Shown one piece after another: positions 1 through 64,000 of a stretch of 64,000 nt of DNA. The DNA lies in the IMG/VR virus record IMGVR_UViG_3300045988_081431, positions 1-64,000 of that record; one strand, 5' to 3'. The notes under the pieces were generated by a model. That model searched no databases and was not told the origin of the DNA. It saw only the letters and a list, made by a program, of their open reading frames with translations. Position 1 is the stretch's first letter, and every line of letters starts with the position of its first letter. The DNA comes from a virus. The position numbers were made by a program, and so were the translations under genes.

Positions 1-48
1 AATTTTTAAAAGTCTTTAGCTATAAGAATGTACAAGAATTTTGTGCTT

Positions 49-64
49 ATGAACGCATGTTCAT
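49..64. promoter_or_regulatory. ATGAAC-N4-GTTCAT palindrome (SOS/Cheo-box-like), copy 1
   Basis: Sequence ATGAACGCATGTTCAT. Inverted half-sites are spaced by 4 nt, and the core GAAC-N4-GTTC matches Bacillus-type LexA boxes. The binding protein is unknown. Confidence 0.4.
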
Positions 65-203
65 ATGTTACACATAACGCAGGCGTTATCAATACGGCGG
101 ACTAATTGAGAATAAACGATTGATTTATTTAAGCTATAAGGCTTGTGTAATCCATTTATAGGGGTAACATATGCAATAAATACAAAAGACCATACAACAT
201 AAA

Positions 204-239
204 ATACAATCGTTATATACAATCGTTGTATACTGTTGT
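204..239 (+). repeat. tandem 13-bp repeat ATACAATCGTTRT (CAATCGTT box family)
   Basis: ATACAATCGTTAT / ATACAATCGTTGT / ATACTGTTGT read directly. The same core recurs at 114-124 (rc), 985-995, 1030-1040, 1066-1077, 63641-63648 and 63811-63820 (rc). Confidence 0.7.
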
Positions 240-553
240 ATTTTTATTTTGTTTATACATATATATTGTTGATGTATGGAACAGATGTATAGACGTATGG
301 TGTTGTGGTGTTGGTGGTCTTGTGGTGTACTTTGGTAGTCAACATGGGTATTGGCGTGGGTATGATGATACTACAGAATTTGAAACATATATTGATACGT
401 GTATACGTATTGAACTATAGAGTGCCAAAGGATAATTATTATCCATACCAAAGCCAATACTCAAGCATTACATAAAGTAATCTTTGGCATTCCATAAGTG
501 CATACATGAGTATTCGCTCATATGTCAACCAATTCCAGCTTGTGGGTTAACAT

Positions 554-569
554 ATGAATATGTGTTCAT
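554..569. promoter_or_regulatory. SOS-box-like palindrome, copy 2 (imperfect)
   Basis: ATGAATATGTGTTCAT, with one half-site mismatch (GAAT instead of GAAC). Confidence 0.3.
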
Positions 570-710
570 ATGTACAAACATATATATCGACATTTGTCTA
601 TATATGATATCTACATATTGAGAATACAAATGATAATGAATGAATGATAATGGGTATTCTATTACATTGATACTATTCGATTGATTGACTAACCCTAGTA
701 TGGTGCATAT

Positions 711-726
711 GTGAACACGTGTTCAT
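711..726. promoter_or_regulatory. SOS-box-like palindrome, copy 3
   Basis: GTGAACACGTGTTCAT, with a perfect GAAC-N4-GTTC core. Confidence 0.4.
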
Positions 727-1274
727 ATGAACCAATGAGACACCCATGGGTACATCGAAAATTTTCAATATCCAAAAGGGAGAACCATTCTCAACTGGGG
801 GCGGTATAATCATAACAAACCCAAGTTAATACAAATGAGAATACCTGAGATAAATACTTGTCACACACATACATGAGTACATACCCCATGACATACAATG
901 GTCTACAAACCCATGTTTTATCTATGGTTTCATACATACAAACACATAACATATGTAGAAAACAATCGCAAATACTATCGAGAAATCAATCGTTTCAATA
1001 GATTGTCTAAGATATGTAACATCATATGGAACAATCGTATTTTCCAATTTGAGTTGTCTATCGAATATACAATCGTTTAAAATTTTTGTAGAAATTTTTA
1101 AGGTCTCATACAGGGTAACTTATGATTTTTCTATAAACAGAAACCCTAGTATAATGATTATGTTTTTGGATATATGTTTTCCTAGTATAGCGTTATCATA
1201 AGTTTATGACATGGTACTAGAGTGATGCAACACTAGGGTTGTGTATCGTTTAGACAATCTTTTTCAACGTAGTT

Positions 1275-1309
1275 AATCACCATCATAGGATGGTGATTGC
1301 TTTATTTTT
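1275..1309 (+). terminator. rho-independent terminator-like hairpin in the ORF-free region
   Basis: 10-bp perfect stem AATCACCATC / GATGGTGATT with loop ATAG, followed by GCTTTATTTTT. Confidence 0.5.
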
Positions 1310-1664
1310 AGTCAGACTAACAACAGGGTGCAGCCAAAACTTTGTCACTCCAAAATCACAACACTAGGTCGATGCTTGTGAAAATCCGTCACGATACTAT
1401 GGGTGTGTTTTCCAACGTACATTCGTTCGATTTTATCCCATGTGGGTCAAATGCTGTCCAACCCAAGCACCACCATAGGTTTATGACACCAGCCTAGTAT
1501 GACGTGAGTAAAAACGCATGGGTGAAATTTTACTCATTCCCCTGTTATGGGGCATTTTTTACTCATATATTCAAAAAATTTTTTCAAGTCCGAAAACATA
1601 GATGGCTACTGGGCGGAACGGTATTTTACACGAATCGTGTAACATGAAATACAGGATTTTTAGT

Positions 1665-1710
1665 GAAAAAAGTGTTACGAATTTTAAGTGTTTGACTCTA
1701 TATATAGAGA
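1665..1710 (+). repeat. 46-bp direct repeat, copy A
   Basis: GAAAAAAGTGTTACGAATTTTAAGTGTTTGACTCTATATATAGAGA matches 3625-3670 with 5 mismatches. It contains the palindrome CTCTATATATAGAG. Confidence 0.8.
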
Positions 1711-2024
1711 GAGTTTTAACTTGAGGTTTTAAAGCAAATGAGTTCTTGAAAGAGTTTTAAGAAACAGTTTTGAAAAGGCTTTTGCTCGAGCCTTAAGAAA
1801 CCGACTTGAAAGACACTCCGTAAGGAGTATTGCGAAGCAATCTAAAAGGAATACTCTTAAGAATACTTAAGTATTAAACATAAGTATTAAACCTATAAGA
1901 TTGTCTTCGACAATAAACACTAACGTGTTTGCTTCATAGTCAGATATTATGTTTGTGACTTAACCCATTAACATACATGTGAGACATACGAGTGAAACAT
2001 ACATCATCAATCCCAAGAAACACA

Positions 2025-2082
2025 AAAAGGGCATACATAAGAATATATCCTAAGATATAAACCTATGTATGCCCTTTTGTTT
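2025..2082. terminator. bidirectional terminator
   Basis: AAAAGGGCATACATA (2025-2039) pairs with TATGTATGCCCTTTT (2064-2078). A-run and T-run flanks give a U-tract on both strands. It lies immediately 3' of the minus-strand gene ending at 2091. Confidence 0.6.
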
Positions 2083-2090
2083 GCTTGTGA

Positions 2091-2345
2091 TTAATACTCT
2101 GGGAACTCTGCCATAAAGCATAACCCAAGGTATACAAAGATGGCACAGATGGCAAACGCCAACCAAGAGTCGCCAAACTTTACGGTACCGTCTGTAATGC
2201 TGCTTACGGTGGATGAACCATACATACCAGCGACAATAATATACAGAATACCTGCGATGCGTGGAGATGTCAACCATCCGACAACCAATGCAATCGCAAG
2301 ACTGATAGCGGTAACCAAGAATAATAATAAAATAGTTGCAATCAT
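2091..2345 (-). CDS. small integral membrane protein (about 3 TM segments)
   Basis: 84-aa ORF that is hydrophobic throughout. It sits downstream of, and on the same strand as, the recombinase gene and is followed by a terminator. Confidence 0.5.
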   Translation of the reverse strand: MIATILLLFLVTAISLAIALVVGWLTSPRIAGILYIIVAGMYGSSTVSSITDGTVKFGDSWLAFAICAIFVYLGLCFMAEFPEY

Positions 2346-2367
2346 GAGTGTTTCCTGCCTTTCGTTC

Positions 2368-2898
2368 TTATAAAGCCATAATGGCGTAAACCTTGTTGTT
2401 TAATTCCTCGGTTGTGATACCAATGTATCTCATTGTAATTGCTTCCGAGGAATGATTAAAGACTTGCATAAGGTACGCAATCGGTACTCCCTTACGGTAT
2501 GCGTGATACCCAAATGTTTTACGCATGGAGTGTGTACCGATGTTATCTAAACCGCATTTCACGGATGCAGCCTTGATTTTTCTCCATGCTTGTACGGTTG
2601 AAATATGACCGTCACCAGAGCGACTTGGGAATAACCAATGCTTGCATCGGCTTGCGTATTCGCATAACAATGCGTAGACCTCTTTGGATAACATGAACCG
2701 TTTGAACTTACCTGTTTTTTGTTCATATAGTTCCATCTCTGGTTTAACATCGTCAACGGTTAACCCAACAAGGTCGCTGATGCGGAGACCAGAGTTGATG
2801 CCAAGAGTGAACAACATTTTGTCTCGGTCATTACCGAGTGCTTGTTTCATTTCTTGGACTTTTGATAAATTTCTGATTGGTTCTGTTGTATTAGCCAT
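2368..2898 (-). CDS. tyrosine recombinase, catalytic domain only (176 aa)
   Basis: Motifs GLRISD (Arg I), HSMRKTF (H-x-x-R) and HSSEAITMRYI (His/Tyr). Start moved to ATG 2898, which is preceded by an AGGAGG RBS. There is no N-terminal core-binding domain. Confidence 0.75.
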   Translation of the reverse strand: MANTTEPIRNLSKVQEMKQALGNDRDKMLFTLGINSGLRISDLVGLTVDDVKPEMELYEQKTGKFKRFMLSKEVYALLCEYASRCKHWLFPSRSGDGHISTVQAWRKIKAASVKCGLDNIGTHSMRKTFGYHAYRKGVPIAYLMQVFNHSSEAITMRYIGITTEELNNKVYAIMAL

Positions 2899-3005
2899 GA
2901 TATATTTCCTCCTGTGTGTGTGTTTCCTGTTTCTACTTATATAATACACTATGGGATATATCATGTCAACAACTTTTTGAAATATTTTTTGGAGAATTTG
3001 ATATT

Positions 3006-3614
3006 ATGAATGAAGTCGCATTAAAACGTAAAAAGGGTTATGAGAACCGCATTGACTTTTTCGGTCTTGGCGACTATGTAACCGATTGGCGAAACGCTGG
3101 TAAATCTTATACAGCCATCGCACGACAACTCAATAAAGAACATAAGGGTGAACTACAAAACATTTTGATTACCCCTAAGATGGTCGGTGATTGGTGTCGC
3201 ACAAACTTGGTTCAAGAGATGCAACCATCGGAAGAAACCGAAGTTGTTAACACCTATAATCAACAAAAGAACTTGCTTGATATGGTCGAAACACAAATCG
3301 AGATGATACAACTGTTTATAGACGACTTGCAATGTCAACAGGCGACTGGTTCTTCGGATGCCGATGTGATTTACAAACGTATGAAAGACTTAATGTTAGA
3401 CCAAGAGAAGTATATCGCAAGAAAGCAATCTATCTTGAAAGACATGCAAGCCGTAGCAGAGAAGATTTATACATTCCAAGCTATGAACTCTATTATTATT
3501 GAAATCATGGAGATTATCAAGAAAGAAGACCCTGTTTTGGCGAATAAAGTCAAAGAACAGATGAAAGATAATAAGATTTTATTGGCAAATTATGCAAAAA
3601 TTCAACAAAATTAA
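3006..3614 (+). CDS. terminase small subunit (putative)
   Basis: 202 aa from ATG 3006. N-terminal HTH-like stretch 'KSYTAIARQLN', coiled-coil C-terminal part, and a position directly upstream of terL. Confidence 0.5.
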   Translation: MNEVALKRKKGYENRIDFFGLGDYVTDWRNAGKSYTAIARQLNKEHKGELQNILITPKMVGDWCRTNLVQEMQPSEETEVVNTYNQQKNLLDMVETQIEMIQLFIDDLQCQQATGSSDADVIYKRMKDLMLDQEKYIARKQSILKDMQAVAEKIYTFQAMNSIIIEIMEIIKKEDPVLANKVKEQMKDNKILLANYAKIQQN

Positions 3615-3624
3615 CACTTTAAAT

Positions 3625-3670
3625 GAAAAAAGTGTTACAAAATTAAAGTGTTTGATACTATATATAGAGA
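3625..3670 (+). repeat. 46-bp direct repeat, copy B
   Basis: Matches 1665-1710 and lies between the terS-like gene and terL. A weaker relative is at about 17615-17660. Confidence 0.8.
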
Positions 3671-3697
3671 ACAATTTTCTACTAGGGAGGTGTGTTA

Positions 3698-5380
3698 ATG
3701 GCTGAAAATATCTTAGACACGCTACTAGGGGCATCTCGAGCGAACACAGAGCCAAGTGATAACACACCAACCGATAAAGATATTGGTGCGACTAACTTGG
3801 AACACTTCGCCAAGACTTATTTCCCCCATATATTCTCTACACCATTCTGCGACTTTCATCATTCGATGTTCAAGGATGCAGAAAATATGATACTGCATTT
3901 TGACAACTTGCAAAACAAGTTTGTTCGTGCGGCACCACGAGGTCACGGCAAAAGCCGTATTATCTCGGTCGTATTCCCAATATGGTTAATCGTGTATGGC
4001 TATCGAAAGAACATACTGATTATATCTGATACCTTTGAACAAGCCAAAGAGTTCATACAGACGATTAAAGACGAACTAGAAGATAATGAACGTCTGAAAA
4101 AGGACTTTGGTCTTCTCAAGGGTGACAAGACATGGGCAAGCGACAAGATTGTCACCAAGAACAAAATTCAAGTGTTTGCAAAGTCAAGCGGTCAATCTTT
4201 GCGTGGCTCTAGTTATAACAATATTCGACCAGAAGTTGTTATCTTAGACGACCTTGAGAATGACGAGGCAGTAGAAACAGAAAACCAACGCAAGAAATTA
4301 TACGATTGGTTCATGAAAGTATTAATGCCGATTGGCAATCCTAGAACGGTATTTTTGTATGTCGGTTCGGTATTGCACTATGAGGCTTTACTGTATAAAG
4401 TATTGACCGATTCTAAGTTTAACAACTGGAATCGTGCGATATATAAAGCTGTATACACGTTCTCTGAAAGTCCATGTTGGACCGTGTGGGAAGAAATCTT
4501 TAACGACTTGTCAGACCCAGATGCGGCAAAGAATGCCGCCGATTATTTTGAAGAACATCGAGAAGAAATGATGGATGGAGTCGAAGTAATGTGGGAGGGT
4601 CGTAACTTCGGTTTGTTTGAACACCTAGATTGTTCATACGAAGAAAAAATGAGAATGTCTCGTGATAACTGGTATCAAGAACTCATGATTTTACGTATGC
4701 AAGATGACGAGGCTTTCAACTCCGAGTATCAAAACAATCCTATGACCGAAGCAAGTCGAGTGTTTAAAGAGTCGTGGATTAAGGCTAACTATTATGACGA
4801 AACGAACTTACCTAAGATGAAACAGATATATGCATCTGTTGACTTGTCTATGGGTAAGTCAAGAACATCTGATTATTCTGCAATTATATTTGTCGGTCGT
4901 GGCGTAGATAATTATTTCTATGTATTAGAAGCCGACATTGAACGCAGGTCACCAGATATCATTATTAATGATATACTGTTGTATTTAGACAAGTACAATG
5001 GTCGTTTAGACGGCTTTATTGTCGAAGAAAACGTATTCCAAGAGTTCTTCTCGAAGACATTACAGCAGACTGCCATTGATATGGGTCTGTATGTAAACTG
5101 GATTTCTGCTCGGAGTACGGCGAGCGATAACAAGGGTACTCGGATACGCTCGCTTGCACCGAAGATTAAACAAGGGTATATCAAGTTTAATAAAAACCAT
5201 CGTGTTCTCGAAAGTCAACTTAAGAACTTTCCAAAAGACCACGATGATGCACCTGACTGTTTAGAACGGTGTATCTCTAAATTCTTAGAAAACTCATCAA
5301 CCATCAATGTTGGTGCGATGGGTACGATTCGTAAGAAACGAATGGACACATTATCATTCATGAAAGGTTGGAAACGATGA
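3698..5380 (+). CDS. terL: terminase large subunit
   Basis: Walker A-like 'APRGHGKS' and Walker B-like 'VVILDDLEND', about 560 aa, GGGAGG RBS 7 nt before ATG 3698, followed by the portal gene. Confidence 0.85.
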   Translation: MAENILDTLLGASRANTEPSDNTPTDKDIGATNLEHFAKTYFPHIFSTPFCDFHHSMFKDAENMILHFDNLQNKFVRAAPRGHGKSRIISVVFPIWLIVYGYRKNILIISDTFEQAKEFIQTIKDELEDNERLKKDFGLLKGDKTWASDKIVTKNKIQVFAKSSGQSLRGSSYNNIRPEVVILDDLENDEAVETENQRKKLYDWFMKVLMPIGNPRTVFLYVGSVLHYEALLYKVLTDSKFNNWNRAIYKAVYTFSESPCWTVWEEIFNDLSDPDAAKNAADYFEEHREEMMDGVEVMWEGRNFGLFEHLDCSYEEKMRMSRDNWYQELMILRMQDDEAFNSEYQNNPMTEASRVFKESWIKANYYDETNLPKMKQIYASVDLSMGKSRTSDYSAIIFVGRGVDNYFYVLEADIERRSPDIIINDILLYLDKYNGRLDGFIVEENVFQEFFSKTLQQTAIDMGLYVNWISARSTASDNKGTRIRSLAPKIKQGYIKFNKNHRVLESQLKNFPKDHDDAPDCLERCISKFLENSSTINVGAMGTIRKKRMDTLSFMKGWKR

Positions 5381-6672
5381 ACCTACGAGAAAAAATTTAC
5401 GCATGGATGAGTGCTTTCGTTACACGAGATACTATTGCCAATGTCACACAAACATGGTTTGGTCGTTGGGGTGTTAGAAAACGCAAAAACACGGAAACAA
5501 AGTTGAGTGTGGAAGCGTTACGAAACATGGCAAGAACACCTATTGCTAGAAGTGCTATTAATCAAATACGAGAGGGCATCCTAGCATTGCCATGGGAGGT
5601 TGTTTCGATTGACGATAACGAAAATAAAAAAGCAATTCGCAAAGTCACCGAGATAATTAAACAACCTAACCCTGTGGATGATTACCATGACTTCATTGGT
5701 AAACTATTTGAAGATTTAATTGTGTTAGACCTTGCGTTCTTTGAACAAAAGGTTGTCAAAAGGGATAGACCTCTGTATTTATTCCCTATTGATGCTCAAA
5801 CAATCGAGGTTGTCACAAATTGGACTGGCGATTTAAACCAGCCACGATATATGCAGAACGCTAACGGTGTTCAAGAGTGGTATAAATGTGACAAAATCGC
5901 TATGTTGCAACGAACGAAGCTGACTTATGATGAGTTTGGTTTTTCACCATTAGAACAAGCATATCGACATATTAAGTATCTATCTGAGGTACAAGAGTAT
6001 GCAAACGATATTTCTTCTAATGCGATGCCAAAGTATTTAATTAACCTTGGTGCAAACGCATCTCAAGAAGAAATTGAGAAAGTTCGAGTGTATATCGAAA
6101 GTGAAATCCAAGGTCAATCTGCCGTTGCGATTGTTGGTACAACACAATTAGATGCAAAACAAGTGTCTCCGATTGGTGACGAGTCAGCATCTCTAAATTG
6201 GCAAAAGTTATTACTACAGATTATTGCCACATGCTTTAATATTCCACCAGAACGACTTGGGGTTGCCATCTCAAATGACCGTTCGACATCATCTGAAAAA
6301 GACAACGAGATGTTGGAATACACAATTAAGCCATGGGCGAAAATATTTGAACGTGCCATCAATAAGTATGTCATTGACAGGCTTGGCTATGGTGGCAAAA
6401 TCGAGTTCCGTTTTGTGTTTACACCAACCAAGGCACAACAAGCCGATGCCGTTGAACGTGTTCGTAAACTTGTTGATGGTAATGTTATCACAATTAATGA
6501 GGCTCGTCAAGAACTAAATGGTGTTCTTGGTATTGAACTTCCTGATATTCAGTCAGGGAATAAACTCCTTGATGAATATAAATCATCTCTAATTGAACAA
6601 CGAGTGACATCCACCCCACAAGATGTTCCTTTGGAGAAATCTACGGAGAAAGGAGAGACAGACAATGAATAA
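5377..6672 (+). CDS. portal protein
   Basis: ATGA overlap with the terL stop, 431 aa. Size, position and the conserved-looking stretch 'PPERLGVAISN...EKDNEMLEYTIKPW' fit a portal. Confidence 0.75.
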   Translation: MNLREKIYAWMSAFVTRDTIANVTQTWFGRWGVRKRKNTETKLSVEALRNMARTPIARSAINQIREGILALPWEVVSIDDNENKKAIRKVTEIIKQPNPVDDYHDFIGKLFEDLIVLDLAFFEQKVVKRDRPLYLFPIDAQTIEVVTNWTGDLNQPRYMQNANGVQEWYKCDKIAMLQRTKLTYDEFGFSPLEQAYRHIKYLSEVQEYANDISSNAMPKYLINLGANASQEEIEKVRVYIESEIQGQSAVAIVGTTQLDAKQVSPIGDESASLNWQKLLLQIIATCFNIPPERLGVAISNDRSTSSEKDNEMLEYTIKPWAKIFERAINKYVIDRLGYGGKIEFRFVFTPTKAQQADAVERVRKLVDGNVITINEARQELNGVLGIELPDIQSGNKLLDEYKSSLIEQRVTSTPQDVPLEKSTEKGETDNE

Positions 6673-7570
6673 GCAAAAGGTATCTCTACAGGCTAATGCA
6701 ATAAGTGTCACCCTAGATAACTTGCACCCTAATGCGATGCGTTTTACAGGTACTTGCATGTTCTTGAATACACCATCTGATTATACTCCAAACGGCGTTG
6801 ACAGACCAGTGGTATTATCTTCGGAAGAAGCTGAAAAGTGTGCATCTACGATGAACCTAATGGGTATTAACTGTGATTATGACCCATGGTTGTTCCCTGA
6901 TGAACTCATGACTGCTCACAACTGCAGAAATAAAATTGGTGTTGTTGAAAAGTGTTGGGTAGACGGTGATGAACTCAAGTTTACAGGCATCATGTATAAA
7001 AACGACTTCCCAGATATTGCAGACTTCATTAAAAAGACCGTTGACTCCCTTGGGTTCTCCGTGGAAGCCATGTTTAATCTTCGAGAACACGATGATTATA
7101 TTGAAATGGCAGATGTCGAATTTACTGGTGTTGCTATGTTGTTTAAAAATGCAGCCGCATACCAAAATACTTATATCGCTGAGATTGCCGCTAAGGCGAA
7201 AGGAAAACAAGTAATGGAAAAACAAGAAATCTTACAACTTATTGATGAAGCTATCAAGGCAAACATTGAGGCTAGTGCTAAAGAAGCACAAGCAAAAGCT
7301 GAAGCTCAAGCATTAAAAGATGCACAAGCAGAAGTTGAACGCTTGACTGCTGAATGTTCTGCAAAAGACGAAGCAATCGCAGAAAAAGATGCGAAAATCG
7401 CTGAACTCGAAAAAGCAGTTGCTGAAAAAGATGCAGAAATCGAAGCATCCGCAAAAGAAACAGTTGTTGTTTCCGATGTTAAAAACCTTGAAACAAAAGC
7501 AAAATTAGATGCTGGTAAAAAAGAAGAAAAATTCTCTGACTTCGCTGGCATGGTTAAATCTGTATTATAA
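6665..7570 (+). CDS. capsid scaffolding protein (possibly protease-scaffold fusion)
   Basis: Lies between portal and capsid genes. The C-terminal half is an Ala/Glu/Lys coiled coil with a 14-aa repeat (AEKDAKIAELEKAV/AEKDAEIEASAKE). ATG 6665 follows a GGAGAG RBS. Confidence 0.5.
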   Translation: MNKQKVSLQANAISVTLDNLHPNAMRFTGTCMFLNTPSDYTPNGVDRPVVLSSEEAEKCASTMNLMGINCDYDPWLFPDELMTAHNCRNKIGVVEKCWVDGDELKFTGIMYKNDFPDIADFIKKTVDSLGFSVEAMFNLREHDDYIEMADVEFTGVAMLFKNAAAYQNTYIAEIAAKAKGKQVMEKQEILQLIDEAIKANIEASAKEAQAKAEAQALKDAQAEVERLTAECSAKDEAIAEKDAKIAELEKAVAEKDAEIEASAKETVVVSDVKNLETKAKLDAGKKEEKFSDFAGMVKSVL

Positions 7571-7619
7571 TACGGAAAAACATTATTGATACACTACTAA
7601 TAACAGGAGACTACATAAT

Positions 7620-8642
7620 ATGGCAGTAACAAAAACAGGTTTTATCTCTGCGGCAGCAGTTGCAGACTACAATCAATCTCACTATATCGAACTTCCTAAG
7701 TTCCAAAAAGAAATACTTGACCTATTAAATCGTCAAGTGACAATCCGTGACCGTATCAAATCCGTAATGGCGACAGGTCATCCATCTCGTTATTGGGAGC
7801 AAACTAAGATTGCTCACAACGCAAAATTCGTAGATGCACGCACAGGTGATGCAGGCAAATACGGTGTGACAGGTACTTATGACGAAGATTACGGTCGTAA
7901 AGAACGTGCGTTGTTCATCAAAGCAATCACTTCTGGTATTAAATACTCTTTGTTCGACCAAGACGTTGTAAAACAACAAGGCGATGCACTTGCTGAACAA
8001 ATGTTGAACAAAGACATGGCTGATATGCTTGTTGATTTATACCAAACTGCAAACAAAGGCATCTGGACAGGTGCGGCAACTTCCACAGAAGATTCTACAT
8101 CTACTGAATACTGTGGTTTGGCTACACAAATTACAGATGCAGTAACTGTGGCTAACCCTTACAGCTTTGCAACAGGCACAGGCGAGTTTGTAACTGATAC
8201 AATCCGCACTAAAATGGCTAAAAACTTGGCTGATACTAAGTTCATTGGCATGCCTACTGCAATCTATGCAAACCCAATGACAATCGATTACTTGTCTCGT
8301 GCAGAACTTCGTCGCCCTAACTTTAGCGTAGACCAATCTGCGGACAAAGTTGACTTGGGTAACGGTTTCATTGTAAACACAATCCGTACACAAGCTGGTT
8401 ATTTACCACTTATTCCAGATAACTACATTCCATTCGATGCAGGTACTAAGAAACACACATTATATGTTGTGAATGAAAACTTGATTGAACGTCATTGGAT
8501 TGGTGACTCTGAGGCTCGTGTGTACAAAATGGGCGACACTAAAGAGTTGTTGGATGAATACGTTGCAGTATTATTCGATGCAGTTGTTGCTAAAGGTACA
8601 GGTGCTGGTGCTCACTTCAAAGTTGAGTTTACAGAGGCTTAA
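7620..8642 (+). CDS. major capsid protein
   Basis: 340 aa with a strong RBS (CAGGAGA), CGT/GGT/AAA-biased codons typical of high expression, a position after the scaffold gene, and a terminator immediately downstream. Confidence 0.7.
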   Translation: MAVTKTGFISAAAVADYNQSHYIELPKFQKEILDLLNRQVTIRDRIKSVMATGHPSRYWEQTKIAHNAKFVDARTGDAGKYGVTGTYDEDYGRKERALFIKAITSGIKYSLFDQDVVKQQGDALAEQMLNKDMADMLVDLYQTANKGIWTGAATSTEDSTSTEYCGLATQITDAVTVANPYSFATGTGEFVTDTIRTKMAKNLADTKFIGMPTAIYANPMTIDYLSRAELRRPNFSVDQSADKVDLGNGFIVNTIRTQAGYLPLIPDNYIPFDAGTKKHTLYVVNENLIERHWIGDSEARVYKMGDTKELLDEYVAVLFDAVVAKGTGAGAHFKVEFTEA

Positions 8643-8665
8643 TATCCATTATAATTAAACTGTAT

Positions 8666-8693
8666 GGGGTGTCTTAATGGCACCCCTTTATTT
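8666..8693 (+). terminator. rho-independent terminator after capsid gene
   Basis: GGGGTGTC / TTAAT / GGCACCCC, followed by TTTATTT. Confidence 0.65.
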
Positions 8694-8713
8694 AAAACGA
8701 ATGGAGATTACCT

Positions 8714-8941
8714 ATGTTAGTAAAACTTAAAGAACTCGATGCTAAACGTATCTACTTATGTGGTCGCATTATTGAGGCAGACGATGCAGGCTGTTTCGAG
8801 GTCACAGAAGACGAATATGCATTGAACGAAATGGTGTTAGAACCATTAGATAAAAAGGCTGGTAAGGTCGTTAAACCTTTAGAAGACAAAGAAGCTAAAG
8901 TGAAAGAGACTGAACCTGAGACTAAGAAAGCGAAAAAATAG
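8714..8941 (+). CDS. hypothetical head-associated protein
   Basis: 75-aa ORF with a GGAGA RBS and a Lys/Glu-rich C-terminus. No motif recognised. Confidence 0.5.
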   Translation: MLVKLKELDAKRIYLCGRIIEADDAGCFEVTEDEYALNEMVLEPLDKKAGKVVKPLEDKEAKVKETEPETKKAKK

Positions 8942-8951
8942 GAGAGTCAAT

Positions 8952-9524
8952 ATGTCGATGTACTTAGAACAAAATGAGATTGACGAATATAGCACAATCA
9001 TTCCTTTTGATGAGACTCATGTTCGTTTCGCATCGACAATGATTGATGCCTATGTTGGAACGAACAATGGTAAATCCAAGTTCTCATCCAATGTTATTAC
9101 CGAAGTGGTTCATCCGAACCGCAAAGGTGTTCTTATTCTTAAAAACGACCCTGTGATAGATATTGAGTCTATCCAAGGTATTCATACACGAGATGTAAAT
9201 GAAGTTGGTGTTGAAATAGAACCCTATCTGTATGACTTTGATGGCAGTAAATATGTTTATCTATTGAATAACACCGACAGAATGTCATATTCAAAAATAT
9301 TCTTGCGTGGTGCAAGATACTACAAGGTCACATACAAATACGGATTCGATGAAATCCCAGAAGAAGTAAAGACTGCATGTGCTATGCTTGCCATGAATAT
9401 ATCTCAAGTATCAACCTTTACTGCATTAGACTCAATGACTACACTTGATGCTAGATTTTCCCTTGCTGACCCTAATTTGTTTACGAATGAGATTAAGTCT
9501 CTATTGTCTCGCTACAGATTTTAA
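8952..9524 (+). CDS. head-tail connector/adaptor candidate
   Basis: 190-aa ORF with an AGGAGA RBS. The call rests only on its position between capsid and tail genes. Confidence 0.4.
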   Translation: MSMYLEQNEIDEYSTIIPFDETHVRFASTMIDAYVGTNNGKSKFSSNVITEVVHPNRKGVLILKNDPVIDIESIQGIHTRDVNEVGVEIEPYLYDFDGSKYVYLLNNTDRMSYSKIFLRGARYYKVTYKYGFDEIPEEVKTACAMLAMNISQVSTFTALDSMTTLDARFSLADPNLFTNEIKSLLSRYRF

Positions 9525-9536
9525 CGGAGGTGCTAT

Positions 9537-10124
9537 ATGAAAGAAAAGTATACACCAAAGTTTGACTGTACTCGGATGTTCGCATCATGGAGAGAAACGG
9601 TTAAATGCGATGGCAAGAAACCTGAGTTTGTACTGTTTACACGAATCGGTCGTGGTACTAAACGGTTTCTTGTGAATAATGTCAGATGGGGAAATCTAAT
9701 GTCTGACTCTGCACTTGAGTGTGGAGACATCTGCGAACGCAAGAATGGCGATACGTTGTTCTTAGTCGCAAAAACAAACTCATTTAATGGAGACAAAGGT
9801 GAGTTTTATACAACAAATACCACAGTAAATATCTATAGTGTTGACAACCAGCTAGACGAATATGGTAACACGGCAGGCACCACCGCTACACTAAAGGTTA
9901 AAGACCTGAAATGTGTATACGAAGATGTTTCTGCTAAAATGCATATGTTTGACTATGGCTTGCTACCAACTACAACCAAGCGTTTTATTTTACCCAAAGA
10001 TACAGAAATCGCACTACTTGATAGAATCGAAATCAATGGACAGTTCTTACAAATTGATGTAATTAACAGGTTCGATTTTGCTCCGTTCTTGTATGTGCAG
10101 TGCTCACCAGATGAGCGTGGCTAA
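9537..10124 (+). CDS. hypothetical protein (head-tail joining region)
   Basis: 195-aa ORF with a GGAGG RBS. No motif recognised. Confidence 0.55.
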   Translation: MKEKYTPKFDCTRMFASWRETVKCDGKKPEFVLFTRIGRGTKRFLVNNVRWGNLMSDSALECGDICERKNGDTLFLVAKTNSFNGDKGEFYTTNTTVNIYSVDNQLDEYGNTAGTTATLKVKDLKCVYEDVSAKMHMFDYGLLPTTTKRFILPKDTEIALLDRIEINGQFLQIDVINRFDFAPFLYVQCSPDERG

Positions 10125-10126
10125 CC

Positions 10127-10735
10127 ATGGAAACAATCCAAGATGTTGTCTCTAAGGTAGTCAAAGACCATTTATTTGTTTTAACCGAACGCATTGAACA
10201 ACAATGGAGTGCGACCGACCAAGGCAAGTATACGGCTCACGATATAACACTTAGAAGATATACACCAAGCAAAAACATGGTTAGACTTGGTTTAGACTTT
10301 GAGGGTCTTGGTGCTTTTATCCTTGAGTATGGCTCTGGGTCACTTATGGTGACCAACAGTAGTGCAGAAATTGGAGACTTAGGTAACCCAGATGTCTCAG
10401 ACTATATGAACTCCTCGTGGTTTAATGATGCCAGAAGTGCTAATGGAAATGCAATCACAGGTCGTGCCAAAGGAGAGACTGTTCATTCTCCAGCAAGAGA
10501 TGGAAAGGATACAACCTCTAGTGGTAAACTATATGGTAAAAACTTAGAGAAACCGTTACCACGGAAAAACTCTAAGTCAAAACCATTACCACCACTAGAA
10601 CCACAAGAACCACTACATATTGTGGAAGAACAAGTCTTTTATTGGTGTATAGAACTTGAAGATGCAATTAATGAGGCAGTTGATGAGTGGTTAATGAACT
10701 CAATAGAGGGGTGTTTTAAGGGAGCAAACGCATGA
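10127..10735 (+). CDS. hypothetical protein (head-tail joining region)
   Basis: 202-aa ORF, tightly coupled to its neighbours. Confidence 0.55.
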   Translation: METIQDVVSKVVKDHLFVLTERIEQQWSATDQGKYTAHDITLRRYTPSKNMVRLGLDFEGLGAFILEYGSGSLMVTNSSAEIGDLGNPDVSDYMNSSWFNDARSANGNAITGRAKGETVHSPARDGKDTTSSGKLYGKNLEKPLPRKNSKSKPLPPLEPQEPLHIVEEQVFYWCIELEDAINEAVDEWLMNSIEGCFKGANA

Positions 10736-11151
10736 AGTATACGGTACAACTATTAGATGAACTATGGGATTTATTCCGTAAGGATGAGACCATGGCAACA
10801 CTACTCAAGGTGAAAGACACCTCTAGTCTTGCTGAGTGGAACACGAAAATGAGACGAGGGCTCGCAGGTGCTGAACTCGTTGATGAAAAACAAGATATTT
10901 ACTTTGTCATGTCATTTATACCATCCGTAGGTGGAACAAAGAATTGGATGGTAAATAAGAATATGCTTGAGTTTCGACTTATTGGTCGTAGCAATAATCG
11001 TAAACTTATGAATGACTTATATATCCACCTGAACAAATTATTGAAAAAACATTATGAAGACATGTCTGTATATGCCGAGGGTTCATTCTCAACAGGCACA
11101 GCAGGTCTCATTGGTTATATGTTTAGAGTTCGACCATTTACTTGGTCTTAA
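10732..11151 (+). CDS. hypothetical protein (tail completion/terminator position)
   Basis: 139-aa ORF with an ATGA overlap to the upstream gene, directly upstream of the tail tube gene. Confidence 0.5.
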   Translation: MKYTVQLLDELWDLFRKDETMATLLKVKDTSSLAEWNTKMRRGLAGAELVDEKQDIYFVMSFIPSVGGTKNWMVNKNMLEFRLIGRSNNRKLMNDLYIHLNKLLKKHYEDMSVYAEGSFSTGTAGLIGYMFRVRPFTWS

Positions 11152-11169
11152 TTACAGGAGATTTACTTA

Positions 11170-11970
11170 ATGGCTACACAAACAGGCAAAAACTTTGTAT
11201 TGAATGGTGTTGGTGAAGCATGGGCTAAACGTGTCGTAAACGGCAAGGCTGAGGCTTATAAACTTGGCACACTTCAAACAATGAAACTATCTTTTAGTTC
11301 CTCTGATGAAAAAGTGTATGGTTCTGATGCACTTCCTCCAATCTATATCTTGAATAAAGAGTCCTCTGTATCTGCTTCCTTTACTGAAGCACGTTTCAAC
11401 CTAGATTATTTAGGTGTAACAACTGGTGCTGAAATCGACAACAAAGGTACTCTAATCTTTAGCGTTGCACCTACGTTGATTGCAAGTGGTACAACATTTA
11501 CTGTACCTAATGTATCTAATGTAATTCCAGAAGACACAATCGTTGTACTTGCTAATGACGTAAACATGGAAGATGAACGTGTGACATTGAAATATGTTAA
11601 ATCTCAACTTCCATCTGCTGGTGAATTTACAATTACTGCAAGCGGTGCAATCACTTTGGGTGAGTCTGTAACAAACAAATACATCGAAGTATCTGGCTTG
11701 CGTACTGACACAACTTCTCGCCGTGCTACAATGAAAGCAACATCTGTGCCTCAATTCGTGGAAATCCGCCACGTTTCTAACCCTGTAGATATGGGCGATG
11801 GTAAAAAAGTTGTTCTTCATACTCACATCTTCCGTGCTCGTGCGACAGGCAAGCTAGATATAGACCACGAACGTCAAAAGGCTTCCGCTCCTCAATTGGA
11901 GTTTGAAGTTATGTACGACACCACTCGTACTGACGGTAAAATCTTGGAAATCACTCAAGAAATTCAGTAA
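11170..11970 (+). CDS. major tail (tube) protein
   Basis: 266 aa with a CAGGAGA RBS, highly-expressed codon style and a terminator downstream. It immediately precedes the chaperone and tape-measure genes. Confidence 0.7.
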   Translation: MATQTGKNFVLNGVGEAWAKRVVNGKAEAYKLGTLQTMKLSFSSSDEKVYGSDALPPIYILNKESSVSASFTEARFNLDYLGVTTGAEIDNKGTLIFSVAPTLIASGTTFTVPNVSNVIPEDTIVVLANDVNMEDERVTLKYVKSQLPSAGEFTITASGAITLGESVTNKYIEVSGLRTDTTSRRATMKATSVPQFVEIRHVSNPVDMGDGKKVVLHTHIFRARATGKLDIDHERQKASAPQLEFEVMYDTTRTDGKILEITQEIQ

Positions 11971-11978
11971 TACTTATG

Positions 11979-12008
11979 GGGGCATCTTTATGATGCCCCT
12001 ATTTTTTC
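11979..12008 (+). terminator. rho-independent terminator after tail tube gene
   Basis: GGGGCATC / TTTAT / GATGCCCC, followed by TATTTTTT. Confidence 0.7.
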
Positions 12009-12027
12009 GTATATGGAGAGTTAACAG

Positions 12028-12411
12028 ATGGCAGACACACTAATACCTAAAGTGAAATACGTTGAGTTAAATGGGAAAGAATATCAAATCTATCCAATGA
12101 AACTTGGTGACTACGCAAGAGTCGAAAGGTTGTTGTCTAAGATTAATGACCAGTACTTATATTTGAATTTACCAACACCAATCACAAAAGATGATGGTAC
12201 ATTTGAACTTGATAAGAATGGTAAAGTGAAATATGATTATGTGGCATTTAACGCCATGTGTGAATTATTTGAACTTGCTTTACACATTCCAAGAAAAGAA
12301 GTAATGGATGTTGTTGACCTTGACAGTGGTATTGAAATCTTAGATGAATACATGTGTATCTCTGGTTTAAAAAAAAAGATATTGAGCAGTCTACAGGAGA
12401 TGGTGGACTAG
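12028..12411 (+). CDS. tail assembly chaperone (gpG-like)
   Basis: 127-aa ORF directly upstream of the tape measure, with a slippery run near its 3' end. Confidence 0.7.
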   Translation: MADTLIPKVKYVELNGKEYQIYPMKLGDYARVERLLSKINDQYLYLNLPTPITKDDGTFELDKNGKVKYDYVAFNAMCELFELALHIPRKEVMDVVDLDSGIEILDEYMCISGLKKKILSSLQEMVD

Positions 12412-12623
12412 ATAACGTAATCGCATCTCTTGTTCAACACACAAGTGAAACTAGGGCAAGTCTAATGGAATATACTTTGCCAGAACTTGAGGGTTTATCT
12501 ACCGCTTTAAACGAAAACAACAAAATGGATGAGTCAGATGGTGACTCTTTTGTGGACTCAAATTCCGTCACAGGGGCAGATGCCATCCGTGGTCTTTTGA
12601 GTTCTGGGTATGCATCTGAATAG
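12028..12623 (+). CDS. tail assembly chaperone frameshift product (gpGT-like, -1 PRF)
   Basis: The ORF at 12354-12623 is in the -1 frame, has no independent RBS and overlaps the end of the G ORF. A shift at A_AAA_AAG (12372-12378) would join ...GLKKK to DIEQSTGDGG... Confidence 0.6.
12369..12378 (+). promoter_or_regulatory. -1 programmed ribosomal frameshift slippery site
   Basis: A run of nine A residues followed by G (TTA AAA AAA AAG in frame 0), in the canonical position between the tail chaperone ORFs. Confidence 0.6.
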
Positions 12624-12637
12624 AATGGAGAAAATGA

Positions 12638-15600
12638 ATGGCTAATAAAAAATTCGGATATGACATAAAGGTCAATTATGGCAATATTCATGATGATACC
12701 AAAAAGGTTATATCTGGTCTTAATGAACTTGACAAAGCAATCGGTCGCCTAAAGAATGTCAAGGATATTTCCATTAATGTTAAAGCAGGTGGCGACCAAT
12801 TCAAGAAATTAACTGAGTATGCCGCACAACTCGATAGAAGTCTTAAAACCGCATCCGATAGCGGTGATAAACTAACTGGGTCACTTGGGCGTGTGGTATC
12901 TCAGTTCTCAAACGTGCGTGATATGACTAAGGGTGTATCCAAAGAAGTCACCGATGCATCTCGCAACATTGAAAAACTTGGGCAAGCACTACAACGGTCA
13001 ACTACAGTTGCCAAGGAGCAATCTTTTGCTGGACAAATTGCGAACCTAAAGAGGCAAGCTGAAGAAAACTATAAGCAAAACTTTACTGCTAATCCAATGG
13101 CTTACGCACAAAATGCAAGAGCATTAAACGCAGAACTACAAAAGTTATATCAAGCACAAAAAGCCGTAAACTTGGCAACAAGAGAAAACATTGGTTTGTT
13201 AAAACAATGGGGCATCGACACAGAAAACGTAGGTCATAGACTTGGTTATCTTGCAACACGAATGGTTGCATCATTCGCCCTAGATAAGACTATCCAAAGT
13301 TTCACACAAATGGCACATGTCGAAAAAGATATGGCTGGTTTTGCCCAAGTTATGAAACATGGCACAGGTCAAACTAATGCTTTCGCACGTAGTCTCATGG
13401 AAGTTGACCCATCGCATATGGTCAACGGTCTTCAACTGTCAGGGAAAGAGGCAGAACACTTCAAGCATGAACTTGAGGAAATGCAAAGCAAGTTGCAATC
13501 TCTTGCCGTTAAATACGGTACAACAAGTCATGAAATGATTGAGTCTGCCAAACTATGGGGTCGTGCGTATAAAGATAACAATACTGTTCTTGCGTTGACA
13601 GATGCAGCCACAAAACTTGCGGTTGCCGATGCGTTCGACATTGTATCTGCCAATAAAGCACTTGAGTCTTCAATCATGCAATGGGGTTTCCAAATCCACA
13701 ATGCTAATGATGCTATGAGTGTTTCAAACCGCATTATTGACTCATGGACTGCATTGGCTCATAACTATACGGTTTCTGCACAGACATTATCCGAGGCTAA
13801 CAAACGTATGGCACAATCTGCCGCCGAAGTTGGTGTATCTTTCCATTCTGCACAAGCACTTGTTGCGGTTATGGCACGTAAGACACAAGCCGAGGGTGGT
13901 GAAATCGGTAACGCCTTGAAATCAATCTTTGGTTCTATCCACTCTAAAAAAGCAATTACTGCATTACAAGAGTTTGGTATCGAGGTGTATAAAGTCGGTG
14001 AAAACGGTGAGAAATCATTCCGTAAAGTTGACGATGTATTGCTTGATTTAATGATTAAGGCTCAAGGCTCAAAGGAATCCATGGAGGGTCTTCTCAAGGC
14101 AATCTCTGGTGGTAAATGGCAATGGAATAAAGCCGATGCCATGTTAGACCTGAACGAATACCTCGAGGCATTAAAACAATCGTCTTCTTCTATGGGTTTC
14201 ACCAATGCTCAAGTTGGTATGCAATTAGATACCATTGAAACAAAACTCAAACAAGTGTCTGCTCAATGGGAGAAAATGACCTCTAGTAGCCATACTATGG
14301 GTAAAGCCTTTAAGGGTGCATTAGATATTACCTTAAAGTTGTTGCAATGGCTTGACTCTGTTCCAACCTCAATGTATACAATCGTTGGTGCAACGGTTGC
14401 AGCCTTGATTGTCCAACGTAGATACGGTCAAGTCAGCCAATTTGTACTTAAGAATGTTTCTCGGTTGTGGTCTACGGCTACAACACATGTCAATAAATAC
14501 ATTGTTGCCGCACAAGAGGCATCTGTTGCGACAAGTGGTGTTGGTCGTGCTATGGCTACAACAAGTGGTGCAATCCGTGGTGTTGGTTCTGGCTTGAAAA
14601 TGATGGCTGGTGGATGGCTTGGTATTGTTATGACACTTGCTTTGGTTGCAGATGTATTGATGGATATTTACAATGCATCTCAAGACACAACCAAGGCTTT
14701 GTATGAGGATTATTCTACTCATCAAAAACTTGCTCAACAATACGAAGAAACCGCATCTCGTATGGAAGAAGCCAGAGGTGTCGCAGAACAATATCTAACT
14801 ATTCATGCACGACTAAAAGAAAAGATTGCTGATACTGCAACAACAGAACAAGAACGTATGTTGTTACAAAACCAAATACATGAGACTGAACAAGGTCTTA
14901 TTGCAATACTTGGCGAAGAAGAAACTGCTTATGTGCTTGCCGCAGATAGTGCAGAAGAACAAAGCCAAAGAGCACAAAATGCGATTACACGCAAGAAAGA
15001 AGAACTTGAGAAGTCTGCTCAAGATGAACGTGCGGCAATCGCTGAGACTGCAAACCAATTAAGAGCGGCAACCAAAGAAAACATCGAGTCTCTAAAGAGT
15101 GAAGAAACTGGATGGATTAGACGGATGGCGTTGCTTCAAGAGTATATTGGTTGGGTTGGTCTTGCCCAACTTGCTTATGCCAAACTATTGCAGATTATCG
15201 GTGAATGGAAAGAAAAACGTGCGACCGCCAAGATTGACGAGTTAAAGAAACAACTTGAGGAAGATAAAGCCGAAGCCGAAGCAAGACGAGCAGAGGGTGA
15301 CCTGCAAGGTGCACAAGCGTTTGAAAACAGAGCATCTGACTTAGAGCGACAAATGCACATCTCTCAAGAGTCTCTGTCAATGGCTCAACAATGGCAATCC
15401 GAGGCTCAAGATGTGATTGCGAAACTTAATGCACGAGCGATTGCAAACATTAAAGTTGAACAAGCGGAAAAACTAAATGAGTTAAACATGACTTCAAGTT
15501 CAGGTCATGCAGGCGGTGGTGCTATCGGTGGTGGTAACACAGGTGATTACGCTCGTAGTGAACTGCCTGATGGTGCTGGCGAAGAATCCAAGGGTAAAAA

Positions 15601-17614
15601 GGGTAAGTCCTCAAGTAAACAGAAAAACCCTTTAGCGGAAACACGAGTTGGTGCAGCCATTGACTTCTTGATAAAGCAGGGTTTTACACCAAACCAAGCA
15701 TATGGTATCGTTGGGAATCTACAAGTTGAATCCTTTGATGATATTAGACCATGGGCAGAAGACGGTACAGGTGCTTATGGTATTGCTCAATGGCAAGATA
15801 GTCGGTTAGAAGACTTGAAAGAGTTCGCAAGAGAAAACGGTTCGGATTATACTGCATTTGAAACACAACTTGCGTTCCTTGTGCATGAGTTGCAACATAA
15901 AGAACGTGATAATTGGCAAAAGGTTCTTCGAGATGCCGTTAATAATACTCCAGAAGAATACGCATCATACTTCGATAAACACGTTGAACGGTCTTCTCAA
16001 GAACATAACTGGTTAAGACAACAAAAGGCTCGTGCTCTTGCTGATAACGGTTATGGCGATGAGGATAAAACCGCTGATAATCGTGCGAACAAAATCATGG
16101 ACAAGCAAAAGAAGATTGAGAGTATTGCTCTGAAGCTGGCTAAGACTCAACTTGAGATGGAAAATGCCATGAAGCCAAAAGAACAGGCTGACTTCGCACA
16201 AGAGACTGCGGCTTTAACCGAAAAGTTAAAGAGCATGCAAAAAGAGATTGATGAGTTATTAAAACTCAATCCTCAAGCCAATGTCAAGAGTCTTCAAGAG
16301 ACCATGAAAAAGTATGAGGCAACTATGACTCATCGTCTTCAAGATAAGTATCGTGATAAAGACTATGACGAAGCCACACAAATGATGAAAGACCGTCATG
16401 AAAACGAAGACTTAGACCGTGAGATTGCAGGCATATCTGAAAACTTCTGGGTATCTGACTTACGAACAGTCAACCGCTTGGTTGAAGAATACACAATCAA
16501 AACCAAGAAATACCATGATATGGTTGAGGCTTTTAAACGTGGTGACTCTGAATATACCGAGGCTGACATTCGTAAGACTGGTCTTGAGCTCAAGAAGCTA
16601 GAGAGTCAAATCAAGAAAACAGGCAATGCACTTAACAAGAACATCAAGCAACAAACGCACGATGTATTCCATGGTTTACTGTTTGAGGGTAAAAAGTTTA
16701 AAGACATTTGGAAAGACTTGTGGAAACAACTTGCCGAAGATGCTTTGAAAATGATATTCAAAATCAATGATGGCAACGGCGGCTTATTCCAAAATCTGTT
16801 ACGCAAGTTTGACAAGAACTATCAAAAGGGCATTAACCCATCGCTAGACGGCAACGGTAAAAACGGCAATAATATCGGTGGTATTGACGAGAGTCTTAAC
16901 CAACAAATGATGATTGCTCAGTCTACACGCAACTTAGACCAAAACTTTGCCACATGGATGCAAAACACTCAGGGCGGTACATCATGGCAACAAGCGACAT
17001 TTACCGATGCTGTAATCTATGGTAATGTCCAAGGCGGTGCATCCGATGTTAACTTGCCTGAAAACGCTACAGATGAAAAAGGTAAAACCGATGTATCTCA
17101 ATACATTAACGCTGGTATGAAACTTGCTGGTGGTACTAATAACAAGTGGTTGAATGGTCTCGGTACAATCGCTGGTTTTGCTCAAAAGTTTGGTCTATTG
17201 AAGTTCGCAAGTGGTGGTTCTGTAGATAAAGACCAACTTGTCCGTGTTGGTGAGGGCGACAAGAAAGAATGGATTATTCCAACTGCTGATAAGGCACGTG
17301 GTCGCCAATTATTAAATCAAGCGGCAAAAGACCTTGGCGTTGGTGTCACAAACGGTATCGAACCGAAGTGGCAACACGAAGACACCAAGCATGGAGCATT
17401 GTCAGATGCATCCAAAAGACAAGACCGCTTGATGAACCAAATGGTTGCCAATACGACTGCTATGACAAAAGGTATGAACTATATGGCAAACGGTGGTTCT
17501 GGTACGAAAGAGTCTATCGCTCAACCTGTGTTTATGAAACAAACGCTTTCAGACCAAGACTTCTTGGCTAAGTACCAAAAACTGATTGCTCTTGGAAAGT
17601 TAAAACATTCATAA
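12638..17614 (+). CDS. tail tape measure protein with internal lysozyme-like domain
   Basis: 1658 aa with long coiled-coil and TM-like central segments, positioned after G/GT. The region at about 15650-16012, 'AAIDFLIKQGFTPNQAYGIVGNLQVES...GIAQWQ', resembles the phage tail lysozyme domain. Confidence 0.85.
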   Translation: MANKKFGYDIKVNYGNIHDDTKKVISGLNELDKAIGRLKNVKDISINVKAGGDQFKKLTEYAAQLDRSLKTASDSGDKLTGSLGRVVSQFSNVRDMTKGVSKEVTDASRNIEKLGQALQRSTTVAKEQSFAGQIANLKRQAEENYKQNFTANPMAYAQNARALNAELQKLYQAQKAVNLATRENIGLLKQWGIDTENVGHRLGYLATRMVASFALDKTIQSFTQMAHVEKDMAGFAQVMKHGTGQTNAFARSLMEVDPSHMVNGLQLSGKEAEHFKHELEEMQSKLQSLAVKYGTTSHEMIESAKLWGRAYKDNNTVLALTDAATKLAVADAFDIVSANKALESSIMQWGFQIHNANDAMSVSNRIIDSWTALAHNYTVSAQTLSEANKRMAQSAAEVGVSFHSAQALVAVMARKTQAEGGEIGNALKSIFGSIHSKKAITALQEFGIEVYKVGENGEKSFRKVDDVLLDLMIKAQGSKESMEGLLKAISGGKWQWNKADAMLDLNEYLEALKQSSSSMGFTNAQVGMQLDTIETKLKQVSAQWEKMTSSSHTMGKAFKGALDITLKLLQWLDSVPTSMYTIVGATVAALIVQRRYGQVSQFVLKNVSRLWSTATTHVNKYIVAAQEASVATSGVGRAMATTSGAIRGVGSGLKMMAGGWLGIVMTLALVADVLMDIYNASQDTTKALYEDYSTHQKLAQQYEETASRMEEARGVAEQYLTIHARLKEKIADTATTEQERMLLQNQIHETEQGLIAILGEEETAYVLAADSAEEQSQRAQNAITRKKEELEKSAQDERAAIAETANQLRAATKENIESLKSEETGWIRRMALLQEYIGWVGLAQLAYAKLLQIIGEWKEKRATAKIDELKKQLEEDKAEAEARRAEGDLQGAQAFENRASDLERQMHISQESLSMAQQWQSEAQDVIAKLNARAIANIKVEQAEKLNELNMTSSSGHAGGGAIGGGNTGDYARSELPDGAGEESKGKKGKSSSKQKNPLAETRVGAAIDFLIKQGFTPNQAYGIVGNLQVESFDDIRPWAEDGTGAYGIAQWQDSRLEDLKEFARENGSDYTAFETQLAFLVHELQHKERDNWQKVLRDAVNNTPEEYASYFDKHVERSSQEHNWLRQQKARALADNGYGDEDKTADNRANKIMDKQKKIESIALKLAKTQLEMENAMKPKEQADFAQETAALTEKLKSMQKEIDELLKLNPQANVKSLQETMKKYEATMTHRLQDKYRDKDYDEATQMMKDRHENEDLDREIAGISENFWVSDLRTVNRLVEEYTIKTKKYHDMVEAFKRGDSEYTEADIRKTGLELKKLESQIKKTGNALNKNIKQQTHDVFHGLLFEGKKFKDIWKDLWKQLAEDALKMIFKINDGNGGLFQNLLRKFDKNYQKGINPSLDGNGKNGNNIGGIDESLNQQMMIAQSTRNLDQNFATWMQNTQGGTSWQQATFTDAVIYGNVQGGASDVNLPENATDEKGKTDVSQYINAGMKLAGGTNNKWLNGLGTIAGFAQKFGLLKFASGGSVDKDQLVRVGEGDKKEWIIPTADKARGRQLLNQAAKDLGVGVTNGIEPKWQHEDTKHGALSDASKRQDRLMNQMVANTTAMTKGMNYMANGGSGTKESIAQPVFMKQTLSDQDFLAKYQKLIALGKLKHS

Positions 17615-17650
17615 AATCCTGTTACAAAAACGGATTGTTTTATACTATAG

Positions 17651-17681
17651 ATAGAGGGGTATTCACCCCTCTATCATTTTT
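17651..17681 (+). terminator. terminator-like hairpin after tape measure gene
   Basis: ATAGAGGGGT / ATTC / ACCCCTCTAT, followed by CATTTTT. Confidence 0.55.
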
Positions 17682-17695
17682 ACTATGGAGGTCAT

Positions 17696-18115
17696 ATGGA
17701 AGACATAACAAAATACCTTGGGTTGAAATATGGCTTTGATAAATCAAAAGGTCAATACCATTGTGCTGACATATGCAGAATGTGGTATAAAGACCATGGA
17801 TATACATATTGTTTTGACGATGGGAAGAAAGACCCTGTGTCGTGTGAAGATTTTCACAAGAACCATCAAATGAGACTTTTGAGATATTTATTGAAACATT
17901 TTGATAAAGTCAGAGATGCGAATGATTTACAACATGGAGATGTTGTGGTGTTCAATGTTGATGGTGATTTACACACAGGTATTTATTTACAGGGAGGACA
18001 AATATTGGCGATGCAAGTTCCTTGTGTCACAGATAAGTCATTATCTGCCGTATTCAAACGCAGTTATTGGCAACCTTTGTTCTACTGTGGTTTCCGTCAA
18101 GAAAGGAATAACTAA
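17696..18115 (+). CDS. NlpC/P60-family tail peptidase (gpK / GTA g14-like)
   Basis: Candidate catalytic Cys in 'YHCADICRMWY' and His in 'DLHTGIYL'. 139 aa, located in the tail-tip module. Confidence 0.6.
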   Translation: MEDITKYLGLKYGFDKSKGQYHCADICRMWYKDHGYTYCFDDGKKDPVSCEDFHKNHQMRLLRYLLKHFDKVRDANDLQHGDVVVFNVDGDLHTGIYLQGGQILAMQVPCVTDKSLSAVFKRSYWQPLFYCGFRQERNN

Positions 18116-18489
18116 TGGCACAATTACCAAAGTTTCCTTTGCCGTATATCTTCGAGGTTGAAAAAGGTCTTAAGTTCGCCACACAAGAGGTTGTCTTTGC
18201 AAGTGGTAAAAAACAAGTGAGACAAAATGCGGTCACACCTGTGAGAACTTGGAATATTAGCTTGCGTGGAACAACAGAGCAACAAAAGATATTTGAAGAC
18301 TTTTGTGAAACCGTTGGTGGTAACACAAGACATTTTGTGTTTACCGATGAGTTTGGCAAAGACCAAATCTGCCGTTTCGCAACCAACGAGTTCAACCTGA
18401 AAGTGTTACGAGACTTTACTGTGGAGAATGGTACTCACGGTAATGCCGTTGGTTTTACGGCGAATGTACAAATTGAAAAAGTAATCTAA
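18115..18489 (+). CDS. distal tail protein, DUF2460/GTA g12-like N-terminal domain
   Basis: The pattern 'FPLP...T..V.FASGK.Q.RQN...P.R.W...L......Q.IF.DF....GG....F.F.DEF' matches my memory of the DUF2460 family. 124 aa. Confidence 0.45.
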   Translation: MAQLPKFPLPYIFEVEKGLKFATQEVVFASGKKQVRQNAVTPVRTWNISLRGTTEQQKIFEDFCETVGGNTRHFVFTDEFGKDQICRFATNEFNLKVLRDFTVENGTHGNAVGFTANVQIEKVI

Positions 18490-18500
18490 CAGGAGGATAT

Positions 18501-19319
18501 ATGATTAATCTACCTGTTGCGTTTCGTGATGCCATAGAGAGCGGTTCGGTGTTTGACATCGAATTATACGAAGTGCATATTCCAAACATGACATTATATT
18601 TATGTTCATGTGATATAAATATACAATTCAACGGTCATACATACTTGGCGTTACCGATACGCCGAGGTGAGATTAATAAAACCGTTGACAGTTCTATCGA
18701 CTCATGCGATTTAGAAATCTCTAATGCTACTGATAAGTTTACTCAACTGTTATTCAAGGGTATACCATTCACAGGTAGTCGCATCTATATCTACAGGATA
18801 TTATATCCTGAGTCTCTTGCGAATAACCGATTGGTTAAACCTGTGTTTATGGGTCGAGTTGACTCACCAGAATTAACAAATGATGGCATCTTTAAGGTAA
18901 CAGTCACAAGCGATGTTCCTAATGTGCGTGGCGGTCGTAGAACACAATACTCTTGCACATCTGTATTCGGCGATGCATCATGTAAAGCCGAAGTTAAAAA
19001 GATGCAACCAACGATTACAAACATACAACAAACAAGCAACGGATATGAAGTTACGTTAAATGCTGTTGTATCAGAACAAGATTACACCAATGGAGTATTA
19101 ATCGTTGAGGGTGAAGCAAGAAAAATCGTTGGTTTTATCACCAACAAGACAATCAAATTAGAATATCCGCTGTTACAAGCGACAAATTATTTATTAAACA
19201 AACAATGTACGATACAAGCTGGGTGTGACAAAACACCATCTGACTGCAAACGACATAACAACCAAAAACGATATGCAGGATTCTTGTCCGTACCATTTGA
19301 ATTTACAGTCAGAACATAG
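18501..19319 (+). CDS. tail tip protein, gpL / DUF2163 + BR0599-like
   Basis: C-terminal Cys motif 'QAGCDKTPSDCKRHNNQKRYAGFLSVP', typical of the BR0599/gpL C-terminus. 272 aa, directly upstream of the gpJ-like gene. Confidence 0.55.
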   Translation: MINLPVAFRDAIESGSVFDIELYEVHIPNMTLYLCSCDINIQFNGHTYLALPIRRGEINKTVDSSIDSCDLEISNATDKFTQLLFKGIPFTGSRIYIYRILYPESLANNRLVKPVFMGRVDSPELTNDGIFKVTVTSDVPNVRGGRRTQYSCTSVFGDASCKAEVKKMQPTITNIQQTSNGYEVTLNAVVSEQDYTNGVLIVEGEARKIVGFITNKTIKLEYPLLQATNYLLNKQCTIQAGCDKTPSDCKRHNNQKRYAGFLSVPFEFTVRT

Positions 19320-19333
19320 AAAGCAGGTGACAT

Positions 19334-22300
19334 ATGGGTAAAGGCGGAGGCAAAGGCGGTAAAGGTCGTGTCGGTAAATTCCTTGGGATTGCCGTTGGTA
19401 TTGCCTTTGGTTTTGGTGCTGGTGCTTGGGGTTTCCTAGGAACGATGAAAGCATTTACCGCAGCCATGTACGGTCTCTCTCTTGGTTCTGCTATTGGTGG
19501 TCTGTTTGATAAACAAAAGAACAATACACCAGAGTCTACGTTTGACTCTAAGAACAACCAAGTAACATCTGAGGGTACAATCCCAATTATTTACGGACAG
19601 TCTAAGGCTGGTGGTTTACAAACGTATCACCACATGGATGTTGACGGTCGTAAACTGTTGAAGCATGTTATCGTTGGTGAGGGTGAAATCGATGGTTTCT
19701 TTGGTGCGACTGCCAATGGATATTTACTGCCGATTAAAACAGGCGATACCGTCAATACAAAGGTTAAAATCTTTGGTATTCGCAATAATAAATGGCAAGA
19801 TGCGACTGTTCAAGTAAGTGCTGGTACTGCACCAGCAAAAGGCTTTAGAGGGTTAATCCAATTACCATCTACTAGCCAGCAATCTATTTATCAAGACGAC
19901 ATTAATTATAAAGACTTTAATAAATACCCTAAGTTGGTACTCAAGGCAAACGGCAAAGAAACATATATTTTCTTAACCGAAGATAACACCAAGATTGACG
20001 ATAAGTACTCTCTTGCTTGTAATACATTCGGTAAAGTCTATCAGATTATCTTGGGCGACACATATCTATCTGACTTGCAAAAAGACGGATGGGAATTAGT
20101 AGACCCTGTAATCTGTCAAGACTCACCAAACAAAATACAAACCACAGAGGTAATGCCTTGTTATAAACGAGATATATTCTTTACGACAAACGGCGACCAA
20201 GATGCTAAAAAGAGTACTGTGGTATTGCACGAGGGTCAAGCCGATGCAGAAGCACCAAGCACATACAGAACAACAGGTGGTTATCCGAATATTGCTTATA
20301 TGGTCGCAGACCTAAGATATACCGATAAAATGGGTGCAGGCAATCCAACGATTACTGCTATTGTTCGAGGTCGCAAGGTCTACGATTGGCGTACAGGTAA
20401 GACTGAATACTCTAAAAACCCAGCTGTGTGTCTATATGACTACTTGACAAATAATGTCTATGGTGCTGGCAAGTATATCACTCCAGAGGTTCTTGACCTT
20501 GAGTCATTTACTGATGTTGCAAACTATTGTGACGAAGTAATTACCTATGATGACCCTTATGGGGTAACGAAGTCAGAAAAACGATATGAACTTGATATAA
20601 TTCTAAATGAAACAAAATCTCACTTAGAAAACATTCAGTCAATCTTAAATTCATTCCTTGGTTTCATTGTGTTCTCAAACAATAAAATCAAACTACGGTG
20701 TGAACGATTAGAAACACCTGTGTATGTGTTTAACGATGATAATATCGTTGAAAACTCTTTGTCGTACAAAGGTGCATCAATTGAACAGAGTCCAAACAAG
20801 TTTAATCTGACTTATGTTGAACCTGCATTGGATTATACTGCGGTTAAATTAATCGTAGAAGATGCAACTAACCAATTACCACCACCGATTGGCATTGGTA
20901 GACCTGTTGAACAAGACATTGAGTTTAAGGGTGTCCGCAGACAAACCCAATGTTTGCGACTTGGGAAGATTGCACGAGACATCATTCGCTTGTGTCCGAT
21001 TACTGTCACATTCAAGACAGGTCTTATGGCTTCTCATCTTGAGGCTGGCGATGTCGTAACAATCACAAAAACATTCATTGATGAAAATGGCGAAAAACAA
21101 ACCTTGTTTGAAAACCAACAAGTGCGTATCGTTGAAATGAAAGAAGAAGACGGTACGTTTGAAATTTCTGCCAAACAATACAACCCATCAATTTATGATG
21201 ATGCCTTTGGTGCATCTCTTAAAGTATTCGCTCCAACAGGAGACAACTCAAAAGAGATTAACTTAATACCTGAGACTGTTAAACCTGTTGAGAATATTTC
21301 TGTTGAACAAGTGTATCGTCAACGTGTCAACGGTGTTCCGACTTATGATGCTGTTCTGAATTTTACAGAGCCAGACGACATCAATTATGGGTATGCTCAA
21401 GTATCTGTTCAGATTGAACGCAACGGTGTACTCGGTGACTGGAAAGTCTATGGTGCAACACATGGTATCATGCCTGTGATTGGTCTACAACGGAACGACA
21501 AAGTACACTTCCGAATTATACCATACGACTCTAAAGACTTACCTCATGAAGAATCCATGGTGACATACACACACACGATTGTTCCAAAGATTGGCAATCC
21601 ATCTGCTCCAACGAATGTTAATATTCGTTTTACAGATGTGGCAACCATTTCATGGAAACGTGTGACAACTGCTGATATAGACCGCTATGAGGTTCGCTCA
21701 TCTGAGTCTTTGACTGCTGACAATCTATTGTTAATGACATCGGAAATCAGCGGTGAGATTGACTTAACACGAATTGGTCGTAGTGGTACTGTATGGGTGT
21801 ATGCAGTTAATTCCGAGGAAATCTATAGTGCTCCAACCAAGTATGGATACAATGTTAAAAAACCAACTGCACCTGCGGTGACGACAAAAGCCTTTATGCA
21901 ATCCTTTAGAGTTACATACGGAGACATTCCAAAGGGATGCACGGCAGTTGTGCGTATAGATAACAAAGATTATAAAACTAAAGATACATTGTTTGTATAC
22001 AATGAAACAAACGGTCTATTCAATGTGTCAGTTGCGTTTGAAGACTACTTTGGTCTTGGCGATTTTTCAGAAAAACAAATGGTTGAAATCGTTGCGACAA
22101 TTCCACAAGAAATGCTTGATAAGGAATCCTTGGGTATTAACGCAATCAACAAACATTTGGAAAACATTGACAAAACAACCGTTAATCTTGACAGAAAAAT
22201 AGATGTTAAAGCTGGTGAAATAACACAGACTGCCAAGGATTATGCTGATACTAAGGTAAGAGCATTAGATGGCACAGTTCAGTCTCAAATCACTCAGTTC

Positions 22301-23794
22301 TCTAATGCTATTCAATCTAAGGTTTCCTCGTTGGAGAAAGTCAATGATGTTACCTCTAGCTATGCACGAGCGATGCTTGCGATTTCTCATGCACCACAAC
22401 TTATGAGAGACCCTGTGTTTAAGTCCGAACTAGAACTTGACTTATATACAAAAGACGGTCAACAGATTACCCAACGGTTTGGTGCAGCCAATGCGATTTA
22501 TGATGATATTGTCACAGGTGGTCGCATGGTTGGTTTATCCATGGGTAATAACATCTATAGTTCCATTGGTTACGGTGGTTTTAAACTTAAGCCAAAACAA
22601 CAATCGTTATCAGGTAAGTTAAATGGCACTTATATTGTCCGTATGGTTGCTAAGGTTAAACCATCAATGACTATTCATTTGAATAACAATGATATTGGTA
22701 ACGGTGGTACAAGCGGATGGCTGACCGACAATACAGGTACAGACAAACCAGAAGAATACGTCTTCTATTGGAAGTACGGTAAATCTTGGAATGGTACAGA
22801 TGCAAACAATCGTGAGTGCGGTTATGTGTATTTTAAAGACAAGTCAGGTCGTAGTGTCAACCCAAACTTCATCGCTTGGATTTACAAAATTGAGGTCTAT
22901 GCGATTGATGAATACGACAATTCTCTTGCGACTGTGCAATCGTCTATTACACAACTGGCAAGCAGCATCGATGCCAAGGTTCAAAATCTACAGTCTGGAT
23001 TGTCAACACGTATCACCCAGCTAGACAACGCAATCAAATCTCAAGTACTGTCTGGTGATAAAGTCATGAGTGCTATCACGCAATATACAGGTGGTACACG
23101 CATTGATGGCAAACTGTTGCATGTCACAGGTCTTACCAAGTTTGATGACGACATTATTACTGACAAGATGCTTAAGGCAAATTCTGTTACCGCTGACAAA
23201 ATCAAGGCTGACTCTTTAAGTGCCATTAGTGCAACCCTTGGGGATGTCCGCAGTGGTACAATCACAAGTGCAACCATTAGAAACGAGAACGGAACATTCT
23301 CTGTAGACCCAAATGGCAATATCCGTGGTGCGAATATCACAGGCTCCACAATCAGTGCAGACTCCATTGTTAACGCTGGCTTTAAAGTCAAGAATATTGA
23401 CTATGCGGTATTAACTGTGGCTCACGGTCAAGATATACCAGCGATTGGCAATTATAGTGTCAACGAATGTACATTTGTTCCGCTTGGGTATAACTTTACG
23501 GAAACTCACTCAAGAGACCAAAGCACTAGACAAGGTAGAGATACTTGGTCAAATCTTCAGCGGAGAAAGATTGATAGATGCACGATATATTTACAAGGTC
23601 AACAACCATGGGTATATAATAGATATGGAGCGAGAAACTTAAAATCATTGGTTGGACTAAACGGACGAAAAGCCGTATGTCAATCCGAATGGGATGTCTA
23701 TTGGGCATCTGGTGGCGACAATGGTAATGACCATACGAATGAATTTGTCTCATTCGGTGTAATCTATGTTCTCGTGATTGGCAAGAAAGGGTAA
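19334..23794 (+). CDS. tail tip host-specificity protein (gpJ-like)
   Basis: 1486 aa. It has a Gly-rich hydrophobic N-terminus and central FN3-like segments. The C-terminal part has heptad-like repeats and a fibre-like repeat 'ITGSTISADSI'. It is the last large gene of the tip module. Confidence 0.7.
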   Translation: MGKGGGKGGKGRVGKFLGIAVGIAFGFGAGAWGFLGTMKAFTAAMYGLSLGSAIGGLFDKQKNNTPESTFDSKNNQVTSEGTIPIIYGQSKAGGLQTYHHMDVDGRKLLKHVIVGEGEIDGFFGATANGYLLPIKTGDTVNTKVKIFGIRNNKWQDATVQVSAGTAPAKGFRGLIQLPSTSQQSIYQDDINYKDFNKYPKLVLKANGKETYIFLTEDNTKIDDKYSLACNTFGKVYQIILGDTYLSDLQKDGWELVDPVICQDSPNKIQTTEVMPCYKRDIFFTTNGDQDAKKSTVVLHEGQADAEAPSTYRTTGGYPNIAYMVADLRYTDKMGAGNPTITAIVRGRKVYDWRTGKTEYSKNPAVCLYDYLTNNVYGAGKYITPEVLDLESFTDVANYCDEVITYDDPYGVTKSEKRYELDIILNETKSHLENIQSILNSFLGFIVFSNNKIKLRCERLETPVYVFNDDNIVENSLSYKGASIEQSPNKFNLTYVEPALDYTAVKLIVEDATNQLPPPIGIGRPVEQDIEFKGVRRQTQCLRLGKIARDIIRLCPITVTFKTGLMASHLEAGDVVTITKTFIDENGEKQTLFENQQVRIVEMKEEDGTFEISAKQYNPSIYDDAFGASLKVFAPTGDNSKEINLIPETVKPVENISVEQVYRQRVNGVPTYDAVLNFTEPDDINYGYAQVSVQIERNGVLGDWKVYGATHGIMPVIGLQRNDKVHFRIIPYDSKDLPHEESMVTYTHTIVPKIGNPSAPTNVNIRFTDVATISWKRVTTADIDRYEVRSSESLTADNLLLMTSEISGEIDLTRIGRSGTVWVYAVNSEEIYSAPTKYGYNVKKPTAPAVTTKAFMQSFRVTYGDIPKGCTAVVRIDNKDYKTKDTLFVYNETNGLFNVSVAFEDYFGLGDFSEKQMVEIVATIPQEMLDKESLGINAINKHLENIDKTTVNLDRKIDVKAGEITQTAKDYADTKVRALDGTVQSQITQFSNAIQSKVSSLEKVNDVTSSYARAMLAISHAPQLMRDPVFKSELELDLYTKDGQQITQRFGAANAIYDDIVTGGRMVGLSMGNNIYSSIGYGGFKLKPKQQSLSGKLNGTYIVRMVAKVKPSMTIHLNNNDIGNGGTSGWLTDNTGTDKPEEYVFYWKYGKSWNGTDANNRECGYVYFKDKSGRSVNPNFIAWIYKIEVYAIDEYDNSLATVQSSITQLASSIDAKVQNLQSGLSTRITQLDNAIKSQVLSGDKVMSAITQYTGGTRIDGKLLHVTGLTKFDDDIITDKMLKANSVTADKIKADSLSAISATLGDVRSGTITSATIRNENGTFSVDPNGNIRGANITGSTISADSIVNAGFKVKNIDYAVLTVAHGQDIPAIGNYSVNECTFVPLGYNFTETHSRDQSTRQGRDTWSNLQRRKIDRCTIYLQGQQPWVYNRYGARNLKSLVGLNGRKAVCQSEWDVYWASGGDNGNDHTNEFVSFGVIYVLVIGKKG

Positions 23795-23799
23795 AACAT

Positions 23800-24294
23800 A
23801 TGTTCTATATATTTGATAATAACACAGGCTTATGCGTGTGTTCTTCACCGATTACTGTTACAATCGAGGGAACAACCGCTATTGAAACCGATGAATTTTA
23901 TAACACATGGGAAATCCAGTTGGTAAACGGCGAGATTAAACCCTATGTGATTGAACAACCTGAGATTAATCCTGTAGAGCCATCCACAAATGGTTCTACT
24001 CAGGCATTAATCTTTCGTGTGAAACATGGGGATTCCGTTTTCACGGATGCATACCCAATGTCTAAATACAGGGCAACAATCGTATCGTTCCAAATGGCAG
24101 ACGACAGATTTAATTCTCCGAATGTTGGTGCGATTGTTCAAAAACCAGAGTTTCCATTGTATCGTGGCTCTGATTATCTCGTTGGTATTAATTCTAGTGG
24201 TATTGCCTATTGTAAGAACAATGGCACTTCCCTAGAGGATACAATATCTGGGTGGATTACTGTAGTATTAAATCCAATAAAGGCAGGTGATTAA
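23800..24294 (+). CDS. hypothetical tail-associated protein
   Basis: 164-aa ORF with an AAAGGG RBS. No motif recognised. Confidence 0.5.
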   Translation: MFYIFDNNTGLCVCSSPITVTIEGTTAIETDEFYNTWEIQLVNGEIKPYVIEQPEINPVEPSTNGSTQALIFRVKHGDSVFTDAYPMSKYRATIVSFQMADDRFNSPNVGAIVQKPEFPLYRGSDYLVGINSSGIAYCKNNGTSLEDTISGWITVVLNPIKAGD

Positions 24295-24625
24295 TATAGA
24301 TTACGTTCTTGACAAACCTGAGGTTCTTCATGTTGGTGCTGACTGGGAACGCTTGTATACCATAGTTGGTAAAAATGAAGATTTTACTTTGGATGATGCT
24401 TCTGCTGTATGCAAAGTTAGAGACACCAAAGACAATCTCTTGTGTACTGCTTTTTGCTCCATTAATAGTAATCAAGTATTGGTTCAAATCGGATACGAAG
24501 AAACACTAAAGATTAATAGACAAGTTCGCAAGGGTAAATATGATGTATTCATCCAAAGAGATGGAAAGTCTTACAAGGTTTGCATGGGTGAAATCGAAAT
24601 TATTCACGATGTTTCCATGCATTAA
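24287..24625 (+). CDS. hypothetical tail-associated protein
   Basis: 112-aa ORF with a GTG start after an AAAGGCAGG RBS, overlapping the upstream stop codon. Confidence 0.5.
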   Translation: MINIDYVLDKPEVLHVGADWERLYTIVGKNEDFTLDDASAVCKVRDTKDNLLCTAFCSINSNQVLVQIGYEETLKINRQVRKGKYDVFIQRDGKSYKVCMGEIEIIHDVSMH

Positions 24626-24661
24626 TTTTTTGTATATTTTTGTATAAAAGAGGTATAAAAT

Positions 24662-25726
24662 ATGGCTGAAAATAACGAAGTAACAAGAGTGGCTTTTGCC
24701 GAACCAATCGAGGTAAATGTAAATATTCCAAACATTGAGGGCAGAGCAGGTCGAGATGGTCGTGATGGCGATGATGCCTACCGTGTTGCCGTTCGCAATG
24801 GTTTCTTAGGTACAGAACAAGAATGGCTCGCTAGTCTTGGTGGCGGAGGTCAGATTAAAGAAACGCTAAATGAATTTAAAAAGCATAATGTATGGCTAGA
24901 TAGTACATCATTAGATAATGTTTTGTTAAAAATAGTGACTTTATCACAATGCTTAAACAACGCAACTTATGCAGACTTGAGATATGACCCATATCGTCAA
25001 GGACAACTATTTATTGATTTCTATGGAGAACCTCATTTTTACATCAGAATAAACGATGGTGAAAAACGAGAATTTGTAGAGCAAAAATTGCGTGTTTCTC
25101 TTGATGGCTCTATGGGTAATAAGCTATTGGTTAAATATTATGGCATTAATGATGAAGTTCTACAAACAGAATCTATTTCTCTTATTACCGAGGAAACTGG
25201 TGCTGAACAACTTGGTGCTTTGTTAAAAACATATACTATGGAGCAAGCTAGAAACGAACTTTATGTTTTGGCACTTCCATCTAAGGCTGAGGGCTCAATA
25301 GAAAAGCATTCTAATGGTGCAAAAATTACGTTCACAAATTATCCAACATCTCCTTATATGATTCATTCTATGTATAAAAACTTATTCAAGGCTCTCCGTC
25401 AAAACGAGAACTATGAGGATGATGCAAACATTAATACATTTGTAATAGATGTAACATCTTGCCCACAAATAGCATCTGGTACATTCCCATCTACCTTACA
25501 AACATCCGTATGGATGGATATGTGGCAATACGCAGATACGATTGTGGTTAAACTTAAGCCAGAAAACCTACCAAACACCGCAACAAATAAATCTACTGTT
25601 GAAATTGTTGGTAGTGCAGGGAAACGTATCAAGGTTAACAATTCTGACATGATTACTTGTCAAGATGGTGAATTATATGAATATCATTTTGACACAGACT
25701 CTATCACGCAAGCTAGTCATCTATAA
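24662..25726 (+). CDS. tail fibre / receptor-binding protein candidate
   Basis: 354 aa with an N-terminal collagen-like stretch 'GRAGRDGRDGDDAY', common in fibre and baseplate upper proteins. A terminator lies downstream. Confidence 0.5.
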   Translation: MAENNEVTRVAFAEPIEVNVNIPNIEGRAGRDGRDGDDAYRVAVRNGFLGTEQEWLASLGGGGQIKETLNEFKKHNVWLDSTSLDNVLLKIVTLSQCLNNATYADLRYDPYRQGQLFIDFYGEPHFYIRINDGEKREFVEQKLRVSLDGSMGNKLLVKYYGINDEVLQTESISLITEETGAEQLGALLKTYTMEQARNELYVLALPSKAEGSIEKHSNGAKITFTNYPTSPYMIHSMYKNLFKALRQNENYEDDANINTFVIDVTSCPQIASGTFPSTLQTSVWMDMWQYADTIVVKLKPENLPNTATNKSTVEIVGSAGKRIKVNNSDMITCQDGELYEYHFDTDSITQASHL

Positions 25727-25733
25727 TCAACAA

Positions 25734-25766
25734 TGGGGAGACAACTACCGTCTCCCCAAGTTTTTA
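25734..25766 (+). terminator. rho-independent terminator after fibre gene
   Basis: GGGGAGAC / AACTACC / GTCTCCCC, followed by AAGTTTTTA. Confidence 0.6.
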
Positions 25767-25803
25767 AATATGTTTTTACTACAGAAAGGCAATCAGGCAA
25801 TCA

Positions 25804-26070
25804 ATGGAACTATTGACAATGATTTCCTTGATATGTGGCATACTTGTGTTTGTCGGTAGCTTTGTTGGGTTTGTCTTTAAGGTTATGATTATATCACCCT
25901 TAAAGGTATCCATTGACAATCTATCGAACACAATTACTGCTATACTCAAGGATATTGAAACAAGTCGTGTTGACAGATATAATATGTCTATCAAACTCAG
26001 TGGAATGGAGTCTGACATCAAACACATTTCACAACGCATTGATGCCCTAGAGGAATATTCACGGAGGTAA
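25804..26070 (+). CDS. membrane protein (N-terminal TM + coiled coil), lysis-cassette associated
   Basis: 88 aa with the TM segment 'ISLICGILVFVGSFVGFVF'. The RBS is weak and the start is uncertain. Confidence 0.45.
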   Translation: MELLTMISLICGILVFVGSFVGFVFKVMIISPLKVSIDNLSNTITAILKDIETSRVDRYNMSIKLSGMESDIKHISQRIDALEEYSRR

Positions 26071-26073
26071 TCA

Positions 26074-26457
26074 ATGGGTCTATTTGAAAAAGCCAAGGAA
26101 TACTATGGTCGATTACGAGATGCCCATGTGAATATTCAGTCGTTGCAATTCGTAAAGTTTGTAATTACAACAAGTTTTGTTCCTATTTTTATATATCTCG
26201 TAGTATGGTTATACGCAATCTATGCCATGCACATAGGATTAAACGTAAACATTCTCGTGTCTCTCTTGACGGAATTGCGATTGTTCGTTTCCGTAATCTT
26301 CTCAACACAAACAGTCACAGGTCTTCTTGCGTATGGAGTTGCTTTAATTGACTCCGATGGTAACGGTGAGTCAGATGAACTCGATTTAAAAGCACATAAA
26401 CAATCGCAATCATTGCCTGTGTTTAATAATAATGACAAAGAGGGTGATAATACATGA
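26074..26457 (+). CDS. holin candidate
   Basis: 127 aa with about three TM segments and a charged C-terminus. GGAGG RBS; immediately upstream of, and overlapping, the endolysin gene. Confidence 0.6.
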   Translation: MGLFEKAKEYYGRLRDAHVNIQSLQFVKFVITTSFVPIFIYLVVWLYAIYAMHIGLNVNILVSLLTELRLFVSVIFSTQTVTGLLAYGVALIDSDGNGESDELDLKAHKQSQSLPVFNNNDKEGDNT

Positions 26458-27005
26458 GACAAATCACAACAGACGAATTAATGACAATGGCAGAAAACGC
26501 TAGGGGTCAAATCGACAAAATATACCTGCATTGGAGTGCTGGTCATTACAACCAAAGCCACACCGAAAGTTATCACATCTGCATTGACAACGCAGGTCGC
26601 TTATGGACAGATGTATACGACTTGACAGAGCATCGAGACCACACATGGCTACGCAACAGTCGTGCCATTGGTATTTCCATCAACGGTTGTTGGGATGCAG
26701 TCAGTCCAACCAATATGGGTACTGAACCACCAACCGAGGCACAAATCTATGCATTATCATATGTGGTTGCACTATTGTGTGTTCAAATCGGTATTCCTTT
26801 GGACATACAACATGTCATGACACATAATGAAGCCGCCGATTGCTTGGATGGAACATATCCTCACGAGCCATACGGCTATCGCAACGGATGTGAACGATGG
26901 GATTTACTCGTGCTGAGACAGGGCGAAGAACCTGAAACAGGTGGAGACCAAATCCGTGGCAACGCACGTTTCATCGCCATGAATGACTGGGGGATTAACA
27001 TATGA
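26454..27005 (+). CDS. N-acetylmuramoyl-L-alanine amidase endolysin (Amidase_2/PGRP type)
   Basis: Motifs 'IYLHWSAG', 'SYHICID', 'NSRAIGISINGC' and 'HNEAADC'. 183 aa with no separate cell-wall-binding domain. Confidence 0.75.
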   Translation: MRQITTDELMTMAENARGQIDKIYLHWSAGHYNQSHTESYHICIDNAGRLWTDVYDLTEHRDHTWLRNSRAIGISINGCWDAVSPTNMGTEPPTEAQIYALSYVVALLCVQIGIPLDIQHVMTHNEAADCLDGTYPHEPYGYRNGCERWDLLVLRQGEEPETGGDQIRGNARFIAMNDWGINI

Positions 27006-27283
27006 TTCATTACCATATGGAAAAACCCCCTCTGTGGAAAACGATTGGAAGTGCCGTTTGTGTTTGCTTCATTGGTTTATTCGTGTGTGTATATCTGTTG
27101 TTTAGCGGTATAAAAACGCACGAAGAACAACTAAAGAAAACCGAATATGAACTACAACAGACACAACTCCAATTAGAATACACGAGAAAAGAACGTGCGG
27201 AACTACAATGGAAAGTCAGCGTATTGGAAAATCTTGAAGTTGAACGTGGTAATTTACTTGTGGAGACCATGGAGAAACGATGA
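27002..27283 (+). CDS. membrane-anchored coiled-coil protein (i-spanin-like architecture)
   Basis: 93 aa with an N-terminal TM 'IGSAVCVCFIGLFVCVYLLF' followed by a heptad-rich segment. ATGA coupling to the endolysin gene. Confidence 0.5.
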   Translation: MIHYHMEKPPLWKTIGSAVCVCFIGLFVCVYLLFSGIKTHEEQLKKTEYELQQTQLQLEYTRKERAELQWKVSVLENLEVERGNLLVETMEKR

Positions 27284-27717
27284 ATGAAAATTTTAAAAAT
27301 ATATGGACTGCCTATAGGGGTCATATCGTTATTGGTTTGGTGTTTATCTTTTGTGTCGCCTGTGTATGGCTCTACGCCGACAGAAACAGTCGTATTGACA
27401 CAAAGCCAATACAACACGCTACTGAAGAACTTCGACATGCTAGAGAGTACAATAGACAGTCAACTGAATACAATCAACGAATTAGAAACGCAGTTGTCCA
27501 TAGCCAAGATGTCAACGAACGAATCACAACAAGCGTTAATCGAAGCCTTGAGGCAACTAGACGAGCAGAGGACTCTATTGATAGAAGCACAGAACTCGTT
27601 AAGAGAACAAGAGAAGACTCTAATGCAGCAAAGGCTATCGTTAGAGAAAGCCGAGATATACTTAAATCAGCAAAAAGAGATAATCAAGAAAGCACAACAA
27701 CAGAACCGCAACAGTGA
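27280..27717 (+). CDS. membrane-anchored charged protein (overlapping ORF, frame 1)
   Basis: 145 aa. ATGA overlap with the upstream stop, as is usual in this genome. N-terminal TM 'IVIGLVFIFCVACVWLY', and the first codon position is purine-rich. Confidence 0.45.
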   Translation: MNENFKNIWTAYRGHIVIGLVFIFCVACVWLYADRNSRIDTKPIQHATEELRHAREYNRQSTEYNQRIRNAVVHSQDVNERITTSVNRSLEATRRAEDSIDRSTELVKRTREDSNAAKAIVRESRDILKSAKRDNQESTTTEPQQ

Positions 27718-27769
27718 AATCTTAAATGTTGTTCTTGGTGCAGCTTTGGTGTATTCGCTTGCTAAATAG
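27284..27769 (+). CDS. signal-peptide + coiled-coil + C-terminal TM protein (overlapping ORF, frame 2)
   Basis: 161 aa. The ATG lies 9 nt after GGAG. Signal-like N-terminus 'MKILKIYGLPIGVISLLVWCLSFVSPVYG', a Q/L/E coiled coil, and a C-terminal hydrophobic segment 'ILNVVLGAALVYSLA'. Confidence 0.45.
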   Translation: MKILKIYGLPIGVISLLVWCLSFVSPVYGSTPTETVVLTQSQYNTLLKNFDMLESTIDSQLNTINELETQLSIAKMSTNESQQALIEALRQLDEQRTLLIEAQNSLREQEKTLMQQRLSLEKAEIYLNQQKEIIKKAQQQNRNSEILNVVLGAALVYSLAK

Positions 27770-27850
27770 GGATGGTGGTCTTCTTTATCTCTCTAGCGGA
27801 CAAGAGTGGATGTCCGATACAGTCTGTTAAATATTCTACATAAATATAAT

Positions 27851-27888
27851 GGGGAGTATACCGTAATTGGTATACTCCCCATTTTTTG
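27851..27888. terminator. terminator between convergent lysis and dnaE genes
   Basis: 12-bp stem GGGGAGTATACC / GGTATACTCCCC with loop GTAATT, followed by ATTTTTTG. Confidence 0.7.
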
Positions 27889-27892
27889 CGTT

Positions 27893-30800
27893 TTAAGCAT
27901 TATTTTGTTTTAATTCCAATGGTTTAACCTTGGTGATTGTGTCGCCACGCACTTGGATATAATACCCAACACCGACTTTGAGTTCCACCAAGTAGTTTGA
28001 CCACATAACATATTTGTTACCAACATGGTCGAATACATATGCCATAGGTTTGCCAGCCTTGGTTGTTTTCGTTTTGAAATCAGACACGATAATTGCCTTA
28101 ACGTCACGACCGTTTGCCAAATTCGTGTTATATGCTTTTAAAGGGTCTTCAAACGTACACCCAAGGTATTCATACCTAAGAGATACCACAGGCATCCTAC
28201 AGCTCAAATTTGGGCGTTCTATGAGCATTATAGAGTTGTACTTGTCTGTCCATTCTTGGATTTTCTTTTCGATGTTCTGTTTCTTTTTATCCAAAGACTT
28301 TAATTCTTTGTCAGAGAACAACCCATCGTTTGTATACATGGTGTCTTCGTGTTGTTGCAACTTGGATTGCCACTCATGTATTTTATCTAAAGCGTTCTTA
28401 CGGTCTTTATCATATGATTTATACTCAGGGATTAACGCCATGAGTTCATGTGTATTACCCAAGAAGTCCAATGCACCACTACCGACTAGACCCTGTAATT
28501 GTAACTTAGAGTATTTACTGAAGATGGCATCTATTGTGTATTCGTGTGGTTTTTCAATCTTGTTGATACCCTTGATGTACGAAAGACCAACACGCACAGA
28601 ACCATCTTCAACTGTCCATTCACGTTGACTGTGGCGTAAGTCAGGTGGTAAAATCTTGATGCCCTTACGTTGCATCTCTTGGATGTACGGCAAGATTTTC
28701 TCTTGGTTGCCATCTTCGGAGTTGATGGTTGCCACATAAAATTCAAGCGGATAGTGTGCCTTGAGATATGCCGTTATGTATGCCATGTATCCGTATGATT
28801 GAGAATGAGCCTTATTAAATCCATAACTTGCAGCCGCAATAATCTGCTCAAGTATCTGCTGTGCGACATTTGGGTCTGTTCCATTAGAAACAGCACGGTC
28901 AACAAATTCAGATGTAATCTCTTGCATTAAATCATGGTCTTTTTTACCAACCGCTCGTCTCACAGTATCAGCTTCCGCCATTGAATATCCTGCGATAATC
29001 TGACATACACGCATAATTTGTTCTTGGAATATCATGAGACCATATGTTTCACCCAAAGGCTCTTCCAATCGTTCATCCAAGTATTCAAACGGCTTGCCTT
29101 TTCGGCGTTCGATATACTCATCCAACATCCCTGTAATAATACACGCTGGTCTATATAATGCAACCACGGCGATTAAATCAACGAAGTTCTTTGGAGCAAC
29201 ACTCTTAAGAGTACGAACCATACCAAAAGATTTCATTTGGAATACGCCGAGCGTATCGCCCCTACATAGTAAGTCAAGCGTTTCTTTATCATCCCAAGGT
29301 AACTTGGCTAGGTCAAGCGTGTCTTTAACACCTGCCATCGTTACGCAATCATTGATTACATCCAAGGTTCTAAGACCAAGTATGTCTTCTTTGAGAAACC
29401 CCATTGACTCTAAATGTTTAAAGTTTGTGGATGTCACAAAGGTTTCTTCTTTTGTTTGAGAGTTCTTTTGCATCTCCAATGAGCAATACTTGGTAATGTC
29501 TTGGTTGGAAACAATGACTGCCGATGCGTGTTTACCAAAGCCAGTCATGATACCAACCAGCTTCTTAGCGAGTTCAAACATCTTAGGATGTTTACCATCG
29601 TTTACATAATCAAGTTTAGCATACTCAAGGTCATTATCGTGAAAATCTTCATCATCGTCAAAAGATACATCTTTGATTTTCTTTGAGTATGCATCTGCGA
29701 TATTGTGGTCTATATTAAGACATCGTGCAGCCTCTTTTAATGCTCCAGATGCTTTCATATATGAAAATGTACGACATTGGTATACATATTTGTATTTCTT
29801 TTCTAAGTAATCAATGACCTCTCCTCGTCTAACTTTAGAGCAATCGTTGTCGATGTCACCAGCAGATACTCGGTTTGGGTTTGCAAACCGTTCAAAATAC
29901 AAGTTGTTTGTAATAGCATCCAAAGATGTAATATCGAGTAAATATGCACACTCACATCCACCAACGGAATTATGGACTATCGTTTGATTCCCAACATATG
30001 AATGGTCTACTACCACTTGAATGTCATATACTGTTGTATCTTTTTGAGGAACAGATTCAATAGAGTGGACTTGATGAACAAAATATTCATCTAAATCTAA
30101 ATTAGGCTTTGCCGTCTTTTTAAATAAAGAGCAATTAAACCATTCACCAAACAATTCTACAAATCTCTCATAATAGGCTGGTTTAATAATCGTTTTATAT
30201 TCGTTGCACCAGTTCTCGTTAGCATGTACTCTTTTTGTAATATAACTATCAATACCAAGCGTTGATAACACGAATTTAACTTGAGAACATAAGTCGTAGT
30301 TAATTGAACTATAGTTTATTTTGTCTTTTGCTGTAATAACTTTTGGAACATAACCATCGGTAGAAAATAAACCCATTAGTAAATTAACCCTTTGTTCAAA
30401 AGTGCCGTGTACCAAAAAGTCAGGAATGTGTTTTGTACTTGCGTTCTCTCCAAGCATTTTTTTTAACACTTTAGCGAATACTGTAGAATATGTGTGTATT
30501 TGAACACAAGTATTTCTTTTATTCCAACTTTGAGATACATCGTGACCAAACAAAGATTGTACCAGAGAAATATAATCTTGGTGATACTTGCCTTGTTTAT
30601 TGTTGAAAGCACACCCAAAATTCCAGTTATTTTCTTTGCGAGTCCAGCCATTACCAATAAAATATCCAATAAATCTAGCAAGGTTTCCTGTGACTAGCAA
30701 CTCTGGATTGTATTTGTTTTTTACGGCTTCAAAATGTTGATTACCAAGAAAAATTAAACCATTTTCTTCTCTATACTCATCTAAGTAATCTCGAAGATTG

Positions 30801-32284
30801 ATTTTTTCTATAGCTTTGGTTGAGTCAGCAAAGCATTTTGGATAAAATACATAATCTCCTTTTTCTAATCCACTCACAGGCATCCATTGTGGCTCTGGTT
30901 TTATTTTATGACAACATTTTTTCTTGCAATTAACTGAGCAATATTTTCGTAATTTTGTATTACCATTATAAACAACACATTCTTTTTGTTTGATTGCAAG
31001 GAATTTATGGTCATTGGTATAGTTCATTGGGTCATTTGAAGACACTTTAATTGTAGTCAACGGTTCTTTAATATTATAAGAGAACACATTTTCTACTACT
31101 CTTGGATTACCTGTATGAGATACCACAATATCTCCAACACGAATATCTTCAATATTTTTAGTCATTCCATTAGACATTAATACTTTAGTGCCTTTTTCAG
31201 AGCATCCACGACCATGTCCAACTGGAATATCACGCTTTCGACAAGCATCGAGAATATCTTTGGTAATCAACAAGTAGTCCATATACCCAACTTGTTCCAA
31301 AATGTCAATCTCGTGCAACACACGCTCGTCAACACGCTTTTTAAATTCAGGCGTGACCTTACCGATAATCTTTTGTTTATATCCATCACGCAACGCCTGT
31401 AGAAACACAGGTTTTACATCCCCATCTTTAACAAACTTAGGGTACACATCTAGGTTGAAATCAACCTGTGTATTACATTTGTCAAAAATAACATTGGTGT
31501 TTTCAACCATTGTTTCAACCATATCAACACCGAATTGTGGATACAGACGGTCAAACACTTGTGCTTCCGATTGGATAAAGAAGTCGTTTGAACCATAGTA
31601 TTGGTCTTCATCATCATCTTGTGAACGACCACGGAATGCCTTGTGGAGTGCATAATCTTCTTCGTATACATAATGGCTGTCGCATGCGGCAATCAATGGA
31701 ACATCGTATTTTGCACCCATTTCTGCAACCATTTCATTAAACCGTTTTTGGTCTTCATGTTGGTACGTGTGGATTTCAAAATACAAGTCGTCACCAAAGA
31801 TGTCTTTGAACTGCGGAATCAGAGACTCACGGTTCTCACCCTTTAACCATCCACCCATGCATGCAGACGTGCAGATTAACCCCTCAGAATACTTGCGTAT
31901 CATATCAAGGTCACATCTTGACTTGTAATAATAATGCTTGTGTGCTTCACTAGTGAGTTTGAACAAGTTCTCAAGTCCGACTTGATTTTTCGCAAGAAAC
32001 AAGATATGATTATATGACTTGTCCTTAATGTGGACATCATATGTATAATACAATTCAGAACCCATCACAAGTTTTAAATCTGTGCCATGTTTCTTGTTGT
32101 ATTTCTGTAGATGCACATATGTTTCAATCAAGCCTGAACAACCATTATGGTCTGTAAGTGCAAACCCTCGTTGCCCAAGTTCGTGTACACGCTTAATGAT
32201 GCCATCCACAGAACTGATTGCATCTTTCATCCCATAGTTTGAAAACTGAGAGTGTAGATGCAGATGAATAAAGTTATCTGACAT
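27893..32284 (-). CDS. dnaE: DNA polymerase III alpha-type replicase (DnaE-like, PHP domain) containing an intein
   Basis: N-terminal PHP motif 'HLHLHSQFS...TDHNGCSG'. The palm motif 'VGHGRG'/'SVGG' is split by the intein. Conserved 'LGVFQMKS' and 'IALYRPA'-like stretches are present. AGGAGG RBS. Confidence 0.85.
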   Translation of the reverse strand: MSDNFIHLHLHSQFSNYGMKDAISSVDGIIKRVHELGQRGFALTDHNGCSGLIETYVHLQKYNKKHGTDLKLVMGSELYYTYDVHIKDKSYNHILFLAKNQVGLENLFKLTSEAHKHYYYKSRCDLDMIRKYSEGLICTSACMGGWLKGENRESLIPQFKDIFGDDLYFEIHTYQHEDQKRFNEMVAEMGAKYDVPLIAACDSHYVYEEDYALHKAFRGRSQDDDEDQYYGSNDFFIQSEAQVFDRLYPQFGVDMVETMVENTNVIFDKCNTQVDFNLDVYPKFVKDGDVKPVFLQALRDGYKQKIIGKVTPEFKKRVDERVLHEIDILEQVGYMDYLLITKDILDACRKRDIPVGHGRGCSEKGTKVLMSNGMTKNIEDIRVGDIVVSHTGNPRVVENVFSYNIKEPLTTIKVSSNDPMNYTNDHKFLAIKQKECVVYNGNTKLRKYCSVNCKKKCCHKIKPEPQWMPVSGLEKGDYVFYPKCFADSTKAIEKINLRDYLDEYREENGLIFLGNQHFEAVKNKYNPELLVTGNLARFIGYFIGNGWTRKENNWNFGCAFNNKQGKYHQDYISLVQSLFGHDVSQSWNKRNTCVQIHTYSTVFAKVLKKMLGENASTKHIPDFLVHGTFEQRVNLLMGLFSTDGYVPKVITAKDKINYSSINYDLCSQVKFVLSTLGIDSYITKRVHANENWCNEYKTIIKPAYYERFVELFGEWFNCSLFKKTAKPNLDLDEYFVHQVHSIESVPQKDTTVYDIQVVVDHSYVGNQTIVHNSVGGCECAYLLDITSLDAITNNLYFERFANPNRVSAGDIDNDCSKVRRGEVIDYLEKKYKYVYQCRTFSYMKASGALKEAARCLNIDHNIADAYSKKIKDVSFDDDEDFHDNDLEYAKLDYVNDGKHPKMFELAKKLVGIMTGFGKHASAVIVSNQDITKYCSLEMQKNSQTKEETFVTSTNFKHLESMGFLKEDILGLRTLDVINDCVTMAGVKDTLDLAKLPWDDKETLDLLCRGDTLGVFQMKSFGMVRTLKSVAPKNFVDLIAVVALYRPACIITGMLDEYIERRKGKPFEYLDERLEEPLGETYGLMIFQEQIMRVCQIIAGYSMAEADTVRRAVGKKDHDLMQEITSEFVDRAVSNGTDPNVAQQILEQIIAAASYGFNKAHSQSYGYMAYITAYLKAHYPLEFYVATINSEDGNQEKILPYIQEMQRKGIKILPPDLRHSQREWTVEDGSVRVGLSYIKGINKIEKPHEYTIDAIFSKYSKLQLQGLVGSGALDFLGNTHELMALIPEYKSYDKDRKNALDKIHEWQSKLQQHEDTMYTNDGLFSDKELKSLDKKKQNIEKKIQEWTDKYNSIMLIERPNLSCRMPVVSLRYEYLGCTFEDPLKAYNTNLANGRDVKAIIVSDFKTKTTKAGKPMAYVFDHVGNKYVMWSNYLVELKVGVGYYIQVRGDTITKVKPLELKQNNA
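29969..31204 (-). mobile_element. intein with LAGLIDADG homing-endonuclease domain (412 aa, residues 361-772)
   Basis: Begins with Cys ('GHGRG|CSEKGTKVLM'), has block B 'TNDHKF' and LAGLIDADG motifs 'LARFIGYFIGNGW' and 'LLMGLFSTDGYV', and ends 'TIVHN|S'. Removing it restores the DnaE 'GRGS' motif. Confidence 0.85.
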
Positions 32285-32320
32285 ATTTTACCTCCTGTTT
32301 GAAAACATTTTTATTCGTTA

Positions 32321-32349
32321 TTGACATTATATCACAAGTGGTGTATAAT
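32321..32349 (+). promoter_or_regulatory. sigma70-type promoter for the ssb operon
   Basis: TTGACA (32321-32326), 17-nt spacer, TATAAT (32344-32349). Confidence 0.65.
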
Positions 32350-32354
32350 TGCAA
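32326..32354 (-). promoter_or_regulatory. sigma70-type promoter for dnaE, sharing the same DNA as the ssb promoter
   Basis: On the minus strand: TTGCAA (32349-32354), 17-nt spacer with TGn, TATAAT (32326-32331). Confidence 0.55.
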
Positions 32355-32407
32355 GTGAAGTTGATTGAACTTCAAAAGTATTTTTCCGACAGGAAGGACA
32401 AAAGCAT

Positions 32408-33013
32408 ATGGCAAAAGTAATTGACAAAATCGTGGATGTAATGACTCCAGTTGGTGAGTCCGTGTTCTGCAAGATTAATGGTGTTGTTGATGACTATATG
32501 GGTCAAAACAAATACACAATCACCATTAAATTGGATGACAATGATGCCAAAGCATTACAGAAACAATTAACCGAGATTTGGGAATCATCCAACACTCATG
32601 ATGCACGAGTGGATGAAGAAAAAGAGGTTGATAGACCTAAGTTCCCAATCACGAAGTCAAAAGAGTATGGATGGCAACTAAAGGCATCTACCAAGACTGA
32701 GTTTACCGACAAAAACGGTAAGGTTCACGAGAATGTAATTCGTTTGGTAGACGGCAACAAAAAGCCAATGGATGAAAAGACTCAAATTTGGAAAGGGTCT
32801 AAAGTTGCATTATGGCTTGGTGCTAAACCATACGAAACACCAACGATGTACGGTGTGTCACTCAAACTCAAGGGTATCCAAGTTATCGACCTGATTACTG
32901 GCAGTGCAGGTGGTGCATTCGGTGGTTCTGCATCCGACAATGTACAATCCTATGAGGACTCTCCAATGACTGAAGCCTTTGGTGGCTCTGAGGATGACTC
33001 CATCCCATTCTAA
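32408..33013 (+). CDS. ssb: single-stranded DNA-binding protein
   Basis: 201 aa. Gly-rich linker and acidic C-terminal tip '...SEDDSIPF', like the bacterial SSB tail DDDIPF. It sits beside the replicase gene. Confidence 0.65.
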   Translation: MAKVIDKIVDVMTPVGESVFCKINGVVDDYMGQNKYTITIKLDDNDAKALQKQLTEIWESSNTHDARVDEEKEVDRPKFPITKSKEYGWQLKASTKTEFTDKNGKVHENVIRLVDGNKKPMDEKTQIWKGSKVALWLGAKPYETPTMYGVSLKLKGIQVIDLITGSAGGAFGGSASDNVQSYEDSPMTEAFGGSEDDSIPF

Positions 33014-33043
33014 TGTTTAAAACAACTGAATAATCCAAAATCA

Positions 33044-33071
33044 ACCCAAGTCAAACGGCTTGGGTATTTTG
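33044..33071 (+). terminator. terminator after ssb
   Basis: ACCCAAG / TCAAACGG / CTTGGGT, followed by ATTTTGG. Confidence 0.5.
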
Positions 33072-33123
33072 GCGTACAAACAATTATGTTGAAAATTTTG
33101 TGTCTAAATTTTGGTTTTCGCTA

Positions 33124-33152
33124 TTGACAAAATACAACTTTTGTGATACCCT
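33124..33152 (+). promoter_or_regulatory. candidate promoter (extended -10) of an ORF-free unit
   Basis: TTGACA, 17-nt spacer ending in TGa, TACCCT. The -10 element is weak. Confidence 0.4.
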
Positions 33153-33158
33153 ATCAAA

Positions 33159-33413
33159 CTTAAGTATTAATACATAAGAATACCTTAGTATATACCTAAG
33201 TATGAATACCTAAGTTTGCATACTAGGGTATGAATACTTGGGTATGAATACATTGGTTATTCATACCTATGGTATTAATACTTAAGTCTTAAAACTGTAG
33301 TTCCCCATACATATGTTTTCACTCTCTGTTTTTCTACTTAAGGTATTCATACAGTAGTGGAATACTTGTTTGGTAACATTAGTATTCTCATTACATTCGA
33401 ATACTAATGTTAC
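33159..33413. repeat. array of 10-bp palindromic boxes GTAT(G/T)AATAC plus long inverted repeats
   Basis: - Boxes at 33164, 33200, 33228, 33242, 33257 (rc-like), 33272 and 33343.
- CTTAAGTATTAATAC (33159-33173) is the reverse complement of 33272-33286.
- 10-bp hairpin at 33241-33267.
- 15-bp perfect inverted repeat 33373-33387 / 33399-33413. Confidence 0.8.
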
Positions 33414-33443
33414 AACGACAAACCATATGAATTGCTTCGCAAT

Positions 33444-33467
33444 AATCGGCAAGCCGATTGATTTTTT
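33444..33467 (+). terminator. terminator-like hairpin closing the ORF-free unit
   Basis: AATCGG / CAAG / CCGATT, followed by GATTTTTT. Confidence 0.45.
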
Positions 33468-33488
33468 CTTAGTCAGACAAAAACTTTC

Positions 33489-33517
33489 TTGACTATGAGA
33501 AACAGGTATGCTATAAT
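33489..33517 (+). promoter_or_regulatory. sigma70-type promoter
   Basis: TTGACT, 17-nt spacer, TATAAT, upstream of the gene at 33569. Confidence 0.6.
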
Positions 33518-33568
33518 GAGTGCATAACAAGTCAGAAACAAATTATTGACCGACAGGAGGAACAAATC

Positions 33569-33889
33569 ATGGAACCAGTAGTAAGTCCAATTTTAGTGTA
33601 TTTCATTTATTTAACTGACACGATTAAGATATTTGCTTTATTGATGGGTATTCTTTTATTGGCATTAGCATTAGCGTTTGATATGATAGAAGAACCAATT
33701 AAGTCTAAATGGGCATGCATTATTGGAGTAATTCTGTTCTTGATTGGGATATTTACTCCATCAAGAGAAGCTATTATTGCAATGATTGTGGCTCAACACG
33801 TTACACCAGATAACCTTAACATCGCAAACGAAGTTCTTCAAAACAATATTCATGATTACTTGACAATCATTCTTAATGCAAAACCATAA
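33569..33889 (+). CDS. small membrane protein
   Basis: 106 aa with three hydrophobic segments and an AGGAGG RBS. Confidence 0.6.
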   Translation: MEPVVSPILVYFIYLTDTIKIFALLMGILLLALALAFDMIEEPIKSKWACIIGVILFLIGIFTPSREAIIAMIVAQHVTPDNLNIANEVLQNNIHDYLTIILNAKP

Positions 33890-33900
33890 AGGAGCATACC

Positions 33901-34239
33901 ATGGCAACCGACTTTAAAAACCAAGACCAAAAGAAAAAAGCATGGACACTTGCCATGCAATACTTTAAGAAGTGTACCAAGAATGGTGCTTTCAAAAATA
34001 ACAAACCTACGTCAGAGTTCTTTAAGGTTCGCTCATTCTTCATGCAAATTGATGAGAACTCAATGTTGAAATTACATAAATACATGAACTCATTGGAATA
34101 TAAAGAAATGTCATTAACCGACTTGTTCATTAAAGCAAACGAGTTAAATGCCATTCAGTTCGCAAAAGCGAATACGAATACAACCGTCAGAGAACGCAAA
34201 CAGTTTGACATTGATAAATGGTTGAACGACAATGCGTAG
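33901..34239 (+). CDS. hypothetical protein
   Basis: 112-aa basic ORF with an AGGAG RBS. Confidence 0.55.
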   Translation: MATDFKNQDQKKKAWTLAMQYFKKCTKNGAFKNNKPTSEFFKVRSFFMQIDENSMLKLHKYMNSLEYKEMSLTDLFIKANELNAIQFAKANTNTTVRERKQFDIDKWLNDNA

Positions 34240-34666
34240 AGTCAAACAACTAGGGTTCTTGGTTGTAGACAAGAGAAAACCAAGACCAAGACGTAAAATC
34301 GAAGACATAAACATTAACACGTTCTTGACAAGACTAGGTGGTCACAAATATCTGACCAAGCTAAGAACATCTGATAAAGAAGAAGTGTTTCTTCAATTAG
34401 ACTCTATTGCATCTGTTCATAAATCTTTTGATTACCAATTAGTTGGTAATGCACTCAGGGTGGTCTTTGAGTCAGAGCCAAATCCTTTTGCACGAAATTG
34501 GAACATTGAACACATTGGCTTTGGTTCATACCAAAGAGACAAACGTTCATATCTGTTCATCTTTGATTATACCAAAAATGAAACATTTATATTCATCATC
34601 CGTAAACCATATCCAGAGACAGAACTCGAGATATGGGAAATGTCAGACTTAAATTATTGGGGGTAA
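34232..34666 (+). CDS. hypothetical protein
   Basis: 144-aa ORF that overlaps the upstream gene by 8 nt. Confidence 0.5.
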   Translation: MRRVKQLGFLVVDKRKPRPRRKIEDININTFLTRLGGHKYLTKLRTSDKEEVFLQLDSIASVHKSFDYQLVGNALRVVFESEPNPFARNWNIEHIGFGSYQRDKRSYLFIFDYTKNETFIFIIRKPYPETELEIWEMSDLNYWG

Positions 34667-34667
34667 C

Positions 34668-35300
34668 ATGAATACCGAAAACCATTTGATATACTTTAGA
34701 TTGTGGTACTCATTAGAGATACGTAAGAACTTGATTAAGTTACTGAATTTGATATACGAGCATGGGTATCAAACAATACAACCGACCAATGATGGCTTAT
34801 TGATTTTATCCAATGGAGATTACTTGACCTCTCTTAGACATAAAGACTTTTGTTATCTCGGAGAACAATCTGCCATGACTCATAAGGCTATGCCTGTGGC
34901 TCAATTCATTCAAAAACGCAGAGACACCATTAGACGGTCATTTAAAAACCATCAAGATATTATCAATGACATCGAAAAAACATATACTCAATTACTAAGT
35001 GTTATGGAACATGTGAAAAACCCATACAGTCCATTTGAAGAACTGTATCTGGTTGACCGTGAAAGAATTGTTCGTAACTCGACCATCAACAGTCATTTTG
35101 TGACTCACGTTGACCCAATTAGTGAGTATCTACCGTTAATCGAAGTCAGAGACAACAAGCCTGTTCCTGTGAGAGAATTGGTTAATACTTTGTACTTGCT
35201 AAAGTGTTGTTTTGATGATACAATAGATTACGAAGTTAACACCCTAGTAAAGAAACTACAGGAGGAATACAGTTGGTATGAATACAATCTCAACACTTAA
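34668..35300 (+). CDS. hypothetical protein
   Basis: 210-aa ORF with a GGGGG RBS-like stretch. No motif recognised. Confidence 0.5.
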   Translation: MNTENHLIYFRLWYSLEIRKNLIKLLNLIYEHGYQTIQPTNDGLLILSNGDYLTSLRHKDFCYLGEQSAMTHKAMPVAQFIQKRRDTIRRSFKNHQDIINDIEKTYTQLLSVMEHVKNPYSPFEELYLVDRERIVRNSTINSHFVTHVDPISEYLPLIEVRDNKPVPVRELVNTLYLLKCCFDDTIDYEVNTLVKKLQEEYSWYEYNLNT

Positions 35301-36192
35301 GTACAAAATCGACATTCAAGAACTTGTGGAAGAATACACCGAATTGTCACGAAACGGTGGTCGTATCCCAAGGGGTAAATGTCCGATATGTCATGGGGAT
35401 AACCCAACGGAGTTCTGCATCTTGGAAGACCGATATTACTGCCACAAATGCGGTTCATCTGGTGATGCAATTGGTTTTTATTCCGAAGTAGAGGGTCTAC
35501 CATTCTATCAAGCGGTTGAAGCCTTGGCTGAAAAATACGAGGTGTCTACGGACGACCCTGTGTATCAAAAACAAAAAAGCATCGTTGGTCAGAACACTAA
35601 AGTTGCCATTAAGTATCACAAAGCCGTTGATGCCGTTCGTGAATACATGAATGTTAAACGTGGCATTAATGATGAAATGTTGGAAGAATTTTTGATTGGA
35701 TATGACAAGGGTGGATTCTTGGGTGTACAATCGTCTGGTATTGTCATACCGATTCAAGATGCATATGGTCGTATCGTTGGTTTCTCCAAAAGACGATTGG
35801 AAGAAACGAATGAACCAAAGTATAAGAATACAAAAGAAGACGATGTGTTCGTCAAAAGACAACTACTTTTCAACTATCACCGTGCGGTTAAGATGTTGCA
35901 TCCGAATGGTGTACTTCATGTTGCCGAGGGTTATCTTGATGTCATGTCCGCACACCAACAAGGGATTCCATGCGTTGGGTATCTTGGTGGTCGATTGACA
36001 AAAGACCAGATTGGTTTACTCTGGGAGTTACAAAAGCGATACAATGGTGATATTACATTTGCATTAGCCGTTGACAATCCAGAGTGTGATGCCACAGGTC
36101 GTAAGGCATTGTTGAAGACACGAGAAGACATTAATAAATACGCACCAGATTTAAACGTGCGTGTGGTTAAATATCCGAAAAATGATGAGTAA
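35278..36192 (+). CDS. DNA primase (DnaG-type zinc finger + TOPRIM)
   Basis: CHC2 zinc finger 'CPICHGDNPTEFCILEDRYYCHKCGSSGDAIGF' and TOPRIM-like 'HVAEGYLDVMS' and 'ALAVDNPECD'. Confidence 0.8.
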   Translation: MNTISTLKYKIDIQELVEEYTELSRNGGRIPRGKCPICHGDNPTEFCILEDRYYCHKCGSSGDAIGFYSEVEGLPFYQAVEALAEKYEVSTDDPVYQKQKSIVGQNTKVAIKYHKAVDAVREYMNVKRGINDEMLEEFLIGYDKGGFLGVQSSGIVIPIQDAYGRIVGFSKRRLEETNEPKYKNTKEDDVFVKRQLLFNYHRAVKMLHPNGVLHVAEGYLDVMSAHQQGIPCVGYLGGRLTKDQIGLLWELQKRYNGDITFALAVDNPECDATGRKALLKTREDINKYAPDLNVRVVKYPKNDE

Positions 36193-36361
36193 ATACGATA
36201 ATCTACCGAAAAGAATCGGAATAAGAAAACAAATGTGGATTGATGCACAACCAATGTATTGCGAACCACCATATAATTATGCGTGTAAATTATGTTTGCG
36301 TTGTTGTGTCAATCGCAAAGGCAAAACAAGAAATCGTTGTGGTTTTAAGAAAGCTGGGTAA
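36182..36361 (+). CDS. small Cys-rich protein
   Basis: 59 aa with 'CEPPYNYACKLCLRCC'. The start is uncertain. Confidence 0.35.
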   Translation: MMSKYDNLPKRIGIRKQMWIDAQPMYCEPPYNYACKLCLRCCVNRKGKTRNRCGFKKAG

Positions 36362-36366
36362 ATACA

Positions 36367-36624
36367 ATGGGATATGCACTATTGGATGGTACTTGTGTAT
36401 CATCAATGATTAACAAAGAATATACGGTGAATAGGTATCGGTTTATTACACAATTTGACAATGGATGGATTGCCATTCGTTTTCTTGACGATGTACCAAC
36501 CAATTGTATCAATCAATTCAGTAACATTGGTGCGTTCAATGAATATATCGAGTATTTAAAACGCAAACCACATCATGATGATTATGTAGCCATGGCAACA
36601 TCAATGGAGGAAGACAATGGATAA
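36367..36624 (+). CDS. hypothetical protein
   Basis: 85-aa ORF. Confidence 0.45.
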   Translation: MGYALLDGTCVSSMINKEYTVNRYRFITQFDNGWIAIRFLDDVPTNCINQFSNIGAFNEYIEYLKRKPHHDDYVAMATSMEEDNG

Positions 36625-36838
36625 ACCTTTACTAGATAAGCTGTTTTATATCAATTCGGTGTTTAACTTTGTAGAGCCAATTAATAATCCAATAGAACTA
36701 ATGATTGGTGATACGCTGTATAATATCTATGTTTATTCTGGGTATAGAATCGTAGTAGATAATACGGCAACACAATCGTCAACCGAATTTAAAGACTTTA
36801 TGAGATTCTATGATTTTATCTTGGGAGAAAACAAATGA
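36617..36838 (+). CDS. hypothetical protein
   Basis: 73-aa ORF with a GGAGG RBS. Confidence 0.5.
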   Translation: MDKPLLDKLFYINSVFNFVEPINNPIELMIGDTLYNIYVYSGYRIVVDNTATQSSTEFKDFMRFYDFILGENK

Positions 36839-37329
36839 AGATAGTGCATATGATTAAATATGGTTGTGGACAATGGGAAGACTACCATGAGGATGTTGAA
36901 TATATGTATGAATCATTTAACGAAGCCAAACAAAAATGTCTACAGTTACAATCAGAAATAGACCAACGATTACAAGATAATCAACATTGGTATGACACTT
37001 TAAATAAGCTAGATAATGAAGACATCGAAAGTGTTTATAATAGAGTTGTTAAACAGACAACTTTTGTTGTTGCGTTTTTTGAGTTTATTGACTCCCCTAA
37101 TGATTTTCCAGAAATCTTAGATTTGTTTGATAAAGATATGCAAGATAAATTCTTATTGTATGCCGAAGCATCAGAGTATGTATCTTCCGTTAGTATCTTT
37201 GATAATGACTTTGATAACCCTCATTACTTTATGTCTGTATACAAATGGTTAGACGATGGTTCGATGAAATGGGTTGATTCCTTTGGTTCTGAAACTCTAC
37301 AGGAAATGCCATTCTTAAAAGTAAACTAA
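36835..37329 (+). CDS. hypothetical acidic protein
   Basis: 164-aa D/E-rich ORF with a GGGAGA RBS and an ATGA overlap. Confidence 0.55.
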   Translation: MKIVHMIKYGCGQWEDYHEDVEYMYESFNEAKQKCLQLQSEIDQRLQDNQHWYDTLNKLDNEDIESVYNRVVKQTTFVVAFFEFIDSPNDFPEILDLFDKDMQDKFLLYAEASEYVSSVSIFDNDFDNPHYFMSVYKWLDDGSMKWVDSFGSETLQEMPFLKVN

Positions 37330-37364
37330 TTTTTGTGTTTTTTAAAAATATTGTTTTTATAACC

Positions 37365-37393
37365 TTGACATATTGTGTGTCCTGTGATATATT
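37365..37393 (+). promoter_or_regulatory. sigma70-type promoter
   Basis: TTGACA, 17-nt spacer ending in TGa, TATATT. Confidence 0.6.
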
Positions 37394-37525
37394 AATGGTG
37401 TAAGAACGATGGTTGAATTGCCAAGTCTTAATCCATCGTGTTTTGGGATTAGATTCCCAATTAGTAAAAAATATTCGTCCTATTGGGTTTTAAATCCCAG
37501 CTTATAACAAAGTGAGGTAAAAATT

Positions 37526-37693
37526 ATGCGAGTTGTATCTTATGAACATTTGTTTGGCGACAACAAGTATGTATCAAACAAATATGAACAATATGTTGTT
37601 ACAAAAGATGGTATTAAGTATCTGCCATTAGACATTGTTGAAGAAATCGGTTTCGATTATGAACAATCTGCCGTTATGGAGGTTGAGTTCTAG
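37526..37693 (+). CDS. small hypothetical protein (55 aa, below ORF-track cutoff)
   Basis: The ATG is preceded by a GTGAGG RBS. The stop TAG overlaps the GTG start of the next gene (TAGTG). Translation: MRVVSYEHLFGDNKYVSNKYEQYVVTKDGIKYLPLDIVEEIGFDYEQSAVMEVEF. Confidence 0.45.
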   Translation: MRVVSYEHLFGDNKYVSNKYEQYVVTKDGIKYLPLDIVEEIGFDYEQSAVMEVEF

Positions 37694-38415
37694 TGAATAT
37701 TTTAATCGCCTGTGAGGAGTCTCAAACGGTATGCAAAGCCTTTAGGGAACTTGGGTTTAATGCCTATAGTTGTGACATCGTGGAATGTTCTGGAGAACAT
37801 CCAGAGTGGCACTTTAAGGTAGATATATTCGATGTTATCAAACGCAAGGGTGGAGTTACCCAAAGTGGTAATCTTGTGTTTGTTGACAAATGGGATTTAA
37901 TGATTGCCCATCCGCCGTGTACATACTTGACTTCTAGTGGTGCAAAATGGTATTACCACCCTGATGACAAACATCTACCGATTGAAGACCGCAGACCACA
38001 TCCAAAGTTTCCAAATCGTAAGAAAGACCAAGAAGATGGTGCGAACTTCTTTATGGCTCTTATGAATGCAAACATTGATTATATTGCGGTTGAAAACCCT
38101 GTTGGTGTTATGTCAACGAGATACCGCAAGCCAGACCAGATTGTACAACCGTATATGTTTGGCGATTCAGCACGTAAGACCACTTGTTTGTGGCTAAAGG
38201 GTCTACCATTATTGCATCCTACGGAGATAGTAGATGAGGGTGAGACTTTGACATTCAAAAGCGGCAAGCGTATGCAAAAGTGGATTTCAGATGCATTAAC
38301 TGAAACGAAAACTGCCGAAGAACGCAGACGGTTACGCTCTAAGACTTTCAAGGGTATGGCACAAGCCATGGCTAAACAATGGGGCGACTATATTAAACAA
38401 CAGGAGGATAAATGA
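37693..38415 (+). CDS. DNA (cytosine-5) methyltransferase-like protein (divergent family)
   Basis: 'ILIACEESQTVCKAFRELGFNAYSCDI', 'HPPCTYL' (PC-motif-like) and 'VENP' (ENV-like). I remember this family being annotated as a phage DNA cytosine methyltransferase. I do not see a canonical FxGxG motif. Confidence 0.4.
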   Translation: MNILIACEESQTVCKAFRELGFNAYSCDIVECSGEHPEWHFKVDIFDVIKRKGGVTQSGNLVFVDKWDLMIAHPPCTYLTSSGAKWYYHPDDKHLPIEDRRPHPKFPNRKKDQEDGANFFMALMNANIDYIAVENPVGVMSTRYRKPDQIVQPYMFGDSARKTTCLWLKGLPLLHPTEIVDEGETLTFKSGKRMQKWISDALTETKTAEERRRLRSKTFKGMAQAMAKQWGDYIKQQEDK

Positions 38416-39215
38416 AAGATTATAAACTGTTAAGGGGCAACGTCAGTCATGACGAGTACGTGAAATATCTGCATAATATCGTTTTCCATTATGCAACATT
38501 AGATGCTACGGTTGAAAACACTCAACAGATTTTGTCTTATGCAGATGCACTACATGATGCTTTGAAAGCTAATACCGATGGTGAAGAATCGTTCATTTAC
38601 AGTCTGGCTACTGGTTTGGTACACCATTATAAACAACATGTTCAGTCTCAAGCTGAACCTGTGGAAGATACTCAGGAAGACTCATTAGACATGGTAAACA
38701 CAGAAGAAAACACCACAGATGATTCATATAGTGGTAAATTCAATCTTGGTGACCGTGTTGTTATACATGGAGAAAAAGCCTTTAATAAGCCAGAGTTTGG
38801 TACTGTTGTGTTGATTGACGATGATATAAACCAAACCTATTACTTAGTGCAACTTGACAACAAAAACAAGGGGTGGAATGCATTAATCCATAACGAGGGT
38901 ATCAACTGCAAGAACGTATGGTGGAGTACAGAGGACAAAATGGTTCTTGCCAAAGACTTCTTACAGTTAGATACTTGGTATTGTAGTACAGATTACACCA
39001 CGCATCAGTTAGGGGATATTTTACCTGCAGGCTCCGAGGTTCGTATTACCAGTTTGTCTGACGAAGATGTCTATGGAACACCTGATAAAGAATTAACGCA
39101 ACGTGCCATAGTAACAGCAATTATTTCAAATGACGGAGATACATATCTCGTAACATCTGCCGATAACCACCCAAGAAAGTATTTTAAATTGTTTAAACGA
39201 CAGGAGAAAATCTAA
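38412..39215 (+). CDS. hypothetical protein
   Basis: 267-aa ORF with an AGGAGG RBS and an acidic linker in the middle. Confidence 0.55.
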   Translation: MKDYKLLRGNVSHDEYVKYLHNIVFHYATLDATVENTQQILSYADALHDALKANTDGEESFIYSLATGLVHHYKQHVQSQAEPVEDTQEDSLDMVNTEENTTDDSYSGKFNLGDRVVIHGEKAFNKPEFGTVVLIDDDINQTYYLVQLDNKNKGWNALIHNEGINCKNVWWSTEDKMVLAKDFLQLDTWYCSTDYTTHQLGDILPAGSEVRITSLSDEDVYGTPDKELTQRAIVTAIISNDGDTYLVTSADNHPRKYFKLFKRQEKI

Positions 39216-39469
39216 TGAAAAATCGAATTGAAGAACATCCAGTATTTACGTTTCGTTTAATCTATTGGGTGACATATATTGTGTTATTGGTGTTGTTAAA
39301 CTTTCAGCATCCCTCCTTAGTAGCTTTGACTATTGGCATCTTTGGTATTCTCAGTATTAGCCGTATGGTTACAGGCTTGACGGCAATACTATTGGTTAAA
39401 TACAAAGGGTATGTCCTTGATGTTGAACCCTCAAGTATGCTAAAGGTTGATGGAAAACTGATTGGCTAA
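39215..39469 (+). CDS. small membrane protein
   Basis: 84 aa with two TM segments and an AGGAGA RBS. Confidence 0.55.
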   Translation: MKNRIEEHPVFTFRLIYWVTYIVLLVLLNFQHPSLVALTIGIFGILSISRMVTGLTAILLVKYKGYVLDVEPSSMLKVDGKLIG

Positions 39470-39492
39470 TATAATTACAGGAGAGAAAAATC

Positions 39493-40410
39493 ATGAAATA
39501 TACAAACGGAAACGCCAGTATTTGGCTTGGTTTACAAGATGGCACACGCATTATTGAATATCCAGACAATCAGGGTTTAATCTTAGATACACCACTCAAT
39601 ATTGATATTCGTGTATCTACACAATGTCCATATGGGTATAATTCTATCACGAGAAAATCTACTTGTGAATTTTGTCACGAGTCTGCCCTAGTGAATGGAC
39701 AAGAGTGTGACTACAATAGATTAACTCAAGTGCTAACAGATGCAAAATTGCCACGTGGCACAGAAATTGCCCTTGGGGTTAATCAGGTCACAGACGATTT
39801 AATTCAATTCGTGAAAGACTTATGGAAACTTGGGTTGATTGTAAACATTACCATGAACGAGCGTTATATTACTGAATTTGGCGACACAGGATTGTTACAA
39901 CTAAAGCCATACATATTTGGTCTTGGTATCTCTTATCGCTCCTTACAGGGGTGTTTATCGCTACCAGATTGGATTGCAGATTATCCACACACGGTTATTC
40001 ATGTAATCAATGGTATTGACGACTTTAATGATGTCGTTGAACTTGGGGTTAAATACCGTAAGTTATTAATCCTTGGGGAAAAGGACTTTGGCTTTAATAC
40101 AGGTAAAGTCAACTTGAACACCCCAAGTCATATCGAATGGAAATCTAATGTTATGCAATTAACGAAAATATTCGATGTTGTCTCATTCGACAACTTGGGG
40201 TTGCAACAATTAGAAATCCGTGGTAAAATAACAGATGAAGAATACAAAACCTTTTACCAAGGAGAACACTCCATGTATATCAATGCGGTGGAACAATACT
40301 ACTCGCCATCTAGTCGGACAAGAAACGGTATTAAACACTTTAATGAAATCTCTTTGGTAGATTATTTCCAAGATTGTGAAAGAAAGCAGGTATCTCATGA
40401 AACTAATTAG
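39493..40410 (+). CDS. Cys-cluster protein, possible non-canonical radical-SAM/TIM-barrel enzyme
   Basis: 305 aa with C45-x12-C58-x2-C61 ('CPYGYNSITRKSTCEFC') after a beta-strand-like 'NIDIRVST', and alternating hydrophobic strands downstream. This is an assignment by analogy only. Confidence 0.25.
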   Translation: MKYTNGNASIWLGLQDGTRIIEYPDNQGLILDTPLNIDIRVSTQCPYGYNSITRKSTCEFCHESALVNGQECDYNRLTQVLTDAKLPRGTEIALGVNQVTDDLIQFVKDLWKLGLIVNITMNERYITEFGDTGLLQLKPYIFGLGISYRSLQGCLSLPDWIADYPHTVIHVINGIDDFNDVVELGVKYRKLLILGEKDFGFNTGKVNLNTPSHIEWKSNVMQLTKIFDVVSFDNLGLQQLEIRGKITDEEYKTFYQGEHSMYINAVEQYYSPSSRTRNGIKHFNEISLVDYFQDCERKQVSHETN

Positions 40411-40888
40411 AACAGGCGTATTTGAAACCAATAGTTCTTCTTGTCATTCTATGGCATATGTCGCAGATTTACGATTGAATAAGCCAAAGAATCAAACAAT
40501 TACACAACAGTTTGGGTTCTTAGGTTTTACTCCTATGTTTAACGACCAGTCTTGGGAAGTCCATTTCGTGGATTATATATGGAAAGAACAAACATTATCT
40601 ACACCACAAGAAAAGCTGTGGTTTTTACTAATGGAAATCTATAGCGAATCTTTGGTTGACGAAGTGTTTGGCGACCCATTTTATCTACAGATAAAACAAT
40701 GGTTATCTGACATCGGCATCTATTTAGAAGAAATTGGGTACGATGAAGACGACATTGTTGACTCAGTTCCGACCAACGGTGTCGTTAACAAAGAAATGTT
40801 TAAATCTAAAGAAGATTTATATAAATATCTATTTGATAATAACCTTGTGATTGATGTTCGACAATATGCGGTAATGGCGGAGTATTAA
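40397..40888 (+). CDS. hypothetical protein, FETNSSSxHS-motif family (paralogue 1)
   Basis: 163 aa from ATG 40397. 'MKLIRTGVFETNSSSCHS', 'TPQEKLWFLL' and 'FKSKEDLYKYLFDNNLVI' are all shared with the next gene. Confidence 0.6.
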   Translation: MKLIRTGVFETNSSSCHSMAYVADLRLNKPKNQTITQQFGFLGFTPMFNDQSWEVHFVDYIWKEQTLSTPQEKLWFLLMEIYSESLVDEVFGDPFYLQIKQWLSDIGIYLEEIGYDEDDIVDSVPTNGVVNKEMFKSKEDLYKYLFDNNLVIDVRQYAVMAEY

Positions 40889-40906
40889 TGAAAGGAATGA
40901 AAACAA

Positions 40907-41452
40907 ATGAAATTAATTCGTAGTGGTGTCTTTGAGACCAACTCTAGTTCTGCCCATTCTCTATCCTTTGGTACATCCAAGGTTGTCCGTGGTGCATCTT
41001 GGGGCATGCCACCTGATGAAACCGACTTTAGCAATCCTTTGTATCATCTAACGGAAGTGCCAAGTCACTATCAGGGATACTCTTTAGAAGAAAGTCTTAA
41101 CGATTACGGATGGAATGGCTATGATGTAGATACACCACAGCAAAAACTGAGTTACTTATTAACCGCTCTGGGAGATGATATTCAAACTGTCAGAGAACAT
41201 CCATTTTACACACAATTAGAAGAATGGTTGTCTGAGTTGGGTATTGGCTTTATTAAGGCAGAAGATTGCGATGGTTATACAGATGGTTATATCGACCATC
41301 AAAGCCATGGCATAGTCGAACCAAGTCTATTTAAAACAAAAGAAGACTTGGTTACATACTTGTTTAATGACAACTTGATTATTCACATCGAGAACGACAA
41401 TAGTGACTATCAAGAGTGGTATACAGGAGAATGCACACATGATGAATACTAA
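40907..41452 (+). CDS. hypothetical protein, FETNSSSxHS-motif family (paralogue 2)
   Basis: 181 aa with 'MKLIRSGVFETNSSSAHS', 'TPQQKLSYLL' and 'FKTKEDLVTYLFNDNLII'. Confidence 0.6.
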   Translation: MKLIRSGVFETNSSSAHSLSFGTSKVVRGASWGMPPDETDFSNPLYHLTEVPSHYQGYSLEESLNDYGWNGYDVDTPQQKLSYLLTALGDDIQTVREHPFYTQLEEWLSELGIGFIKAEDCDGYTDGYIDHQSHGIVEPSLFKTKEDLVTYLFNDNLIIHIENDNSDYQEWYTGECTHDEY

Positions 41453-41663
41453 GGTGTATATTGTTGTTATGGTCGATGAATATTTAACAGACCGTACCTA
41501 TGATTCACCAGAATACATGTATTATACCCAAGAAGATGCAGTCGCAAAAATGCATGAGTTATATTGTAAAGATGAACACGAATGGTTCATTGACTGTTAC
41601 GAGCGATTGGAGAACGGTCGTCTAATTCTCAATGATACACTCTGGGGTAAAGACATATGCTAA
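41439..41663 (+). CDS. hypothetical protein
   Basis: 74 aa from ATG 41439, after a CAGGAGA RBS. Confidence 0.45.
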   Translation: MMNTKVYIVVMVDEYLTDRTYDSPEYMYYTQEDAVAKMHELYCKDEHEWFIDCYERLENGRLILNDTLWGKDIC

Positions 41664-41986
41664 AACACAGGTTGAGACAACAAGTTTTAACAACACTTGA
41701 TAGAAACCGTCAAGTGAAATCTATAAAGTCATTAAACCAAAATGTATATGTTGACGAACCACACTTAGATATGTTACAATGGGTTATACGGTCGTTTTCC
41801 ACATGCGTTCGCAAGAGTCTCGATACGGCGTTGTTGCTGCATTTGGCAAGCAATTATACCGAAGAAGAATTGCGTAATTTACCCATGAGTGCTATCTCTC
41901 ACTTGGTAGACGTTCGGTTTATTCGAGATGCAGACGGTGGTATTGGTTATGAGATACGACCAAAGTTACACACGGTAAAAATATAA
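41657..41986 (+). CDS. hypothetical protein
   Basis: 109-aa ORF that overlaps the upstream stop. Confidence 0.5.
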   Translation: MLKHRLRQQVLTTLDRNRQVKSIKSLNQNVYVDEPHLDMLQWVIRSFSTCVRKSLDTALLLHLASNYTEEELRNLPMSAISHLVDVRFIRDADGGIGYEIRPKLHTVKI

Positions 41987-42000
41987 CGCAGGAGGTCTGT

Positions 42001-42899
42001 ATGAAATTCATTGATTTATTCGCTGGGATTGGCGGTTTTCATTCTGGTTTAACCAAAGCTGGTATGGAATGTGTTGGTTGGTGCGAACAAGATAAATACG
42101 CACAACAGTCATCCCGTGCGTTATATCCAACGGATAATCTTTGGTTTTCACCAGATGTTCGTGCATTAAGCGGTACAGAGATGCCGTATGCAGACCTGTG
42201 GTGCTTCGGTTTCCCATGTCAAGACGTTTCCATTGCTGGACTGAAAGGTGGCATGGGAAATACACGAAGCGGTTTATTTTATGAGGTCATGAGGTTATTA
42301 AATGAAACAGAACATAAACCCAAATGGTTGCTTATTGAAAATGTTAAAAACCTCTTGTCAATTGACAACGGATGGGGATTTTACTCGGTTTTGTCTGAAA
42401 TGGACAAAGCAGGGTATGGTGTCGCATGGCGTGTGTATAACACAAAAGACTTTGGACTTCCGCAAAACCGTGAAAGGGTGTTCATTGTCGGACATCTTGG
42501 AAACGAATGTCCATCCGAAGTATTATATCGACCAGACCAAAGCGAACAATCTATTATTCGACTCGGAAATCTCTTAAAGACTGAATCTTTTGGTGGTATC
42601 CACAAAGAGGTCGTGTGTACTCACCAAGTGGGTTGTCTCCGACCGTTACTTGTATCAAGGGCGGCGGTCAAGAACCAAAGATTTTACTTAGTAAAAACCC
42701 CAATGTGATACGCAAGCTGACCCCAAGGGAGTTCTGGCGATTACAGGGGTTTACAGACCAACAATTTGAAACCTGTGCGAAGATACAATCAGATGCACAG
42801 TTATATAAACAAGCTGGCAATTCCGTCAGTATTCCCATTGTGTATGAACTTGGGAAGAATATTATTGAATGTCACAGGAGGTTACATGGCAATGGGTAA
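42001..42899 (+). pseudogene. DNA (cytosine-5)-methyltransferase (Dcm-type), reading frame broken by a 1-nt shift near 42597-42606
   Basis: - Frame 1 carries motif I 'DLFAGIGGF', 'GFPCQDVS', 'ENV' and 'QNRERVF'.
- The -1 frame from 42585 carries 'RGRVYSPSGLSPTVT', 'RKLTPREFWRLQGF' and 'GNSVSIPIV'.
- One extra A in the AAA run at 42604-42606 would fuse the two frames. Confidence 0.8.
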
Positions 42900-43152
42900 G
42901 TTTATTGATAATTGCAAAAAGGCTATATTGATGGCAAGTGAACACAATATAGATAGAGATGATTTATATCGCTCTTTAAACATTGTTTGGTTTTGTAAGA
43001 CATTACAAAACCACAAAGCCTTAGTAATGTCTACAAATGATGCACTATATCATACATATTGGGAAGTTACATACAATGGTGCTAAAAACCAATATTATGT
43101 AGACGAATATTGTAAGAAATCTAATACTGCTATTACACTTGCAGAGGTGTAA
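42886..43152 (+). CDS. hypothetical protein
   Basis: 88 aa from ATG 42886, after a CAGGAGG RBS. Confidence 0.5.
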   Translation: MAMGKFIDNCKKAILMASEHNIDRDDLYRSLNIVWFCKTLQNHKALVMSTNDALYHTYWEVTYNGAKNQYYVDEYCKKSNTAITLAEV

Positions 43153-43154
43153 CA

Positions 43155-44312
43155 TTGAAACAATGTAAAGATTATAACGATTTGTTAATACAGAATGTTG
43201 ACATTGGCTCTCTTGAGACTGAACCCCTAGATATTACTTGTTTGAATGTTCTTCTTGAGGAGTATCCAAAGAAAGAAGACCAATATAAAAAGGCATCTCG
43301 GTTCTGTAAGTCAGTCACCGATAAAATGGTTCTTGCCGATATTGCCACAATGCTGGCAAAACGATGGGAGCGTTCCATTGAAGATGTCAAAAATTATCTC
43401 GATGTGACTGCAACGAGTGGTGAAGAACTTTGGGAAAAAGTCCATGGTTTTAATGACTCATTTGAAGACATGAAGACATTCATCGGTCAAGAGGGTGTTC
43501 CCCTTGGTTTTCCATCCTTGGATTTTGCAATCAATGGTGTTAAACGCAGAGAAATCGTGTTGTTGGGTGCATATACCAACCAAGGTAAGTCATTCTTTGC
43601 AGCCAAGGTTGCCGCACATCGGTTAATGGACTCTAATGATAATGTCTTGATTTTCTCTTTGGAGATGCCACGAGGTCAATTTTTGGCTGAAATCGTCAAG
43701 GAAATTCTTGGGGTTGAAGAAGACGAGTTATTCGAGATGTTGCAAACAGAACAGGGTATCGAGATTTATTCCAAGGTGTCTGCTGTGTTAGACAAGCGTG
43801 TTCGTTTTGTTGATGAGCCGAATAAAACTATTGAAGACCTTGAGAAGATTACCGAGGTTTGTTATGCTAATGACTTCCCTGTAGATTTTGTTGTGTTCGA
43901 CCACTTCCATTTGATACCTGACATTGATGATATTCCTGTGTTGTCTAAAAATGCAAACAAGATGAAAGAGTACGTTAAAAAGTTCAACTTGATTTTGTTT
44001 ATGCTTTGCCAGTTCAACGAGGAATCTCAAAATACCTTTGGGAAAGAAAAAAGTAAGAAACCATATGAACCAATCTTGAGATACATCAAAGGTTCTAATG
44101 CGTTAAAAGCCATCGCAGATATTATTCTGTTGTTGTGGCGACCATATATCACCGATACGCAACTTGATTTTGACGAAAGAGAGAAAGTCAAAAATCACAC
44201 CTATGTTAAAATTGGTAAGACTCGTAGAAAATTACGAGGACCAGCCAATATATTCCAATTCAAGTATGACGAGAAAACATCTCATTTGTCAGAGATTAAT
44301 TATTTCTCATAA
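43155..44312 (+). CDS. DnaB-like replicative helicase (RecA-type C-terminal domain)
   Basis: Walker A 'GAYTNQGKSFF', Walker B 'FVVFDHFHL', and 'IKGSNALKAIADIILLLWRP'. TTG start after an AGAGGTG RBS. Confidence 0.7.
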   Translation: MKQCKDYNDLLIQNVDIGSLETEPLDITCLNVLLEEYPKKEDQYKKASRFCKSVTDKMVLADIATMLAKRWERSIEDVKNYLDVTATSGEELWEKVHGFNDSFEDMKTFIGQEGVPLGFPSLDFAINGVKRREIVLLGAYTNQGKSFFAAKVAAHRLMDSNDNVLIFSLEMPRGQFLAEIVKEILGVEEDELFEMLQTEQGIEIYSKVSAVLDKRVRFVDEPNKTIEDLEKITEVCYANDFPVDFVVFDHFHLIPDIDDIPVLSKNANKMKEYVKKFNLILFMLCQFNEESQNTFGKEKSKKPYEPILRYIKGSNALKAIADIILLLWRPYITDTQLDFDEREKVKNHTYVKIGKTRRKLRGPANIFQFKYDEKTSHLSEINYFS

Positions 44313-44338
44313 AATATGACAAATATATAAATTAATAC

Positions 44339-44367
44339 TTGACTATGACGACTAGATGTGATATTAT
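44339..44367 (+). promoter_or_regulatory. sigma70-type promoter of the non-coding/tRNA operon
   Basis: TTGACT, 17-nt spacer ending in TGa, TATTAT. No ORF lies downstream for about 1.2 kb. Confidence 0.6.
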
Positions 44368-44690
44368 AATAGTGTACTAAGGGGGTTAGACAACCCTTAG
44401 TAAGCCTCCTTTCTTAACATAGTCAACGGAGTAACATCCGTTGACACACATGGGTCGTGCAGGATGCAATCAACACACTTGATTTTGGGTTCAATTCCCA
44501 AGAGACCCAATAGCATAAACGGTGCTTGCTACCGTGTCAAAAGTGAGCGTTCCATGTGACGAGAAAACATGGCAGAGACAACTGGGAACCATCACTATAG
44601 ATGTAAAAGATGGGTCGCTTGGTTGATGTGCGACAAACAAACATCAAAAAACAGGTTACTGTTCAGCCTGTAGAATAAAAACAGGGTTGT

Positions 44691-44794
44691 GCCATTCCAT
44701 AATCGCACCGTCAGACAAGACGTAAATATCATATGTAAAAATGTAGAGCATTCCATTTTTACTGCCGTCAGACCAGACGTTAAAATCATGTAGT
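44691..44794 (+). repeat. imperfect tandem duplication (period 57 nt) inside the non-coding leader
   Basis: GCCATTCCATAATCGCACCGTCAGACAAGACGTAAATATCATATGTA versus GCATTCCATTTTTACTGCCGTCAGACCAGACGTTAAAATCATGTAGT. Each copy holds a CGTC-N6-GACG hairpin. Confidence 0.7.
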
Positions 44795-44932
44795 GCAGGC
44801 TGACATTAAAGTGTCTGCTACGAGTGTACACATCTACCGCCGATGAGTATAGACGTATACGAACATAAGACATCGAGATTGCAATCTTTCGGTGGTCGAA
44901 TGATACAACAAGGATTGTATGGCGGTAGACAT

Positions 44933-45024
44933 GGATGGTTGTCAGAGTGGTTTATTGAGTCTCTTTGCTAAAGAGATGTCGTTCATTAAAACGACCATAG
45001 GTTCAAATCCTGTACCATCCTCCA
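44933..45024 (+). tRNA. tRNA-Ser (anticodon GCU), class II with long variable arm, CCA encoded
   Basis: Hand-folded. Acceptor GGATGGT/ACCATCC, anticodon arm TCTCT-TTGCTAA-AGAGA, variable stem GTCGTT/AACGAC, T arm ATAGG-TTCAAAT-CCTGT. Confidence 0.85.
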
Positions 45025-45029
45025 TTTAT

Positions 45030-45104
45030 TCTTGGGTAGTTCAATGGTAGAGCATCTGGCTGTTAACCAGAGAGTTATAGGTTCGAGTCCTATCCCAAGA
45101 GCCA
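45030..45104 (+). tRNA. tRNA-Asn (anticodon GUU), CCA encoded
   Basis: Hand-folded. Acceptor TCTTGGG/CCCAAGA, D stem GTTC/GAGC, anticodon arm TCTGG-CTGTTAA-CCAGA, T arm ATAGG-TTCGAGT-CCTAT. Confidence 0.9.
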
Positions 45105-45107
45105 CGT

Positions 45108-45197
45108 GGAAAGTTGGCAGAGTCTGGTTTATTGCATCGGTCTTGAAAACCGAAGAACAGTAATGTTCCGTGAGTTCAAATCTCACACTTTCCTCCA
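45108..45197 (+). tRNA. tRNA-Ser (anticodon UGA), class II, CCA encoded
   Basis: Hand-folded. Acceptor GGAAAGT/ACTTTCC, anticodon arm TCGGT-CTTGAAA-ACCGA, variable stem GAAC/GTTC, T arm GTGAG-TTCAAAT-CTCAC. Confidence 0.85.
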
Positions 45198-45353
45198 GAG
45201 CCAAGATATGTGTGTTACGGCATCGTATCGCCGAACGAGTTCTTTAAGGGGTTCTCGTTCGGATGGCATACATCGTGTTAATTGGGTAATAGTCCAAGAG
45301 ACACGCATGATTTTTCCTCCTGACTGACTTGGGGTAAAACCCAAGTCGCTCAT

Positions 45354-45424
45354 GCACTCATAGTTTAACGTAAAACGGCGTTTTATCATCTTCCGTCATG
45401 CAAGTTCGACTCTTGCTGAGTGCC
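45354..45424 (+). ncRNA. tRNA-like element / degenerate tRNA (no foldable anticodon stem)
   Basis: 7-bp acceptor GCACTCA/TGAGTGC, D arm GTTT-AACGTA-AAAC and a canonical T arm GCAAG-TTCGACT-CTTGC at tRNA spacing. The 17 nt in the anticodon-arm position (GCGTTTTATCATCTTCC) do not pair. Confidence 0.3.
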
Positions 45425-45496
45425 ACACTTCTACCTAACGATTATCTTTATCTTTAGTGTTCGCACTAGCACGTTAATCGTAGTGTACTCCTTGAA

Positions 45497-45542
45497 AAGA
45501 CCCAAGCGTTTTCCCTCCTTTCACGCTTGGGTCTTTTTTTTT
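45497..45542 (+). terminator. strong rho-independent terminator closing the tRNA operon
   Basis: AAGACCCAAGCG / 14-nt loop / CGCTTGGGTCTT, followed by a T run of about 9. Confidence 0.8.
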
Positions 45543-45557
45543 GCGTTTATAAAATGG

Positions 45558-45586
45558 TTGACAAACACAGACAAATACTGTATAAT
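45558..45586 (+). promoter_or_regulatory. sigma70-type promoter
   Basis: TTGACA, 17-nt spacer, TATAAT (both hexamers consensus). Confidence 0.7.
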
Positions 45587-45612
45587 AAGTATATACGAAA
45601 GCAGGTGAATAC

Positions 45613-46488
45613 ATGAAAGAAAATTCATTTCTTTGTCCTGACGGCAAGACCATATTGGTTAAAGACTGCATGAAAGAATGTCGTATGGGGCAACGATGCC
45701 TTGCCAAACCATTGTTGGTAAACGCAAGTCGTCTCAGGAATTTAAATAGAGACCACTTCTCTGTCACCGAGGTATTGTCTCCAACGTTATATATGTATCT
45801 GAAAGCAAACAATCCAGAGACAATCAATCCGTTCTCCTCGATTGCTGCAACAGTCGGTACATCCATGCATGGTATACTTGAGAATTGTCTGCCACAGAAT
45901 TACGCAGGCGAGTTTCGACTAAATTATCAAGGTCTCACAGGTCAGATGGACTGTATTGACTTAGAGCATCATACCTTGTATGACTATAAGGTCGTTGGTG
46001 CATACAAGTGTGCGACCATGATGGGTGGTAGACCATTGTGGCGACCATACACAATCACACGTGGCAAACGTAAGGGTAAAACCGAGATGCGACAACAATG
46101 GGTGTACGATGGGTTGCACCACTATGGTGATTACTGTAAACAACAGAACTTATATCGCATCTTGTTGAATAAACATGGTATCCCAATCAATGATATGTAT
46201 TTACAAGTCATTATCAAAGAACCAATCAACACAATCAAGACATTCAATCTAAGTCAGCAATGCTATTTGATACAACTACCCAAGATGAACGACCAGCGGT
46301 TACTTGACTATGCGTTATACAAGAAAGATGCCTTGGTAAATGCCATCGCCAAACAAGAATTACCACGAGAGTGTTCTGCAAAAGACCGATGGGTATCCAA
46401 GACATATCCAATGGGTCGTAAATGTAAAGAGTACTGCTCTGTATCATATTGTTGTCCATATTATCAGGAGAGGATTAAAAAGCGATGA
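45613..46488 (+). CDS. PD-(D/E)XK nuclease, Cas4/RecB-like with Cys clusters
   Basis: 'GTSMHGILE', 'GQMDCIDLE' and 'LYDYKV' (D...D/E-x-K), plus the C-terminal 'CKEYCSVSYCCPYY' and N-terminal Cys residues. Confidence 0.55.
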   Translation: MKENSFLCPDGKTILVKDCMKECRMGQRCLAKPLLVNASRLRNLNRDHFSVTEVLSPTLYMYLKANNPETINPFSSIAATVGTSMHGILENCLPQNYAGEFRLNYQGLTGQMDCIDLEHHTLYDYKVVGAYKCATMMGGRPLWRPYTITRGKRKGKTEMRQQWVYDGLHHYGDYCKQQNLYRILLNKHGIPINDMYLQVIIKEPINTIKTFNLSQQCYLIQLPKMNDQRLLDYALYKKDALVNAIAKQELPRECSAKDRWVSKTYPMGRKCKEYCSVSYCCPYYQERIKKR

Positions 46489-46805
46489 TAAATATTAAAA
46501 CTCAAGAGTTTCGTACTGTTGACCGTTACCGTGTGACAGCCATTCATCGACAATCAAGAACAGCATTTGTCAATGACTTGCGTGTTGGTGATGAGTTTTA
46601 TATCTGTACGAAATTGCATGGAGAACGAAGTCAAGCTGGCTATTTAGCACCACGAGTTAGACTGTATTTCCCAGATAAAAAGAAACATACTAAGTATATT
46701 ACTCAAGAGCGTTTACAGAAAATCTTTAGCTTTAACTTTGATGCTGAACCCGTTGAACACGTTGAGCGTAGCGAAGTCGTTGGAACAACGGAGGTAATCG
46801 AATGA
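46485..46805 (+). CDS. hypothetical protein
   Basis: 106-aa ORF with an ATGA overlap. Confidence 0.5.
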   Translation: MINIKTQEFRTVDRYRVTAIHRQSRTAFVNDLRVGDEFYICTKLHGERSQAGYLAPRVRLYFPDKKKHTKYITQERLQKIFSFNFDAEPVEHVERSEVVGTTEVIE

Positions 46806-47428
46806 TTCTAGTCGGTCGTGCTGGTGTTGGTAAAGATACCGTTGCTGACATGTTTGGTGATATTCCTCGGTATGCATACGCAGATGCAATCAAAGAAATG
46901 GTTGCTATTGTTCAATCCGATGGTGTCAACGCAGGTATGGAGTTTATATCTGACTTGAGTGGTCATTCAATCGAAGAATTACAGGGTATACTTCCTGTGG
47001 TGCAAACGATTGAGAAGACCGTCTTAGATGGCAAACAACGAAAACACCTACAAGCACTTGGCAATGGTATTCGAGCGTTGTTTGCAGACTTCTGGTTGGT
47101 TGTCTTGCGTAACAAGCTGGTGAGAGATAACCCAGAGAAATATATCGTGACCGATTGTCGCTATCAAAATGAACTTGATATGTTAAAAGAATTGGATGTC
47201 GGAGACCCAGCGTTCAATGTGGCAATCTTTATCTCAGCGAACAAGAAAGAACGTATTAAACGAATGAAACGCAGAGATGGTTCTTGCGATGAAACACGAC
47301 TCAATGATGTGTCAGAAACATCTGTTGACGAATTAAAGTCTCAATGTGATTTCGTGATTAACAATTCTAAAGATTTCAACCATTTGAAACAACAAGTGGA
47401 TAAAATCAAAGATGCAATCGGAGAATAA
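46802..47428 (+). CDS. P-loop kinase, deoxynucleoside-monophosphate kinase-like
   Basis: N-terminal P-loop 'LVGRAGVGKDT' and 'TDCRYQNELDML'. 208 aa with a GGAGG RBS. Confidence 0.5.
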   Translation: MILVGRAGVGKDTVADMFGDIPRYAYADAIKEMVAIVQSDGVNAGMEFISDLSGHSIEELQGILPVVQTIEKTVLDGKQRKHLQALGNGIRALFADFWLVVLRNKLVRDNPEKYIVTDCRYQNELDMLKELDVGDPAFNVAIFISANKKERIKRMKRRDGSCDETRLNDVSETSVDELKSQCDFVINNSKDFNHLKQQVDKIKDAIGE

Positions 47429-47431
47429 ATT

Positions 47432-47614
47432 ATGGTAAAAGAATTACACATGCTTGCGATTATTGATTATCGAACCAATGAACTTAAAGCAGAGGTTCGC
47501 AGACGAATGTTGCAATCTGAACTATCTAAGCAAGAGGCAGTCCATCTCGTTGACAAGGCTTGCGATGATATTACAGATGCATTATGTCGATTGTATGATA
47601 AAGCGGAGGTTTAG
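47432..47614 (+). CDS. hypothetical protein
   Basis: 60-aa ORF with a GGAGA RBS. Confidence 0.45.
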   Translation: MVKELHMLAIIDYRTNELKAEVRRRMLQSELSKQEAVHLVDKACDDITDALCRLYDKAEV

Positions 47615-47617
47615 TAC

Positions 47618-48037
47618 TTGAAATTAATTTATTCAGCAACAGTAATGGGAGAGCCTGTACCGCAAGGTAGACCACGATTATGTGGTCGTGGTCGTTTCGT
47701 GAGAGCGTATGACCCTCCGAAGTCAAAGGCTTATAAGCAACTGATTAAAGACTCAATCGAACATCCGAAGAATGTGGTAGATGTTCCATTATTGTTTGAA
47801 CTTGACATTTACCGTAAGATACCATCTGGGGGTCGCAAGAAAGACCGTGAAGATATGAAATCAGGCTTAATTCTACCGACTAAGAAACCAGATGTGGATA
47901 ATGTACTCAAAGGTGTCATGGATGCCCTGAGTGGCATCGTATGGCATGACGATAACCAAGTGTGCGATGTAATCTGTAGAAAACGCTATAGTGAGCATCC
48001 ACGCATCGAGTTCAAGGTTTACGATATTACACCTTGA
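47618..48037 (+). CDS. rusA: RusA-family Holliday junction resolvase
   Basis: 'GEPVPQGRPR' and 'KPDVDNVLKGVMDALSGIVWHDDNQV'. TTG start after a GGAGG RBS. Confidence 0.8.
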   Translation: MKLIYSATVMGEPVPQGRPRLCGRGRFVRAYDPPKSKAYKQLIKDSIEHPKNVVDVPLLFELDIYRKIPSGGRKKDREDMKSGLILPTKKPDVDNVLKGVMDALSGIVWHDDNQVCDVICRKRYSEHPRIEFKVYDITP

Positions 48038-48065
48038 CAAACTAACAGGCTAACAGGAGGTCAAA

Positions 48066-48626
48066 ATGTTAGAACAAAAATTAATCAATACAGATGGTTT
48101 AAATAAACTATGGGGAGAACAACTGTTGTGGTTTAACGGTCAGTCTTACTGTTTGACATCAACAGACTCACCATCATGTGAAGACATTCGTAAATTACAT
48201 CCGCATTGGCTTGTGTATTTAACTGGCGATGTAGACGAGGATACAAATGAGATTGCACGTCAAGCGTTCTTAAATGGTGAAGCATTGGATAAATGCTTGT
48301 GTGACTTGGGTGTGATTGATGAAGCCTTTGTGGTTTTCCATGGCGACATTATTGTACATGCGTTTGTCAACGACCAAGGCGACATCGAAGAAGAATATTC
48401 CGTTACCGAATTTGATGAAGTCGAAAAAGAAAACACGATTGCCGTGTATCGCATAGATGAAGATAATCAATCCAAGGTGAATAAGATTGTGTCTGGTGCA
48501 TTATTAAACGACTATACACTAGAGGTTGGGTTAATTTGGGCGATGCAACTTGGGTACCAAGCACAAGACAGTATCGTTGATGAATTAAACCAAGCTGTGG
48601 ATGCGGTGCAATCATGGACTGTTTAA
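48066..48626 (+). CDS. hypothetical strongly acidic protein
   Basis: 186 aa, with about 36 D/E against about 10 K/R by my count. AGGAGG RBS. Confidence 0.55.
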   Translation: MLEQKLINTDGLNKLWGEQLLWFNGQSYCLTSTDSPSCEDIRKLHPHWLVYLTGDVDEDTNEIARQAFLNGEALDKCLCDLGVIDEAFVVFHGDIIVHAFVNDQGDIEEEYSVTEFDEVEKENTIAVYRIDEDNQSKVNKIVSGALLNDYTLEVGLIWAMQLGYQAQDSIVDELNQAVDAVQSWTV

Positions 48627-48743
48627 TCATTATGGTAGCACTACAAAAGTTAATCACCCTTGGTATGTTCGCAGGGTTTTCTTGGGTTTGTTACTTATGG
48701 GTAAAACAAGTGATTGAATACTACGAGAACAGGAGATAAACAT

Positions 48744-49076
48744 ATGAGTAAAATATTACACATCTTACGACTGGGGTTGCTTGCATTGGTGTTATTCGTG
48801 ATTGGTACATTACCAACGCATGCATACTCAATGCAAGCCGAAGTTTCTGCTTATAGTGACCACGGAACGATGGCAAACGGTGAATGGACACACGATGGTG
48901 CAGTTGCCGCAGACCATCTTCCGTTTGGTACAAAAGTATTAATCAATGGTCGAGTATATACGGTTAAAGACCGATTTGGCGGTGGTTATTCAAACGCATT
49001 TGATATTTGGATGCCATCGTATGATGAAGCCATTGAATTTGGTCGTCAGTATATCACCGTAGAGGTTCTAGTGTAG
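48744..49076 (+). CDS. secreted 3D-domain protein (cell-wall-active, MltA/YocH C-terminal type)
   Basis: Signal or TM segment 'ILHILRLGLLALVLFVIGTLPTHA', then 'VSAYSDHGTMANGE...VAADHLPFGTKVLING..YTVKDRFGGG...FDIWM'. ATG 48744 follows a CAGGAGA RBS. Confidence 0.65.
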   Translation: MSKILHILRLGLLALVLFVIGTLPTHAYSMQAEVSAYSDHGTMANGEWTHDGAVAADHLPFGTKVLINGRVYTVKDRFGGGYSNAFDIWMPSYDEAIEFGRQYITVEVLV

Positions 49077-49090
49077 CAGGAGGAAAGTGA

Positions 49091-49588
49091 ATGAGTAAAG
49101 CATTAAATAGTATACGGAAAAAACATGGCTTAAAGCCAGTTACACACAGGGTACGAGGTTTTGAGTATGTCAGCAGAGTCGGAGCAATCGTGAAAAAACC
49201 AACACGAGGCTCCATTCATAGTGCTGGTTACGATATTTATGTCTATGATGATTATACAATCGAACCAAAACAATCCGTACTGATTAAAACTGGCATTAAA
49301 GCGTATATGCCACATGATGAATACTTGGATTTACGAGTGCGTTCATCTTTGGGGGTTAAACGTCAATTAATGCTTGCGACTGGTGCATCTGTTATTGATT
49401 CTGACTATTATAACAACGAAGACAACGAGGGTGAAATCATGGTTGTATTATACAATTATGGCAACACCACTCAATACATTTCAGCAGGCGAACACATAGT
49501 TCAAGGCATCTTTACAAAGTATCACTTGATTGATGATGATTGTACAACCGCAGTTCGCACAGGTGGCACAGGGTCTACAAATAAATAA
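49091..49588 (+). CDS. dut: dUTP diphosphatase (trimeric dUTPase)
   Basis: Motifs 'GSIHSAGYDIY', 'GASVIDSDYYN' and 'RTGGTGST'. Confidence 0.8.
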   Translation: MSKALNSIRKKHGLKPVTHRVRGFEYVSRVGAIVKKPTRGSIHSAGYDIYVYDDYTIEPKQSVLIKTGIKAYMPHDEYLDLRVRSSLGVKRQLMLATGASVIDSDYYNNEDNEGEIMVVLYNYGNTTQYISAGEHIVQGIFTKYHLIDDDCTTAVRTGGTGSTNK

Positions 49589-49606
49589 CACAGGGGAAAC
49601 ACATCC

Positions 49607-49927
49607 ATGTTTAAAAGATATATGTTTTTAGTGGATATGTTTAAGAATGGGGAGTTGTATCGTGTTTCTATTTATGGTGAACACAGGGATTTGATACAAC
49701 AATATTTATATTTGATTTCACCAGAGGTAATCTTCTTGCGTGAAGACGAAGAAACCGAAAAACAACAAAAGAAACGTACCAAGGGTAAATATCGCAAGTT
49801 ATTTTTCAATGGTAAAAACATCGGAACAATCATTCAATGTGAGTTCCGTACAGACCGTTGTCAATCCATCGGTGAACGCTCAAAGAAAATTACAGGTGTT
49901 GATGAAAGATATACGGTGGTCGCATGA
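49607..49927 (+). CDS. hypothetical protein
   Basis: 106-aa basic ORF with a CAGGGGA RBS. Confidence 0.5.
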   Translation: MFKRYMFLVDMFKNGELYRVSIYGEHRDLIQQYLYLISPEVIFLREDEETEKQQKKRTKGKYRKLFFNGKNIGTIIQCEFRTDRCQSIGERSKKITGVDERYTVVA

Positions 49928-50577
49928 ATAAATTAATGGAGTTCTTCTGTTCTAACTCAGATGAACTGTTTAAAATACAAGAGTTTGACAACCGCATGTC
50001 TTTCAAAGAATTTAACCAAGAGAGAATATCCATGCGGTTAGTCCGCAAGATGAAACGCTACAGGGAATTTGATTATGAACGCTCACCAGAAGATATCTTG
50101 ATTGAACAAGAAGAAATCAAAGAGTTAATGTATGCATTCTTGCGGCTCAGAAAAGAAATTGGCACAAGCAGCATGAAACGATTAATGCTACGGTATGGCT
50201 TACGTATGAAAGTCAGCGAGATTGCCAAACACTTTGGTGAATACAAAATGTTGACCTCAAGACGACTCAAGAAGTCATTATCGGTTGCACAACAAGTTCT
50301 ACAGGAATTAATCGCCGATGGTGTACTTGACGAGGATGTCTTGAGACCAAGCATTAGATACTATGAGGCAAAAACACCAATCATCAAAGTTAATTATCCG
50401 TTCGACTCTGCACGAGAGACATTTAAACGAATGTATAAGTACGCAGGCGAACAACGACCAATGACAACATGTAAAGCCATTGAGTATCTGGATGAGTGCT
50501 TTGGTGATAATAAAACCATCTGTAATTACTGTGGTAAACAATGCTCACGTTTGAAAGATATGGAGAAACGAGTGTGA
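49924..50577 (+). CDS. sigma-70 region-4-like transcription factor (putative phage sigma factor)
   Basis: 'MKRLMLRYGLRMKVSEIAKHFGEYKMLTSRRLKKSLSVAQQVL' resembles a sigma region 4 HTH. There is a C-terminal Cys cluster 'CKAIEYLDEC...CNYCGKQC'. Confidence 0.4.
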   Translation: MNKLMEFFCSNSDELFKIQEFDNRMSFKEFNQERISMRLVRKMKRYREFDYERSPEDILIEQEEIKELMYAFLRLRKEIGTSSMKRLMLRYGLRMKVSEIAKHFGEYKMLTSRRLKKSLSVAQQVLQELIADGVLDEDVLRPSIRYYEAKTPIIKVNYPFDSARETFKRMYKYAGEQRPMTTCKAIEYLDECFGDNKTICNYCGKQCSRLKDMEKRV

Positions 50578-51383
50578 ATATAGCTGAACAATCATTAAAT
50601 CTGAACAAACTAGATATGCGTGTCGAAGCAGACAGAGCATATATCGCAGATATATCCGATATTCATGTCGGTAATATCTATCACAATCGAGAGGCATTTG
50701 AGAAGTTCATTTCTCAAGTTAAAACGATTGACAATCTGTATTTGATTATCGGTGGTGACTCTACGGATAATGCAACAACGAGTTCTGCATCATCGGTATT
50801 TGAACAATCGGAACACGGTGGAGACCAAGTTCTATTGGCATACCGCTTGTTAGAACCGATAAAAGACCGTATTCTGTTCTGTCGTAGTGGCAACCATGGA
50901 TATGAACGAGCGTTAAAACACAATCGTTTAATTCCTGAACAGATGCTGGCTGAGTTACTAGGTGTTCCGTTCTACCACGGCATGGCATCGGTGTTCTTGA
51001 ATGTCAACAAGAACTTATATGTCATTGGCACATGGCATAATTCTAAAAAGCCTGACAAAATGGAATGGCTGCATACCGATATTACGTTCTATGAGCATCT
51101 ACATAAGACAACATATGAACGCACTATGGTGGCAGAACCCAACCGTATTGCCAAGGCATGGTCTTTAATTGAACACTTGGATGTGCAAACAGGTTCATTC
51201 CTTGGTTGGGGCGGTTATTCCGCAGACAAGGGTTATCGACCAAACGATTGTGGTACATCCATAGTGGAACTATCTGGAGAGAGAAACAAAAAACAGATGC
51301 GAGTGCACGACCATATCGACCGTGTTCTTGAATTGGAACACTTGCGAAAGGCAGTTGAACATGCCAAAGAAACAAACAAATAA
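50574..51383 (+). CDS. calcineurin-like metallophosphoesterase
   Basis: 'ADISDIHVGN', 'IIGGDSTDN' and 'RSGNHG'. A GTG start at 50574 after a GGAGA RBS is preferred; alternatives are at 50541 and 50616. Confidence 0.6.
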   Translation: MNIAEQSLNLNKLDMRVEADRAYIADISDIHVGNIYHNREAFEKFISQVKTIDNLYLIIGGDSTDNATTSSASSVFEQSEHGGDQVLLAYRLLEPIKDRILFCRSGNHGYERALKHNRLIPEQMLAELLGVPFYHGMASVFLNVNKNLYVIGTWHNSKKPDKMEWLHTDITFYEHLHKTTYERTMVAEPNRIAKAWSLIEHLDVQTGSFLGWGGYSADKGYRPNDCGTSIVELSGERNKKQMRVHDHIDRVLELEHLRKAVEHAKETNK

Positions 51384-51531
51384 ACGAAAACGCAAGCCAT
51401 CAAAACCAAAGACACCGCTCGATGCAATCCATAAGAAATGTCGAGAGTGTTGTTGTGGTACTTTGGCGGAAGTAGAGGCTTGTGAGATAGACGATTGTGC
51501 ATTATGGCATTATCGTATGGCGGAAGAATAA
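51361..51531 (+). CDS. small basic zinc-finger-like protein
   Basis: 56 aa. Lys/Arg-rich N-terminus, then 'CRECCCGTLAEVEACEIDDCALWHY'. Confidence 0.45.
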   Translation: MPKKQTNKRKRKPSKPKTPLDAIHKKCRECCCGTLAEVEACEIDDCALWHYRMAEE

Positions 51532-51550
51532 ATTTCTTCCGTCTTTTTTT
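51522..51550 (+). terminator. rho-independent terminator
   Basis: GGAAGAA / TAAAT / TTCTTCC, followed by GTCTTTTTTT. Confidence 0.65.
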
Positions 51551-51559
51551 ATTTTGTTG

Positions 51560-51588
51560 TTGACATACGCAATCAACCATGGTATCAT
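51560..51588 (+). promoter_or_regulatory. sigma70-type promoter
   Basis: TTGACA, 17-nt spacer, TATCAT. Confidence 0.6.
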
Positions 51589-51626
51589 AATGGTGTAAAC
51601 AAATTGTTTTTCACACAGGAGGAATT

Positions 51627-51929
51627 ATGGATAAAACAATTATTAAAGAATTGCAAGAACACAATGGCTTTAAATACACGACTATTTTGCCAAAGAACAT
51701 TATGTATGAAGAACGGCAAATGTGGTGGTTTTCATTTGATAATGGATATGATGTTGCCGTTATTCAATTCGAGTATACCGAAGACGATGGTGTCTTTTGT
51801 TTGGCACTATTGAGAGACGGCGTTATTTACCATGGTACTATGTTGTTGCCAGATGGAGATGTTACCAATGTTTGTCTTGAGACAGTACTGGAATATCTAC
51901 AGGCGATTTCTGAATTGGAGGCACAATAA
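51627..51929 (+). CDS. hypothetical protein
   Basis: 100-aa ORF with a CAGGAGG RBS. Confidence 0.55.
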   Translation: MDKTIIKELQEHNGFKYTTILPKNIMYEERQMWWFSFDNGYDVAVIQFEYTEDDGVFCLALLRDGVIYHGTMLLPDGDVTNVCLETVLEYLQAISELEAQ

Positions 51930-52375
51930 TGGCAAAATTAACAAAACAACAAAAGAATTTATTTTTCGATTTATTCGCAGAGGGTTTTGACCTTGTGTAT
52001 GGTTCGACAGGGGAATATCCATGGTATGCCGCCTTGGTAAGTGACTGCGAAGAAGACATAGATGGTTTTCTGTCGTATCATTACAAGAATGGAAACAAGT
52101 GGAAGCAACTGAGTGATGAAGACTCTCGAATTATCCCCCAACAGGTTTACTGTAATTTCATTCGTCTTCACGACTATTTAAATATTCCACAACAAAATAG
52201 AGTCCGTAGGGATGACTTATTGCGTGTCAGAAATAATCATGATGACGAATGGGAATATGCTTGCTTCGCTCGTTTTGATGGTACAGGAGTGCAAGTGTTT
52301 GCCAATGGAACAAACTCTTATACATCTAAAGACAAAGCTACAAAATTCTACAAGTATTATAAACGTGCAGACTAA
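51929..52375 (+). CDS. hypothetical protein
   Basis: 148-aa ORF with a TAATG overlap. Confidence 0.55.
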   Translation: MAKLTKQQKNLFFDLFAEGFDLVYGSTGEYPWYAALVSDCEEDIDGFLSYHYKNGNKWKQLSDEDSRIIPQQVYCNFIRLHDYLNIPQQNRVRRDDLLRVRNNHDDEWEYACFARFDGTGVQVFANGTNSYTSKDKATKFYKYYKRAD

Positions 52376-52389
52376 CACAGGGGAAACAT

Positions 52390-52866
52390 ATGATAGAATA
52401 TGACATTATTCAAGCACTAGGGTATCACCTGTATTTAAAATATATATGTATTCCCAATGTATTAATGTTTGGAGACAACCGCAGTGAATATGAAGCGGAT
52501 TTTATATACTTTAAACACACTCAACGGTTCTTAACAGAAGTTGAAGCTAAGACTAATATTGAAGATTTTAAGCGAGACTTTAACAAGAAACGGTATCACG
52601 ACTGTGAACATGTCAAGTATTTCTATTACGCTATGCCACTACAGGTGTATGAGAAACATCGACAATTTGTCGATAATAAATTAAATGAAGTCGGTGCAGG
52701 TTTAATATTAATAGACGAGATAGACACATGGGATTTCCGAGGTAACCTTTATTGCGTTCACAAGTATGTTAAACGAGCAAAAGTCCGCAAAAACTATCAG
52801 GAAATGTCTGAGGAAGAATACTTGCGATATTTACGCATCGGTTGCATGAAATGGGTTAGTAGATAA
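52390..52866 (+). CDS. PD-(D/E)XK-like nuclease candidate (MmcB-like)
   Basis: 'EADFIYF...LTEVEAK' gives a D...E-x-K arrangement. 158 aa. Confidence 0.3.
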   Translation: MIEYDIIQALGYHLYLKYICIPNVLMFGDNRSEYEADFIYFKHTQRFLTEVEAKTNIEDFKRDFNKKRYHDCEHVKYFYYAMPLQVYEKHRQFVDNKLNEVGAGLILIDEIDTWDFRGNLYCVHKYVKRAKVRKNYQEMSEEEYLRYLRIGCMKWVSR

Positions 52867-52880
52867 CAGGAGAAAAACAA

Positions 52881-53063
52881 ATGACAACAATTATGATTGA
52901 TGAACAAGAGTATTTATCTATTGTTAAAGACGTGGAAGAAACAATGGCTAAGTTTGACGAGGAGGGTGCATCATATGAAGAATTATATGATTTATACGAC
53001 CGTGCTTACAGCCGTTTAGACTTATTGATTTATAATGCGTTATATACAAAAGTTGCAGAATAG
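52881..53063 (+). CDS. hypothetical protein
   Basis: 60-aa acidic ORF with a CAGGAGA RBS. Confidence 0.45.
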   Translation: MTTIMIDEQEYLSIVKDVEETMAKFDEEGASYEELYDLYDRAYSRLDLLIYNALYTKVAE

Positions 53064-53075
53064 GAGTAGGCACAC

Positions 53076-53537
53076 ATGTTACAATCAAAATATTTAACAC
53101 AAGATGGTTTACAGGCGTATTTAAAAGACTGTTATAACTCTGGGTATAACTATGTGTTTTACCGTAAAGAAATTGATAGTTTTGCGTTGTCTGAGACAAA
53201 ACCTGAACTTGACAATGGTAAATACATATGTCTGTTTGGTAAAACTAGAGTGTTATACTCGTTTTTCTCTAAGTTAGTCTTTAAGGATTTATTACAGGAT
53301 AAAGACTATATCAAAATCAGCGACCATATTGATACTGTGGATTGGTCTAAAGTGCCTGTGGATACAAAATTAATCGTCTCTCATTCAGAAGCAAATCCAG
53401 ACTATTGTCGTTATTTTGCAGAATATAAAGATGGTAAAGTTTATGCTTGGGATTACGGAGCGACATCATGGAGTAGCGATGTCAAAAGTAAAAGTTATTG
53501 GGAGCACGCCAAACTAGCAGAGGACAGAAATGAATAA
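53076..53537 (+). CDS. hypothetical protein
   Basis: 153-aa ORF with an AGGAG RBS and a terminator downstream. Confidence 0.55.
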   Translation: MLQSKYLTQDGLQAYLKDCYNSGYNYVFYRKEIDSFALSETKPELDNGKYICLFGKTRVLYSFFSKLVFKDLLQDKDYIKISDHIDTVDWSKVPVDTKLIVSHSEANPDYCRYFAEYKDGKVYAWDYGATSWSSDVKSKSYWEHAKLAEDRNE

Positions 53538-53543
53538 AACATA

Positions 53544-53571
53544 AGAGACCACATAGTTGGTCTCTTTTTTG
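53544..53571 (+). terminator. rho-independent terminator
   Basis: AGAGACCA / CATAGT / TGGTCTCT, followed by TTTTTT. Confidence 0.7.
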
Positions 53572-53598
53572 TTAATGCAAAAGTTTTTAAACATATTG

Positions 53599-53627
53599 TT
53601 GACACCACATGGTATCTATGTTATGAT
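53599..53627 (+). promoter_or_regulatory. sigma70-type promoter
   Basis: TTGACA, 17-nt spacer, TATGAT. Confidence 0.6.
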
Positions 53628-53669
53628 ATACACATAAGATAACCATAGATTTAACTCAGGAGGAAACGT

Positions 53670-53990
53670 ATGACCTGTAGATTTGGCGGTGGTCGAAAGA
53701 TACCGCAGAAACGAGAGTATTTCATTGACTATGGCGATGGTTTTGACGATGTGTTAGACCGATGTAAGAAATTACATGGGTGTTACAAGTGTAAAACCAA
53801 GCCAATACCAATATTACAACACCAGCGGTCAGCAGATGAACATTGGATATACTTGTGTTGTCCAAAGCATCCCAAGAACCGCACATATATGAATCTGGAC
53901 TATATAGCCATGTTTAGAGCATGGCAGTTTTTACAAAAGATTGGTCGAGAAGAATTGAAGAACGTGAGGCAGGAACAAGGAAATGGATAA
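53670..53990 (+). CDS. hypothetical Cys-rich protein
   Basis: 106 aa with 'CKKLHGCYKC' and 'CCPKH'. CAGGAGG RBS. Confidence 0.55.
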   Translation: MTCRFGGGRKIPQKREYFIDYGDGFDDVLDRCKKLHGCYKCKTKPIPILQHQRSADEHWIYLCCPKHPKNRTYMNLDYIAMFRAWQFLQKIGREELKNVRQEQGNG

Positions 53991-54156
53991 AGAATTGATT
54001 ATTGACATTAGACGAATGATTGACATTTGTTGCTTGTTATTGATGAGTGGTTCATTCATCAGAACATTTGTTTTCAACGACCAAGAATGGCTTGGGGCGA
54101 TGTTCTTAAGCGTTGTAATCTTATGTATGTTCCCAAGAAAGGAGACTAAGAGATGA
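53983..54156 (+). CDS. small membrane protein (57 aa, below ORF-track cutoff)
   Basis: Translation: MDKELIIDIRRMIDICCLLLMSGSFIRTFVFNDQEWLGAMFLSVVILCMFPRKETKR. It overlaps both neighbours, with an ATGA overlap at its 3' end. Confidence 0.4.
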   Translation: MDKELIIDIRRMIDICCLLLMSGSFIRTFVFNDQEWLGAMFLSVVILCMFPRKETKR

Positions 54157-54413
54157 GATTTCATGAAGCATACGAGAAGATGTGCGGTGGCAAGGGCATT
54201 AGACGACACCACTGGCCGCAAACACAATGTCTACGGATGAAAAAAGGTGTGATTTACGTTTGTACCGACCAATGGCACAAGCGGTTGAAATCAATAGATG
54301 CTACATGCATTACTTCATCTGATTGGACAACCACGGACATTCATCCGATTAAAAATACCACAGGCAAACAAGATATGCTTGAGTATTTCCGTAAATTAAA
54401 CAAGACATTATAA
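54153..54413 (+). CDS. DUF2829-like small protein (Tad2-family candidate)
   Basis: 'MRFHEAYEKMCGGKGIRRHHW' at the N-terminus and '...SSDWT' near the C-terminus fit my memory of the DUF2829 signature (M.F.EA...M..GK.iRR..W ... DW). Confidence 0.45.
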   Translation: MRFHEAYEKMCGGKGIRRHHWPQTQCLRMKKGVIYVCTDQWHKRLKSIDATCITSSDWTTTDIHPIKNTTGKQDMLEYFRKLNKTL

Positions 54414-54424
54414 CAGGAGGAAAC

Positions 54425-54823
54425 ATGAAAACATTTGTACGTATCAAAGATAAGGTCTTCGAAGACAGCTACAAGAAATATGACGAAACATCCAATGTGT
54501 TAACCAAGTTGTTAGAGACGTTTGAAGATGACACGTTTCAAACGGTTGAAGACTTACTTGGGTATATATATCTGTTACGTGATAACGTTAGTTCTCGCTA
54601 TAGACCAAAATACGTTCGCTTGCGTAGAATGTTTAAAGCTAAGGGGTTACGACTCAATCAAGTTGCTGCCTATTTGGGTATTAGTCCATCTAGCCTATCC
54701 AATAGCATGAACGGAGAACGATTATTCACTGAAAAAGAAAAAGACGACATCTTTAGATTGCTTGGTTTAACGTATTCATCTCAGATGGATAGGGAGTTAT
54801 TCTATGACGAACTCGATGATTGA
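54425..54823 (+). CDS. HTH (XRE-like) DNA-binding protein
   Basis: The C-terminal half has 'LRLNQVAAYLGISPSSLSNSMNGERLFTEKE'. Confidence 0.5.
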   Translation: MKTFVRIKDKVFEDSYKKYDETSNVLTKLLETFEDDTFQTVEDLLGYIYLLRDNVSSRYRPKYVRLRRMFKAKGLRLNQVAAYLGISPSSLSNSMNGERLFTEKEKDDIFRLLGLTYSSQMDRELFYDELDD

Positions 54824-55517
54824 ACTACATCAATGCGATTGTCGTAACATATTGCCATCCATTAAGACACAACTACAGGAAGAAAACAAGCCATATATCA
54901 TTGTTTCAGACCCTCCGTTCAACATTGGGTACCATTATAATGGCTATCACGACAGAATGAGCGATGGCGATTACAGACAGATGTTAAAACAGGTGTTTAA
55001 CCCATCGCATCCATCTGTATGTATCCATTACCCAGAACAGTTGTATCAACTTGCGATTGATATTGACAGACCACCGACTCGTGTGGTATCATGGGTGTAC
55101 AATACAAACAACCGCAGACAACATCGTGATATTGCGTTCTTTGGTATAATGCCTGATTTTAAACAGGTATTGCAACCGTATAAGAACCCAAACGATAAAC
55201 GGATTAAACGGTTGATTGAAAACGGCTCTAAAGGCACACCGATTTACGATTGGTGGAACATCAATATCGTTAAGAACACCTCACGAGAAAAAACCGAGCA
55301 TCCATGTCAGATGCCATTACAGGTAATGAAAAACATTATTGGTATTCTGCCAGAGGGGTATACCATTATTGACCCATTTATGGGTTCTGGTACAACAGGT
55401 GTTGCAGCCGTTGAATTGGGTCGAGATTTCATCGGTATTGAATTAGACCCATTGTATTTTGATATCGCAAAACAACGGATTTTTAACGCACGAGAAACAC
55501 AGGAGAAAAACATATGA
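54804..55517 (+). CDS. DNA methyltransferase, beta-class N6-adenine/N4-cytosine type
   Basis: Motif IV 'VSDPPFNIGY' precedes motif I 'IDPFMGSGTTGVAAVELGRDFIGIELD'. Confidence 0.75.
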   Translation: MTNSMIELHQCDCRNILPSIKTQLQEENKPYIIVSDPPFNIGYHYNGYHDRMSDGDYRQMLKQVFNPSHPSVCIHYPEQLYQLAIDIDRPPTRVVSWVYNTNNRRQHRDIAFFGIMPDFKQVLQPYKNPNDKRIKRLIENGSKGTPIYDWWNINIVKNTSREKTEHPCQMPLQVMKNIIGILPEGYTIIDPFMGSGTTGVAAVELGRDFIGIELDPLYFDIAKQRIFNARETQEKNI

Positions 55518-56380
55518 CAACCCAACAAGCACTACAACAATTTGAAACGGTCGGTATTGACGGTATGTCAATCGAAGATTTAGACTTGGTGTTCATTCAT
55601 TGGTTAGAAAACCCAAGTCAACACGAAAGCGACATCAAAGAATATATTCTGTTTTGTTCTTTCGGCAATTACGACTTGATTAAACAAGAAGAAATCGTTG
55701 GACATAAATATGTAACACGCAGACATATCTATAAGAACGCCATCACAGATACATACTGGTGTTTACAATTTGAAGAAGAAATGCGTATGCAAGAACGATG
55801 GGATTTCCAATGGTTTGAGGTATATCCAAAGACAAAAACTATTGTTGAATACCACAGAAAGCAGGTGCAACACATGTTTGTGTATGGAGACTTAATTACC
55901 GAAAGACATAACTATTTGGATGCAGTTCATAATATATACATGTTTGTGCAATCTATATGTGTCGACCAAGACCATTGCATTGTGTATGACATCTATCGTA
56001 ACGACCTTGTATTTAAAAGGGTATCTGACTTAGTGTCTCGCAAGAAGTACGTTGGTAACAAGTCATTAGAAATTAATTTATTCAATATAGCCAATTCTAG
56101 TGTCTACTATCAAGTACGCCAGTATATCCTTAGTCAACAAGATATTGCAAAACAAAAGTTTGTATTCTTGAGAGACGTGTTTGACCGTGGAGTCACCATC
56201 CGAGTCAATGGTTGTCACTTTAGACCAACAGGCGTATATTTTAGACCAAACAATTATGTATATTGGCAAGATATGATTGTGTTTACAGGTTATAGTCAAG
56301 TCGGTCATAACGACACGATTCACTTGTCAACATTGTTGCCGAATTGCCAATATTTACAAAAACTAGTGGAGATAGACTAA
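55514..56380 (+). CDS. hypothetical protein
   Basis: 288-aa ORF with a CAGGAGA RBS and an ATGA overlap. Confidence 0.55.
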   Translation: MTTQQALQQFETVGIDGMSIEDLDLVFIHWLENPSQHESDIKEYILFCSFGNYDLIKQEEIVGHKYVTRRHIYKNAITDTYWCLQFEEEMRMQERWDFQWFEVYPKTKTIVEYHRKQVQHMFVYGDLITERHNYLDAVHNIYMFVQSICVDQDHCIVYDIYRNDLVFKRVSDLVSRKKYVGNKSLEINLFNIANSSVYYQVRQYILSQQDIAKQKFVFLRDVFDRGVTIRVNGCHFRPTGVYFRPNNYVYWQDMIVFTGYSQVGHNDTIHLSTLLPNCQYLQKLVEID

Positions 56381-56607
56381 TGAAGTACGGTGGCTATACA
56401 ATAGACAATGACAATATCATGCACAAGGTTATGGCTGTAGATACATACGAAGAGGCTTGCAAACAACTGCAAAAGCTATGTATGGAACATAACTGTTATC
56501 AAATAGGATATGCCGTTGGGCCGCATGAGGATGAAGACGGTAAAATATTCTATTTTGAATACCTTGATACATACAGAATGGATGAATACGGAGAATGGGT
56601 CGGATGA
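56380..56607 (+). CDS. hypothetical protein
   Basis: 75 aa from ATG 56380 (TAATG overlap). Confidence 0.45.
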   Translation: MKYGGYTIDNDNIMHKVMAVDTYEEACKQLQKLCMEHNCYQIGYAVGPHEDEDGKIFYFEYLDTYRMDEYGEWVG

Positions 56608-56628
56608 AAACACAATACAGGAGAACTA

Positions 56629-56856
56629 ATGTACAAACTTGAATGGCAAGACACACGAACATACGAAATGAAGCACCATGGTCTATTCGAGACCGAAGCC
56701 GATGCCCTACAAGCGATTAAAGAGTGGTGGAATTATAATGGTTTCACACCACCGTATTATCGTATTATGCATAATCCATTGGGTATCACGGTTGACTATG
56801 GGTCACACTATTGTTTTTACCATATTACACAGGAGGAAGACGAATGTCAGAACTAA
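56629..56856 (+). CDS. hypothetical protein
   Basis: 75-aa ORF with a CAGGAGA RBS. Confidence 0.5.
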   Translation: MYKLEWQDTRTYEMKHHGLFETEADALQAIKEWWNYNGFTPPYYRIMHNPLGITVDYGSHYCFYHITQEEDECQN

Positions 56857-57227
56857 TGGAAGCATACCAACGGACACATGAGACGATGGGCACTATTGCA
56901 AAAAACGTAGGCAAGAATAACGAAACATTACAAACCGCAACCCTCCAACTAGGAGAATACTCAAGCACTATAGATGAACACCATAAACAAATTGAGGTTC
57001 TTTCAAAAACACAAGATGCTCATAGAGACTCTATTTCAAGCCTGCACGAGTCAACAGCAATGTTATTACAGGTTGCACAAATGCATACCGAGCGAATAGA
57101 CTTACTGGGTGCACGAGTCACAGACTTAGAGAAGCAGATGCATAAAACACATAAGCAAATCTTTTGGTATTTAATTGCAGTTATTGTGATTAATTGCGGT
57201 TCGTTTGTGTATTGGCTAACGAGATAA
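56844..57227 (+). CDS. tail-anchored coiled-coil membrane protein
   Basis: 127 aa from ATG 56844 after a CAGGAGG RBS. Heptad-rich body and a C-terminal TM 'IFWYLIAVIVINCGSFVYWL'. Confidence 0.5.
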   Translation: MSELMEAYQRTHETMGTIAKNVGKNNETLQTATLQLGEYSSTIDEHHKQIEVLSKTQDAHRDSISSLHESTAMLLQVAQMHTERIDLLGARVTDLEKQMHKTHKQIFWYLIAVIVINCGSFVYWLTR

Positions 57228-57242
57228 CACAGGGGGCAATAC

Positions 57243-57407
57243 ATGAGGCAAACAGTAAAAATAATACATCCCAATAACTCAGTAGGACTTGAGTACATTT
57301 TAAATGACTATATTTCTATTGGATGGTCGGTTGTAAACATTACACCGTTTACAGGAGAAGATGGTCTTATGTCATATATAGTGGTATTTCAAAATACGGA
57401 GGAATAA
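57243..57407 (+). CDS. small hypothetical protein (54 aa, below ORF-track cutoff)
   Basis: Translation: MRQTVKIIHPNNSVGLEYILNDYISIGWSVVNITPFTGEDGLMSYIVVFQNTEE. CAGGGGG RBS, and the stop overlaps the next ATG (TAATG). Confidence 0.45.
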   Translation: MRQTVKIIHPNNSVGLEYILNDYISIGWSVVNITPFTGEDGLMSYIVVFQNTEE

Positions 57408-57865
57408 TGAAGTATTCTCTAGGCGACCTAGTATTGTATCATAACAAACCAGCCATAGTCGTAACAGAACAAATGTTGGGCGACTTGATTATTATACAAG
57501 ATAATCACTTAATTACAGGCGTACTAAAAGAAGATGCCCATTATATTGGGAAATCTTCGTTTAACGAAAGTGTTTCTAAGATGTTAGAGCAAGTCGATAA
57601 AGCCAGACAAGAACATATCGGCTGTAATGTATTATTCATTGTTAAAGAACTTGAGTCTTGTCTCATAGCGGTCAATGGTGTAAAATATATGATGGCTGGC
57701 GATTACAAACAAGTGAATAACAAATATTATATCTTGGTAACAGATAACCAATGTCAACAACATTGGGTTGAACTATCGTCTTTTCTATTGGGTGCATTAG
57801 GTGAACCGACAGGAGGTATCAATGAATTATCTACGGATGCTACAGAAGAAATTACTACAGACTGA
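57407..57865 (+). CDS. hypothetical protein
   Basis: 152 aa from ATG 57407 after a GGAGG RBS. Confidence 0.5.
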   Translation: MKYSLGDLVLYHNKPAIVVTEQMLGDLIIIQDNHLITGVLKEDAHYIGKSSFNESVSKMLEQVDKARQEHIGCNVLFIVKELESCLIAVNGVKYMMAGDYKQVNNKYYILVTDNQCQQHWVELSSFLLGALGEPTGGINELSTDATEEITTD

Positions 57866-58178
57866 GCAAAAAGTTAAACAAAGGACTCATGCCATCGACC
57901 AACTTGTGAGTGGACAAACGGCGGCAAACCAACGGTCTATTGCAAACACAAAAGCAATCAGAGAGTTGCGAGCGATGATTAAAGACACACAGTCGATTAT
58001 GATTGATACCAACATTGATAACCGACTCAAGTTCCGTTCTATTGCTAATGAGGCACAGAAAAACAAGCGTACAATCTTATGGCTTAAAGCGTGGCTATTA
58101 GGATTGACACTATTTAATGTCATTATGATGGTCGCTATTACCATTTATATGCTAACACAGGAGGTGCAGGTTTTATGA
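57822..58178 (+). CDS. tail-anchored coiled-coil membrane protein
   Basis: 118 aa from ATG 57822 after a CAGGAGG RBS. C-terminal TM 'WLLGLTLFNVIMMVAITIYML'. Confidence 0.5.
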   Translation: MNYLRMLQKKLLQTEQKVKQRTHAIDQLVSGQTAANQRSIANTKAIRELRAMIKDTQSIMIDTNIDNRLKFRSIANEAQKNKRTILWLKAWLLGLTLFNVIMMVAITIYMLTQEVQVL

Positions 58179-58837
58179 AAGTAGAACTACAGAATTACAC
58201 ACCACTCAATACCGCAACACATGCTATGGGTCAATGTTATGGTAAGGAATTAACAGAGGATGCCCTCGTTAGAGCCATTCATAGTGGACACTTGTCTTTA
58301 CTTGAGCATACATTAGTAACATTCGATATTGAAATGTCACAGAAATGCCTTGCACAAATCACTCGACACAGACATTTGTCTTTCACCGTGAAGTCTACAC
58401 GGGGTACAGACTTTGGCGATGCATCATGGTTTGATTCCACAGAACATCCAGAGATTACAAACGACATGGGTCAGCTAATGAATAAGCTAGTGGAGAACCA
58501 AATTCTTGAATACAGACGTTTGGTTGATGCAGGTGTTCCCTATCAAGTTGCATCATATGTATTACCATTGGCAACTAATGTTACCATGACCGTGAGTGGC
58601 TCTTTACGTACTTGGATGGAGTATCTGCCTAAAAGGTTATGCAAGAGAGCATCCACAGAACACCAACAAGTGGCACGAGCGATTTTTGAACGCTTGAATT
58701 ACTTGTATCCATCTTTGGTGAATTTACAAACGCTTGGCATGTGTGAGTCCTGTAAAGAGACATCTTGCGACTTTACCACACATAAAAAGAAACCGAAGAC
58801 ACCTGTTCGAAAGGAACTAGAAAATGGAAACGCTTAA
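58175..58837 (+). CDS. thyX: flavin-dependent thymidylate synthase
   Basis: ThyX signature 'RHRHLSFTVKSTR' (RHRxxS), 'HLSLLEH', and 220 aa. Confidence 0.85.
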   Translation: MKVELQNYTPLNTATHAMGQCYGKELTEDALVRAIHSGHLSLLEHTLVTFDIEMSQKCLAQITRHRHLSFTVKSTRGTDFGDASWFDSTEHPEITNDMGQLMNKLVENQILEYRRLVDAGVPYQVASYVLPLATNVTMTVSGSLRTWMEYLPKRLCKRASTEHQQVARAIFERLNYLYPSLVNLQTLGMCESCKETSCDFTTHKKKPKTPVRKELENGNA

Positions 58838-58997
58838 AGATGGTACAGTTGTACAATTTTTTAACGATAAAGACCAAGAATTGGTCGGTGAAATTAAGTT
58901 ATATAACCCAATAGGTAACTTCTATTTGGTGCAAGCTGAAATTAACGGTCGTGTTTGGTATATACCATCCGAACGCATTATTAAACAATGGAGTTAA
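58824..58997 (+). CDS. small hypothetical protein (57 aa, below ORF-track cutoff)
   Basis: Translation: METLKDGTVVQFFNDKDQELVGEIKLYNPIGNFYLVQAEINGRVWYIPSERIIKQWS. It fills the gap between thyX and the next gene. Confidence 0.45.
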   Translation: METLKDGTVVQFFNDKDQELVGEIKLYNPIGNFYLVQAEINGRVWYIPSERIIKQWS

Positions 58998-59001
58998 ACA
59001 T

Positions 59002-59253
59002 ATGAGATTATTGACAGCTATTATAGGTGCAATTCTTGCGGTTGCAATCGTTGTTCTTAGTATTGTCGCAAAGTTATCATGGCTTGCGGTTGCGATTGCG
59101 TTCGTTCTAGCACTTATTGGTATCGCAGGTGTAACCATGGCAATCGCATGGACTGTTCTTTGGTTTGCTGCAAAGATTACACTTGCGTTTATTATTTGTT
59201 TGTTGGTCGTTGGACTCATGGGAATGGAGGATAGTAATGGAAAAGGTTTATAA
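59002..59253 (+). CDS. small membrane protein
   Basis: 83 aa from ATG 59002 after a GGAG RBS, with three hydrophobic segments. Confidence 0.55.
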   Translation: MRLLTAIIGAILAVAIVVLSIVAKLSWLAVAIAFVLALIGIAGVTMAIAWTVLWFAAKITLAFIICLLVVGLMGMEDSNGKGL

Positions 59254-59467
59254 TGTTACATTTAGCGGTACATTCTACGGTGAAGCACGGATTACCGCCC
59301 ATAGCGAAGAAGAAGCATATGAGATTGCATCTGATTTAACAGATTGTTTCGACATTAATACAACTATTTGTCAATACGATGTGGATGGTCAGGTCGAAGA
59401 AGTCCATGTTAGCGATATTGAGTTGGAAGACTTAGATTACGAGGAAGACTATGAAGAAGATATATAA
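59237..59467 (+). CDS. hypothetical acidic protein
   Basis: 76 aa from ATG 59237 after a GGAGG RBS. Confidence 0.5.
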   Translation: MEKVYNVTFSGTFYGEARITAHSEEEAYEIASDLTDCFDINTTICQYDVDGQVEEVHVSDIELEDLDYEEDYEEDI

Positions 59468-59735
59468 GTTTTCTAATAGAGACAACAAATTGTCTAATAG
59501 TGAACACGAGTTGCATGTCGGAGATGTATTCCTTTGGGAAGACAAACCTGTATTGATATACAAAGAGACACTCAAGACGTATCGTGTAATCTATGTGGTG
59601 TCAGGCGATTGTTTTTCAACATCAACAATACAAAAGAAAGACATCATTGGTCGATATATCACGTTATACGAACACACCAATCTGAATTTGTTATTAGTGA
59701 CACTCAAAGAAAGGATGCACAAGTACAATGTTTGA
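59451..59735 (+). CDS. hypothetical protein
   Basis: 94-aa ORF. Confidence 0.5.
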   Translation: MKKIYKFSNRDNKLSNSEHELHVGDVFLWEDKPVLIYKETLKTYRVIYVVSGDCFSTSTIQKKDIIGRYITLYEHTNLNLLLVTLKERMHKYNV

Positions 59736-60039
59736 CGTCAAAGATATGTTCAATCTTGTGTCAGTCAATGGTTTCACATATGATTACACCGACAAACAAT
59801 TCACAATCGTTGTTAACCAAGAGGTTGCATTTGACGACAACGCAACAATAACCCTTATGTATCATGCCTTTGTGATACGATTGAAAGACGGTCGGTTGGT
59901 ATATGAATGTTCTTATGAAGACCACCCAGATGGTATCATTGATTGTGAATATCATGTATACACCGAGTTTGAAATCAATCAAATTGATTGGTTTTTGGAA
60001 GACTTTTATAAACACTTACAGGAGACCATAGATGAATAA
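59728..60039 (+). CDS. hypothetical protein
   Basis: 103-aa ORF. Confidence 0.5.
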   Translation: MFDVKDMFNLVSVNGFTYDYTDKQFTIVVNQEVAFDDNATITLMYHAFVIRLKDGRLVYECSYEDHPDGIIDCEYHVYTEFEINQIDWFLEDFYKHLQETIDE

Positions 60040-60457
60040 ACACACCCCAACAGTCGGAGACATCTACTTAGACGATACTGGATACACCATAATTATCTTC
60101 CGAATCGATACCGATGGTGAGCATTATGTTATGTTTGACGATGGCTCTTTCGATTCGTTATACGATATTACAGATGAGTATACATACATTGGACACTATG
60201 ATGTAAAACAACTGTTTGAAGCCATGAGAGATGCTGAGAAGAAATACATGGACATCGACAAACAAGTGTTATCCGCAGTACAATACATGAACAAGCATGT
60301 GTTTGACCGAGACAAGAATGCCAGATTGGTCGGTTGTGACATGCGTGTGGATAAAGACATTGACACGGTGTTCATCCAAGTGTATTCACAAATCGGTGCA
60401 GGCTATCAATGGGTATCCGTGGCAGATATAATGAACGAATACACGTTAAAACAATAA
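60032..60457 (+). CDS. hypothetical protein
   Basis: 141-aa ORF with a CAGGAGA RBS. Confidence 0.55.
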   Translation: MNKHTPTVGDIYLDDTGYTIIIFRIDTDGEHYVMFDDGSFDSLYDITDEYTYIGHYDVKQLFEAMRDAEKKYMDIDKQVLSAVQYMNKHVFDRDKNARLVGCDMRVDKDIDTVFIQVYSQIGAGYQWVSVADIMNEYTLKQ

Positions 60458-60492
60458 CAAAATAAAAAAATAAAAATTTGTCAAAATAATTG

Positions 60493-60521
60493 TTGACACA
60501 CAAAACCCCAACTGATATAAT
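60493..60521 (+). promoter_or_regulatory. sigma70-type promoter
   Basis: TTGACA, 17-nt spacer, TATAAT, preceded by A-rich UP-like DNA. Confidence 0.7.
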
Positions 60522-60600
60522 GTAATCAACAGGTAGAGAAAAACACCTGAGAAACATTAAACGGTCTGGGGTTTTATTTATAACGAAAGGCAGGAAACAT

Positions 60601-60801
60601 ATGAACCCAAGAAATGAAATTCGCAGAAATTGTGATGAACGCACAAGAACAATCAAACAGTCAACACAAGATGGTATTCGCTTGACACCGCAAGAACAAC
60701 AGTCGGCAAGAACATTAATTGGTAACGCCATTAAATGGGATTGCGATAGTGCAGCATTTGCCTTGAGTGTGGCTTTGGAAGAAAACTTGGTGGTGGTCTA
60801 A
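60601..60801 (+). CDS. hypothetical protein
   Basis: 66-aa ORF with an AAAGGCAGG RBS. Confidence 0.5.
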   Translation: MNPRNEIRRNCDERTRTIKQSTQDGIRLTPQEQQSARTLIGNAIKWDCDSAAFALSVALEENLVVV

Positions 60802-60802
60802 C

Positions 60803-61018
60803 GTGCAACCAACAGAAAAGGAATTAAAGAAAATTACCAAGTCAATCAAAGCTGGTCGCAAGTTATTAAAACAGGCTGAAAAGCCAAAGAAGACCAAAGA
60901 ACAATTACAAGAATTATGGCAAGAACAAGCCAAATTATTACACGACCCATACTGTGCATGGTATTGTGCAATGGTGCGTGACATTATTAGAAATGAATTA
61001 AATGAACAGGAGAAATAA
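60803..61018 (+). CDS. hypothetical protein
   Basis: 71 aa from GTG 60803. The start is uncertain. Confidence 0.4.
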   Translation: MQPTEKELKKITKSIKAGRKLLKQAEKPKKTKEQLQELWQEQAKLLHDPYCAWYCAMVRDIIRNELNEQEK

Positions 61019-61020
61019 TT

Positions 61021-61338
61021 ATGCTTTTTAAATTAAGTTTAGACACAAACACTACCTTTATTAAGACATTTACGTTTGATGCGACAAAATCTCAAATCAT
61101 TATTTTGGATAATGAATTATCTAACATGGTAATTAAAGTACCTGTAAGTCGAATTGATGCCGTATTATTATCTAAGATGTTTAATACACTAACTCATCAA
61201 CTAATGGAAGATGCCGTAGTAACAAACAAAGGTTATGTGTACATTAACTTGCGAGCCTTTATTTCAAACTACGAGGCTGCATTAGAAGACAAACAGACCT
61301 CCAAGGGTCGCACACAACGCAAAACATATGAGTTCTAA
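61021..61338 (+). CDS. hypothetical protein
   Basis: 105-aa ORF with a CAGGAGA RBS. Confidence 0.5.
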   Translation: MLFKLSLDTNTTFIKTFTFDATKSQIIILDNELSNMVIKVPVSRIDAVLLSKMFNTLTHQLMEDAVVTNKGYVYINLRAFISNYEAALEDKQTSKGRTQRKTYEF

Positions 61339-61350
61339 TGGAGGTACCCT

Positions 61351-61629
61351 ATGTCTAAATTACCAGAATTTCTACAGGGAAAATCTTGCTTCGATGGTAG
61401 ACCGCACCCAGCAGTACCAGAAGAATTTCTAAAGGGGTTCTACCAACGAGAAGCCGAACGCAGAAAACATATGAAACAATGCGAGTATTGTGGTCGTTGG
61501 TTTAAACCCTGCAGCCATAACCAAAAGTATTGTACAACGACTTGTAAACAAAAGCACTACAGTCAGATATATAACGAGCAAAAAGAATTATTGATTAATG
61601 AAGAACTACAGAATGGAGATTGGATGTAA
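61351..61629 (+). CDS. zinc-ribbon-like small protein
   Basis: 92 aa with 'CEYCGRWFKPCSHNQKYCTTTC'. GGAGG RBS. Confidence 0.5.
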   Translation: MSKLPEFLQGKSCFDGRPHPAVPEEFLKGFYQREAERRKHMKQCEYCGRWFKPCSHNQKYCTTTCKQKHYSQIYNEQKELLINEELQNGDWM

Positions 61630-62039
61630 TGGACACTAAAAATATTTTGGTAAATTCTATGGCAGGTTATCCGCTGACATTGTATATTGACCGTATGGCA
61701 GATAACATCGGTTCTCACAAAGAGGACAACATTGTATTAAATCATTTGCGATACTCTTTGTATCAACTATTGTTGGATGCTATTGGGGAACATTCGTTGT
61801 CATTTGAATTGTTACAACAACAGGTTGCCGAATGGAAAACTATTAAGACAATCAAAGATATTACATTGTTGTTGCCTAATGCAGATACTGAACAATTAAC
61901 AAAAGAAGACTTAAAATGTGTGAAACAGGTCGTCAAGGAACTAGACCAAGCGGTAACATTGGTTAAAAAACAGTTGGAAGTCGTGTGCGATAAATGTATA
62001 TCGCTTGCTGATAAACATGAGAAACCACAGGAGGTCTAG
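61629..62039 (+). CDS. hypothetical protein
   Basis: 136 aa from ATG 61629 (TAATG overlap). Confidence 0.5.
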   Translation: MDTKNILVNSMAGYPLTLYIDRMADNIGSHKEDNIVLNHLRYSLYQLLLDAIGEHSLSFELLQQQVAEWKTIKTIKDITLLLPNADTEQLTKEDLKCVKQVVKELDQAVTLVKKQLEVVCDKCISLADKHEKPQEV

Positions 62040-62040
62040 G

Positions 62041-62349
62041 GTGGATACACAAGCACTATATAGAACAATCGAAGAACAAAACCAAGTGATTATCGCCAAA
62101 GACGGCTATATCCAAGAATTGCAACAACAGTTGGAAAAAACAAAGGATAAACTGAATGATGCAAGATGGGAGATTTCATGTCAAAAGTTTGACAAGAAAT
62201 GGGCATCCGAAGCAATTCGACAAAAAGCAGTTCATGTTATTGGTGGCTTTGAATATGGCACTCGGTATATGCCAATGGAACTGATTGTTATAACCGTTAT
62301 TGTAACAATTTTACTGACATTTGCTGTGACACGACAAGCGTTTTTATAA
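62041..62349 (+). CDS. tail-anchored coiled-coil membrane protein
   Basis: 102 aa from GTG 62041 after a CAGGAGG RBS. C-terminal TM 'MELIVITVIVTILLTFAV'. Confidence 0.45.
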   Translation: MDTQALYRTIEEQNQVIIAKDGYIQELQQQLEKTKDKLNDARWEISCQKFDKKWASEAIRQKAVHVIGGFEYGTRYMPMELIVITVIVTILLTFAVTRQAFL

Positions 62350-62363
62350 CACAGGAGGAATAA

Positions 62364-62591
62364 ATGGATACATACAGGATTCATGTCACTTACGGTGCTA
62401 TAGAGCATTATTTGACGTATAAGACGGACAAAACATTAAGTGAATTACAGTACATGATTCACATTGAGACTTCCGATAATACAGCTTTTTACCTGTTTGA
62501 AAGTTGTAATGATGCAACTAATAAGGTTTATGGTTTAAATCTATCTAGGGCAGATGCCATCAATATATATCAGGTAAACACTAATGAATGA
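62364..62591 (+). CDS. hypothetical protein
   Basis: 75-aa ORF with a CAGGAGG RBS. Confidence 0.5.
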   Translation: MDTYRIHVTYGAIEHYLTYKTDKTLSELQYMIHIETSDNTAFYLFESCNDATNKVYGLNLSRADAINIYQVNTNE

Positions 62592-62726
62592 TAGATACAG
62601 ACAACGTAAAAAGATTTTACACAGGAATTATGACTTGTTAATTTTGCATCTAATGGCTATGTTAGATGAAGAAACCAAAGAATATATTCGTCAAGTTGTA
62701 AAACGCTTAACAACAGGAGAAAACAT

Positions 62727-63140
62727 ATGAAAACCAAAAACGACTCCATGGGAACACTAAAATTAAAACTAGAGATTACTCCAGAGAACATCGAACACCT
62801 TAGGGCATTGTTTGTAAAGCCTGAAAATAAGATTTCTAGTGGTGTTCCGACCATGCTATTTAATGGCAAGCCTGTAAATAGTTCTGTAGAAGATTTACCA
62901 ACTATTGCTACGCTAAACACTAAATACGGTTATCTCAGAGATGGCGATACAGCTATTGCACGTTCTAATGATAAACATGTTTATGTCGGTGTAGTCACTA
63001 GATTTACAGAAAAGACAATATATGTTAAAAATGTAATTTATGCTTTTGTTAATGAGTCAACAAATAACATTGGTATTCAATGTTTCAGCACTCATAGCTT
63101 TCCTGTTCAGGAGTTATGTGGTATAACCAAATGCCAATAA
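62727..63140 (+). CDS. hypothetical protein (last gene before the ORF-free right end)
   Basis: 137-aa ORF with a CAGGAGA RBS. Confidence 0.55.
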   Translation: MKTKNDSMGTLKLKLEITPENIEHLRALFVKPENKISSGVPTMLFNGKPVNSSVEDLPTIATLNTKYGYLRDGDTAIARSNDKHVYVGVVTRFTEKTIYVKNVIYAFVNESTNNIGIQCFSTHSFPVQELCGITKCQ

Positions 63141-63219
63141 CCCAAATCCAAAAAATTAAAAACCAAAAATTAAAAAACAAGATTTCAAAAAATAAAACCC
63201 AAGAAAAACACATTGGTTA

Positions 63220-63249
63220 TTGACAACACAAACCGTCTTGTGTTATTCT
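63220..63249 (+). promoter_or_regulatory. candidate extended -10 promoter firing into ORF-free DNA
   Basis: TTGACA, 18-nt spacer (containing the inverted repeat ACACAA..TTGTGT) ending in TGt, TATTCT. About 70 bp of A-tracts lie upstream. Confidence 0.4.
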
Positions 63250-63696
63250 ATAAATGACAACAGATTGCAAACGCATGTAAACACCAACATTGTGTGATGC
63301 ATCCCAAACACATCACACAGGCAATCATACCACCATTCACCACACGGAAATGTTCATGCGTTTCATCTACTGTTGTCACAGAAATCAAATACCACCGCAT
63401 AAAAACCATGGCGAACACCTGCATGAAACAAACGTGCATCCGCAGCATATATGCTTATACATTATACGTTCGCTATGTGTCCACGTTTTATGCGGTGGTA
63501 TTTTTTTTATTGGTATATGCCGTGGTATTGAATAAACGTACATATGTGTCGATGATATATGTATTTATCTATTGATGTGTATTGTGGTGTGTTCATGGGT
63601 TGTTATATTGATAAACCACGGATGATACGATTAACATCAACAATCGAACATCTGTTTGTTTTAATCTTCTATGATGCCACGTGGCAGCACCCATAA

Positions 63697-63712
63697 ATGA
63701 ACATATGTTCAT
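63697..63712. promoter_or_regulatory. SOS-box-like palindrome, copy 4 (perfect 16-bp palindrome)
   Basis: ATGAACATATGTTCAT. The core GAACATATGTTC is identical to the centre of the B. subtilis consensus CGAACATATGTTCG. Confidence 0.45.
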
Positions 63713-63751
63713 ACGACCGCATCATCTCGTGAAATTCATTTATTTGCGTTG

Positions 63752-63945
63752 TACGGTGGTTTTCACATATGGGGTATACAAATATACCACCGTGGATATA
63801 AACACACCGTATAAACGATTTAAATCAATTCTGTGGTGGTTTTTACTGTTTATATATATGATTTTGTCCACGGATTTTTACATTTGTATATATCTATATA
63901 TATATGTCCACGGTATTTTACATATGTATATATATATATATATAT
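63752..63945 (+). repeat. iteron-like array (CCACGG / GGTGG + TTTTAC + TATATAT units, period about 39 bp) ending in a (TA)n tract
   Basis: - Units start at 63752, 63829, 63866 and 63905, with an inverted unit at 63784.
- The two best copies are TGTCCACGGATTTTTACATTTGTATATAT (63866-63894) and TGTCCACGGTATTTTACATATGTATATAT (63905-63933).
- The (TA)n run spans about 63927-63945. Confidence 0.75.
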
Positions 63946-64000
63946 CCCACCTATTATATATACGTTCATATATTGATATACATATTTGTTTTTTCAAGCT

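Follow-up and report, generated by a model that had tools for sequence, protein, structure and literature searches.

What does a promoter-to-terminator unit without an open reading frame (ORF) do in the middle of a phage replication module? The sequence-only reading had described such a unit at 33124–33467 of the window (the whole 64,000-nt stretch of viral DNA that was analysed), and all the elements listed in it were present, with small corrections. It had proposed either an operator array for a dimeric regulator of early genes or a structured or protein-sponge RNA; a discrete unit of about 310 nt is now backed by conservation, while the operator for early genes has been weakened.

Boundaries of the predicted transcription unit

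Upstream, the unit is bounded by the terminator-like hairpin ACCCAAG...CTTGGGT (33044–33065), which ends the SSB gene and whose sequence is kept in all relatives. Direct reading of the sequence then gives a plus-strand stretch with A/T tracts (33070–33123) that is AT-rich in all relatives although its sequence varies (52–73% identity), and that could be an UP element or a DNA-unwinding region; a specific 13-mer-type unwinding element was not identified beside the array. Promoter P1 (33124–33152, plus strand) is composed of TTGACA (33124–33129), a 17-nt spacer, TGTG (33142–33145) and TACCCT (33147–33152). This is an extended −10 arrangement with the Gram-positive TRTG motif, a predicted promoter that agrees with the sigma-A pattern (TTGACA-like −35, 17 ± 1 nt spacer, TRTG-n-TAnnnT). 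It had been proposed as TTGACA-17-(TG)TACCCT at 33124, where it was found, and it is kept in every relative. Its TTGACAAA, TG-n and TACCCT recur in all loci found independently via SSB or primase, the TG and TACCCT being invariant with A or C at the base between them. Identity over the whole promoter is 66–90% among relatives, and the −35, the TG-n-TACCCT −10 and the region after the predicted start are, in every relative, at least as conserved as the neighbouring SSB coding sequence.

Downstream, hairpin B (AATCGGC-AA-GCCGATT plus a T run; 33444–33467, plus strand) has the GC-rich stem and T run of an intrinsic terminator. The stem of this hairpin, rightly called terminator-like before, spans 33443–33460 and is followed by ATTTTTTC, with the predicted RNA 3′ end near 33466. 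It covaries, reading AACCGCC/GGCGGTT and AATCGCC/GGCGATT in other clades, and the T run behind it is weak in the sister clade. The downstream boundary is promoter P2 (TTGACT, 17-nt spacer, TG-n-TATAAT; 33489–33517, plus strand) of the p106-p112-p144-p210-primase operon, a strong promoter by sequence that is conserved in relatives. The gap from the SSB stop (33013) to the next ORF start (33569) measures 555 bp and holds only TTG-started ORFs, one of 82 aa on the minus strand and one of 40 aa on the plus strand, of which neither frame nor length is conserved in relatives. Within the unit, no GGAGG-type site precedes any start codon. Conservation of the promoter and start region, with the covarying hairpins, supports the view that these about 310 nt are transcribed as a discrete unit.

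Conservation in an uncultured phage group

The unit belongs to a group of uncultured 64–73 kb phage contigs from human-gut metagenomes, among which at least 45 distinct versions were found. Every version is placed between a Gp2.5-like SSB gene and the block of p112, p144, p210 and the DnaG primase. The gene order across about 90 loci is DnaE-type polymerase (minus strand), Gp2.5-like SSB, unit, p112, p144, p210 and DnaG primase, and the unit lies inside the replication module in all of them, a position that was counted in favour of an origin. The SSB and primase genes flanking it are co-directional, and the unit does not lie between divergent early and late modules. The replication set of the clade is DnaE/DnaB/DnaG; between clades, the DnaE N-terminus is 92–97% and the primase 91–98% identical. 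The comparison with related phages suggested by the sequence-only reading placed the array at the same site, with covarying hairpins.

Judged by these comparisons, the group is a phage clade without a cultured relative. For the large terminase subunit, identity to any deposited phage does not exceed about 36%, blastn of 32900–33700 against 50,697 phage records gave no match among cultured phages, and tblastn of the SSB against INPHARED returned nothing. An invariant 22-mer of the unit was absent from the GTDB representative genomes, which argues against a host or prophage copy of the unit.

Tandem repeat array

The conserved feature downstream of P1 is a tandem array in which 12–15 direct units recur every 14 nt (every 13 nt in the sister clade). 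The sequence-only reading had centred on at least seven copies of a GTAT(G/T)AATAC palindrome. Five of these are exact GTATKAATAC boxes (33164, 33200, 33228, 33242 and 33272), and the copies at 33257 and 33343 are in reverse orientation or have one mismatch. The spacing of 12–28 bp given for them did not hold: start-to-start distances are 36, 28, 14, 15, 15 and 71, and the period is 14–15 nt once degenerate units are counted, such units occupying 33301–33366. Allowing at most one mismatch, the box has 34 matches in the whole window versus 12.7 ± 3.9 in shuffles, and 19 of the 34 (both strands counted) are inside 33164–33352. TRF reported a period of 14 with 5.4 copies, and autocorrelation of the window array at lag 14 gave z = 5.9. 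The direct 13–14-nt periodicity is universal across clades (z = 4–7 in each). Dyad centres, spaced about 7 bp in the window clade (10 observed versus 3.9 ± 2.0 in shuffles), are enriched in the window and the sister clade; in the L011 clade they are not (5 versus 3.2 ± 1.7). On this comparison, the palindrome is just the form that the unit takes in the window's lineage. An operator for early genes becomes less likely because palindromy is lineage-specific while direct periodicity is universal.

The first two units, CTTAAGTATTAATAC ATAAGAATAC (33159–33183, plus strand), sit at the predicted start site, form the best-conserved part of the array (71–90% identity) and hold an ACATAAG motif that is common to a second site described below. 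The remainder (33184–33366, plus strand) consists of units of 12–15 nt with period 14 and a GC content of 0.30. Unit number and sequence differ between clades with the flanks fixed, which is the manner in which iterons evolve together with their initiator. A conserved GGA was not seen in the array units. The array also contains a perfect 16-nt complement (33158–33173 with 33272–33287), known before as a 15-nt pairing one base too short, which is not kept in relatives, and the short hairpin already described at 33241–33267, in which 33241–33250 pairs with 33258–33267. RNAalifold found no conserved structure for the array, and minimum-free-energy folds differ among relatives.

Structured 3′ domain

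From its covariation, the 3′ third of the unit is a conserved structured domain, made of a 15-bp hairpin with a conserved loop and two short covarying hairpins behind it. The inverted repeat that had been noticed at 33373–33413 is indeed perfect, 33373–33387 pairing with 33399–33413 around a conserved 11-nt loop (33388–33398). In seven of its 15 pairs both partners have changed, and in no pair has one partner changed alone, so that variation is strictly compensatory; the helix is paired in 98.5% of cells, and its covariation score was reached by none of 500 shuffles. The hairpin tolerates a one-base bulge while its loop is conserved. Around it lies the invariant flanking helix TTGT/ACGA (33366–33369 with 33415–33418, plus strand), which includes an invariant U.G pair. 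Upstream, GTAGTGG (33354–33360, plus strand) is complementary to loop bases 33388–33394 (TCATTAC) and is a candidate pseudoknot strand. This loop-to-flank pairing forms a 7-bp helix in all main clades, with two compensatory positions (GTAGTGG/TCACTAC versus TAAGTGA/TCACTTA) and an extra G.U pair in the window. Hairpin A (ATTGC-TTC-GCAAT; 33431–33443, plus strand) reads ATCGC/GCGAT in L030, ACGGC/GCCGT in the sister clade and ATGAC/GTCAT at the second site; the sole other window copy of its 13-mer is at 1829–1841 on the minus strand.

The covarying stem, the tolerated bulge and the conserved loop are evidence for a folded single strand. Variation in the 15-bp stem is Watson–Crick on both sides throughout and therefore does not tell RNA from DNA; both strands of the unit fold equally well (z = −8.1 and −8.0), which makes folding uninformative as a strand test. 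The search of Rfam, which the sequence-only reading had recommended, gave no family match: a scan of 32800–33800 by E-value returned only chance matches to miRNA models (at most 25 bits versus thresholds of at least 81 bits). A search for antisense targets of the RNA in the rest of the window gave short, box-driven matches only. Readings as a 6S-like RNA or CRISPR-like repeats were rejected, as no model matched and the units are far too short.

A second site and candidate binding proteins

A small related element, site 2 (1815–1944, plus strand), comprises a hairpin ACTCC/GGAGT (1815–1828), ATTGCGAAGCAAT (1829–1841), boxes (1849–1892), a hairpin-A-like ATTGTC-TTC-GACAAT (1900–1914), another hairpin (1916–1929) and TAGTCAGA (1937–1944). 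The related boxes reported at 1850–1890 are thus real, and ACTTAAGTATTAA-ACATAAG at 1865–1884 matches 33158–33178 in 20 of 21 positions. Box type shifts together at both sites across clades, 31 kb apart, from GTATTAA(T)AC in the window clade to GTTT(T)AAAAC in the sister clade, and motif ATACATAAGWAT is found only in the unit and in 500–2050 (8 matches versus 1.5 expected). The in-step change and this confinement imply a shared trans-acting factor. Site 2 has no evident promoter; it has dyad symmetry, and the 3′ end of a gene for a 198-aa tyrosine recombinase (2368–2964) is about 420 bp away. Two other readings of this region were discarded. An FLP-like inversion of a genome half between the sites is contradicted by their same relative orientation in all contigs that have both; a T7/SP6-like promoter, from TTGACWCTATA near site 2, finds neither enrichment of the motif nor a gene for a single-subunit RNA polymerase in the window.

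The candidate array binders are p144 (34232–34666) and p210 (34668–35300), clade-restricted orphan proteins encoded on the plus strand. Both are hypervariable, with 37–38% (p144) and 32–35% (p210) identity between clades, and in p210 the variation is in the N-terminal half, the C-terminal half being conserved. An exhaustive HMMER search recovered only four p210 clusters at 50% identity among 1.84 billion proteins. That p144 and p210 vary together with box type could be a consequence of physical linkage alone. Pfam, PHROGs and PDB-profile searches with p112, p144 and p210 were empty and recognised no initiator, helicase loader, DNA-binding, Rep, O or DnaD-type domain. An AlphaFold2 model of p144 (pLDDT 77) had no fold match above a TM-score of 0.36, and the poor p210 model (pLDDT 54) had none. 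Protein p106 is an insertion found only in the window and L030, and has no relatives in IMG/VR.

A possible transcription-coupled origin and its alternatives

The reading that we prefer, albeit tentatively, is that the unit is a cis-acting, transcription-coupled replication origin or origin-control region with iteron-like repeats. What the sequences show is the anatomy of the unit, its conservation and position, the covariation of its hairpins and the co-variation of box type at two sites; that P1 fires, that a protein binds the repeats and that the unit has a role in replication is inferred. Host RNA polymerase would initiate at P1 (TTGACA, 17 nt, TGnTACCCT), cross about 310 nt, i.e., an AT-rich array of 12–15 iteron-like 14-bp units and then the structured 3′ domain, and stop at hairpin B, just short of P2 of the operon that finishes in the DnaG primase gene. 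Transcription and/or the transcript, as R-loop or primer, would open or prime the DNA; the repeats could be the loading platform for a phage-specific protein, for which p144 and p210 are the best candidates; and the long hairpin with its conserved loop may act in folded single-stranded form, as RNA or as displaced DNA. At site 2, where a few such units recur, the same protein would have a secondary site of binding or control. A transcription-coupled origin was absent from the functions first proposed for this locus and is the best fit to the position in the replication module. Also in its favour are the c2-like layout, the iteron-like array, the hypervariable p144 and p210, the change of box type in step at two sites and the covarying hairpin. 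Against it stand the absence of a recognised initiator, units that are short for iterons, the differences from c2 given below, and the cumulative GC skew, which tracks gene orientation only and has no inflection at the unit. The G.U loop-to-flank pairing and the conserved promoter and terminator suit a free-standing functional RNA equally well.

Such an RNA, acting in trans, is a less likely reading. Its 12–15 repeats would sequester or scaffold an RNA-binding protein of phage or host, and stability or a second binding surface would come from the terminator hairpins and the pseudoknotted 3′ domain. It would regulate the expression of early or middle genes, or some function of the host, rather than DNA replication. 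The promoter, predicted-start region and terminator, all conserved and all in the plus direction, are consistent with this, as are the covarying hairpins and the lack of a conserved ORF. The periodicity conserved in the array, direct and not palindromic, also suits an RNA. The loop can pair with an invariant upstream heptamer, a pairing that is compensatory between clades and contains G.U pairs valid only for plus-strand RNA; the invariant U.G pair in the flanking helix points the same way. On the other hand, Rfam offers no match, the array lacks a conserved secondary structure, and neither the equal folding of both strands nor the Watson–Crick variation of the stem separates RNA from DNA. Moreover, hairpin B of the sister clade is not followed by a proper T run, the sequence shows neither a GGA-type motif nor any other that is known to bind proteins in RNA, and site 2 is without an evident promoter. 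A stronger form of the idea, a new class of phage ncRNA in which the 5′ two-thirds (12–15 fourteen-nt units) is a multivalent sponge or scaffold and the 3′ third a pseudoknotted hairpin domain, seems unlikely; its partner could be p144, p210 or a host factor, and site 2 could be read by the same factor. It would bring a CsrB-like logic to a phage of gut Firmicutes.

Also unlikely is that the array serves as a double-stranded DNA lattice for a phage regulator, i.e., an operator, roadblock or nucleoprotein filament. A protein on the units from +1 onward and on site 2 would then shut off or pace P1 and local transcription, with the RNA as a by-product. The palindromic units of the window clade fit this reading, as does the fact that the best-conserved units begin exactly where transcription is predicted to start. 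ACATAAGAAAAT flanks P1 in the sister clade (at about −45 and about +25), L001 has an inverted copy of it, CTTATGT, ahead of P1, and the motif family is limited to two non-coding regions, between which box type co-varies. However, palindromy is not enriched in the L011 clade, and a lattice leaves the covarying hairpin, conserved loop, tolerated bulge and conserved terminator unexplained. The array follows its own promoter, precedes the terminator and is 120–330 bp away from P2, a position poorly suited to operating P2, and a scan of about 45 ORFs recognised no HTH or RHH protein. Finally, it is very improbable that the unit is another kind of repeat-based element: a ToxI-like antitoxin decoy, a partition centromere of plasmid type or a recombination site for the 198-aa tyrosine recombinase. 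Promoter, tandem repeats and terminator do form a layout like that of type III antitoxins, contiguous short repeats recall parC and parS arrays, and site 2 with its dyad symmetry is close to the recombinase gene. Nevertheless, the repeats are 13–14 nt rather than 34–44 nt, the downstream proteins match no toxin family, scans of ORFs detected no ParA, ParM or TubZ and recognised no lysogeny module, and about 30 other ORFs gave neither an HTH/RHH regulator nor a Par ATPase. The constant relative orientation of the two sites gives no sign of inversion, and the recombinase remains 81–91% identical in relatives from other clades despite the change of box type.

Comparison with known systems

The closest parallel to the proposed transcription-coupled origin is that of the Ceduovirus c2, a non-coding stretch between the co-directional early promoters PE1 and PE2, in which PE1 gives the non-coding transcript PE1-T (PMC7150918). 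Both regions are ORF-free, lack a ribosome-binding site and are bounded by two co-directional sigma-A promoters, the first of which yields (in our unit, by prediction from sequence) a non-coding transcript of a few hundred nt. Between the first −10 and the second −35, the c2 record (EP1 to EP2) has 332 bp and our unit (P1 to P2) 336 bp, nearly the same distance. Ceduovirus origins of Lactococcus come in c2, bIL67 and 923 types, i.e., distinct sequence types in an otherwise conserved phage group, as here; chimeras of different types are non-functional, and both length and sequence or structure were suggested to be crucial (PMC7150918). Our unit shares no sequence similarity with c2 and is of none of the three types, and c2, read directly, has no 14-bp tandem array or similar repeats. 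Furthermore, the c2 origin separates divergent early and late modules and functions on a plasmid without phage proteins, whereas the unit is flanked by SSB and primase genes and has suspected hypervariable partner proteins adjacent.

Iteron origins with a co-evolving initiator are found in the lambdoid O protein/ori pairs, in iteron plasmids and in P1 incC/incA, and lambda requires transcription across its origin or close by. As in these systems, tandem units (putative binding units in our case) lie beside AT-rich DNA, repeat sequence and number vary between relatives, a neighbouring protein (here p210) is half variable and half conserved, and a second cluster of the same repeats (here site 2) can occur elsewhere. 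Classical iterons measure 17–22 bp; the units here are shorter (13–14 bp) and contiguous, the whole array lies within a short transcription unit with its own terminator, and neither an initiator domain nor DnaA boxes were seen. Cluster A mycobacteriophages have RNA-based prophage replication origins (PMC7157519), and these, like ColE1 RNA II, are small non-coding transcribed regions without a Rep gene that are required for replication. They serve plasmid-prophage maintenance beside parABS, whereas the unit has no par system, and they belong to a different host phylum and show no sequence relationship.

Sponge RNAs of the CsrB/RsmZ type are multivalent, with many GGA motifs exposed in hairpin loops. 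They resemble the unit in their length of about 300 nt, at least a dozen copies of a short motif, and their own promoter and terminator; they differ in that the unit has no loop GGA motifs, no known partner protein and no Rfam match, and its repeat is a full 14-nt tandem unit. Type III antitoxins (ToxI-like) have tandem repeats of about 34–44 nt, a terminator and a ToxN-family toxin gene.

Implications and further features of the window

If the unit is an origin, it would give a first handle on how replication starts in the DnaE/DnaB/DnaG phages of this group. The c2-type 'transcribed non-coding origin' would then be known from a different phage lineage as well, with an iteron-like array added, and two orphan proteins would become candidates for a new kind of origin-recognition module. 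If it is a free RNA, it would represent a new structured RNA family with repeats. Either way, its compactness, strong conservation and ease of cloning recommend the unit as an experimental target, and it is a useful marker of the phage group. Over the window, GC content ranges from 0.34 to 0.43, compared with 0.30 in the array, and an Rfam search of the whole window at gathering thresholds returned four tRNAs only. Directly after the terminator lies a copy of TAGTCAGA (33470–33477, plus strand); the three plus-strand copies of this motif in the window (1309, 1937 and 33470) each stand right behind a hairpin.

Genomic setting and conservation of the unit

The window, with a GC content of ~0.38, covers the greater part of an uncultured siphovirus-like phage genome; it encodes a large terminase subunit, tail proteins of 1658 and 1486 aa, an amidase, a DnaE-type polymerase with an intein, a Gp2.5-like SSB, a DnaG-type primase, a DnaB-type helicase, several methyltransferases and four tRNAs (Ser-GCT, Asn-GTT, Ser-TGA and Ile-TAT, clustered at 44933-45424). 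Its promoters and ribosome-binding sites, as read from the sequence, are of the Firmicute type. No DNA match to the window was found among 50,697 deposited phage records, and its terminase shares at most ~36% identity with any of them; the related contigs (64-73 kb) came from IMG/VR samples and metagenome assemblies, one of which carries a human-gut label.

The unit, an ORF-free promoter-to-terminator element at 33124-33467, sits inside the replication module. Along the window, DnaE (27893-32284, minus strand) is followed by divergent promoters near 32321-32354, SSB (32408-33013), a hairpin after SSB (33044-33065), the ORF-free gap of 555 bp between SSB and the next ORF, a strong downstream promoter P2 (33489-33517), the ORFs p106, p112, p144 and p210, in that order, and the primase gene (35278-36192). 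All the elements listed by the sequence-only reading (promoter, boxes, hairpins and terminator) were confirmed, with coordinates exact or off by one base, and the gap was rightly called ORF-free, as frame, length and start codon of its ORFs were not kept among relatives. The window DnaE (1463 aa) carries a LAGLIDADG domain in its intein; in a comparison with L027, L028 and L030, relatives had shorter versions (1219 and 1313 aa), and in L030 (1879-5876) the gene is split into 400-aa and 619-aa ORFs flanking a free-standing HNH endonuclease gene.

The unit is real, strongly conserved and unannotated. Four independent routes retrieved it, via SSB (13 loci), primase (35 loci), an invariant 29-mer, and the promoter pattern in metagenomes (30 loci), giving at least 45 distinct versions from ~90 loci; the conservation in related phages that the sequence-only reading had proposed as a check was thus found, always at the same genomic position. 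No copy was present in the bacterial GTDB representative genomes. When seven representative relatives were each compared with the window, identity was 66-81% for the SSB coding sequence, 66-90% for the unit's promoter P1, 71-90% for the first two array units, 40-73% for the middle of the array and 61-88% for the long-hairpin region. The degenerate 3′ units were 97-98% identical inside the window clade and 41-65% outside it, and hairpins A and B were 81-96% identical in window-type clades, while the sister clade has different hairpins instead (30-37%). In P1 (33124-33152), the TTGACAAA box, the TG and the TACCCT were retained in all loci found without the promoter as bait, and the base separating TG from TACCCT varied (A or C), which is the pattern expected of a predicted extended -10 promoter.

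In L145, the most distant relative (primase 53% identical, GC higher), the box array was absent after SSB. This contig has a GC-rich non-coding stretch of ~640 bp between DnaE and SSB (4740-5376), and its 130-bp gap after SSB (5920-6050) contains the long-range inverted repeats GGCCCTT/AAGGGCC and GACACCTTGG/CCAAGGTGTC; neither stretch had a match in Rfam.

Hypervariable neighbours

Identity across clades is 92-97% for the DnaE N-terminus and 91-98% for primase, and drops to 67-68% for SSB, 37-38% for p144 and 32-35% for p210; in a replication module that is elsewhere conserved, the segment running from SSB across the unit as far as p210 thus forms the hypervariable core. The p144 protein begins with a basic N-terminal arm, followed by a beta-rich core that varies and an acidic-aromatic tail that is conserved; in p210 the N-terminal half varies and the C-terminal half is conserved. 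Both are orphans with no Pfam, PHROG-function, PDB or fold match, and p210 is represented by only four clusters at 50% identity among 1.84 billion proteins. Their position and their divergence in parallel with the array make them candidate array binders, although linkage alone could produce such parallel divergence.

Mosaicism was sharp at 32408-36192 against L111-L144: the sister clade is 96-98% identical to the window in primase, only 67-68% in SSB and 32-38% in p144 and p210, and the clade with the nearest SSB (85%) has a primase 92-93% identical to that of the window. Directly after P2, p106 (33569-33889) encodes a small hydrophobic protein with no relatives in IMG/VR; it is absent from nearly all relatives, has a counterpart only in L030 (48% identical), and looks like an inserted accessory (moron-like) gene.

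A tandem array with a period of 13-14 nt

TRF reported a period-14 array, and the autocorrelation peaked at lag 14 in all window-type clades (z = 4.2-7.1) and at lag 13 in the sister clade (z = 5.2). The array (GC 0.28-0.31) runs in register over 33159-33366 as ~15 units of 10-15 nt with the form YTWRG-GTNTNAAWAC, the final ones (33301-33366) being degenerate in the window clade and still recognisable in the L011-L013 clade. No conserved fold was found for it. GTATKAATAC with at most one mismatch matched the window 34 times, where shuffles gave 12.7 ± 3.9; 19 of these matches (both strands counted) lie within 33164-33352, and a position-weight-matrix scan found no comparable box cluster elsewhere in the window. 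The description of the boxes as palindromes held only in part: dyad centres numbered 10 in the window (shuffles, 3.9 ± 2.0) and 7 in the sister clade (shuffles, 2.5 ± 1.7), an enrichment that was absent from the L011 clade (5; shuffles, 3.2 ± 1.7), and because of this absence the conserved property of the array is direct tandem periodicity rather than palindromy. The perfect palindrome GTAT(G/T)AATAC is the shape that the unit takes in the window's lineage. Where p210 meets primase (35272-35285), a single strong box, GTTGGTATGAATAC, overlaps the start codon of the latter, and others lie inside coding sequence at 9174, 24545, 28162 and 46866; these isolated boxes may be chance matches.

A covarying 3′ domain

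The 15-bp hairpin (33373-33387 with 33399-33413) occurs in at least ten stem variants. On a nine-sequence alignment, 7 of its 15 pairs were altered on both sides and none on one side alone, 98.5% of cells were paired, and the covariation score was reached by 0 of 500 shuffles and collapsed in slid controls. A bulge of one base in the 3′ arm is common among the variants, and the loop of 11-12 nt, TCAC(T)TACGTTC, is nearly invariant. Since the covarying stem tolerates bulges and the loop is conserved, the comparison indicates a putative single strand that folds, and not a palindromic protein site in double-stranded form. Hairpins A (ATTGC-TTC-GCAAT) and B (AATCGGC-AA-GCCGATT, followed by T6) also covary, with the variants ATCGC/GCGAT, ACGGC/GCCGT, AACCGCC/GGCGGTT and AATCGCC/GGCGATT, so the covariation that had been proposed as a further check was seen in all three hairpins.

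An invariant heptamer 13 nt upstream of the 15-bp stem can pair with the hairpin loop, as GUAGUGG with UCACUAC in the window type and UAAGUGA with UCACUUA in the sister clade; between the clades two positions are fully compensatory and one changes from G.U to A-U, and the window's own loop variant preserves the pairing via an extra G.U pair. This suggests a possible pseudoknot or alternative pairing, with few independent events and uncertain sterics. On the one hand, the G.U pairs favour the plus strand as the functional one. On the other hand, all other stem changes are Watson-Crick in both arms and folding is as good for one strand as for the other (z = -8.1 and -8.0), so that fold and covariation do not distinguish RNA from single-stranded DNA.

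A second site that changes with the array

The 13-mer of hairpin A has exactly two copies in the window, at 33431-33443 (plus strand) and 1829-1841 (minus strand). Around the latter lies site 2, a compact element (1815-1944) in an ORF-poor region of ~2 kb, comprising two hairpins, about four box units at 1849-1892 (the related boxes already noticed near 1850-1890), a hairpin-A-like ATTGTC-TTC-GACAAT, another hairpin and TAGTCAGA. It is kept in relatives retrieved via the neighbouring gene for a 198-aa tyrosine-recombinase-like protein; its hairpins covary (ATTGC/GCAAT against ATGAC/GTCAT), and its box type tracks that of the main array, with AAGTATTAA(T)ACATAAG at both loci in the window clade and AAGTTT(T)AAAACATA at both in the sister clade. 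The motif ATACATAAGWAT has 8 matches against 1.5 expected, limited to the unit and 500-2050 except for one at 54117. That two loci 31 kb apart have changed in concert is best accounted for by a sequence-specific factor acting in trans on both; gene conversion between them is the alternative.

Possible function of the unit

A single explanation has six facts to cover: a conserved promoter and terminator around ~310 nt of non-coding sequence, an iteron-like tandem array, what would be a folded-strand 3′ domain, the fixed position between SSB and primase, the hypervariable orphan neighbours and the co-varying second site. We tentatively prefer a transcription-coupled replication origin, since it would account for more of them than the other readings do, and regard it as quite possible though short of probable. 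The closest documented design is the origin of Lactococcus c2-group phages, where non-coding DNA separates PE1 from PE2, two early promoters that read in the same direction. There the PE1 transcript is non-coding, its length and its sequence or structure were suggested to be crucial, and chimeric origins of different types were non-functional (PMC7150918). The promoter-to-promoter distance is 332 bp in c2 and 336 bp in the window unit. However, the two share no sequence similarity, the c2 origin lacks a repeat array and its genomic setting differs, so the likeness is one of presumed working and not of membership in the c2 family. RNA-based origins are also documented in mycobacteriophage plasmid-prophages (PMC7157519). 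Unlike those of classical iteron origins, the repeats here are short and contiguous, with no recognisable initiator domain.

The clean promoter and terminator and the G.U-containing loop pairing would also suit a trans-acting, repeat-bearing RNA, which we consider unlikely. The units adjoining the start site, the ACATAAG copies on either side of P1 in some clades and the palindromy of the units in two clades point to a DNA operator or roadblock lattice, a reading that seems a little less likely again. The three are compatible, as a transcription-coupled origin could use both its transcript and a bound protein. In kind the unit is already known, as an origin or control element that is transcribed, non-coding and repeat-bearing, a function that we infer; its form is new here, in the 13-14-nt tandem array within a short transcription unit, the covarying hairpin domain, the co-varying second site and the orphan neighbours.

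The repeat-rich region at 1-2070

The ORF-poor ~2 kb at 1-2070 (GC 0.335) is rich in repeats, including near-perfect palindromes of the CATATGAACACGTGTTCATATG type near 550 and 700, ACAATCGTT repeats near 200-240 and 960-1080, four exact plus-strand copies of CCTAGTATR (694, 1145, 1181 and 1493, against about one expected) and terminator-like hairpins at 1274-1299, 1540-1552 and 2029-2074. The octamer TAGTCAGA has three plus-strand copies (1309-1316, 1937-1944 and 33470-33477), all a few bases 3′ of a terminator-like hairpin and a T-rich run, and its variant AAGTCAGA stands at 33529, after the P2 -10. Genome ends, early promoters or a second origin could lie within 1-2070. No repressor or partition genes were recognised in the phage. 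The neighbouring 198-aa protein (2368-2964, minus strand; 81-97% identity in related contigs) consists of a tyrosine-recombinase catalytic domain only (Pfam Phage_integrase, E = 9e-24) and could be a dimer or concatemer resolvase.

Follow-up and report, generated by a model that had tools for sequence, protein, structure and literature searches.

The precursor of the phage T4 tRNA cluster yields stable non-tRNA RNAs (species 1 and 2) through the action of host tRNA-processing enzymes. In other systems, tRNA-shaped elements recruit RNase P and RNase Z and define RNA ends, as in the mascRNA of the MALAT1 3′ end, the t-elements of plant mitochondria, and the murid herpesvirus 68 tRNA-miRNA transcripts. 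C-rich motifs of the Firmicutes RNAs RsaE/RoxS and LhrC and of RNAIII loops pair with Shine-Dalgarno sequences and block ribosome binding sites. The 3′ external transcribed spacer of Escherichia coli leuZ is an sRNA sponge (PMC6191717). GOLLD, an RNA of phages and prophages with a reported link to ribosomes, may have tRNAs within its linker (PMC12286853).

We analyzed a window of 64,000 nt of viral DNA and found that positions 44339 to 45545 form a single promoter-to-terminator unit, flanked in an uncultured phage (~65 to 72 kb) by genes for a DnaB-like helicase and an exonuclease. All of the parts of the unit described below lie on the + strand. The transcript of ~1.17 kb consists predominantly of non-tRNA RNA (~780 of ~1,170 nt). 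Like GOLLD and ROOL, the unit carries structured phage noncoding RNA, hundreds of nucleotides in length, beside and around tRNAs; unlike them, it is modular, has tRNA-like elements between the modules, exposes CCUCC motifs, matches neither of their Rfam models, and yielded no long-range helices between leader and trailer. The GOLLD (RF01998) and ROOL (RF03087) models matched nothing in the whole window at the gathering threshold, nothing in 44200-45700 at E values of up to 10, and nothing in five relatives at E values of up to 1. The LhrC model (RF00616) scored 24 bits versus a gathering score of 110, which is chance level, and other sRNA matches likewise fell far below threshold. Since no Rfam match to these classes reached threshold, we rejected membership in GOLLD, ROOL, the riboswitches, and the known small RNAs.

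The remaining precedents resemble the unit in part. It is, like the T4 cluster, a phage tRNA operon with cotranscribed non-tRNA RNAs, but the phage and its RNAs are unrelated to those of T4, the non-tRNA RNA is dominant, and its processing is putative. Its unpaired C-rich motifs, which lie in loops, linkers between hairpins, and the terminator loop, recall RsaE/RoxS, LhrC, and RNAIII, whereas here they contain the complete anti-Shine-Dalgarno core between 16S-like flanks, are phage encoded, and would be freed from a tRNA precursor. The tRNA-shaped, nondecoding elements recall mascRNA, the t-elements, and the murid herpesvirus 68 transcripts, and positions 44452-44508 weakly match the mascRNA model (25.5 bits, below the threshold of 42.5); those precedents, however, are eukaryotic or organellar, and cleavage here is putative. 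As with the leuZ spacer, RNA derived from a tRNA precursor may have a base-pairing role in trans, although that spacer is short, unstructured, and host encoded, whereas the phage encodes several long, structured modules.

The first-pass annotation had bounded the unit by a promoter at 44339-44367 and a strong terminator at 45497-45542, with no credible open reading frame (ORF) between them, and all three claims held. The upstream boundary is a sigma-70-type promoter (TTGACT, a 17-nt spacer, and a TG-extended TATTAT) that agrees with the consensus at 10 of 12 positions; it is kept in every relative while its flanks diverge, and transcription would start at ~44374. The downstream boundary is an intrinsic terminator with a perfect stem of 15 to 16 bp (45494-45509 with 45523-45538), a 13-nt loop, and then a U run, which the promoter/terminator scan skipped only because the loop is 13 nt long. 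The terminator belongs to trailer unit 2 (45425-45545), which has a fold z score of −6.95; compared with shuffled sequence, the leader has a z score of −4.5 and the trailer one of −6.1. No ORF in the unit was conserved across 13 aligned relatives, and three ORFs were intact in some close relatives only. We therefore rejected small proteins as the product of the unit, which is noncoding.

More than 50 related viral and metagenome contigs retain the unit, one of them titled human gut. The spacer between the helicase and exonuclease genes is 1.0 to 1.9 kb long in 31 distinct versions and 27 further metagenome loci, and the number of tRNAs per unit ranges from 1 to 6. Non-tRNA blocks at 44690-44930 and 45198-45270 were found in 30/30 relatives; the segments at 44613-44690 and 45425-45490 are poorly conserved. 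A comparative covariation analysis in related phages, which the first-pass annotation had proposed, uncovered compensatory changes in several modules, and the non-tRNA sequence that flanks the tRNAs proved to be conserved in all or most relatives. The G-U pairs of the modules are possible only on the + strand. Since all relatives are close (exonuclease identity of at least 88% in every one), the covariation derives from a shallow tree, and a metagenome protein-profile scan for more distant relatives returned only exonucleases that were at least 88% identical. Given that these blocks are conserved, that their helices are kept by compensatory changes, and that they match no Rfam family, the earlier suggestion of novel noncoding RNAs is supported. 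Judged by sequence comparison, the sequence outside the tRNAs is maintained as structured RNA and is not junk, and the locus is very probably a conserved operon for structured noncoding RNA.

No DNA relative was found among GenBank phages. The helicase shares 22% identity with P1 Ban, and the large terminase shares 34 to 36% identity with those of Mu-like phages, which have diverse hosts. With similarities this distant and terminase matches that span diverse hosts, we rejected a host assignment.

The leader begins with a 5′ unit of ~77 nt (44374-44451; fold z = −4.6) that comprises, in order, a hairpin (44375-44402), a single-stranded segment (44403-44421), a second hairpin (44422-44445), and ACACAU. 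Both hairpins had been claimed from the letters of the sequence and are present in the predicted fold. This architecture is common to 31/31 distinct spacers, while the hairpin sequences vary, and the 5′-terminal hairpin starts 1 to 3 nt from the inferred transcription start. Farther downstream, a leader block at 44513-44612 is conserved in 22/30 relatives, and compensatory changes were seen by eye in its hairpins (44519-44536 and 44552-44588). For hairpins H5a (44689-44708) and H5b (44709-44722; CGUC-AGACAA-GACG), 7 of 11 pairs had changed on both sides in alignment A4, and their covariation score was reached in 0/500 shuffles. A second copy of the latter hairpin, CGUC-AGACCA-GACG, lies at 44766-44779 (repeat family D2), such that a 25-nt hairpin motif recurs at a distance of 57 nt with 88% identity. 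Compared over their full length, the two 57-nt units agree at 72%, and TRF finds no tandem repeat in the region. The 57-nt tandem duplication claimed for the leader thus reduces to this repeated 25-nt motif.

Immediately upstream of the tRNAs lies element A, a four-way-junction RNA of ~100 nt (44831-44929) identified by covariation and complementarity. Its 9-bp P1 helix (44831-44839 with 44921-44929) encloses hp1 (44845-44858), hp2 (44867-44895), which bears a conserved palindromic UGCA loop, and hp3 (44901-44918), which directly abuts the 3′ strand of P1. P1 is the long-range helix CTACCGCC/GGCGGTAG that had been drawn around three hairpins in the first-pass annotation; since it is invariant in sequence and never covaries, the evidence for its pairing comes solely from complementarity. 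In the first alignment, 99.7% of the cells were paired and 10 of 31 pairs had changed on both sides (0/500 shuffles), and 13 of 31 had done so among 28 distinct sequences. Element A occurs once per genome and has a DNA identity of 82 to 99%, with flanking gene DNA at 78 to 84% in distant relatives. Its many G-U pairs show that the + strand is the one that specifies the RNA. Outside the family, a pattern scan returned only chance matches in GC-rich coding DNA, and the element A covariance model had no match in a 28-tRNA locus (L054).

We also considered whether element A is a hammerhead ribozyme, which would have the core CUGANGA ... GAAA, an A15.1-U16.1 pair, and a non-G at the cleavage site. 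Element A reads CCGAUGAG-hairpin-CGAAC, so that position U4 is C, position 15.1 is C, and a G stands before stem I, and hammerhead position G12 is A in several relatives. Given that these core positions fail, that the relatives vary, and that there was no Rfam hammerhead match, we rejected this assignment.

Three tRNAs, all of which had been claimed, follow element A: tRNA-Ser (GCU) at 44933-45024, tRNA-Asn (GUU) at 45030-45104, and tRNA-Ser (UGA) at 45108-45197, which score 49.9, 69.1, and 57.1 bits, respectively, with RF00005 and are each called by ARAGORN. All three exceed the RF00005 threshold and have the full cloverleaf and 7-nt anticodon loop by which we defined a decoding tRNA. tRNA-Ser (UGA) is the sole tRNA retained in nearly all relatives. 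The ARAGORN and Rfam searches, which the first-pass annotation had recommended, also returned a fourth call, “Ile-UAU” at 45354-45424, in which the anticodon arm is unformed.

This fourth call is the tRNA-shaped element that had been noted in the trailer and is here termed tRNA-like element 2. It scored 38.2 bits with RF00005 (threshold, 29), but we rejected it as a decoding tRNA since it has no paired anticodon stem with a 7-nt loop. Its acceptor, D, and T arms are intact, whereas its anticodon arm is deformed: the anticodon-stem pairs are flagged as noncanonical in the Rfam match, and the element folds without an anticodon arm. In relatives, the element has no anticodon arm (the 57-nt form of group 2), a 3-bp stub (another clade), or an oversized loop, and the anticodons that ARAGORN assigns are inconsistent or undefined. 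The acceptor and T arms were 100% paired in alignment A5, and both partners had changed in 8 of their 12 pairs. Because these arms covary while the anticodon arm is lost or deformed, tRNA-like element 2 looks to be under selection for a nondecoding role rather than decaying.

tRNA-like element 1 (44452-44510) corresponds to a tRNA-like minihelix that had been proposed for the leader. Its predicted fold combines an acceptor-like stem of 6 bp with a mini D hairpin and a T arm whose loop reads UUCAAUU, and the hairpin at the anticodon position has a 5-nt loop and no anticodon loop. ARAGORN did not call it, and RF00005 gave no match in 44452-44510 at E values of up to 10. A different tRNA-like element occupies its site in group 2 relatives, and the tRNA-like elements that different clades carry at one position might be separate cassettes rather than one maintained element. 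Of the earlier idea that the unit contains decayed tRNAs, the existence of two tRNA-like elements stood, but decay seems not to suit 45354-45424, with its covarying arms. The first-pass annotation had also suggested decoys against host defenses that target tRNAs; since the tRNA-like elements have no anticodon loops, they are unlikely to be decoys against anticodon nucleases. A U at position −1 precedes all five tRNAs and tRNA-like elements.

Between the last tRNA and tRNA-like element 2 lies trailer unit 1 (45198-45353), which consists of a three-way junction, hairpin T3 (45272-45308), a single-stranded stretch, and hairpin T4 (45321-45352). The junction is formed by an outer helix (45200-45203 with 45264-45267), T1 (45205-45229), and T2 (45231-45262). 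Together, the junction and T3 were 98% paired, with two-sided changes at 9 pairs and in 54 cells (0/500 shuffles). T2 and T4 match the two trailer hairpins claimed previously, the second of which had been placed at 45329-45346.

Three exposed CCUCC motifs outside the tRNAs, identical to the anti-Shine-Dalgarno core, are kept in 31/31 distinct spacers. Motif 1 lies in the 18-mer CCUCCUUUCUUAACAUAG (44405-44422; predicted mean unpaired probability, 0.82), which is identical in 29/31 spacers (the exceptions have one substitution and one 1-nt insertion, respectively), while the hairpins on its two sides vary in sequence from clade to clade. Some relatives carry the extended form CACCUCCUUUCU, which matches the usual Firmicute-type 16S rRNA 3′ tail. 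Motif 2 (45316-45320) is found in the single-stranded stretch UUUUUCCUCCU of trailer unit 1 (predicted unpaired probability, 0.65), and motif 3 (45514-45518) is found in the terminator loop CCCUCCUUUC (predicted unpaired probability, 1.00), where it is held in 31/31 spacers although the stem sequence changes. The rest of each motif-bearing unit has an unpaired probability of ~0.4. The + strand of the whole window has 13 CCTCC sites, and 5 of them fall within the 1.2 kb of the unit (Poisson P = 6e-7). The motifs are thus conserved, unpaired, and accessible in the predicted folds, as would be expected of an anti-Shine-Dalgarno-type sRNA. They also resemble the 3′ ends of tRNA-Ser genes (UCCUCCA; families D6 and D12), and for this reason a tRNA end, and not the 16S tail, could be what they derive from or imitate. 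The motifs, which the first-pass annotation did not mention, are the most distinctive feature of the unit.

Since each spacer contains only 0 to 1 GGAGG, the motifs have no partner inside the transcript. The phage’s own genes use GGAG-type Shine-Dalgarno sequences, which implies that the host ribosome is Shine-Dalgarno dependent. With up to 3 mismatches allowed, the rest of the window contained no site complementary to the 18-mer. Among start regions, the best duplex (−18.2 kcal/mol) involved that of the gene at 54153-54413, which we rejected as a phage target since only an ordinary Shine-Dalgarno sequence is conserved there (7 relatives). In bacterial genomes, the 18-mer had 4 matches in 596 Gb, approximately the chance expectation, and these were in unrelated taxa (an archaeon, a deltaproteobacterium, and two Bacteroidota metagenome-assembled genomes). 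The 18-mer is therefore not copied from host sequence and provides no clue to the host. A generic anti-Shine-Dalgarno RNA would hit the phage’s own mRNAs too, which counts against such an activity.

The explanation that we consider best, with a probability of roughly 0.5 for the statement as a whole, is that a dedicated noncoding operon produces one ~1.17-kb transcript containing three decoding tRNAs and conserved structured RNA modules, in which the tRNAs and the two anticodon-defective tRNA-like elements would serve as punctuation. Most likely, RNase P would process the 5′ side of each, and the 3′ side would be processed by RNase Z or exonucleases. The products would be a 5′ RNA of ~77 nt (44374-44451), freed by an RNase P cut before tRNA-like element 1; a leader RNA of ~420 nt with element A at its end; a trailer RNA of ~156 nt (45198-45353); and a terminator-bearing RNA of ~115 nt (45425-45540). 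Three of these would each display one unpaired CCUCC(U) motif and may pair in trans with the Shine-Dalgarno regions of mRNAs or compete with the 16S rRNA 3′ tail, such that translation would be reshaped during infection. In addition to tRNAs, the phage probably produces RNAs with a regulatory or decoy role. We lean toward tRNA-punctuated processing, whereas action through anti-Shine-Dalgarno pairing, with its putative trans activity and targets, is a tentative and rather doubtful proposal. A more specific version seems improbable, namely, that the precursor releases a multicopy mimic of the 16S rRNA 3′ tail (an anti-Shine-Dalgarno sequence after a hairpin, with 16S-like flanks) that titrates Shine-Dalgarno sequences globally or acts as a decoy for tail-recognizing proteins or toxins, such as bS21 or tail-cutting endonucleases, with element A and the other modules being new RNA classes that possibly self-assemble.

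The layout of the unit, in which tRNAs separate a structured leader of ~560 nt from a structured trailer of ~300 nt, would also suit a single large ornate RNA comparable to GOLLD and ROOL, whose 5′ and 3′ domains would unite around tRNAs that are embedded or covalently attached, perhaps as homo-oligomers, and from which no small processed RNAs would arise. GOLLD and ROOL occur near tRNA islands, with tRNAs sometimes in the GOLLD linker, and ribosomes were pulled down together with GOLLD (PMC12286853), while phage K has abundant long RNAs that adjoin its tRNAs (PMC9241854). The palindromic UGCA loop of hp2 in element A could mediate self-association and is the sole hint of a homo-oligomeric cage of the GOLLD and ROOL kind. 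Nevertheless, this reading is unlikely given that the GOLLD and ROOL models went unmatched at E values of up to 10 even with permissive filters and that RNase P and RNase Z would be expected to cleave genuine tRNAs and tRNA-like elements with a U at −1. Leader-trailer pairing itself was rejected, since a column-pair scan found no convincing covarying helix, just AU-rich one-sided matches, and whole-segment duplex folding was uninformative. If the modules instead acted only in cis, as stabilizers, folding chaperones, or processing scaffolds that raise tRNA yield and are degraded afterwards, the 5′-terminal hairpin could block 5′ exonucleases from its position 1 to 3 nt from the inferred start; structures adjoin the tRNAs directly, and the unit is retained even when one tRNA remains. 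However, ~900 nt of conserved, covarying structure is disproportionate to 1 to 6 tRNAs, stabilization requires neither an 18-nt single strand that is identical in 29/31 spacers nor three exposed CCUCC motifs, and the conservation of element A exceeds that of the tRNA set and the neighboring genes, which makes a purely cis-acting role quite improbable.

A role as defense decoys, which we also regard as unlikely, would have the exposed CCUCCUUUC motifs mimic the 16S tail and absorb nucleases or other factors, while the tRNA-like elements and the two ever-present tRNA-Ser genes buffer toxins that modify acceptor ends. There are three predicted exposed copies of the motif, and the CACCUCCUUUCU form of some relatives is identical to the usual 16S 3′ end. 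The known anti-Shine-Dalgarno-cutting MazF nevertheless needs UCCUU, which motif 2 (UCCUCCUG) lacks, and the elaborate, conserved element A would go unexplained. The tRNA-like elements lack the anticodon but retain the three other arms (acceptor, D, and T), tRNA-Ser is the one constant member of the family’s tRNA set, and toxins of the MenT/AbiE type favor the acceptor ends of serine tRNAs (PMC11541572, PMC7450476); the argument from these similarities is entirely one of analogy. Far less probable than any of these readings is that the extra sequence is nonfunctional, being made up of degenerate tRNA genes and the remnants of recombination within a rapidly shuffling array of tRNA cassettes. 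The tRNA content is indeed shuffled among relatives, with breakpoints within T arms, many subthreshold tRNA-like pieces occur in relatives, and 44613-44690 and 45425-45490 are the poorly conserved segments noted above. Compensatory substitutions in at least five separate modules, blocks present in 30/30 relatives, and single-stranded motifs that are invariant or almost so largely refute this reading for the conserved modules.

Phage tRNA islands are usually taken to be codon-usage or antidefense cargo, with no attention paid to the RNA that surrounds them. In this unit, the tRNAs are interchangeable, and evolution keeps the surrounding ~800 nt of RNA, which includes at least five covariation-supported modules that are absent from Rfam, two tRNA-shaped elements without anticodons, and three exposed CCUCC motifs. 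The elements are 77 to 156 nt in length, short enough for direct in vitro work. If tRNA-punctuated processing and anti-Shine-Dalgarno activity are both true, the unit would be a compact phage device that reprograms or protects translation, and new RNA families would join the small set of phage RNAs that cluster with tRNAs, GOLLD and ROOL among them.

The source of the sequence is an uncultured phage whose genes include those for a large terminase, a DNA methyltransferase, a DnaB-like helicase (43155-44312), an exonuclease (45613-46488), and a dNMP kinase (PHROGs). The terminase is 34 to 36% identical to those of Mu-like phages of many hosts, and the helicase shares 22% identity with P1 Ban; no relative was found at the DNA level among GenBank phages. 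At least 34 related contigs, each of 65 to 72 kb, were found in IMG/VR, and ENA metagenomes contributed 27 additional loci, one titled human gut metagenome. The non-coding operon (44339-45545) fills the 1.3-kb spacer that separates the helicase gene from the exonuclease gene. The promoter (TTGACT-17-TATTAT with a TG) and strong terminator (a perfect 15- to 16-bp stem and 13-nt loop, then a U run) assigned to it in the first-pass annotation were confirmed and are kept in every relative, and the terminator stem retains its pairing while its sequence varies. A perfect TTGACA-17-TATAAT promoter (12/12) at 45558-45586, 20 nt 3' of the terminator, drives the exonuclease gene and is kept in most relatives. 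Given this conservation, the operon appears to be transcriptionally insulated from both neighbours.

The absence of a credible ORF, as the annotation had claimed, held up, since none of the ORFs here has been conserved throughout the 13 relatives aligned, and the three that remain intact do so only in some close relatives. ARAGORN and Rfam confirmed the three predicted genes, tRNA-Ser(GCU), tRNA-Asn(GUU), and tRNA-Ser(UGA), and returned a fourth, weak tRNA call at 45354-45424. Both the leader (z = -4.5) and the trailer (z = -6.1) fold much better than shuffled controls, and all of the hairpins previously listed are present. The reported 57-nt tandem duplication was overstated: TRF detected no repeat, and the two 57-nt units show 72% similarity. 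Only a 25-nt CGUC-AGACNA-GACG hairpin recurs at 57-nt distance, with 88% identity.

When the helicase-exonuclease spacer was taken from all loci, 31 distinct versions of 1041 to 1933 nt were obtained. Their tRNA content is highly variable, with one to six genes per spacer (Ser, Asn, Gln, Tyr, Phe, Cys, Thr, Leu, Trp, and Met), and breakpoints fall within tRNA T arms. Among spacers L001-L051, cassettes equivalent to 44933-45197 are reshuffled between otherwise close genomes, with joints within shared T-arm sequences. Nearly every genome retains tRNA-Ser(UGA), and most retain tRNA-Ser(GCU); the two share a terminal UCCUCCA, with U as the discriminator base. MenT/AbiE-type toxins preferentially target the acceptor ends of serine tRNAs (PMC11541572). 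Unlike the tRNAs, the non-tRNA blocks are fixed: those at 44690-44930 and 45198-45270 were found in 30/30 relatives, that at 45271-45353 in 25, and that at 44513-44612 in 22. The DNA identity of element A, a four-way junction at 44831-44929, is 82 to 99%, and that of the flanking genes is just 78 to 84% in distant relatives.

The relatives are all close, so that covariation was read from a shallow tree; the shuffle controls are not probabilities. Within these bounds, 99.7% of element A cells are paired among 19 distinct sequences (alignment A1), 10/31 pairs have changed on both sides, 0/500 shuffles reach the observed covariation, and slid controls give 0 to 1. Both-side changes extend to 13/31 pairs in a wider set of 28 distinct sequences (A6). 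In the trailer, a three-way junction (arms T1 and T2) together with hairpin T3 is 98% paired among 23 distinct sequences (A2), with both-side changes in 9 pairs and 54 cells (0/500 shuffles), while leader hairpins H5a and H5b (44689-44722; A4, 14 distinct) show such changes in 7/11 pairs, their covariation score again being reached by 0/500 shuffles. In the tRNA-like element at 45354-45424 (A5, 11 distinct), the acceptor and T arms are 100% paired, with both-side changes in 8/12 pairs, and covariation was seen by eye in trailer hairpin T4 and the terminator stem. These patterns argue that the secondary structure of the operon's modules is under selection. On the opposite strand, the many G-U pairs would become A-C mismatches, so the functional molecule is the plus-strand RNA. 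Rfam gave no family match for any module, GOLLD and ROOL included even at E up to 10, and the operon RNAs belong to no described family; the earlier suggestion of novel ncRNAs is thus borne out by new structured modules with covariation support in relatives.

The closing stem of element A, P1, shows no variation among relatives, so complementarity is the sole support for its pairing, and its sequence itself seems constrained. In two relatives, the sequence of hairpin hp2 or hp3 is wholly replaced, and the hairpins still form. The hp2 tetraloop UGCA (44877-44882) is self-complementary, is kept even where the entire hp2 stem is replaced (L129), and is a candidate kissing-loop dimerisation site. 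A copy of the P1 5' strand (44834-44841), UACUGCCG (UACCGCCG in some relatives), lies at 44760-44767, 5' of the second CGUC hairpin, and could alternatively pair with the P1 3' strand. Three UAC(C/U)GCCG-N7-8-AGACGU boxes, at 44705, 44760, and 44834, could mean that the RNA has an alternative fold or that a protein-binding site is repeated. A hammerhead reading of element A (CCGAUGAG...CGAA) was rejected: the sequence is core-like, but invariant positions fail, and G12 varies in relatives. Directly 3' of element A in one relative (L048:4807-4924), a 118-nt match spans the full tRNA model at 50 bits, which points to a tRNA interrupted by an insert of ~45 nt that may be an intron.

The element at 44452-44510 folds as a miniature cloverleaf in which the acceptor-like stem has 6 bp, the T arm is canonical, and a loop of 5 nt takes the place of the anticodon loop; its sole Rfam match, a weak one, is to the mascRNA model, and second-clade relatives carry another tRNA-like element at this position. 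The element at 45354-45424 has kept intact, covarying acceptor, D, and T arms, while the anticodon arm has an oversized loop in the window, is a 3-bp stub in another clade, and is near-normal in two genomes; a 57-nt form without the arm still scores 51 bits. Position -1 is U for all five tRNA and tRNA-like elements of the window (CAU in three). Because the RNase P/Z recognition surface is maintained without an anticodon, we infer a processing or recognition role rather than decoding. Parallels are provided by mascRNA, plant mitochondrial t-elements, and herpesvirus tRNA-miRNA transcripts. The oversized loop contains the box UAUCAUCUUC (45377-45392); the last unit contains a related box, (C)AUCAUCUUNAUCUUUAGUG (45437-45456), that is kept across clades. 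The invariant GAUGAG junction of element A is complementary to each of the two boxes.

Three non-tRNA copies of the anti-Shine-Dalgarno core CCUCC are kept on the transcript strand in 31/31 spacers. The first lies in the 18-mer CCUCCUUUCUUAACAUAG, which is identical in 29/31 spacers (L016 has a 1-nt insertion and L048 one substitution) and is single-stranded between the 5'-terminal and second hairpins, both wholly different between clades. In several relatives it reads CACCUCCUUUCU, a sequence identical to the usual 16S rRNA 3' tail. The second, UUUUUCCUCCU, lies between T3 and T4, and the third, CCCUCCUUUC, in the terminator loop. The three are predicted to be unpaired with probabilities of 0.82, 0.65, and 1.00, respectively, versus ~0.4 in the rest of each unit. 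On the plus strand, 5/13 CCTCC sites of the window fall within the 1.2-kb operon (P = 6e-7). Since GGAGG is almost absent from the spacers, the motifs lack an internal partner, and GGAG-type Shine-Dalgarno sequences at 57/101 phage start regions imply a Shine-Dalgarno-dependent host ribosome. The best phage target candidate for the 18-mer is not conserved, and bacterial genomes yielded only four matches, in unrelated taxa, about the number expected by chance. An exact copy (CCTCCTTTCTTAACATAG) occurs on the tRNA strand of an unrelated 122-kb phage contig (IMGVR_UViG_3300022753_000048; L054:9444-9480), right after tRNA-Gln(CUG) and a GGGCGAAAGCCC hairpin; a 14-kb stretch of this contig carries 28 tRNA genes separated by spacers of 100 to 900 nt. 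The copy may represent an independent second location of the 18-mer or be due to chance, for which ~1 to 2 matches are roughly expected if IMG/VR is guessed at ~60 Gb. In a metagenome relative (L137:2437-2457), a tRNA 3' end is duplicated (CCATCCTCCATCCTCCA); CCUCC-bearing ends can thus be copied locally, a possible origin of the free motifs.

The motif-bearing units (44374-44451, 45198-45353, and 45425-45540) are bracketed exactly by tRNAs or tRNA-like elements. The best-supported model, to which we assign a probability of roughly 0.6, is a tRNA-punctuated precursor that would be cut at the tRNAs and tRNA-like elements to free a number of small RNAs. An anti-Shine-Dalgarno sequence would be exposed on three of them, in a manner resembling motif presentation by C-rich small RNAs of Firmicutes, and these three could repress ribosome binding sites or act as decoys mimicking the 16S tail. 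The operon could instead encode a single large RNA similar to GOLLD or ROOL; a search between leader and trailer found no covarying helix, however, and we consider a single RNA unlikely. Alongside the preferred reading of a punctuated precursor, the locus is a conserved non-coding operon that combines new families of structured RNA with tRNA-like elements lacking an anticodon and with exposed anti-Shine-Dalgarno motifs. In kind, it groups with the phage RNAs associated with tRNA islands, such as GOLLD, ROOL, and the T4 small stable RNAs. It is more than a spacer, in that its structured RNAs and motifs travel with an interchangeable tRNA set.
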